A stretch of 28,168 bases of DNA from a virus (lineage: Duplodnaviria; Caudoviricetes). Under the pieces are notes generated by a model. That model made no database searches. It was not told the origin of the DNA and worked only from the letters and a program-made list of their open reading frames with translations. Of the stretch, positions 1 to 28,168 are shown piece after piece; position 1 is the first letter of the stretch; every line of letters starts with the position of its first letter. The DNA lies in the IMG/VR virus record IMGVR_UViG_3300006192_000028, positions 1 to 28,168 of that record. The stretch is one strand, 5' to 3'. The translations under genes and the position numbers were made by a program.

Positions 1-116
1 GATGATGAACGTTAGTAGCCTGCAATAAGCCGTGGGTGAAAGCCGACCGCCGAGAGAAGTTCGGCATCTTTCTCTGTTGGTGTGCATAAGGTTGGCCGCT
101 CCAGTAGCGGCCAGCT

Positions 117-180
117 GCTTATGTGCATCCGTTTATTTGTGCGGATGTGTTTCCGGTTATTTGTTTATTTGTCCATTTGT
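117..180. repeat. 8-bp-period degenerate array (candidate partition centromere)
   Basis: gcttatgt gcatccgt ttatttgt gcggatgt gtttccgg ttatttgt ttatttgt ccatttgt; resembles the array at 27641-27688. Confidence 0.5.
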
Positions 181-190
181 GGGGGTGTAC

Positions 191-373
191 ATGCTTGGAG
201 ACCTGACCAAGAGCCTGACCAGTGTGGCCGGTGATGCCCTGCGCGTTGCTACGGCTCCCGTAGAAGTTGCTGTCGACGCAGCCCGCATCGTTACTAGCCC
301 GGTGGCCGATGTGGCTCAGGAAATAGTTGACGAAGTGAAGGCCGCTGCCGACGAAAGCGGAAAAATTGGCTAG
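191..373 (+). CDS. Hypothetical 60-aa protein
   Basis: ATG at 191 follows a G-rich RBS-like GGGGGTG; the longer ORF-track start (32) runs through repeats and hairpins. Confidence 0.6.
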   Translation: MLGDLTKSLTSVAGDALRVATAPVEVAVDAARIVTSPVADVAQEIVDEVKAAADESGKIG

Positions 374-470
374 GGTCCTTCCTGGCCTTTGCCGCTCTGC
401 GGGTAACAAGCTCGCGGGGTTTGCCCGTCTAAAAAATTTTTTGAACTGGGTTTCCGGTTTCCGGTTGGTG
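373..470 (+). other. Lambda-like cos packaging site (cosQ, cosN, start of cosB)
   Basis: GGGTCCT at 373-379 equals lambda cosQ; GGGTAACAAGCT-CGCGGG at 401-418 parallels lambda GGGCGGCGACCT-CGCGGG; AAAATTTT and GTTTCCG follow as in lambda; directly upstream of terS. Confidence 0.75.
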
Positions 471-474
471 ATAG

Positions 475-1056
475 ATGAGCGAACTGTTTAATCCCGAGAC
501 AAAATTTACCCAAAAGCAGATAGCAACGCTGCTAGGTTTGGAGTCGGACAGACAAGTCCGAAACCTTATAAACAAAGGGATTCTGCCAGCGGCCAAAGGT
601 CGAAATGGTATGGACCCTCTCAAGTGTATCCATGCCTATATTGCCTACAAAGCGCAAGCGGGAGGCAATGCGGAAACCGGCACCGATTTTGATGGTGCAG
701 AACCGGAAGTCGACTACGAAGTGGAGCGAGCCCTGAACGTGCGCGAACAGCGCCGGGCCCGCCGTATCCAAAACGAGCTGGCCCTAAAGACGCTGATTCC
801 TACTGATGTTTGCATTCACATTTATAGCAGCCTGGTCGCAGCTGCCCGTTCTAAGGTGCTCGCCATTGAAGGCAAGGCCACGACCGAGCTACCCGGCTTG
901 AGCGTCAAGGATAGGCAGGTACTCCGGGGCTTGCTGTACGAAGCCCTAGCAGACCTATCCGATGAGCCTATTCCTTCCAGCCTTAGAGCGTATCTGGACG
1001 AGTGTACGTTCGACCTGGACGCCGCCGCCGAACCTGACGATCAGTCAGTGGGGTGA
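475..1056 (+). CDS. terS: Terminase small subunit (Nu1-like)
   Basis: N-terminal HTH (TQKQIATLLGLESDRQVRNL), central coiled coil, position between cos and terL. Confidence 0.85.
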   Translation: MSELFNPETKFTQKQIATLLGLESDRQVRNLINKGILPAAKGRNGMDPLKCIHAYIAYKAQAGGNAETGTDFDGAEPEVDYEVERALNVREQRRARRIQNELALKTLIPTDVCIHIYSSLVAAARSKVLAIEGKATTELPGLSVKDRQVLRGLLYEALADLSDEPIPSSLRAYLDECTFDLDAAAEPDDQSVG

Positions 1057-2845
1057 TAAAAACTATGTCCTCCCGGAGGAGCATGGCGGCGGTAAATGGA
1101 AGACGAAGCCGTTTCAGATTGGCATAGCTGATGCCATGTGTGACCCAGAAGAAGAACGGGTCACGGTGATGAAGTCCATGCGTGTGGGCTACACCAAAAT
1201 TGTTGACCTTGCTATCGGCTACTACATGGATGCAGACCCCTGCTCCATGCTGGTTGTTCAACCGACCATAGACGATGCCGAGGGTTTTTCTAAAGATGAA
1301 ATCGCGCCAATGCTGCGCGATGTTCCTTGCCTGCAGGGTAAAGTCCAGCGAGACGATGACACCCTGCTGAAAAAAGTTTATCCAGGCGGCAGCCTGACCC
1401 TGGTTGGTGCAAACTCGCCTACCGGCTTTCGCCGTCTGACGGTGCGCATCGTTATCTTTGATGAGATGAGTGCCTACCCGGCAAATACTGGTAAGGACGG
1501 TGATCCCGTTCGCCAGGGTGAAGGTCGTACCTTCTCCGCTTTCAACCGAAAGATTATAGCCGGTTCCACCCCGACGATTGCCGGGGTGTGTCGAATTGAA
1601 AAAGAGTTCATCCGCTCAGACCAGCGCTACTTTCATGTGCCTTGTCCGCATTGTGGCCACAAGCATATTCTGCAGTGGTCAAACTTCCGATGGCCAGAAG
1701 GTCAGCCGGAGCTGGCACACTTTGTTTGTCCATCCTGCAAGAAGGACATCGAAGAAGGTAGCAAGAAAGAGATGGTGGCCGCTGGTGAGTTCCGGTCGAT
1801 TAAGCCGTTTACTTGCTGTGGCCATGAACAAGAGCCCGAAGCCTGGGACAAAAAAGGCAGGCCAATTTGTAAGCATTGCGGCGAGGTGAAAATCTCAGGC
1901 CATGCAGGCTTTCATATTTGGGCTGCTTACTCCGACCTGCCAAATGCCAAGTGGTCAAAGCTGGCGAAGTATTGGGAGGAAGTAAAGGACGACCCGGACG
2001 AGAAGGTGGTGTACGTCAACACCATTCGCGGGGAGACCTACAAGGAGACAGAGACCGAGGTTGATTGGAAACCGCTGTATGACCGGCGCGAACCGTATGG
2101 TGATGACCATGACGGCAAGGTGCCAGAAGCGGTCCGTATCATTCTTGCCACCGTCGATACCCAGGACAACCGTCTGGAAATGACCACCATCGGCATCGGT
2201 GAAGGTGAAGAGGTCTGGTTGCTCAACCGCAAGGTGTTTATGGGTCAGCCAGATAACCCTGAAACCTTGGCTCAGCTGACCCGGGCTCTAGATAGAACCT
2301 ACACCCATGCTTGCGGTTTTAGCATGGGTATTACGGCCTGCGCTATTGACGTGCAGGGCCACTATTACGACACCATGTTGGCTTACTGCGCTCAGCACTC
2401 TGACCGCTGCGTAGCCATCCGTGGTGGTAACGACTATGCGGCCCCTGCGATTAAGCCACCGAGCCGCAGCAACGTGTACCGCATACCGCTGTATACGTTG
2501 GGTGTAAACAACATCAAGAACCGGATAGCCAAGCGCCTGCGCTTCAAGTACCCGGGCCGTTTCTTCATTCACTGGCCGAAAAGCAACGAGTTCGAGGTGG
2601 ATTACTTCGAGCAGCTGACGGCGGAAACAGTGGTGACCGAGTATAAAAACGGCATCCCTTATCGAGTCTTCAAGAACCCGACCAAAGCACGAAATGAGGC
2701 ATGGGACCTTTTGGTCTATGCCTACGCCTTGCTTTGGATCTTAAACCCTGACCTGAGCGAAGTGGTCACGGCGGAATGGGAAGATGACGAGGAGGAGTGG
2801 GAAGACGAAGACGATGTGGTGCAAAGCGACTGGATGAATGGATAG
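962..2845 (+). CDS. terL: Terminase large subunit (lambda GpA family)
   Basis: Walker A-like MKSMRVGYTK, Walker B VIFDE, GSTPT motif, CPHC/CPSC zinc motifs, nuclease VDTQ...RNEAWD. Confidence 0.95.
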   Translation: MSLFLPALERIWTSVRSTWTPPPNLTISQWGDKNYVLPEEHGGGKWKTKPFQIGIADAMCDPEEERVTVMKSMRVGYTKIVDLAIGYYMDADPCSMLVVQPTIDDAEGFSKDEIAPMLRDVPCLQGKVQRDDDTLLKKVYPGGSLTLVGANSPTGFRRLTVRIVIFDEMSAYPANTGKDGDPVRQGEGRTFSAFNRKIIAGSTPTIAGVCRIEKEFIRSDQRYFHVPCPHCGHKHILQWSNFRWPEGQPELAHFVCPSCKKDIEEGSKKEMVAAGEFRSIKPFTCCGHEQEPEAWDKKGRPICKHCGEVKISGHAGFHIWAAYSDLPNAKWSKLAKYWEEVKDDPDEKVVYVNTIRGETYKETETEVDWKPLYDRREPYGDDHDGKVPEAVRIILATVDTQDNRLEMTTIGIGEGEEVWLLNRKVFMGQPDNPETLAQLTRALDRTYTHACGFSMGITACAIDVQGHYYDTMLAYCAQHSDRCVAIRGGNDYAAPAIKPPSRSNVYRIPLYTLGVNNIKNRIAKRLRFKYPGRFFIHWPKSNEFEVDYFEQLTAETVVTEYKNGIPYRVFKNPTKARNEAWDLLVYAYALLWILNPDLSEVVTAEWEDDEEEWEDEDDVVQSDWMNG

Positions 2846-2852
2846 GTGCGCA

Positions 2853-3101
2853 ATGAGTGAATCCCTCTGGACACCAGAAGACCTGGCCGAGGTTAAACGA
2901 GCCATCAAAGAGCTGGCCATCGGCAAGCGACTTGTCCGGGTGAGTTTCTCCGGCATTAATGGGTCGAACCAGACCAATGAATACGCCCCGGTAGATCTTC
3001 CTCAACTTCGGAAGCTACGCCGGGAAATGGAAGCAGAAATAGCCGCTGCGCAAGGCGTGGAAAGCGTGAGCGTGGTAGCGAGTAGCAAGGGGCTGTACTG
3101 A
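2853..3101 (+). CDS. Head completion / head-tail joining protein (lambda gpW-like)
   Basis: Small helix-hairpin-helix ORF between terL and portal; ATG at 2853 after AGGTG. Confidence 0.75.
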   Translation: MSESLWTPEDLAEVKRAIKELAIGKRLVRVSFSGINGSNQTNEYAPVDLPQLRKLRREMEAEIAAAQGVESVSVVASSKGLY

Positions 3102-4594
3102 TGAATATGACTCCCTCTGGCTATCAACCGTTGGCCTCTGGCCTGCTCGTGCCGGTGGGAGCCTCTGCCTATGAAGGGGCCAGTGGCGGCCACCGTTGGC
3201 AGGATATCGGAGACTATGGCCCGGATACGGCTGTTGCTTCCGGTATTCAGACGTTGCGGGCCCGTTCGCACCACAATGTGCGAAACAATCCATGGGCAAC
3301 CAATGCCGTGGCCACTTGGGTGGCCGCAGCCGTTGGTAATGGCCTGACACCGCGATGGCGAGTGAAAGAGCAAGAGCTTCGCCAGGAGTTGCAGGAGCTT
3401 TGGGGCGATTGGGTAAACGAAGCGGATTTCGATGAGGTTCAGTCGTTTTACGGCTTGCAAGCCCTTGTCGTTCGCACCGTTATCAACTCAGGCGAAGCGT
3501 TTGTAATCAAAAAGCCTCGTCCATTGAGCGAGGGGCTTTCGGTTCCTCTGCAGCTACAGATTATTGAGCCGGATATGCTGGCCAGTGATATTCCTGATGA
3601 AACGCTGCCAAGTGGTGGTTATGTCAAAGGGGGTATTCGTTTCAGCAAGGGCGGCAAACGTAAGGCGTATTGCTTTTATCGTAACCACCCGGCTGAATCC
3701 AGTTTGATTGGTGATCCTGTCGATACGGTATGGATTAAGGCCGAGCACGTTCTTCACGTTTACCGTGTTGACCGTCCCGGTCAGACGCATGGTGCGCCAT
3801 GGGTTTCCAGCTGCTTGCTGCGATTGAATGAGCTGGACCAGTACGAAGACGCTGAGCTGGTCCGTAAGAAAACCGCTGCGTTGTTTGCCGCCTTTATTCA
3901 AGAGGCAACGGCAGACAGTACCGGAGGGCCAACAATTGGTCAGCCGAAGCGAAGCAAAGGCGGAAAGCGAATCACCGGCCTCAACCCCGGTACGTTGCAG
4001 TACCTGCAACCAGGGCAGGAAGTGAAGTTTTCAAACCCTGCTGATGTGGGGACAACTTATGAACCGTGGCTCCGGTACCAACTGCTTAGCATTGCTAAGG
4101 GCTATGGCATCACTTACGAGATGCTGACCGGCGATTTGCGAGGGGTGAACTACTCCAGTATTCGCGCTGGGCTCCTTGAGTTCCGTCGTCTCTGTCAGCA
4201 GGTTCAGCACCACATGATCATTCACCAGTTCTGTCGGCCTGTAGGGCGTTGGTTTATGGATTTTGCCGTAGCCAGCGGAGCGGTGGTCATTCCTGACTAC
4301 TTGCAACGCCGCCGCTATTACAACCGAGTCAGCTGGCGCACTCCTCGCTGGGAAGAAGTGGACCCGCTCAAGAAACACCTGGCAGACCTGGGTGATGTGC
4401 GGGCTGGCTTTGCGCCGATTTCGGATAAGCAGGCAGAGCGCGGTTATGACATGGAAGAACTGTTCGACATGATTTCTGATGCGAATCAGCTTATTGACGA
4501 ATATGACCTGCGTCTTGACTCTGACCCTCGTTATGTCAACGGCAGCGGGGCAGAGCAAAAGTCTGTTATGGAGGCAGCACTGAACAATGAGTAA
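3101..4594 (+). CDS. Portal protein, lambda family
   Basis: LRARSHHNVRNN, YEMLTGD..VNYSSIRAGLLE and VDPLK motifs. Confidence 0.95.
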   Translation: MNMTPSGYQPLASGLLVPVGASAYEGASGGHRWQDIGDYGPDTAVASGIQTLRARSHHNVRNNPWATNAVATWVAAAVGNGLTPRWRVKEQELRQELQELWGDWVNEADFDEVQSFYGLQALVVRTVINSGEAFVIKKPRPLSEGLSVPLQLQIIEPDMLASDIPDETLPSGGYVKGGIRFSKGGKRKAYCFYRNHPAESSLIGDPVDTVWIKAEHVLHVYRVDRPGQTHGAPWVSSCLLRLNELDQYEDAELVRKKTAALFAAFIQEATADSTGGPTIGQPKRSKGGKRITGLNPGTLQYLQPGQEVKFSNPADVGTTYEPWLRYQLLSIAKGYGITYEMLTGDLRGVNYSSIRAGLLEFRRLCQQVQHHMIIHQFCRPVGRWFMDFAVASGAVVIPDYLQRRRYYNRVSWRTPRWEEVDPLKKHLADLGDVRAGFAPISDKQAERGYDMEELFDMISDANQLIDEYDLRLDSDPRYVNGSGAEQKSVMEAALNNE

Positions 4595-5858
4595 AAATCT
4601 GTTGCCATTGCTGGCCCAGCGGGTGTTTAACGCACCGATGATGATGCGGGCCAGTGATTTGTCGGCCATTGCGATGGCGCTGCACGACCGCTTCCACATT
4701 GAAGCCTCAGAAGTGCAGGCCCTAGCAAACACAGGCCAGTACCAAAAGCGCAAGGCGTACCAAGTCACCAAGGAAGGCTGGGCCATCGTTCCAGTGATTG
4801 GTGGCCTGGCGCACCGAGCCGGGAAGATTGATGCGGATTGCATGCCGATTACCAGCTACGAGTTGATTCGTCATGACTATGACACCGCACTCAATGACCC
4901 GGAAGTGAAATTGATCGTCATGGAGTTTGACTCTGGCGGTGGTGAAGCGGCGGGCTGTTTTGATTTGGCTCGTCATATTCTCAGCACCCGGGGTAAAAAG
5001 CCGGTGATCGCGTTCGTGAATGAGTCCTGTTATTCCGCTGCTTATGCCTTGGCTTGTTGTTGTGATCAGGTATTCCTGACCAGTTCAGCCGGAGCGGGCA
5101 GTATCGGTGTAATTTGTGGCCGTCTGGACCAAACCGAGTACAACCGGAAGATGGGACTCAGTATTGAACTGTTTGTCTCCGGTGATTACAAAGCGGATTT
5201 CTCTCCGCACAAGGTCCTCAGTGACGATGAGCGCCAGCGACTGCAGGCGTTGATTGTTCAGCTGGGGAGTGAATTTCACAACCTGGTGGCCGAAGCCCGG
5301 GGCATGACCGCCGAGCAGGTCAAGGCGTTGAAGGCTGGATGCTTCACAGGCCGAGTGGCCGTGGACAATGGTCTGGCTGATGGCGTGATGTCCCAGGATG
5401 AGTTTTATAACTACCTACTGAATGAGCAGGAGTCGGATATGTTCTTTGGAAAAGGCAAAGACAAAGACCAAGGCACCCAGGCCAGCTACACCCAAGCCCA
5501 AATGGACGAAGCGGTGAAAAGCGCAAAGGCCGAAGCCACCCAAGCGTTGGCAGCGGATGCTGCAAACGCAACCAAGCAAGCCGTCACCGAAGCGGTTCAA
5601 GACTACCAGAAAAACACCGAAGCCCGTCTGAAAGGCATCTTTGATGCTTGTGCCACCGTTGGCCGCCCAGATATGGCTGGTGAGCTGATGCTGTCGGACC
5701 TTTCTCTGGAGCAAGCCCAGGAGCAGCTGTTCGCTAAGATGGCGGATGAAGGTGAAGAACTGCAAAACCATACCACTGACCCGGAGGCAAACGGCCAGAG
5801 CCGCAACTACCTCATGGAAATGTGCCAGGCTGCGGCAAAAAACGCAGTGGAATCTTAA
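4587..5858 (+). CDS. Prohead protease (S49 family, lambda gpC-like) with C-terminal scaffold
   Basis: DSGGG, SAAYALA and GSIGV motifs; Ala/Gln-rich C-terminal extension. Confidence 0.92.
   Translation: MSKNLLPLLAQRVFNAPMMMRASDLSAIAMALHDRFHIEASEVQALANTGQYQKRKAYQVTKEGWAIVPVIGGLAHRAGKIDADCMPITSYELIRHDYDTALNDPEVKLIVMEFDSGGGEAAGCFDLARHILSTRGKKPVIAFVNESCYSAAYALACCCDQVFLTSSAGAGSIGVICGRLDQTEYNRKMGLSIELFVSGDYKADFSPHKVLSDDERQRLQALIVQLGSEFHNLVAEARGMTAEQVKALKAGCFTGRVAVDNGLADGVMSQDEFYNYLLNEQESDMFFGKGKDKDQGTQASYTQAQMDEAVKSAKAEATQALAADAANATKQAVTEAVQDYQKNTEARLKGIFDACATVGRPDMAGELMLSDLSLEQAQEQLFAKMADEGEELQNHTTDPEANGQSRNYLMEMCQAAAKNAVES
5439..5858 (+). CDS. Nested in-frame scaffolding protein (Nu3-like, 139 aa)
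   Basis: Internal ATG at 5439 with AGGAG at 5428-5432, right after the protease domain, as in lambda C/Nu3. Confidence 0.65.
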   Translation: MFFGKGKDKDQGTQASYTQAQMDEAVKSAKAEATQALAADAANATKQAVTEAVQDYQKNTEARLKGIFDACATVGRPDMAGELMLSDLSLEQAQEQLFAKMADEGEELQNHTTDPEANGQSRNYLMEMCQAAAKNAVES

Positions 5859-5877
5859 CCAGTAACGGGGGGCGAAC

Positions 5878-6192
5878 ATGCCTGTACACGTAGAACCCAA
5901 GAGCCTGCGCGATGTCCTGCTTTATGAAGCACAAAACGGCTATAGCCGTTCGGTCATGGCGCTGAATGTAACCGAGTTTGGGTCGGTGGTGAACGCTGCC
6001 GGTGACCTGATTGTTCCAGGCGGCACTGCTGCCGAGAAGAAAGCAGTCGGCGTAGTGGTTGCCAAAGGCACCGTGGTCGATGCTCATGCCATTGTCCTGC
6101 AAAAGGGCCTGGTCTTCCCGGACGGCATCACTGATGTCCAGAAAGCGGCAGCACTTGCTGACCTGAAAGCCATTGGCGTGAAAGCACGCTAA
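5878..6192 (+). CDS. Head decoration protein (gpD-like)
   Basis: 104 aa between protease and capsid; DVLLYEAQNGYSR and C-terminal LKAIGVKAR typical of the family. Confidence 0.8.
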   Translation: MPVHVEPKSLRDVLLYEAQNGYSRSVMALNVTEFGSVVNAAGDLIVPGGTAAEKKAVGVVVAKGTVVDAHAIVLQKGLVFPDGITDVQKAAALADLKAIGVKAR

Positions 6193-6210
6193 TACCACCC
6201 AAATATCCTA

Positions 6211-6240
6211 AAGCCCGCCAGTGAGCGGGTTTTCTTGTTT
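6211..6240 (+). terminator. Intrinsic terminator-like hairpin
   Basis: GCCCGC-cagtga-GCGGGT followed by TTTCTTGTTT. Confidence 0.6.
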
Positions 6241-6255
6241 TAGAGGGCCAATTTA

Positions 6256-7278
6256 ATGGAAATGGCAAACCCTTTTGACCATCCGTCGTTCAAGGTTGCG
6301 TCTCTGACCGAGTCCATGAACCTACTGCCGGTCAATTACGGTGACAGCCGAGCGCTGTTTGCCCGTGAGAAAAAAGTGCGTACCCGCACCATTCTGGTAG
6401 AAGAAAAGAACGGTGTTCTTACTCTGATCCAATCCCGTGAGCCTGGCTCAACGGAGAACGTAGCGAAGCGCGGTAAGCGCAAGGTTCGCTCTTTCGTTAT
6501 CCCGCACCTTCCTCTGGAAGATGTGATCTTGCCTGATGAGTACGAAGGTCTGCGCGGCTTTGGTACCACCGCTTTGGCGGCTAAATCTGAGCTGGTGAAA
6601 GAGCGTCTGGAAACCATGAAGTCTAGCCACGACATCACCCATGAGCACTTGCGCATGGGCGCGAAGAAAGGCCAGATTCTGGATGCTGACGGCACCGTGC
6701 TTTATGACTTGTATGCCGAGTTCGGCATCACCAAGAAAACGATCTACTTCGACCTGGACAACAAAGATGCGAACGTGGCCGAGTCATGCCGCAAAGTGTT
6801 GCGCCATGTAGAAGACAATCTGCGCGGCGATGTGATGAAAGACGTGTCTGTTGATGTGTCTGAAGAGTTCTTCGACAAGTTCATCAAACATGCATCGGTG
6901 AAAGAAGTCTTCCTGAATCACGAAGCTGCAGTGAATCGTCTGGGTGGTGATACTCGCAAAGGCTTTAAGTTCGGTGGCCTGATCTTCAACGAGAACCGTG
7001 CTCGCCATGTGGATGAAGAAGGTGAAGAAACCCGATTCATCAAAGCGGGTAAAGGTCATGCGTTCCCGACTGGCACCACCAACACCTTCTTTACTGCCTT
7101 GGCCCCTGCTGATTTCAATGAAACCGCAGGCACACTTGGCAAGCGTTACTACGCGAAGATGGAGCCTCGCCGCATGGGACGTGGTTTTGACCTGCATAGC
7201 CAGTCTAACGTGCTGCCGATGTGTTGCCGTCCTGGTGTGCTGGTTGAGTTGGATGCTGCGGCCCAGCCTGCTGGCTAA
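6256..7278 (+). CDS. Major capsid protein (lambda gpE family)
   Basis: 340 aa; ITHEHLRMGAKKG.ILDADG.VLYDLY.EFG and C-terminal QSNVLPMCCRP motifs; synteny. Confidence 0.93.
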   Translation: MEMANPFDHPSFKVASLTESMNLLPVNYGDSRALFAREKKVRTRTILVEEKNGVLTLIQSREPGSTENVAKRGKRKVRSFVIPHLPLEDVILPDEYEGLRGFGTTALAAKSELVKERLETMKSSHDITHEHLRMGAKKGQILDADGTVLYDLYAEFGITKKTIYFDLDNKDANVAESCRKVLRHVEDNLRGDVMKDVSVDVSEEFFDKFIKHASVKEVFLNHEAAVNRLGGDTRKGFKFGGLIFNENRARHVDEEGEETRFIKAGKGHAFPTGTTNTFFTALAPADFNETAGTLGKRYYAKMEPRRMGRGFDLHSQSNVLPMCCRPGVLVELDAAAQPAG

Positions 7279-7288
7279 GGGGTGATAG

Positions 7289-7654
7289 ATGAACGAGCAG
7301 AACCGGGACCTGCAATTGCGGGTCCTGCGTGAGCAGATTGAAATTTGGGGTGTAAAGGCAACTTGGGTGAGAGCGGATGGCGCAACTGAGACCGTAGAGG
7401 GCTTGCTCTCTCTGGCTGAGGGGGCTGTCGATGCGAGTTATAAAAACCCGAACCAGTTCTTCCAAATTGATGTGGCTCAGGTGGCGGGCGTTTTCGTTAT
7501 GGAAACCGACCTGGTGCCAGGTGATCACGGTGACCGGCTAATGGTCAATGGTGAAGCCTTCATGGTTCTGCCGTTCAAAAGTCGTACCGGAAATCAGGCG
7601 CAAACCCATATCCCGCTCAAGCCATGGGTAAACAAAGACCACAACTGGCGGTGA
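7289..7654 (+). CDS. Probable head-tail joining protein
   Basis: Beta-rich 121-aa ORF after capsid with GDRLMVNGEAF motif; synteny. Confidence 0.6.
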   Translation: MNEQNRDLQLRVLREQIEIWGVKATWVRADGATETVEGLLSLAEGAVDASYKNPNQFFQIDVAQVAGVFVMETDLVPGDHGDRLMVNGEAFMVLPFKSRTGNQAQTHIPLKPWVNKDHNWR

Positions 7655-7655
7655 C

Positions 7656-8189
7656 ATGCTGCAGCTGAATCTTCAACTTGATCAAGAGCTGGCCTACCTT
7701 GAGGCCCAGCTGATGGCTTCTGTTCCTCAGATACAGAAAGCTATCGACCGGGCGTTAAAGAAGACGGCCCGTTGGCTTGAAACGCACAGTAAGCGAGAGC
7801 TTGGCCGTGAGTTAAAGCTACCCATCAAGGTGTTAACGGTTCGTTTTCAGCACACCTTTTACCTGAAAGACAGTGAAAAGGCGGTCAGTGTTTGGTTTGG
7901 TCTCAATCCTGTGCAAGTTCGTCATATTGGTAAAGTCAGGCAAAACCGCAGAGGTACCCGTGTTGGGAAACATCAATTTGATGGTGCTTTCTCTGCTGCC
8001 ATGAAAAGCGAGCACTTGAATGTGTTTCGCCGTAAGGGGCGAGAGCGGCTGCCGATTGAGGTGGTTCGCTTGCCAATTGAGGAGCAAAGCAACCCCATTT
8101 TTGAGCGGTACTATCAGCGGGCGCAGGGGCGGTTTACTGAGCTGCTGCGCCAAGAACTCAATTTTGCATTGAACCATGAGGGCGCATGA
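7656..8189 (+). CDS. Minor tail / tail completion protein (lambda gpZ-like)
   Basis: Basic protein with AIDRALKKTA and GAF...VFRRKG.ERLPIEVV motifs. Confidence 0.8.
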   Translation: MLQLNLQLDQELAYLEAQLMASVPQIQKAIDRALKKTARWLETHSKRELGRELKLPIKVLTVRFQHTFYLKDSEKAVSVWFGLNPVQVRHIGKVRQNRRGTRVGKHQFDGAFSAAMKSEHLNVFRRKGRERLPIEVVRLPIEEQSNPIFERYYQRAQGRFTELLRQELNFALNHEGA

Positions 8190-8734
8190 GTCAAACGACA
8201 ATTACCGAAGTGCATGAGGCTATTAAAGCCAAGTTGCGCGAGACCTTCCCCAAGGTGACGGTCGACGACTACAACCCAGAGCCTGAGCTTTCCGTACTGG
8301 CTCCAGCATTACTGCTTGAGCTTGAGGAATTTCCTATGGGTGCGGATGTCGGTGATGACCGCTACCCGGCAGCCTGCCGCTTCTCTGTTCATTGTGTTTT
8401 GGGCTGGGAAGTTAAAAGCCTGGCGTTGGAGCTGTGGGAATTTTCCGCAGCTGTGGCCCAGCTGATTCGCAAGAGTGGCGTATGGGTGAAAGGCGGGGTA
8501 CTGACTAAGCCAGAAGGCTTGGAAGTCTACCCCGGCAGTTTTCGCAAGGACACCCAGCAGGGGTATGACTCCCGTGTTGTAACCTGGAATCAAACCTTGT
8601 ACCTGGGCGAGTCGATGTGGAATGCGGATGGAATTACGCCGCAAGAGGTTTACCTGGCGTATGCCCCGGGCGGTGATGTGCCACCGGCAGATGAGCATGA
8701 GAAGGCAGAGTATGCAGGGGCTCCAAATAGCTGA
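8186..8734 (+). CDS. Probable tail terminator / completion protein
   Basis: 182 aa between gpZ-like and spike genes; ATGA overlap with the upstream gene. Confidence 0.6.
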   Translation: MSQTTITEVHEAIKAKLRETFPKVTVDDYNPEPELSVLAPALLLELEEFPMGADVGDDRYPAACRFSVHCVLGWEVKSLALELWEFSAAVAQLIRKSGVWVKGGVLTKPEGLEVYPGSFRKDTQQGYDSRVVTWNQTLYLGESMWNADGITPQEVYLAYAPGGDVPPADEHEKAEYAGAPNS

Positions 8735-9314
8735 GATTGAGCGCCTTCTTCATGGTTTGGTCCGTGTTTGTACCGTGAATGACCATGGTGAAGGAGGCCA
8801 AGTAAAGGTCACCGATGGTGAGCTGAACAGCACTTGGTTAGACCGAGCGGTTGACCGGGCTGGTGAAGACCGAGAGTGGAAGCCGTTGGACATTGGCGAG
8901 CAAGTTGTTGTGCTTTGTCCCTCTGGTGATTTTGCTCAAGGGATCATCATTGCCAGCTTGTACCAGGAAGGGCATCCGGCACCCAGCAGTAACCTCAATG
9001 AGGAGCGCAAGGTGTTTAAGGATGGCACGGTGGTGAGCTATGACCGAGAAAGCCACCGGTACCTTCTGGACGTGAAGGGGGCCGATGCCACGGTTGATGT
9101 GATTTCAGCGGGGACGCTGAATATCAAAACGACAAAAGACATCAAGGTGGAAACCTCTGCCAATGCCAAGGTGAACGCCAGCGGCAATGCGGATGTGACT
9201 GCCGCAAAAATCGGCCTGAATGGTGGTGCGCCGTGCGTTACAACAGCTCATACTTGCCACTTTACTGGCAACCCTCATGGGGATGGGTCCAGCACAGTGA
9301 CGGCGGGGAAATAA
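8712..9314 (+). CDS. Baseplate central spike (P2 gpV-like)
   Basis: W..LDIGEQVVVLCPSGD OB-fold motif, F.DGT.V.YD motif, beta-helix repeats; start taken at ATG 8712. Confidence 0.9.
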   Translation: MQGLQIAEIERLLHGLVRVCTVNDHGEGGQVKVTDGELNSTWLDRAVDRAGEDREWKPLDIGEQVVVLCPSGDFAQGIIIASLYQEGHPAPSSNLNEERKVFKDGTVVSYDRESHRYLLDVKGADATVDVISAGTLNIKTTKDIKVETSANAKVNASGNADVTAAKIGLNGGAPCVTTAHTCHFTGNPHGDGSSTVTAGK

Positions 9315-9315
9315 C

Positions 9316-9513
9316 ATGGCTTTAAATGCTCAGACTCTTGAAAGCCTGATCACGTCAAAATTGCAGGCGGCAGGCTTTAAAACCTCTGGTCAACATGCTC
9401 AATCCGCCAAGATGGCTAAAGCCATTGCAGAGGCCGTGGTGGAGCATATCACCGGAGCGGCAGAAGTGCCGGTCACTGGCGGTTCCAGTGCTGGTACATA
9501 CAAAGTTAAGTAG
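9316..9513 (+). CDS. Small baseplate-associated hypothetical protein
   Basis: 65-aa ORF tightly packed between spike and gpW-like genes. Confidence 0.7.
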   Translation: MALNAQTLESLITSKLQAAGFKTSGQHAQSAKMAKAIAEAVVEHITGAAEVPVTGGSSAGTYKVK

Positions 9514-9520
9514 GTGGAAT

Positions 9521-9859
9521 ATGCAAGGGATGAACGCACAGACCGGTGTTGTCCTGTCTGGGGTTTCCCACTTGCGCCAGTCCGTCCTCAATATTTTGAC
9601 CACCCCGCTGGGTAGCCGTGTCTACCGGCGAGAATATGGCTCCCGACTTTTTGATCTTATAGACCAGCCGACCAATGAAGCCTGGGCTGTGGAGGTGTAT
9701 GCCGCCACGGCAGAGGCTTTGGCCCGTTGGGAGCCGAGGATAAGGCTCAAGCGGGTTCAGGTTTACCGCCAGGATAACGGCTCCATGCTGATTGACCTGG
9801 AAGGCGAGTACCTGGTCAACGGTGAGTCGATTCTTTTAGACGGCCTGCAGGTGGGGTGA
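9521..9859 (+). CDS. Baseplate wedge protein (P2 gpW / T4 gp25-like)
   Basis: HLRQSV.NILTTP.GSRVYRREYGS and ALARWEPRI motifs. Confidence 0.93.
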   Translation: MQGMNAQTGVVLSGVSHLRQSVLNILTTPLGSRVYRREYGSRLFDLIDQPTNEAWAVEVYAATAEALARWEPRIRLKRVQVYRQDNGSMLIDLEGEYLVNGESILLDGLQVG

Positions 9860-9860
9860 T

Positions 9861-10796
9861 ATGACCGCATTTAAACTCTTGGACCTGTCGAAGGTCCCGG
9901 TCCCGGACATTATCACGTCCCCGGACTTTGAAACGAAATACGAAGAACTAAAGGCCATCTTGGTCGGTTTCAATCCAGATTATGCCGAAGTGTTGCAGCT
10001 GGAGTCTGACCCGTTGGCTGGAGCCTTGCAAACCTTCGCTTATCGCGAACTGGTGCTCGAGGCCAAAATTAACGATGCCACCCGAGCGAACATGCTGGCA
10101 TCGTCAAAAGGAAATGACCTGGACGGGATTGGTGCTCGCTACAACGTGGAGCGACTGGTTGTTCAGGAAGGGGATGAGCTGGCACGGCCACCGATTCCCC
10201 GCATCATGGAAGATGATGACAGCTACCGCCGCCGGATTCAGATGGCGTTTGATGGTTTGAACACGGCGGGCAGTGATGATGCTTATGTGTTTCATGCACT
10301 GTCGGCCAGTGGCAAGGTGTTGGATGCGGATGCAACCAGCCCGAGCCCGTGCAACATGGTGGTGACGGTATTAAGCCGGGACGGCAACGGCACCCCGGAT
10401 AATGACCTGCTGGTTGCGGTTCGCCGTTACTTCGGTTTGACCGATGATGGTTTAGCGCCTGCCAAGCAGACGTCAAAGGTTCGCCCGTTGGGTGATCGTG
10501 TGATGGTGGTTCCGGCCAATGTGACCGAGTATGCGGTCGTTGCTGAGCTGACGATTCTGCCTGGTCCTGCTGGTGATGTGATTCGCCAGACTGCCGAAGC
10601 GGCGGTGCTTGAGTATGTCAACGACCGGCACAAGCTGGGTTATGACGTGACCCGCTCTGGTCTGTATGCCGCCTTGCACCGTCCAGGCGTTCACAATGTC
10701 CGGTTAATCAGCCCAGCAGCTGACCTGGTGATGGATAACACACAGGCTGCATTTTGCACTGGTGTGACCGTTACGGTGGGAGGGGTGGATGAGTAA
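9861..10796 (+). CDS. Baseplate protein (P2 gpJ-like)
   Basis: LDLSKVPVP, LESDP, EDDDSYRRR, TAGS..AY.FHA and VRPLGDRV motifs. Confidence 0.95.
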   Translation: MTAFKLLDLSKVPVPDIITSPDFETKYEELKAILVGFNPDYAEVLQLESDPLAGALQTFAYRELVLEAKINDATRANMLASSKGNDLDGIGARYNVERLVVQEGDELARPPIPRIMEDDDSYRRRIQMAFDGLNTAGSDDAYVFHALSASGKVLDADATSPSPCNMVVTVLSRDGNGTPDNDLLVAVRRYFGLTDDGLAPAKQTSKVRPLGDRVMVVPANVTEYAVVAELTILPGPAGDVIRQTAEAAVLEYVNDRHKLGYDVTRSGLYAALHRPGVHNVRLISPAADLVMDNTQAAFCTGVTVTVGGVDE

Positions 10797-11532
10797 TTCA
10801 CTGTTACCGCCTAACGCCAGCGGGCTAGAACGTGACATCGAGCAGGTGATCGTTCAATCGACAGACTTGCCGATTCGCATCAAGAACCTGTGGGACCCAT
10901 ATTCCTGCCCTTTGTCGTTGCTGCCTTGGCTGGCCTGGGCCCTGTCTGTGGATGAGTGGGACGACCGCTGGCCGGAGCATATCAAGCGGCAGGTGGTGCA
11001 AGATTCTTTTGATGTTCACCGTTTTAAAGGCACCCCGTATGCGGTGCAAAAGGCGCTGGACAGTTTGAATATCAAAACGCACCTGCGGGAGTGGTGGGAG
11101 CCTGACGGAAGCCAGGAGCCCGGCACCATGACCGTGGTGGCCTTGATTAACGAAAACCTGACCGACGATGACAACGGGCTGATAACCGAAGCCATGCTGG
11201 AGCAGGTCACCCGGGTTATTCATACCGCTAAGCGCGGCGTGATCCACTTTGATGTGGAGCTAGGCATTAGCCTGGAGGAGACCTTGGGCCTCTCTGGTGC
11301 TATTGGGCCCTCTATCGCAGAGATAGACTTTTCTTCTGATTTTCTACCTATTGTTCCGGAGAAAGGTAGTGCTGACATGGCTTTTTCTGCAGCGCTCTAT
11401 GGTATTGGCTCTGCTGATTTTCTTGCTGATATGTCTGGTGTTATTCCAGATGAGTCCAGCAGCCATGTTTTTGTTTGTGGTGGGCTGGCTGGAATATCTG
11501 CATCGTGGTTGGAATTTGAAGGAGACCTTTAA
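10789..11532 (+). CDS. Baseplate/tail protein (P2 gpI-like) with C-terminal extension
   Basis: SLLPPNAS.LE, LWDP.SCP..LLPWLAWALSVDEW and H..KGT motifs. Confidence 0.92.
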   Translation: MSNSLLPPNASGLERDIEQVIVQSTDLPIRIKNLWDPYSCPLSLLPWLAWALSVDEWDDRWPEHIKRQVVQDSFDVHRFKGTPYAVQKALDSLNIKTHLREWWEPDGSQEPGTMTVVALINENLTDDDNGLITEAMLEQVTRVIHTAKRGVIHFDVELGISLEETLGLSGAIGPSIAEIDFSSDFLPIVPEKGSADMAFSAALYGIGSADFLADMSGVIPDESSSHVFVCGGLAGISASWLEFEGDL

Positions 11533-12068
11533 TGGCAGGGTTAAAACTGCAATTCACTGAGGCCGGGCTGGCAGAGCTTATCTCTGCAAAAGAGCAGGGC
11601 ATCAAGGGGGCTATTTCTCATCTTGCTTTTGGCGATATGGCTTACACGCCAAATAAGTCTCAGACGAGACTGCAGCGAGAGCAAGAGCGAGTAGAGATAG
11701 CTGATTATCAGGATGGTGGGCTGTCTTTGCGGATGGCTGCTGTTTTCTCGGGTGAGAAAGAATATGCAATCAGAGAGATAGGCGTCTTCTTATCAACAGG
11801 CACTCTTTTAGGTGTTTATTCGCAATCAGGGAAAACCATTGGCTACAGAACTCCGTCCGTAAAAGTTATGCAGTGGTTTACGTTAAATATAACGGCATTG
11901 CCTTCGGACAGCGTAACGGTCGTCGTTGGAACTGAGAACTTAAACTTAATTCTTGATGCGGAGTTTATGGAAAGCGCTGCCTCCTTTATGAGGCTTGGTG
12001 CCGCAACAATTAAGCAGGCGCTGTGGAATTTACAACTTAGCGAAAAAATCCGAGCTTTGGAGAGCTGA
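11532..12068 (+). CDS. Tail fibre baseplate-attachment protein (P2 gpH N-terminal domain only)
   Basis: T.AGLA.L, AFGD and IREIGVF..GTL motifs of gpH-type N-termini; only 178 aa, ends in a predicted helix. Confidence 0.8.
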   Translation: MAGLKLQFTEAGLAELISAKEQGIKGAISHLAFGDMAYTPNKSQTRLQREQERVEIADYQDGGLSLRMAAVFSGEKEYAIREIGVFLSTGTLLGVYSQSGKTIGYRTPSVKVMQWFTLNITALPSDSVTVVVGTENLNLILDAEFMESAASFMRLGAATIKQALWNLQLSEKIRALES

Positions 12069-12071
12069 TTA

Positions 12072-13304
12072 ATGGGAACAATTACAGAGCAAATTGAAAG
12101 CTTAAAAACTGCCTCCGCTGAGCAAACAGCCGCATCTCAGGCGCTGGCTCAGGAAGTATCAGGCAAAATGGCCGCCATCGATAAAAAGACTAATGACTCG
12201 ATAGCTAAAGTCGAAAGTACCTATGACCAAAAGGCCAACGGCTTGACGATCATTGCTACGGACGGCTATCGCAAAGCGGTCGAGCATAATTCAGGCGGTC
12301 GAAACACAGTCATTTATGATGCCCAGGGCAACCCTAATATCATGTGCGTCATCCCGCGCTTCAACATTGAAGACCTGGGATTAACAGAGCTTGATCTTGG
12401 CACAGGTGTTCACCCTGCATTTGTAACGAACGGAGCGCCTCGCGGCGAAATCCTTGTCGGCAAATATCTGGCGTCATCGGCGGCGGGCGGTTCTGCCGTT
12501 ATCGGTGGCCCTCAGCCGCGAACCTCAGTTAACTATGACACTGCAAAGCAGCTTTGCACGCAGAAGGGTGACAACTGGCACCTTATGTCGATTCACGAGT
12601 GGGCCGCCATTGCACTCTGGTCTCTGGCCAATGGTACTGTGCCTCGTGGTAATACGAACTATGGTCGCAGCCACGAAGCGAAGTGGGAAAACGCTCGACG
12701 TGCCGACAACGGACTGCCTGGCGATACCAGTGGCACTGGGCGAACCGACACAGGCAAGGGCCCCGCAACGTGGAATCACGATCATACTGAGTTCGGCGTA
12801 TGTGACCTGGTCGGCAACGTCTGGGAATGGATTGACCAGATGAAATTGGATGACGGCCAAATCCTGACAACGCTGGATAACAACCCGACGGTTGCTGAGG
12901 CTAACTGGCATCGCCACCCAGCCTATTTTGATTCGACATCCGACAACCAGAGCGGTGCTGGCAACAATGGTTCACCGGTGCTCAGCAACTCGGTTACCAA
13001 GCGTAACGGGCCTACCGATGACGATAGTCACGACTATCCGTACATGCACAACCCGCACTTTGCTGCGATCACAAAGTCGGCTGGATATACGCCTAACGAG
13101 CTGCTGCGTCGATTGCTCATCGAGTCAGCAACCGCAACGACAGTTGGCGGCGGCCTCTGGTGTCGCAACTATGGCGACCGATTCCCGCGTCGCGGGGGCG
13201 GCTGGGGCAGTGGCTCGGACGCGGGGCTGGGCGCGCTCAGTCTGGACAGTGCGCGGTCGTACTCGTACAGTTACATCGGTTTTCGCCCCGCTTTCTTTGT
13301 GTAA
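12072..13304 (+). CDS. DGR target protein: receptor-binding tail-fibre tip with FGE-sulfatase/C-type lectin fold (Mtd-like)
   Basis: N-terminal coiled-coil-like segment; GVCDLVGNVWEW and terminal RGG.W...GFRPA motifs; VR in the last codons; tail-fibre locus. Confidence 0.92.
   Translation: MGTITEQIESLKTASAEQTAASQALAQEVSGKMAAIDKKTNDSIAKVESTYDQKANGLTIIATDGYRKAVEHNSGGRNTVIYDAQGNPNIMCVIPRFNIEDLGLTELDLGTGVHPAFVTNGAPRGEILVGKYLASSAAGGSAVIGGPQPRTSVNYDTAKQLCTQKGDNWHLMSIHEWAAIALWSLANGTVPRGNTNYGRSHEAKWENARRADNGLPGDTSGTGRTDTGKGPATWNHDHTEFGVCDLVGNVWEWIDQMKLDDGQILTTLDNNPTVAEANWHRHPAYFDSTSDNQSGAGNNGSPVLSNSVTKRNGPTDDDSHDYPYMHNPHFAAITKSAGYTPNELLRRLLIESATATTVGGGLWCRNYGDRFPRRGGGWGSGSDAGLGALSLDSARSYSYSYIGFRPAFFV
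13176..13292 (+). repeat. DGR variable repeat (VR)
   Basis: 117-bp ungapped match to 13730-13846 with 15 mismatches, 13 of them opposite TR adenines. Confidence 0.97.
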
Positions 13305-13325
13305 CTGTTAACTGATTCTTTGGAT

Positions 13326-13343
13326 GGCGCACGGTAGTGCGCC
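13326..13343 (+). promoter_or_regulatory. DGR target-recognition hairpin/cruciform downstream of VR and IMH
   Basis: GGCGCAC-GGTA-GTGCGCC, perfect 7-bp GC-rich stem 21 nt after the target stop codon, no U-tract. Confidence 0.8.
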
Positions 13344-13364
13344 CTTTAGTTGTGCGGAGGCAAG

Positions 13365-13721
13365 TTGACAACGCTAATCATTGAAGAAAAATGCCGGGAA
13401 ATGATGATGTACGGCTATCAAGCAATAAAGCAGTTTCCGAAACATGAGCGCCATGTTTTAGGCGCGGAAATCAGGCTTTCAATGCTGCAACTTCAAAGAT
13501 TGATCATCACGGCATTTAAGCGATACCACAAGAAGACGACCCTGACCGATTTAGATATCGAGCTTGCCATCCTGAAGCGGCGAGTCAGGCTCGCCAAGGA
13601 CTTGCGGTATATCGACATCAAGAGATACGAAATATGGGTCGGCCAACTGGTTGAGCTTGGGAAAATGATAGGCGGCTGGATACGCTCCGTTAATACCAAG
13701 CAACAGGGGACGGCATTATGA
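13365..13721 (+). CDS. avd: DGR accessory variability determinant (Avd, four-helix bundle)
   Basis: FPKHERHVLGAEIR, LD.EL..L...VRLA.DL.YI and ELGKMIGGWI motifs; TTG start at 13365 after GGAGG (start uncertain). Confidence 0.92.
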   Translation: MTTLIIEEKCREMMMYGYQAIKQFPKHERHVLGAEIRLSMLQLQRLIITAFKRYHKKTTLTDLDIELAILKRRVRLAKDLRYIDIKRYEIWVGQLVELGKMIGGWIRSVNTKQQGTAL

Positions 13722-14995
13722 ATACGCGGAACCGATTCCCGCTTCGCGGGGGCAACTGGAACAATGGCTCGAACGCCGGGCTGGGCGCGCTCAATCTGAA
13801 CAATGCGCGGTCGAACTCGAACAGTAACATCGGTTTTCGCCCCGCTCTTGATGTAGCCAGAAACAACCATCCCAAGGGATGCTGTCAGTGCAATCATGAA
13901 AAGGATGCCGCCTCCTCGGCCATAGCCGGAACAGATATAAAGCCCATTGATGCGTCACTGGGCTGCTCATTTGAGAAGATATTTGATTTTGAAAATCTTT
14001 TATCAGCGGCATACTCATGCCGAAAGGGAAAAACAAAGGCGAACGCAACGCTGGTTTTCTTCAACAACCTGGAAGAGAACATCATAGAAATACAAAACGA
14101 GCTGATGTGGGGCATGTACAAAATGTCACCCTATCACCATTTTTACGTATTCGAGCCGAAGCGCCGCCTGATATCAGCCCCTCACTTTAAGGACAGGGTT
14201 GTCCATCGGGCTATATACAATGTTATCGAGCCACTGTTTGACAAAACCTACATCTATGACTCATACGCATGTAGACGAGGGAAAGGCACCCACAAAGGCG
14301 CTGACAGGGCTCAATATTTTATTAAGAAGGTAGAGTCAAAGCATGGCAAGGCGTATGCGTTAAAAGCGGATATTAGCCGTTACTTTTCGAGCATAGACCA
14401 CCAAGTATTGAAGTCTATTCTGGCGGCAAAAATACAATGCCAGAGAACGCTTGATCTGCTGTTTTACATCATTGATAACAGCCCTTGCGAATCAATGGGT
14501 GTAGGCATTCCGCTGGGTAACCTTACCAGTCAGATTTTTGCAAACGTGTACCTGCACGAGCTTGATAGATATGCAAAGCACGCACTTGGCGCAAAACACT
14601 ACATCCGCTACATGGACGATTTTGCCATCATTCACCACGACAAGACTGTGCTGCACCAGTGGAGAAAGGATATAGAGGAATTCCTGCACCTTTACCTGAG
14701 ATTAAAAACGAACAGCAAGACGCAGGTTTTCCCTATCTCAACGAGTAACGGCAGGAGCTTGGACTTTCTCGGGTATCGAATTTATTCGAGCCATAGGTTG
14801 CTGAGAAAATGCAGCGTCAAGCGAATTAAGACAAAACTTAAAAAGTATCGGTCTCAGTTCGCTAAAGGTGAGATAAGTCTCTCTGATATAAATCAGAACA
14901 TTCAATCCTGGCTTGGCCATGCTGGTCACGCCAGCACCTACAACCTTAAAAAGGCTCTTTTTGCTGAGCCATTCAGGAGGAAAACAGATGTTTAG
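13718..14995 (+). CDS. DGR reverse transcriptase
   Basis: EPKRRLI.AP.F.DRVVH, KADISRYF, GIPLGNLTSQIFAN (DGR-type SQ motif), YIRYMDDF, DFLGY; no frameshift or stop. Confidence 0.96.
   Translation: MNTRNRFPLRGGNWNNGSNAGLGALNLNNARSNSNSNIGFRPALDVARNNHPKGCCQCNHEKDAASSAIAGTDIKPIDASLGCSFEKIFDFENLLSAAYSCRKGKTKANATLVFFNNLEENIIEIQNELMWGMYKMSPYHHFYVFEPKRRLISAPHFKDRVVHRAIYNVIEPLFDKTYIYDSYACRRGKGTHKGADRAQYFIKKVESKHGKAYALKADISRYFSSIDHQVLKSILAAKIQCQRTLDLLFYIIDNSPCESMGVGIPLGNLTSQIFANVYLHELDRYAKHALGAKHYIRYMDDFAIIHHDKTVLHQWRKDIEEFLHLYLRLKTNSKTQVFPISTSNGRSLDFLGYRIYSSHRLLRKCSVKRIKTKLKKYRSQFAKGEISLSDINQNIQSWLGHAGHASTYNLKKALFAEPFRRKTDV
13730..13846 (+). ncRNA. DGR template repeat (TR), core of the DGR RNA
   Basis: Invariant-type copy of VR with 11 AAC/AAT codons and 25 adenines; between avd and the RT core. 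Confidence 0.95.
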
Positions 14996-15263
14996 TTACA
15001 TCTTTCAGGGTCGAACTCACACAGACACGACCCGCAGCTATATGAATTCGCTTGGCATGACTCAGGAGCAGGTCGACTCTGTTCTTCAGCAAAAAGACTT
15101 TGAAGAGGCTCAAAACCTCGTCAAGAGAAAAGAGGCTTACCGCCTCGAGTCAGACCCTCTTTTTATGGAATGGCAGTACGACAATACGCCTGAGTCTGAG
15201 CAAGCATGGCGTGAAAAGGTAGCGGAAATCAAAACCCGCTATCCACTACCAAGCGAATCATAA
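14988..15263 (+). CDS. Probable tail fibre assembly chaperone (91 aa)
   Basis: ATG at 14988 after AGGAGG; R..AY..ESDPLF.EW...AW..KV.EIK.RYP motif typical of proteins encoded after tail fibres. Confidence 0.7.
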   Translation: MFSYIFQGRTHTDTTRSYMNSLGMTQEQVDSVLQQKDFEEAQNLVKRKEAYRLESDPLFMEWQYDNTPESEQAWREKVAEIKTRYPLPSES

Positions 15264-15267
15264 ACCC

Positions 15268-15289
15268 GCCGCCTAACAGGCGGTTTTTT
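15268..15289 (+). terminator. Intrinsic terminator
   Basis: CCGCCT-aac-AGGCGG followed by T6. Confidence 0.8.
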
Positions 15290-15301
15290 AATGCCTAATC
15301 G

Positions 15302-15328
15302 AAGCCCTGGCCTGTGCCGGGGCTTTTT
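15302..15328 (+). terminator. Second intrinsic terminator
   Basis: AAGCCCTGGC-ctgt-GCCGGGGCTT followed by TTT. Confidence 0.75.
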
Positions 15329-15358
15329 AGTTTGCAACTCAACGAAACGAGACCCGCA

Positions 15359-16519
15359 ATGGCTGAACAATACCTACACGGCGCAGAAGTCGTCGAAATT
15401 GATAATGGGGCCCGCCCCATTCGCACCGCTCAAAGTGGTGTGATTGGTTTGGTGGGGACGGCACCTGATGCCGATGCCACCGCCTTTCCTCTGAATACGC
15501 CGGTACTGATTGCCGGTAGCCGCCGAGAAGCGGCCAAGCTGGGAGCAGGTGGTACATTGCCACAGGCAATTGATGGCATTTTTGACCAGACTGGCGCAGT
15601 GGTGGTGGTGATTCGCGTGGATGAGGGCGTGGATAGCGCGGCCACTCAATCCAATGTGATCGGCAAAGTGGATGCCGACACCGAGCAGTACACCGGCATT
15701 CTGGCGCTGCTGTCTGCCGAGAACACCGTCAAGGTGCAGCCTCGCATTTTGATTGCCCCTGGTTTCTCAAACCAAAAAGCAGTCGCTGACCAGCTGGTGA
15801 GCGTAGCCGAGAAATTGCGTGGCTATGTCATTCTGGATGGCCCAAACACCACCGATGCCGCCGCGATTACCTACCGTGAACTGTTCGGCAGTCGCCGCTG
15901 TGAAGTGGTGGACCCTTGGTACAAGGTATGGGATGTGGAGACCAGTGCTCACATTATCCAGCCGCCTTCGGCTCGCCATGCTGGTGTGATGGCGAAAGTC
16001 CACAATACGCTGGGTTTTTGGTGGTCCAACTCAAACCAGGAAATCCTGGGCATTGATGGTCTGACCCGTCCGGTGGATTTCAAGCTGGATGACCCGACCT
16101 GTCGCGCAAACTTGCTGAACGCAAGCGAAGTGACCACAACCATTCAGCAAAATGGTTTCCGTGTGTGGGGTGACCGCACTTGTTCAGCTGACTCTAAGTG
16201 GGCATTCAAGAACGTGGTCATTACCAACGATATGATTGCGGATAGCCTGGTGCGAGAGCATTTATGGGCGGTTGACCGCAACATCACCAAAACCTACGTC
16301 GAAGACGTGACGGAAGGGGTGAACAACTACCTGCGCCACCTCAAAAACATCGGTGCGATTGCCGGTGGTGAGTGCTGGGTGGACCCGGAGCTGAACAGCC
16401 CCGACCAAATTCAACAGGGTAAAGTCTACTTCGATTATGACTTTAGCGCCTACGCGCCTGCAGAGCACATCACGTTCCGCAGCCACATGGTTAACGGCTA
16501 TCTGACGGAGGTTGTGTAA
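15359..16519 (+). CDS. Contractile tail sheath (P2 gpFI-like)
   Basis: YLHG.EV.E, VIGLVGTAPDAD, PRILIAPG, GFW.S.SN and GFRVWGDRT motifs. Confidence 0.96.
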   Translation: MAEQYLHGAEVVEIDNGARPIRTAQSGVIGLVGTAPDADATAFPLNTPVLIAGSRREAAKLGAGGTLPQAIDGIFDQTGAVVVVIRVDEGVDSAATQSNVIGKVDADTEQYTGILALLSAENTVKVQPRILIAPGFSNQKAVADQLVSVAEKLRGYVILDGPNTTDAAAITYRELFGSRRCEVVDPWYKVWDVETSAHIIQPPSARHAGVMAKVHNTLGFWWSNSNQEILGIDGLTRPVDFKLDDPTCRANLLNASEVTTTIQQNGFRVWGDRTCSADSKWAFKNVVITNDMIADSLVREHLWAVDRNITKTYVEDVTEGVNNYLRHLKNIGAIAGGECWVDPELNSPDQIQQGKVYFDYDFSAYAPAEHITFRSHMVNGYLTEVV

Positions 16520-16520
16520 G

Positions 16521-17021
16521 ATGCTACCGCAAGTAATCCGAGCAATGAACCTGTTCGCTGACGGTAAAGGCTATGCAGGTGTGGTGGAGGAAGTGACCCC
16601 TCCAAAACTGACTCTCAAGACCGAGGAGTTCAAGGCAGGGGGCATGGACGCCCCGCTTGAGCTTGACCAGGGTATGGAGAAGCTGGAATGCAACTTCACC
16701 GTGGCCAGCTACGAAAAAGAGCTATTCGCGGCTTATGGCTTGGTTCCCGGAAAGATGATCAACGTAACCCTGCGCGGTGCGTTTGAGCAGGACGGGGAAA
16801 CCCGTGAAGTGGTCATGGTGCTAAACGGCAGCTGGAAAGAGCTGGACTTCGGTACCTGGAAATCTGGCGAAAAAGCCCAGCTGAAAGTGGCCGTTGGCCT
16901 CAAAAAGTTTGAGCTAAAAATCGACGGGGAAGAGAAAGTCTTCATCGATATTCCGAACATGGTCCGCCGTATCAACGGCACAGACCTGCTGGAAGCCGCC
17001 CGTAAAGCGATTGGCCTGTAA
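16521..17021 (+). CDS. Tail tube (P2 gpFII-like)
   Basis: NLF.DG..Y.G, PKLT.KTEEF.AGGMD and ID..NMVR.ING.D.L motifs. Confidence 0.95.
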   Translation: MLPQVIRAMNLFADGKGYAGVVEEVTPPKLTLKTEEFKAGGMDAPLELDQGMEKLECNFTVASYEKELFAAYGLVPGKMINVTLRGAFEQDGETREVVMVLNGSWKELDFGTWKSGEKAQLKVAVGLKKFELKIDGEEKVFIDIPNMVRRINGTDLLEAARKAIGL

Positions 17022-17031
17022 GGAGTAGTAG

Positions 17032-17217
17032 ATGGCTAAGACACCTGAAAAGCAGACCTACGTGGTTCTGGTGCCGTTTATGCACGGCAATGAAAAGCAG
17101 GTCGTGGACAAAACCCTTGACCTAACCGCCCGCCAGGCAGCAAACCTGCTAGCCGGTGGCTTCATTGGTAAGCCAGCTGCAAAGGCAGCCAAAACCACGG
17201 CCAAGAGCGCCGAGTAA
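17032..17217 (+). CDS. Hypothetical 61-aa protein
   Basis: AAGGAG RBS; ORF fills the gap after the tube gene; Ala/Lys-rich tail. Confidence 0.75.
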   Translation: MAKTPEKQTYVVLVPFMHGNEKQVVDKTLDLTARQAANLLAGGFIGKPAAKAAKTTAKSAE

Positions 17218-17238
17218 ACCCCTTACCTGATTGAATAC

Positions 17239-17262
17239 AAGCGCCCAGATGGGCGCTTTTTT
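17239..17262 (+). terminator. Intrinsic terminator
   Basis: AAGCGCCC-agat-GGGCGCTT followed by TTTT. Confidence 0.8.
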
Positions 17263-17278
17263 ATTGAGAGCCTTGAAC

Positions 17279-17623
17279 ATGACTGAACAAAACAAAGACC
17301 TGACTGTTGAGCTGGAAGAAGTAACCGAAGTGAAGCCGATGGAGTTCCCTGGTGCCGACAAAGTGATCACGCTGGATGTAGCGGTCGGTGGCGGCAAGAT
17401 GAAACACCTTGCCCTGCGCAAACCCATGCCAGGTGACCTGCGTGGCCTCAAGTTGCTGGATGTAATCCAAATGGATGCCGGTGCAGTGGCGAATCTGGTG
17501 CCTCGTATTGCGATTAACGGTTTCACGGCTCAGCACTTCTATCAACTGGAACCGGCTGACCTGCTGGAGGTGATGACAGAAGTCGCCACTTTTTTCACCA
17601 AAGAGCAGCTCCCGACTCAGTAG
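17279..17623 (+). CDS. Tail assembly chaperone (P2 gpE-like)
   Basis: LRKP..GDLRGL.L and L.PADL motifs; slippery T-TTT-TTC near the 3' end. Confidence 0.88.
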   Translation: MTEQNKDLTVELEEVTEVKPMEFPGADKVITLDVAVGGGKMKHLALRKPMPGDLRGLKLLDVIQMDAGAVANLVPRIAINGFTAQHFYQLEPADLLEVMTEVATFFTKEQLPTQ

Positions 17624-17769
17624 ACGAAGCGTGGGCTGATATTGCGGCGGTCTTCCATTGGCCGCCGGAGCAAATGGACGGTATGGACTTTGATGAGCTG
17701 ATGCGCTGGCGAGAGTTGGCCATCGAGCGGTTCAAGGCCATGAACCAGGTTAAAAATCAGGGCTACTAG
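17593..17769 (+). CDS. -1 frameshift extension of the tail chaperone (P2 gpE'-like)
   Basis: The -1 frame after T6 (17590-17595) reads ...DEAWADIAAVFHWPPEQMDGMDFDELMRWRELAIERF..., stop TAG at 17767-17769; absent from the ORF track. Confidence 0.88.
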   Translation, partial: FHQRAAPDSVDEAWADIAAVFHWPPEQMDGMDFDELMRWRELAIERFKAMNQVKNQGY

Positions 17770-17794
17770 ATAGCCCGTTTTTCTTGGGTGGCGT

Positions 17795-20700
17795 ATGGCA
17801 TCAAAAAACATGAACCTGGCCGTCAAGCTCCAAGCCATCGACAAAATGAGCGCCCCGCTCAAGAACGTGGCGGGAGCTTCTGGTCAGGTTATTGAGTCGC
17901 TGAAAAAGACTCAGGAACGGCTGAAAGCCATCGATTCTCAGACCGACCAGTTCAACGCTTTTCGTGAGTTGCTAAAACAGAGCCGAGATACTGCAGCTGG
18001 AGTAAGTCAAGCGAAGGGAGAAGTCCAGCGGCTTGCCATCCAGATAAAAGAATCAGAGGGGCCGACTAAAAGGCTCAAAGTTGAGCTTGCGGCAGCAGAA
18101 AGGCAGGTGGCCGAGCTGGCCCAGGAGATGAAGGCGGCTGAACAGCCTAATGATCTCCTGACGTATCGGTTTAAACAAGCCCAGAAAGAAGCTAACAAGC
18201 TAGGGCAAGAATTCCGTAAAGTTGAGCGGGATAATAAATCGCTCAACAAAGAGTTTGAGCGAGCGAAGAGTCAAGTTAACCAGCTTGAGCAAGCGCACCT
18301 GCAGGAGACCCAGAAGCTCCAAGAAATGCGCCAGGCACTGAACCGAGCCGGAGTGTCCACCAAGGACCTTGCCGGGGCTCAGTCGAAGGCGAAGCAGGAG
18401 GCCAGTCAGTTAAACCAAGAGTTTGACCGGCAGGCCAAAAAGCTGGAGAGAATCGCAGAGATAGAAGCCCGTGTGGCCAAGTCGAAAGAACGCCTGCAAA
18501 AGAGCATGCAGGTCTCTGCAAACATGACGGTGGCGGCCTTTGGGGTTCAGCAAACAGGGCAGGTTATTACCAATACCTTAATGGGTCCTGTAAATGTTGC
18601 AGCTGACTTTGAAGAAAAGATGTCTGGCGTTGGTGCTGTTGCTAATGCTACAGACCAGCAGCTTGCTCAGTTAACTGCCACGGCAAGAAAGTTAGGTGCG
18701 GAAACGTCTTTCAGTGCATCGCAATCAGCTGATGGTATGAAATATCTAGCTATGGCTGGGTTTAAGACCAATCAGATTATTGCATCAATGCCAGGTCTGT
18801 TGGACTTAGCAAAAGCCACAGGCATGGATGAGGATCTTGCGGGTGCGTCTGATATTGCATCGGATATTTTGTCCAGCTTTGAGATGCTGCCTGAACAGAT
18901 GGGGCAGCTGTCAGATGTTCTGGCGAAGACGACCACTACAGCAAACACGGACCTGAGACAGCTTGGCGAGACCATGAAGTATGTTGGTCCTGTAGCTCGA
19001 AAGGCTGGCATGGATTTACAAGAAGCCTCAGCTATGGCTGGCTTGTTGTCGAATGTTGGCATTAAGGGTTCGCAGGCTGGTACTACACTGCGCTCAATGG
19101 TGCTTAACCTTGCTGCTCCGACCGGAGCTGCTGCAAAAACATTGGAGCGCTTAGGGGTAAGCACTAGGGATGCTAGCGGAAATGTTCGAAACATGGTGGA
19201 AATCCTTGGTGATGTTGCCAAGGCCACTGAGAACATGGGGTCCGCAGAGCAGTTGGAAGCCTTGGTGGATATTATGGGCAAGGAGCCCGCTGCCGGCTTC
19301 CAAGAGCTAATAGGGCAAGAGGGTGCTGGAGGGGTAACCAAATACCTTCAAGTGCTCAGAACAGCTGATGGAGCGGCTGCTCAAATTGCTGCGAAAATGG
19401 GGGATAACGCCCGAGGAAAGCTCAAGGAGCTATCTTCTGCTGCTGAATCTCTGCAAATCAGTCTTGGTAATATCTTACTCCCTGTTGTTAAAGATTTTGC
19501 TGTATGGGCCACGAATGTAACGCGGCGAATTGAAGCATGGGCAAACGCTCACCCTGGATTGACCAAGGGGTTGATATTCGTCGCCGCTGCAGTGGGTGCT
19601 TTGGCTTTAGCCGGTGCGCCGCTGTTATTGGCGATGGCAAGCATTAACAGCATGATGGCCATGACCCGATACGGCATGACCGCCTTTGGTGCTATTAGCC
19701 AGCTGACAGCCGTCCGTATGGGATTGGTAACAGCTGCACAGTGGGCCCTAAATACGGCGATTTTGGCTAACCCTATCACCTGGATCATTGTCGCGGTTGT
19801 GGCATTGATTGCTGTGCTTGGGGTGCTGATTTACAAGTATTTCGAACCGCTGAAAGCCTTCCTTTCTGGTTTTTGGGATGGATTTATTCAGGGGTTCGCC
19901 CCGGTTATCCAGTCCTGCTCAGGTTTGTTTGCTGCATTGTCACCGATTGGTGATGCGCTTGGCTGGGTTTGGAGTGGTGTGAAAGCAGTGTTTGACTGGT
20001 TTGGTCGGTTGTTTCAGCCGGTTAACGCCAGCGCGGAGTCATTACAGGCCGCCACCAGTGCCGGTACCAGTTTTGGTCAGTTCGTCGGTGCGGCGCTGAA
20101 TATCCTGCTGTTCCCGGTCAAATTGGTGATCGCTGGTATTACCAATCTGGTCAACTTGATCAGCTGGGCAGTCGGCGTGGCTGGTGCGGCATGGGAAGGT
20201 ATTAAGTCTGGTGCCTTTTCCCTCTGGGACGCGCTTAAAACCGTGTTCGAGTGGTCGCCTATCGGCTTGATGATGAAGGGCTGGGGCGTTGCTTTTAACT
20301 GGATTAAGGGCAAGCTGGACTGGCTTGGTAGTGCTGTTAGCAAAGTGAAGTCATTCTTCGGCTTTGGTGGCGGAGACGAACAGGCCAAAGAGTCAGGGCC
20401 TAATCTTGAGCAATTGGCCGAGGCTGAAAAGACCCGCCAGCAAGCGGAGGCTGTTGCCCGGCTTGAGGTGGTTAAGCCTTCGGTACCTGAGCCACAAGTG
20501 GAAGCGGCCAAGCGCGTGAGCGCACCCAAAGCCGCAGCAGCTGCAGGTGTGATTGCTGCCAGTGCCGCAGCCATGCCAGCGGCAGCGGAGCCGGTACAGC
20601 TTTCACCTGTGTACCAGGAAACCGTGGCCACGTATCAGGCACCGGCAGTTTCTGTGCCTCAATCGGCATCGATACCAGCCTTGGCGGCTAGCCAGCCAGT

Positions 20701-20866
20701 CATGGCAGGCGGTGGTACCACAATTTCTATCGGTCAGTTGGATATTCACGTTCAGGGAAATCAGGGCATGAATACCCAAGAGTTGGCTATTGAGGTGCGC
20801 AAGCAGTTCATGCAACTGATGCATGAGCAGCAGGCGAAACACCGTGGAGACCTGTATGACTCTTAA
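17795..20866 (+). CDS. Tail tape measure protein (TP901-family core)
   Basis: 1023 aa; N-terminal coiled coil, LG..T.FSA...A.GM.YLAMAG and GIKGSQAGT.LR motifs, hydrophobic segment and W/F-spaced repeats. Confidence 0.95.
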   Translation: MASKNMNLAVKLQAIDKMSAPLKNVAGASGQVIESLKKTQERLKAIDSQTDQFNAFRELLKQSRDTAAGVSQAKGEVQRLAIQIKESEGPTKRLKVELAAAERQVAELAQEMKAAEQPNDLLTYRFKQAQKEANKLGQEFRKVERDNKSLNKEFERAKSQVNQLEQAHLQETQKLQEMRQALNRAGVSTKDLAGAQSKAKQEASQLNQEFDRQAKKLERIAEIEARVAKSKERLQKSMQVSANMTVAAFGVQQTGQVITNTLMGPVNVAADFEEKMSGVGAVANATDQQLAQLTATARKLGAETSFSASQSADGMKYLAMAGFKTNQIIASMPGLLDLAKATGMDEDLAGASDIASDILSSFEMLPEQMGQLSDVLAKTTTTANTDLRQLGETMKYVGPVARKAGMDLQEASAMAGLLSNVGIKGSQAGTTLRSMVLNLAAPTGAAAKTLERLGVSTRDASGNVRNMVEILGDVAKATENMGSAEQLEALVDIMGKEPAAGFQELIGQEGAGGVTKYLQVLRTADGAAAQIAAKMGDNARGKLKELSSAAESLQISLGNILLPVVKDFAVWATNVTRRIEAWANAHPGLTKGLIFVAAAVGALALAGAPLLLAMASINSMMAMTRYGMTAFGAISQLTAVRMGLVTAAQWALNTAILANPITWIIVAVVALIAVLGVLIYKYFEPLKAFLSGFWDGFIQGFAPVIQSCSGLFAALSPIGDALGWVWSGVKAVFDWFGRLFQPVNASAESLQAATSAGTSFGQFVGAALNILLFPVKLVIAGITNLVNLISWAVGVAGAAWEGIKSGAFSLWDALKTVFEWSPIGLMMKGWGVAFNWIKGKLDWLGSAVSKVKSFFGFGGGDEQAKESGPNLEQLAEAEKTRQQAEAVARLEVVKPSVPEPQVEAAKRVSAPKAAAAAGVIAASAAAMPAAAEPVQLSPVYQETVATYQAPAVSVPQSASIPALAASQPVMAGGGTTISIGQLDIHVQGNQGMNTQELAIEVRKQFMQLMHEQQAKHRGDLYDS

Positions 20867-21344
20867 CTATCGAGACCAGGCGGAGGCCCTGGCAAGAGAC
20901 TTAGCAAACCAAACGCTGCCCACGGAACGGGCAGCCAGCTATATGCTGGCCCTTGGTCAGTACCGTTTTTCTATTGATACGGCAGCTTACCAGGCATTCA
21001 CCCGGGAGCTGTCGTTTCTTTGGCCTACTCAGCAGCGTTTTGGCAACATGGCCGCACCTCAGTTTGTCGGTCGTGGGGAGTTTAAGCGCAGCCTGAATGG
21101 GGTGATTTATCCAGAATACAAAGGCGGGTTAAGGCAAGTGGATGCCATGGCCGCTCAGGCTGGCCTTGGTCAGCCTCTGCAGTTGGTTTCCGGTATTGGT
21201 GAGGTGCTTGGTTTTTGGTGTATTACCAGTATCCGGGAGAACGCCACGGTGTTTCATCGTAACGGCCAAGCCCGCAAGCTGGATTTTAGCCTGGAGCTGC
21301 TTTACTACGGAGACCGATACAAGGGGGTGACCGGTGGAGTATAG
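20856..21344 (+). CDS. Tail protein (P2 gpU-like)
   Basis: MLALGQY.F, QFVG.G, L.GVIYP, G.G.V.G.W.I and G.ARK.DF.L.L motifs. Confidence 0.9.
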   Translation: MTLNYRDQAEALARDLANQTLPTERAASYMLALGQYRFSIDTAAYQAFTRELSFLWPTQQRFGNMAAPQFVGRGEFKRSLNGVIYPEYKGGLRQVDAMAAQAGLGQPLQLVSGIGEVLGFWCITSIRENATVFHRNGQARKLDFSLELLYYGDRYKGVTGGV

Positions 21345-21540
21345 AACCAAGGACGGGGATGTGGTGGATGACATTTGTTATCGTCAATATGGCCGCTCTG
21401 ACTATGCTCTCCAGGTTTATGAATTGAACCCTGGTCTGGCTGAGTATGGCCCACGGCTTCCCGCTGGCCTGATTATTCAACTGCCGGAGATCTCGAAACC
21501 AGAGACCCCGGAGCTTCCGAAAATCTCACTGTTTGATTGA
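21334..21540 (+). CDS. Tail protein X (P2 gpX-like, LysM-like)
   Basis: YRTKDGD.VD.IC...YG and NPGLAE.GP.LPAG..I.LP motifs. Confidence 0.92.
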   Translation: MEYRTKDGDVVDDICYRQYGRSDYALQVYELNPGLAEYGPRLPAGLIIQLPEISKPETPELPKISLFD

Positions 21541-21543
21541 CCT

Positions 21544-22509
21544 ATGCGCCCACAATTCCGAGTTTTTGCCGACGACCGGGATATTACGTCCCGGATTGCC
21601 GAGCGCCTGATAGAAATGACCATCACTGACGAGGCGGGCTTCCAGTCTGATGCATTGACCATTTCGGTTGATGATGCTGACGGGGTATTGGCAGTGCCCC
21701 GAAAGGGGGCCCGTCTTGCGGTGCATTTGGGGTATGAAGAAACGGGCCTGGCTTACATGGGCGAGTTTGTTGTGGATGAGCCAGAGCTTTCTGGTCCACC
21801 CGACAAGATTGTGATTCGTGCCAGGGGTGCAGACCTTCGCCAGGAGCTGAAAACCAGCAAGACCCGCTCTTGGGATAAAGTCACCATAGACGATATCGTT
21901 CGAGCGGTTGCCGGTGAGCATAATTTGCAGCCCAAGGTTGCGGAGCAACTGGCCGCCACTTTCATCGAGCATATAGACCAGACCGGCGAAAGTGATCTGC
22001 ACTTTTTGACCAGGCTGGCGAAAGAGTACGATGCAATCTCAAAGCCTGCTGGTCCTAACCTGTTGTTTGCCCCACGTAACCTTGGGAAAACGGTCAGCGG
22101 GAAGGACTTGCCGCCAATCGTTCTGGCCAAGTCTGATGTGACGACCTATCGGCTTGTGCTTGCTGATCGTTCTGACATTGGCCATGTTGTTGCGTACTGG
22201 CAAGACAAGGCCAAAGCGCGGCGCACTGGTGAAACGGTCGGGGATAAGACTAAACCAGGTAAGACACTGCGAAAGACTTACCCTACCGCCGAAGAAGCCC
22301 GTGCGGCTGCGGCCTCTGAGTTGGCCTCTTTGCAGCGTGGCCGTAAGAATCTTGATATCACCTTGCCTGGCAATCCTCTGGTCATTGCTGAAAGCCCGAT
22401 CACCTTGTCAGGTGGCTGGCGTGATGGTTTTACTGGTGACTACGTTGCCGTTCGTGTAGAGCATCGAGTCGGTGGCGGTGGTTACACCACGTCATTCACT
22501 GCGAATTAA
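21544..22509 (+). CDS. Baseplate hub / late control protein (P2 gpD-like)
   Basis: D..G..SD.L.I..DD, LGY, GPP..I.I.A and HIDQT.ESD..FL.RLA motifs. Confidence 0.93.
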   Translation: MRPQFRVFADDRDITSRIAERLIEMTITDEAGFQSDALTISVDDADGVLAVPRKGARLAVHLGYEETGLAYMGEFVVDEPELSGPPDKIVIRARGADLRQELKTSKTRSWDKVTIDDIVRAVAGEHNLQPKVAEQLAATFIEHIDQTGESDLHFLTRLAKEYDAISKPAGPNLLFAPRNLGKTVSGKDLPPIVLAKSDVTTYRLVLADRSDIGHVVAYWQDKAKARRTGETVGDKTKPGKTLRKTYPTAEEARAAAASELASLQRGRKNLDITLPGNPLVIAESPITLSGGWRDGFTGDYVAVRVEHRVGGGGYTTSFTAN

Positions 22510-22510
22510 T

Positions 22511-22530
22511 GCCCGGGGAACCGGGCTTAT
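22511..22530 (+). terminator. Hairpin at the end of the tail operon
   Basis: GCCCGG-GGAA-CCGGGC with only a weak TTAT tail. Confidence 0.45.
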
Positions 22531-22577
22531 CCTCTCAAATATCCTTCCTGTTGCACTTCCTTCCTTGTCTACTTCCT
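22530..22577. repeat. Three tandem 16-bp units of TCCT-N8-TCCT
   Basis: TCCTctcaaataTCCT TCCTgttgcactTCCT TCCTtgtctactTCCT. Confidence 0.75.
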
Positions 22578-22593
22578 AATTCACCCATACCCT
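22565..22593 (+). promoter_or_regulatory. Putative sigma70 promoter of the moron gene
   Basis: TTGTCT-17 bp-TACCCT upstream of the GAGGAG RBS. Confidence 0.4.
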
Positions 22594-22626
22594 TTATCTT
22601 TTTGATTGAAAAGAGGAGTTAATGGG

Positions 22627-23346
22627 ATGGATGTATTCCTATCGTTATTATTTATTGTTGTGTTATTTGCCTTTGTGGCCGGGTTGATAAAGCCAGCCTG
22701 GATTAAGCAGGAAACCCGTGGTCGAGTGCTTAAATTCTATGGCCTTGGTATGTTGGTGCTTCTTTTGCTCATCGGCTTGGTTGCTGATCCTGTTGAGCAG
22801 GCACCGGCTAACAATGAGATGGCAGCGCAGCAGCATTCAGCCAAAGAATATGAGTATTCAGGTAAAACATTGGCTGAGTGGAGAGATGCCTCAAAATCTG
22901 ATCGTGATGAAATGGTATCTGATTTTGTCAGTGTGAAATCACTTCCTGATGCCGCAAATGATTTGTTCTATCGCTGCCTTAGTCAGATGAGTATGACCAA
23001 GTCTGATGAGCTTACAATAGGTCAGGTTCTTGGCTGGTGTCAGGCTGATTACGATAAAGATCCTGCAAAACTTTCCAGTATGGTGAATTTTGATAACTTC
23101 AAAGGCCAGTTCAGCGCTTGGGATGGCTCTCATAGAAATCTGGAGAAGTACATAAAGTCGATGATGAACGACGAGAATTCTTATGAGCATGTGGAGACAA
23201 GATATCGACTTGTCCTTGACCAGAATCCGCGAGCGATAGTGACCACAGTCTTTAAGGGGAAAAATGCCTACGGCGGAGTGGTTAAGCAGTCTGTTTCAGC
23301 TGCTGTTGACATAGAGACGGGCAGAATTATAGAGATCATTCAATAA
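22627..23346 (+). CDS. Membrane-anchored hypothetical protein (moron)
   Basis: Two N-terminal hydrophobic segments then a soluble region; own RBS, putative promoter and terminator; looks more AT-rich than the tail genes. Confidence 0.8.
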   Translation: MDVFLSLLFIVVLFAFVAGLIKPAWIKQETRGRVLKFYGLGMLVLLLLIGLVADPVEQAPANNEMAAQQHSAKEYEYSGKTLAEWRDASKSDRDEMVSDFVSVKSLPDAANDLFYRCLSQMSMTKSDELTIGQVLGWCQADYDKDPAKLSSMVNFDNFKGQFSAWDGSHRNLEKYIKSMMNDENSYEHVETRYRLVLDQNPRAIVTTVFKGKNAYGGVVKQSVSAAVDIETGRIIEIIQ

Positions 23347-23410
23347 AAAAGACCCAGCACAAGGCTGGGCCAAAGGAAGACTCGCCGACCCAAACGGCGA
23401 GTTTTTTACT
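23345..23410. terminator. Convergent terminator pair
   Basis: A6-gaCCCAGC-acaag-GCTGGG (terminates - strand) and ACTCGCCG-acccaaa-CGGCGAGT-T5 (terminates + strand) between convergent genes. Confidence 0.8.
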
Positions 23411-23411
23411 T

Positions 23412-24293
23412 TTAATGTTTCATCGATCCTTTTACTGCATTGATAGCGAATGGCAGGTCTAAAATCACATCCCGCGAACGAGAGAATGCCTTATCCATGC
23501 CGTTTTTTGCCTCAAGTAGTTGGCCGTAGCGGTCACGGCCAAGCTGTGCGTAGTGAATCAGCGTTTCCAAGTTTTCTTTGTCTACAATGACCTTGCCTTC
23601 TGGAACTTTGGTCATCATTTCCAGCGCCCAGGCTTGTAGGTGCTTGGCATCGTATTTGGTACTTTTGCCAGAAATCAGTAGGCAGCCTTTAGGGCTGAAA
23701 AGCAGCGAGTATTGTTCGGAGCCGGTTTCCTGGTAAACGCGAACGCATTCGCGGTCGAAATCAAGGCGGTTTGTGTGATAGATGCGGCTGATAGCAGGGC
23801 GCTGGCAATATTGAAGGAATACGCGCAGTGACCAGGCTGGCACCCATGGTTTGCCATCAAGAATGATCGCCGTTATCTTGCGACCGTTCTCCAGTGTGTA
23901 GTCTACGGTGGAGGTATCCGGCAGGGTGTTTTCGTTGTAGCAAATAGGGTTGCCGTATCGCTCTTCTTTTTGACGTTGCAGCTCCTCTGCCATCTGATTA
24001 AAGGCGTTGATGTACGCCTCTTTAATGGCGGCAGCCTGTTTGCCAGTGAACCCCATAACCAGGAAGATAAAGCCGTCTTTGGTCATCTCGTAATAGGTGT
24101 AGGTTTCGCCATTTTGTGGGTGCGTGTAGGGGTGTGCGCAAAAATGCGCAGACCTAAATTCCTTGCTACAACTGATGTTGTCTATTTTTCTGAGGATGTC
24201 TCTGTGGTTCTTACCAAATGCTTCGGCAACCTTGAGAGAGGTGGTGGTGATGGCTTGGTTATCGCTGAGTGATACGTGGGTTTGTAAATTCAT
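23412..24293 (-). CDS. Rha-family phage regulatory / antirepressor-like protein
   Basis: TTSLKVAEAFGKNH..ILRKI and YEMTKDGF.FLVMGFTG..AA..K.AYI.AFN.M Rha motifs, plus a second C-terminal domain. Confidence 0.9.
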   Translation of the reverse strand: MNLQTHVSLSDNQAITTTSLKVAEAFGKNHRDILRKIDNISCSKEFRSAHFCAHPYTHPQNGETYTYYEMTKDGFIFLVMGFTGKQAAAIKEAYINAFNQMAEELQRQKEERYGNPICYNENTLPDTSTVDYTLENGRKITAIILDGKPWVPAWSLRVFLQYCQRPAISRIYHTNRLDFDRECVRVYQETGSEQYSLLFSPKGCLLISGKSTKYDAKHLQAWALEMMTKVPEGKVIVDKENLETLIHYAQLGRDRYGQLLEAKNGMDKAFSRSRDVILDLPFAINAVKGSMKH

Positions 24294-24339
24294 ATTTGTG
24301 ATCCTTTAGAGAGTATTTGCCACCGTCTGGATTGAGGGG

Positions 24340-24428
24340 TGGCGGGACTCACTCTCAAGGCGAACACAGTTGCCGTTGCCGCCCATATTTCCCTTGCGGG
24401 TATTCTATTCCGGGCTGTCATCCCGCCA
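24340..24428 (-). ncRNA. c4-like antisense RNA in the rha leader
   Basis: Closing stem TGGCGGGA/TCCCGCCA, CCC-GCAA-GGG hairpin, and segments CTGTGTT and TTGAGAG complementary to two target pairs in the same transcript. Confidence 0.8.
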
Positions 24429-24460
24429 TAACAGGTATGGCTGCGCCAAATTGCAGGCAT

Positions 24461-24513
24461 AAAAAAGCCGCAAGGCTATCGGGTGCGGTTGACCGCTGCG
24501 TTACTTTTGAGAG
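24461..24513 (-). promoter_or_regulatory. c4 a1/b1-type target and conditional terminator
   Basis: - strand reads CTCTCAA-aagt-AACGCAG, then competing hairpins GCGGT-CA-ACCGC and CCGCA...TGCGG-CTTTTTT. Confidence 0.7.
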
Positions 24514-24607
24514 GGCTCCAGATTAACCCAAACTGAGCAAATCAGCAAGAAGCCCTCTTTGGAGTTGTTAGTAGCTATCATCTAAAATAGAGTAGCTAGG
24601 TACTGTT

Positions 24608-24904
24608 CTATGACTCCTCCTTCTCTGGCTGTTCTGCTGCTTTCTGTTTTACGATAGCCATACAGCTTCCTTGGCCCGTTTGTCTAACGAATGCGTGATA
24701 GACGGTCTTTGTCAGTTCTGAATACAGGGTCGGGGTGAATGGAAGTAGCGCTTCCGCAATCTCCCCGAATTGTTCCAGGTCTACACCAAACTTTTCAATT
24801 AGTGGTGAGTCGAAGTCTTCATCGTCATTGATGATGTCTTCGGTTTGCTCCTCTGTGAGTCCAAGTGCGGCACCAGCTAGCATTTGTAGGTCTAAATAGT
24901 CCAT
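24608..24904 (-). CDS. Hypothetical acidic protein (98 aa)
   Basis: AAGGGG RBS; packed in the leftward operon. Confidence 0.8.
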   Translation of the reverse strand: MDYLDLQMLAGAALGLTEEQTEDIINDDEDFDSPLIEKFGVDLEQFGEIAEALLPFTPTLYSELTKTVYHAFVRQTGQGSCMAIVKQKAAEQPEKEES

Positions 24905-24914
24905 TGGTTTCCCC

Positions 24915-25784
24915 TTAATTATTTAGTAGTTCTGATGAATTATTTTCGTCGGTTTCAAACCATGATGAGTCGTCAGGGTAGCTATCAACATAACAGTCGT
25001 TACCAAGCGGTTCACCGTTCCATATCTCTTGCGCCATTAGCGCCTCCCCATTATCAAACACCCTGACCACTCTGGTGTGTCCGAAGGCTGTGACGATGAA
25101 TTTGCGTTCGCCATCTTCAAACTCGCCATCAAGAGCCATTTCGGTGAGGTCATTTTTTCTTAGACTGACTTGTACCAGGCTGCTTCCGCAATCAGGGCAG
25201 CCGCACTGTGATTTCAGGCGCTGCATAGTGTCACACCATTTCCCTGCCATGGATGCAATCACCCCTAATGTCATTTTGCAGTCAGCCAGAGCGCGGTGTG
25301 CTGTTCCTTCAATAACAACGCCTTGCTGTTTCGCTGCATTTCCCAGGCGTTGCCATTTCCATTGCTCACGGTAGTCATCCCACTCCCCGTAGAACTCTGC
25401 ATAAGCCAGCATGGCGCAGTCAGCTTCTAGCCATAGAGTTTCCAGGATGTTGTGTAGGTTGCTTGTTTGGTCGATGATTCTCAGGTCATAGTCGGCGTTG
25501 TAGATAACTAAATCACGGCCTATGACGATTTCTTCAAACTTACGGATCACTTCTGGCCATGTTGGGGCTTCGGCCACCATCTCGTTAGTTATTCCGTGAA
25601 TGCGCGTGGCTTCTGCTGGAATTGGTGACGTAGGTTTTACCAGCGTATCAAGTAGCACTTGGCCGGTGCAGTCTATTATGCTGATTTCGATTATCTCAGC
25701 CCTTTCATCTAGGCCAGTTGTTTCTGTGTCGAGTATTAATGCGTTATTTTCTAGCCACTGCAGGGCTTGTTGTTTAGGTGTCAT
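24915..25784 (-). CDS. DEDDh 3'-5' exonuclease (DnaQ/epsilon-like) with C-terminal extension
   Basis: ILDTETTG, IHGIT, YNADYD and HRALADC motifs. Confidence 0.93.
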   Translation of the reverse strand: MTPKQQALQWLENNALILDTETTGLDERAEIIEISIIDCTGQVLLDTLVKPTSPIPAEATRIHGITNEMVAEAPTWPEVIRKFEEIVIGRDLVIYNADYDLRIIDQTSNLHNILETLWLEADCAMLAYAEFYGEWDDYREQWKWQRLGNAAKQQGVVIEGTAHRALADCKMTLGVIASMAGKWCDTMQRLKSQCGCPDCGSSLVQVSLRKNDLTEMALDGEFEDGERKFIVTAFGHTRVVRVFDNGEALMAQEIWNGEPLGNDCYVDSYPDDSSWFETDENNSSELLNN

Positions 25785-26020
25785 GCTGCGCTTTCCTCTC
25801 TTTCAATTTCTTCTAAACCTTTGACGCAATCAGGGCAGGCATTGGCCCCAATTTCGTCGTCTGTTTCATAGGCCCGCCATCCCAGCTTTTGCAGTTGTAT
25901 GGCGGCGGCTTCTTTACTGACCGCCTGGACGGTTTCCTCGTTGGTGCAGTTGCAGCAAACGCAGCGCACCATGGTGATCACTTCCAGTTCGCTTTGGTCA
26001 GGCTTCTTCAAAATCAGCAT
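25781..26020 (-). CDS. Small Cys-rich (CxxC...CPDC) hypothetical protein
   Basis: ATG at 26020 after GGAGGAG; stop overlaps the exonuclease start. Confidence 0.7.
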   Translation of the reverse strand: MLILKKPDQSELEVITMVRCVCCNCTNEETVQAVSKEAAAIQLQKLGWRAYETDDEIGANACPDCVKGLEEIEREESAA

Positions 26021-26256
26021 TTCAGCTCCTCCGGCAGTTCTTCGTGAAGGAATACCCACTCGTCTTCAAATACCCCGATTTCTTCCCTGGTTTGAATCGA
26101 CTGGACGTTAAAAGAGATCTCAGGGGCGGCAGGGTCTGGGTTTACTTCGGTTACTCTGGCGAGTCCGCCTGGCCACCCGCCGTATGGCATCGTGATAACG
26201 GTGCGGCCCACCAGCTCCGCACCGAGTTCTGCCAGCATTTGCTTAGCTACGTGCAT
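26014..26256 (-). CDS. Hypothetical protein (80 aa)
   Basis: ATG at 26256 after GGAGGG; overlaps both neighbours in operon fashion. Confidence 0.7.
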   Translation of the reverse strand: MHVAKQMLAELGAELVGRTVITMPYGGWPGGLARVTEVNPDPAAPEISFNVQSIQTREEIGVFEDEWVFLHEELPEELKC

Positions 26257-26470
26257 TTTTCCCTCCATGGTTGCTGATGGTTTTTGTTGCCTGGCGGGCA
26301 ATGCTTGAGGCTGTTTTGCGTAGGGTCTTTCTCCCTTCGCTGTTTTGGGTTGCCTCAAGGATGGAATTAGCCATTGTTAGGGCTTGCTCTGGGTTGTTGG
26401 CCAGTAAGCCTTTCAGGCTGGTTTTTGCGTCTTCTGCAGACGTGCTTAGGTAATTTTCTAGAGTGTACAT
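26243..26470 (-). CDS. Hypothetical protein (75 aa)
   Basis: ATG at 26470 after AAGGAGG. Confidence 0.75.
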   Translation of the reverse strand: MYTLENYLSTSAEDAKTSLKGLLANNPEQALTMANSILEATQNSEGRKTLRKTASSIARQATKTISNHGGKNARS

Positions 26471-26480
26471 GGGCACCTCC

Positions 26481-26627
26481 TTATGCGGCCATTTTTAGAA
26501 GATGATCGCGCATGAAGCCGGTGCAGTAGGTCATCGCGTATTGACGAACCAGGCGCTTGTTCTGTTCGCTGGCCTGAATTTCATGCAGCTTTAGGCTGCG
26601 CACTTTGGTATACTCTTGTGCGGACAT
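26481..26627 (-). CDS. Hypothetical 48-aa protein (below the ORF-track cutoff)
   Basis: GGAG RBS; MSAQEYTKVRSLKLHEIQASEQNKRLVRQYAMTYCTGFMRDHLLKMAA; stop abuts the next gene's RBS. Confidence 0.7.
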   Translation of the reverse strand: MSAQEYTKVRSLKLHEIQASEQNKRLVRQYAMTYCTGFMRDHLLKMAA

Positions 26628-26722
26628 GATGAATCTCCATAATCTCTGATTGGTTGTGTTCCACCAGGCCCGGAAGGTAGTAGCTCCGGGCCTTAGTTTT
26701 TTAGCAGGGGTAGTAGCCCCGC

Positions 26723-26980
26723 TTAGTCTTCCATGGGGTAAAACCCGTTCCCTTCTTCGTACTTTTTAAATAGGTCTTCCAGGGCTTCGATCACTAATAG
26801 TTTCACAGTCACCTTGGTGTCTTCTGCATTGCCTTTCATTTTTAAAAGGCGTTTGTGGTATTCGCGGGGAATATCAACGCGAAGAGGCTGCTCAGGGCCT
26901 TGAACTGTGTCAGGTTGCGAGACCTTTAGTTTTGCTCGTTCAACGTCTTTACGTTCCCCTATTTGGCTCTTTTTAAGCAT
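26723..26980 (-). CDS. Small ribbon-helix-helix centromere-binding partition protein (ParG-like)
   Basis: 85 aa overlapping the parA end; flexible N-terminus then LRVDIPREYHKRL...VKLLVIEALEDLFKKY strand-helix-helix pattern. Confidence 0.8.
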   Translation of the reverse strand: MLKKSQIGERKDVERAKLKVSQPDTVQGPEQPLRVDIPREYHKRLLKMKGNAEDTKVTVKLLVIEALEDLFKKYEEGNGFYPMED

Positions 26981-27614
26981 GCATGTACTCCAATATCTCT
27001 TTTGTCAGCATCTTAATTTCATGGCGAGCTTGGTTGTCTTCATCCAGATGGACCACGGCACTGCCATTCTTGGCCGTGTTTGCATAGTCAACACGCTGGG
27101 TTGTGCCGTTCTTTAGGATGGGTAGCTCGTAATAGCCGAGAGCTTCTTTGATTTCGGCTTCCAGCTTAGTGCGCTTGATTGCGCGGGAAATGATAAATGC
27201 AGCCTTTGGTATGCCGTCAGTGACTTCCTGGCGAGCTTTTACTATCTCAACCAATTCAGCAGCACTCCAGCAGTCATAAGGACTTGGCTGTGTTGGGATG
27301 AGTACCATATCAGCAGCTCTTACCGCCGTTGCTGCAAGGTCAGCAACCTGTGGCGCCCCGTCAACGATCACGTATTCATAGCCGCTGGCCACTTTGTGAA
27401 TGTCACGGTGCAAGTTTTTACCCATGCGGATAACAGGGACGGTCTCGCTGCCTTCCTCAGCTTGCTCAGACCAGTCCGTTGCGCTTCCTTGTGGGTCAAG
27501 GTCAACCAGTAGAACCTTGTGGCCGTCAGCGTGAAGCTGTGAGGCTACGTTGGTGGATATGGTTGTCTTACCGGCACCGCCTTTTTGATTAAGAATGGCT
27601 ATCAATTTGGCCAT
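26973..27614 (-). CDS. parA: ParA/ParF-type Walker-box partition ATPase (213 aa)
   Basis: NQKGGAGKTT, VDLDPQGS, VIVDGAP and ADMVLIPTQPS motifs; ATG at 27614 after AGAGGAG; no N-terminal HTH (type Ib). Confidence 0.95.
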   Translation of the reverse strand: MAKLIAILNQKGGAGKTTISTNVASQLHADGHKVLLVDLDPQGSATDWSEQAEEGSETVPVIRMGKNLHRDIHKVASGYEYVIVDGAPQVADLAATAVRAADMVLIPTQPSPYDCWSAAELVEIVKARQEVTDGIPKAAFIISRAIKRTKLEAEIKEALGYYELPILKNGTTQRVDYANTAKNGSAVVHLDEDNQARHEIKMLTKEILEYMHA

Positions 27615-27640
27615 TTCGTTCTCCTCTCTGTTGATGTGTG

Positions 27641-27688
27641 CGTAAAGTATAAGCGTACAAATGTACATTTGTAAATATGTTAATTTGT
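27641..27688 (-). promoter_or_regulatory. parA promoter with overlapping 8-bp-period operator/centromere array
   Basis: - strand TTTACA(27675-27670)-18 bp-TATACT(27651-27646); + strand units cgtaaagt ataagcgt acaaatgt acatttgt aaatatgt taatttgt, including the palindrome TACAAATGTACATTTGTA. Confidence 0.7.
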
Positions 27689-27939
27689 GTTTTGTGCGTT
27701 GGGTGGTCGCTGCTTTTATGTGATTGGCACTTGCTTGCACTCTCAATCCCTTTATTTATAGGCAGTTACGCAGATTTGGGTGTTAACCGGAAAGGCCGTG
27801 TTGCAACTGTACAGTCTCTTTTTCTGCTTCCGCTTCCTACCGCATTGGTTCATGGCATGGCCGTTCACCGGACATTACAGGGCCATATTCACCTATTAAG
27901 AAATCAGCGACAGTAAAGTCCCAATCGCCCACTAATTAC

Positions 27940-28078
27940 AACTGTACATATACAGCATTGCGACACATAAATAAATAACTGTACATATATTTATAATTGC
28001 ACACACTCGCCATAAAATAACTGTACATATATTTATTTTATTAACTGTACATATACCAATAAATTAACTGTACACATA
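27940..28078 (+). repeat. Sub-telomeric direct repeats AACTGTACATATA
   Basis: Exact copies start at 27940, 27977, 28019 and 28043; one-mismatch copy at 28066. Confidence 0.9.
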
Positions 28079-28168
28079 CCAACTTGCACATGTGTACATA
28101 TAGTCTAATTAGACTATATGTACACATGTGCAAGTTGGTATGTGTACAGTTAATTTATTGGTATATGT
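28049..28168. repeat. Perfect 120-bp palindrome: protelomerase telomere site / hairpin end
   Basis: Axis between 28108 and 28109 (TAGTCTAA|TTAGACTA); 60-bp arms match perfectly to the last base of the window. Confidence 0.9.

Follow-up and report, generated by a model that had tools for sequence, protein, structure and literature searches.

The 28,168-nt window, by which we mean the whole stretch of viral DNA analysed, carries an intact diversity-generating retroelement (DGR) of the VHML/VP58.5 type, with a target gene ending in a variable repeat (VR), a hairpin, avd, the template repeat (TR) and a gene for reverse transcriptase (RT). The VR differs between sister genomes almost only at TR adenines, and the element likely alters the surface with which a C-type-lectin domain at the tip of a tail fibre binds, so that the phage can change or track its host receptors. 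We put this reading as a whole at about 88%. What was observed directly is the anatomy, the integrity of the frames and the fact that relatives diverge specifically at adenines. The initial annotation had described a BPP-1-type DGR, and this was right; the carrier is a Vhmlvirus-type phage. The features are listed in Table 1.

Table 1. Positions of the retroelement and its neighbours in the window.
Feature	Position	Strand	Details
Tail-collar / fibre-anchor protein	11532..12068	+	178 aa; PF12571 28 bits (cut-off 23); phrog_3737 tail fiber, E 5e-78
DGR target	12072..13304	+	410 aa; FGE-type C-type-lectin domain (PF03781) and long N-terminal helix
Variable repeat (VR)	13176..13292	+	target codons 369-407 of 410; ends in GC-rich segment before IMH
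Codon 373	13188..13190	+	CGT (Arg) against TR CTT (Leu); recurrent non-adenine T>G
Hairpin, 7 bp, GC-rich, GGTA loop	13326..13343	+	GGCGCAC-GGTA-GTGCGCC; 33 nt 3' of VR
avd	13365..13721	+	118 aa; TTG (probable start) after GGAGG
Reverse transcriptase ORF	13718..14995	+	425 aa; ATG overlaps avd stop; core begins near residue 86
Template repeat (TR)	13730..13846	+	25 adenines; in RT ORF frame; identical in 6/9 close copies
TR-RT spacer	13847..13965	+	predicted structured RNA folding back on TR 3' end; open in RT frame
Small ORF	14988..15263	+	91 aa; directly 3' of target where avd-TR-RT is missing
Palindrome, perfect 60+60 nt	28049..28168	.	contig end; homologous to site beside VP58.5 gp40 (protelomerase family)

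The VR and TR align without gaps at an offset of 554 and differ at 15 of 117 nt. As first reported, 13 of these 15 mismatches lie opposite TR adenines (10 A>G and 3 A>T; hypergeometric p = 7e-9). The remaining two are at 13189, where a T in the TR is a G in the VR (Leu373Arg), and at 13223, which is silent. Recounting gave the same 25 TR adenines and 11 AAY codons, and the earlier estimate of roughly 10^13 protein variants was reproduced (15^11 = 8.6e12). Since the first AAY codon of the TR is GAC in 9/9 close VRs, the zone that is rewritten may not include it; the other 10 AAY codons together with AGT and ATC codons give about 1e13 variants all the same. Beyond 13292 the VR and TR diverge, which is the IMH/IMH* difference, and a hairpin stands 3' of the VR only, with none 3' of the TR. 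The region around it (13293-13365) folds at -11.3 kcal/mol (z -2.55), a compensatory base pair was seen in L010, and the GGTA loop fits the consensus given for the GRNA hairpin (PMC3240598). An Rfam search returned 0 matches, and no second VR or second target for the TR was found in the 28,168 nt of the window.

The cassette had been called complete and intact, and its frames were indeed found open. Avd scored 108.6 bits against NF033474 (cut-off 80) and 108 against PF22296 (cut-off 40), and it matched no PDB sequence at E 0.001. Its start is probably the TTG at 13365, and the ACA1 avd homolog was annotated from the equivalent TTG. The 425 codons of the RT include YMDD (14609-14620) and LGNLTSQ (14513-14533), the motifs previously noted, and no lesion. 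The RT matched PF00078, with a score under the group II intron cut-off. Its closest PDB entry was 8UB7 (E 1e-58; the next was at 7e-20), which is named only 'Reverse transcriptase' and which we take to be the BPP-1 enzyme, bRT. This assignment was made because F66, R74, A78 and I181 fall where PMC7826257 puts them. R74 and I181, which promote mutagenesis in bRT (PMC7826257), align with R150 and L266 of the window RT.

By analogy with BPP-1, Avd and RT would copy the TR RNA from a primer folded by the spacer, the RT would err at TR adenines during copying, and the cDNA would replace the VR beside the IMH and the hairpin. Changes to the variable binding face would then change or track host receptors. 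The BPP-1 element (mtd-avd-TR-brt) has the same order, the same adenine-specific change and a GC-rich 3' segment, and it shares with the window the GRNA hairpin (PMC3240598) and the catalytic and mutagenesis residues of the RT (PMC7826257). The BPP-1 target is Mtd, whereas that of the window resembles TaqVP, and the window-type RT frame is open through the TR and spacer, unlike that of BPP-1. In 45 distinct TR/VR pairs, 590 of 1,135 TR adenines were changed, and A>G dominated (354/590), in contrast to bRT, which in vitro has a slight preference for inserting dA and thereby yields A>T (PMC7826257).

The RT ORF starts upstream of the TR and reads from the avd stop through the TR and spacer. On the favored reading, translation of the RT would begin at the ATG overlapping the avd stop, which would give the RT an N-terminal extension made of TR and spacer sequence. 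Another possible explanation is that an unfused RT begins at a non-canonical ATT at 13946 and that the open upstream frame is a by-product of constraints on the TR and its RNA. The first residue of 8UB7 falls on Ile77, which is this ATT, when the alignment is extended without gaps. Also, a TR is free of stops by design, and PMC5758913 states that the TR is not translated in vivo. The spacer points the other way, since no stop was found in the RT frame of 23 distinct spacers compared to 13/23 and 23/23 in the other two frames, third codon positions were about twice as variable, and the frame survived three indels, all of which preserved it. The ATG at the avd stop was kept in 20/20 loci checked. 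Some relatives have GTT or a Leu codon in place of the ATT, and no clear ribosome-binding site was seen ahead of ATT 13946. We consider the ATT start fairly unlikely and favor translation through the template. In the subclade with the ATG/avd-stop overlap, the frame was open in 32 of the 33 copies that had the RT core in reach, the exception being the VHML record; in other clades it was open through the TR and spacer in 1/8. Most spacers (24/34) contained no in-frame ATG, GTG or TTG.

The spacer is also predicted to be structured as RNA. Across 10 sequences, 9 of the 35 pairs in the predicted fold showed compensatory change. An invariant stretch, GAAAAGGATG, would by prediction base-pair with the 3' end of the TR, similar to the fold-back priming of BPP-1 (PMC5703328, PMC6182149). 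This predicted fold-back helix between spacer and TR showed no two-sided covariation. A fusion of RT and TR has already been described for the ACA phages (PMC10612066), and a literature search for further reports on it gave only that paper and PMC5758913.

Recent activity of the element is well supported by comparison with its relatives. The sister contig G001 differs from the window at 15 positions in 15,654 nt, of which 14 are in the VR, and 13 of these 14 fall on TR adenines. Among nine close copies, no two VRs are alike while the TRs are near-constant, and the pairwise differences number 507 at the 25 TR-adenine sites compared to 42 at the 92 other sites. The initial annotation had named a lack of adenine-specific VR variation among relatives as evidence of inactivity; the counts for G001 (13 of 15) and for the close copies show such variation. 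It could be argued that the element is real but now silent, and that the VR differences are old alleles swapped by phage recombination, since the fibre module clearly recombines between phages, the engine is wholly or partly lost at 20/39 assessable target loci, and the likely source run showed no VR variation within the sample. However, all 45 VRs are different and each tracks its own TR, G001 outside the VR has 1 base different in 15.5 kb, and RT and avd are free of lesions, which makes a silent element very improbable.

Samples were checked through assembled contigs for the runs containing the stretch. In the likely source run (X1), contigs were identical across the VR and no VR variants were found. 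In run X2, flanking contigs (depth 194 and 207) with 0 differences to the window end at the VR, and the gap is filled by short VR contigs with depths of about 97 and 42, roughly one half and one fifth of the flanking depth. The pattern hints, short of proof, that one sample contained a mixture of VR alleles, and the contig of depth 42 may come from a related phage. Run X3 is a duplicate of X2 and, therefore, not independent. The raw-read run X22 gave 0 matching reads in the roughly 1% of its reads examined.

The target is likely a receptor-binding tail-fibre tip. This role was assigned because a collar gene lies upstream, homologs are fused to tail-fibre parts, ordinary fibre genes occupy the target slot in phage MAR, and the ACA homolog is named 'antireceptor' in PMC10612066. 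The collar protein would likely anchor the variable protein to the baseplate, with the target hanging from it as the fibre tip. Five of the six longer homologs tested have tail-fibre N-termini on the same body; the fused homologs are 72-93% identical to the target, and those at 93% are labelled Proteus and Providencia. TaqVP, the variable protein of a Thermus aquaticus prophage DGR (PDB 5VF4), was the closest match to the target, covering residues 62-409 at E 4e-60 with the VR ungapped. It is without the N-terminal helix of about 70 residues, and the position equivalent to its variable Ile344 is a Leu codon in the window TR. A structure model of the target (pLDDT 80.5, pTM 0.75) has one helix at residues 4-74 and is of low confidence in parts of the VR. 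A heptad pattern in this helix was not clear. The annotation of the target as an enzyme (SUMF1/EgtB) was rejected as a fold-level label.

The variable protein might instead be a ligand-binding protein expressed by the lysogen, given that prophage-type antireceptor peptides were unexpectedly abundant in ACA1 preparations, where the authors suspect more to the story (PMC10612066), that TaqVP is a single-domain monomer with no ligand reported in the available text (PMC6328139), and that tail-family matches to the target alone are weak; but its gene directly follows the collar gene inside the tail operon, its homologs are fused to tail-fibre anchor domains and fibre genes fill the same slot in MAR, and we regard such a role as highly unlikely for what is probably a fibre tip. 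No report on the receptor or binding of any member was found in the accessible parts of the literature searched. By its position, the 91-aa ORF belongs to the fibre module and is possibly a fibre assembly factor. The Atlas clusters gave no common Pfam family for it, and a lead to XkdW was weak.

The cassette is, judged by sequence, an ordinary near-copy of the already known VHML/VP58.5-type element. The virus record is single, with an estimated completeness of 67%. It is 96.0% identical to VHML (NC_004456) across window positions 69-28096 and 96.1% to VP58.5 (NC_027981) across 402-22808, and its placement in the genus Vhmlvirus rests on this colinear identity of about 96% within the part that the 67%-complete record covers. 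VP58.5, itself of this genus, has an identical TR and the same gene order (gp18-gp20), zero indels against 12072-15263, an RT ORF that is also 425 aa including the TR, and the same telomere palindrome. It differs by another VR allele, 76 substitutions in the target ahead of the VR and, at about 22.8-25.8 kb, a block of divergent sequence. The VP58.5 element is intact, and its RefSeq annotation covers the target, Avd and RT. VHML also has an identical TR, and its hairpin is given in the Fig. 5 legend of PMC3240598. Compared with the window, avd and RT in the VHML record contain 35 small indel sites; these are probably old sequencing errors and account for avd being unannotated there.

The earlier view that the class is not new, having been reported from VHML, was correct, but it understated what was known, since the linear-plasmid phage VP58.5, already published, carries the same cassette in intact form. 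Of 4,203 phage isolates surveyed, 3 had a DGR, and two of these were marine Vibrio phages; the survey refers to both VHML and VP58.5 (PMC6199706). Together with the published VP58.5, this survey means that a DGR on a linear-plasmid phage is already on record. The Pseudoalteromonas phages ACA1, ACA2 and proACA1-A (PMC10612066) resemble the window in the split of collar and antireceptor, the presence of avd, the TR translated as an RT extension, the small downstream ORF and the concentration of variation in the VR. In contrast to the window, they have a P2-like, integrating backbone, and the DNA identity is 69%. The discovery value of the window is thus small, with the same element on the same phage type in RefSeq and in DGR papers, and its worth is as data. 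The sister genome G001 shows recent activity of a VHML-type element, which the VHML record, full of indels, cannot.

We regard the cassette as a mobile fibre module, to which the replicon type is incidental. Two complete proviruses have only the cassette in common with the window in the first 20 kb, and one of them is 96% identical over VR to RT. When 7 complete IMG/VR records with a DGR were tested, only 1 proved to have a protelomerase. Since complete proviruses carry the same cassette without a protelomerase, the replicon plays no part in how the cassette works. Assigned by reading of spacings, 42 distinct target loci comprise 19 with avd and RT, 15 with the small ORF directly 3' of the target, 5 apparently part-deleted and 3 cut by contig ends; 3 further loci without a VR end were kept outside the 42. 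Diversification in trans of the phages without the engine is not claimed, as their VR differences (13-21/117) are too little above those of the flank (28-69/600). An intact cassette that is near-identical in proviruses of other backbones makes a compact test system.

As in VP58.5, the phage itself is likely maintained as a linear plasmid with hairpin ends. The centre of the terminal palindrome matches the VP58.5 site adjoining its protelomerase-family gene gp40, and a ParA was found (NF041546, above cut-off). A protelomerase gene is absent from the contig, which stops where the gene should follow. The same layout is described for telomere phages (PMC10612081), and Zabala 2009 refers in its title to VP58.5 as a linear plasmid and to VHML as an integrating phage. 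A perfect 60-nt palindrome at the end was not accepted as proof of a hairpin end, since the virion-form record of VP58.5 already has 44-bp perfect arms and the left arm in the window resembles the other arm of VP58.5; the palindromic contig end fits a hairpin end or an assembly break alike. A scan of viral contigs for the telomere centre gave 0 matches.

Changes at bases other than adenine were counted in 43 pairs, namely the 45 minus L011 and L277, whose TRs lost adenines, at positions 5-117. T>G made up 17/23 of these changes, compared to 24/63 in 139 more distant pairs and to 17/262 for G/T changes among background differences. Codon 373 accounted for 8 of the T>G changes (8/39 T), while the rate elsewhere was 9/930 T, one being an alignment-edge case. 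Of the scattered cases, 5/8 adjoin a mutated adenine. On a 27-row element tree, Arg373 requires 6 changes, 5 forced by well-supported branches, and in 4/8 cases the VR copies its own TR on both flanks of the site. Arg occurs at this position in 22/110 aligned proteins and in 5/6 loci of a distant clade, which may be related; the rows in all of these counts are not independent, and p-values therefore exaggerate the effect. Position 373 aligns with the variable, exposed Ile344 of TaqVP. Quasi-palindrome repair, in which T>G perfects CCCGCG-T-CGCGGG, was considered as the cause of Leu373Arg and was weakened because no listed TR codon is Arg and the same substitution is found repeatedly where the surrounding sequence differs; it may hold for the cDNA.

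Non-adenine changes are known from surveys (PMC5758913), and bRT makes uracil-templated errors, which rise after a prior error (10.1101/2025.03.24.644984). The T>G spectrum is not safely generalised, since PMC6642488 gives T>C as the preferred change. A recurrent Leu-to-Arg site was not found in the literature searched, within the main texts available. One could propose that natural DGRs have a second, uracil-templated channel, mostly T>G, on which selection draws repeatedly to place Arg at one codon of the binding face (xLRGG to xRRGG) that is out of reach for adenine mutagenesis, and that, the template RNA of the subclade being RT coding sequence, each transcript serves as RT message or as template and could self-limit the mutation rate. 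We hold this combined proposal tentatively and would sooner bet against it. The TR-RT fusion and the recurring change to Arg are side leads of modest weight, and both translation of the RT through its own template and the supply of selected natural variants by low-level uracil errors could be tested with this cassette.

The avd-TR-RT unit was absent from 15 of the related loci. The 91-aa ORF lies directly 3' of the target in L174, L175, L176, L182, L186, L188, L189, and L275, and the target is likewise followed by this ORF in L276, L279, L283, L293, L297, L299, and L300. Several of these loci retain the hairpin.

In each of the two sets of TR/VR pairs (43 close and 139 more distant), the most frequent non-adenine change was T>G. 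This change recurs at VR codon 5 in the window, L003, L005, L009, L013, L022, L025, and L187, and the resulting Leu to Arg substitution is unreachable by adenine mutagenesis. The template repeats of L011 (5564-5680) and L277 have lost adenines through A>G changes, and that of L012 (325-441) carries VR-like sequence; these altered repeats reflect either self-homing into TR or assembly chimeras. A conserved CCQC-like cysteine cluster, encoded by the spacer, was also seen in the RT ORF, and it may be due to RNA constraint rather than protein constraint.

The target body is 93% identical in two proteins labelled Proteus and Providencia (P0001 and P0002), where it is fused to different fibre anchors. 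This points to recent transfer across orders. The runs that matched the stretch best (X1-X7) are metagenomes from freshwater, gas wells, and rock; none of these samples is marine.

Compared to VP58.5, the window contains a variable block. The telomere palindrome has a left arm that resembles the arm on the protelomerase side in VP58.5 and VHML, rather than the one on their parA side. Since the start of the window corresponds to the opposite end of the VP58.5 record, the contig crosses the opening point of that record, which is likely the packaging end.

Coordinates of features in the window
Feature	Position	Remark
Segment matching far end of VP58.5 record	69-401	
T>G, Leu to Arg	13189	VR codon 5
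CCQC-like cluster	13880-13891	RT ORF residues 55-58
Variable block	22808-25769	relative to VP58.5
Rha-family regulator	23412-24293	inside variable block
DEDD exonuclease	24915-25784	in variable block
Palindrome left arm	28017-28108
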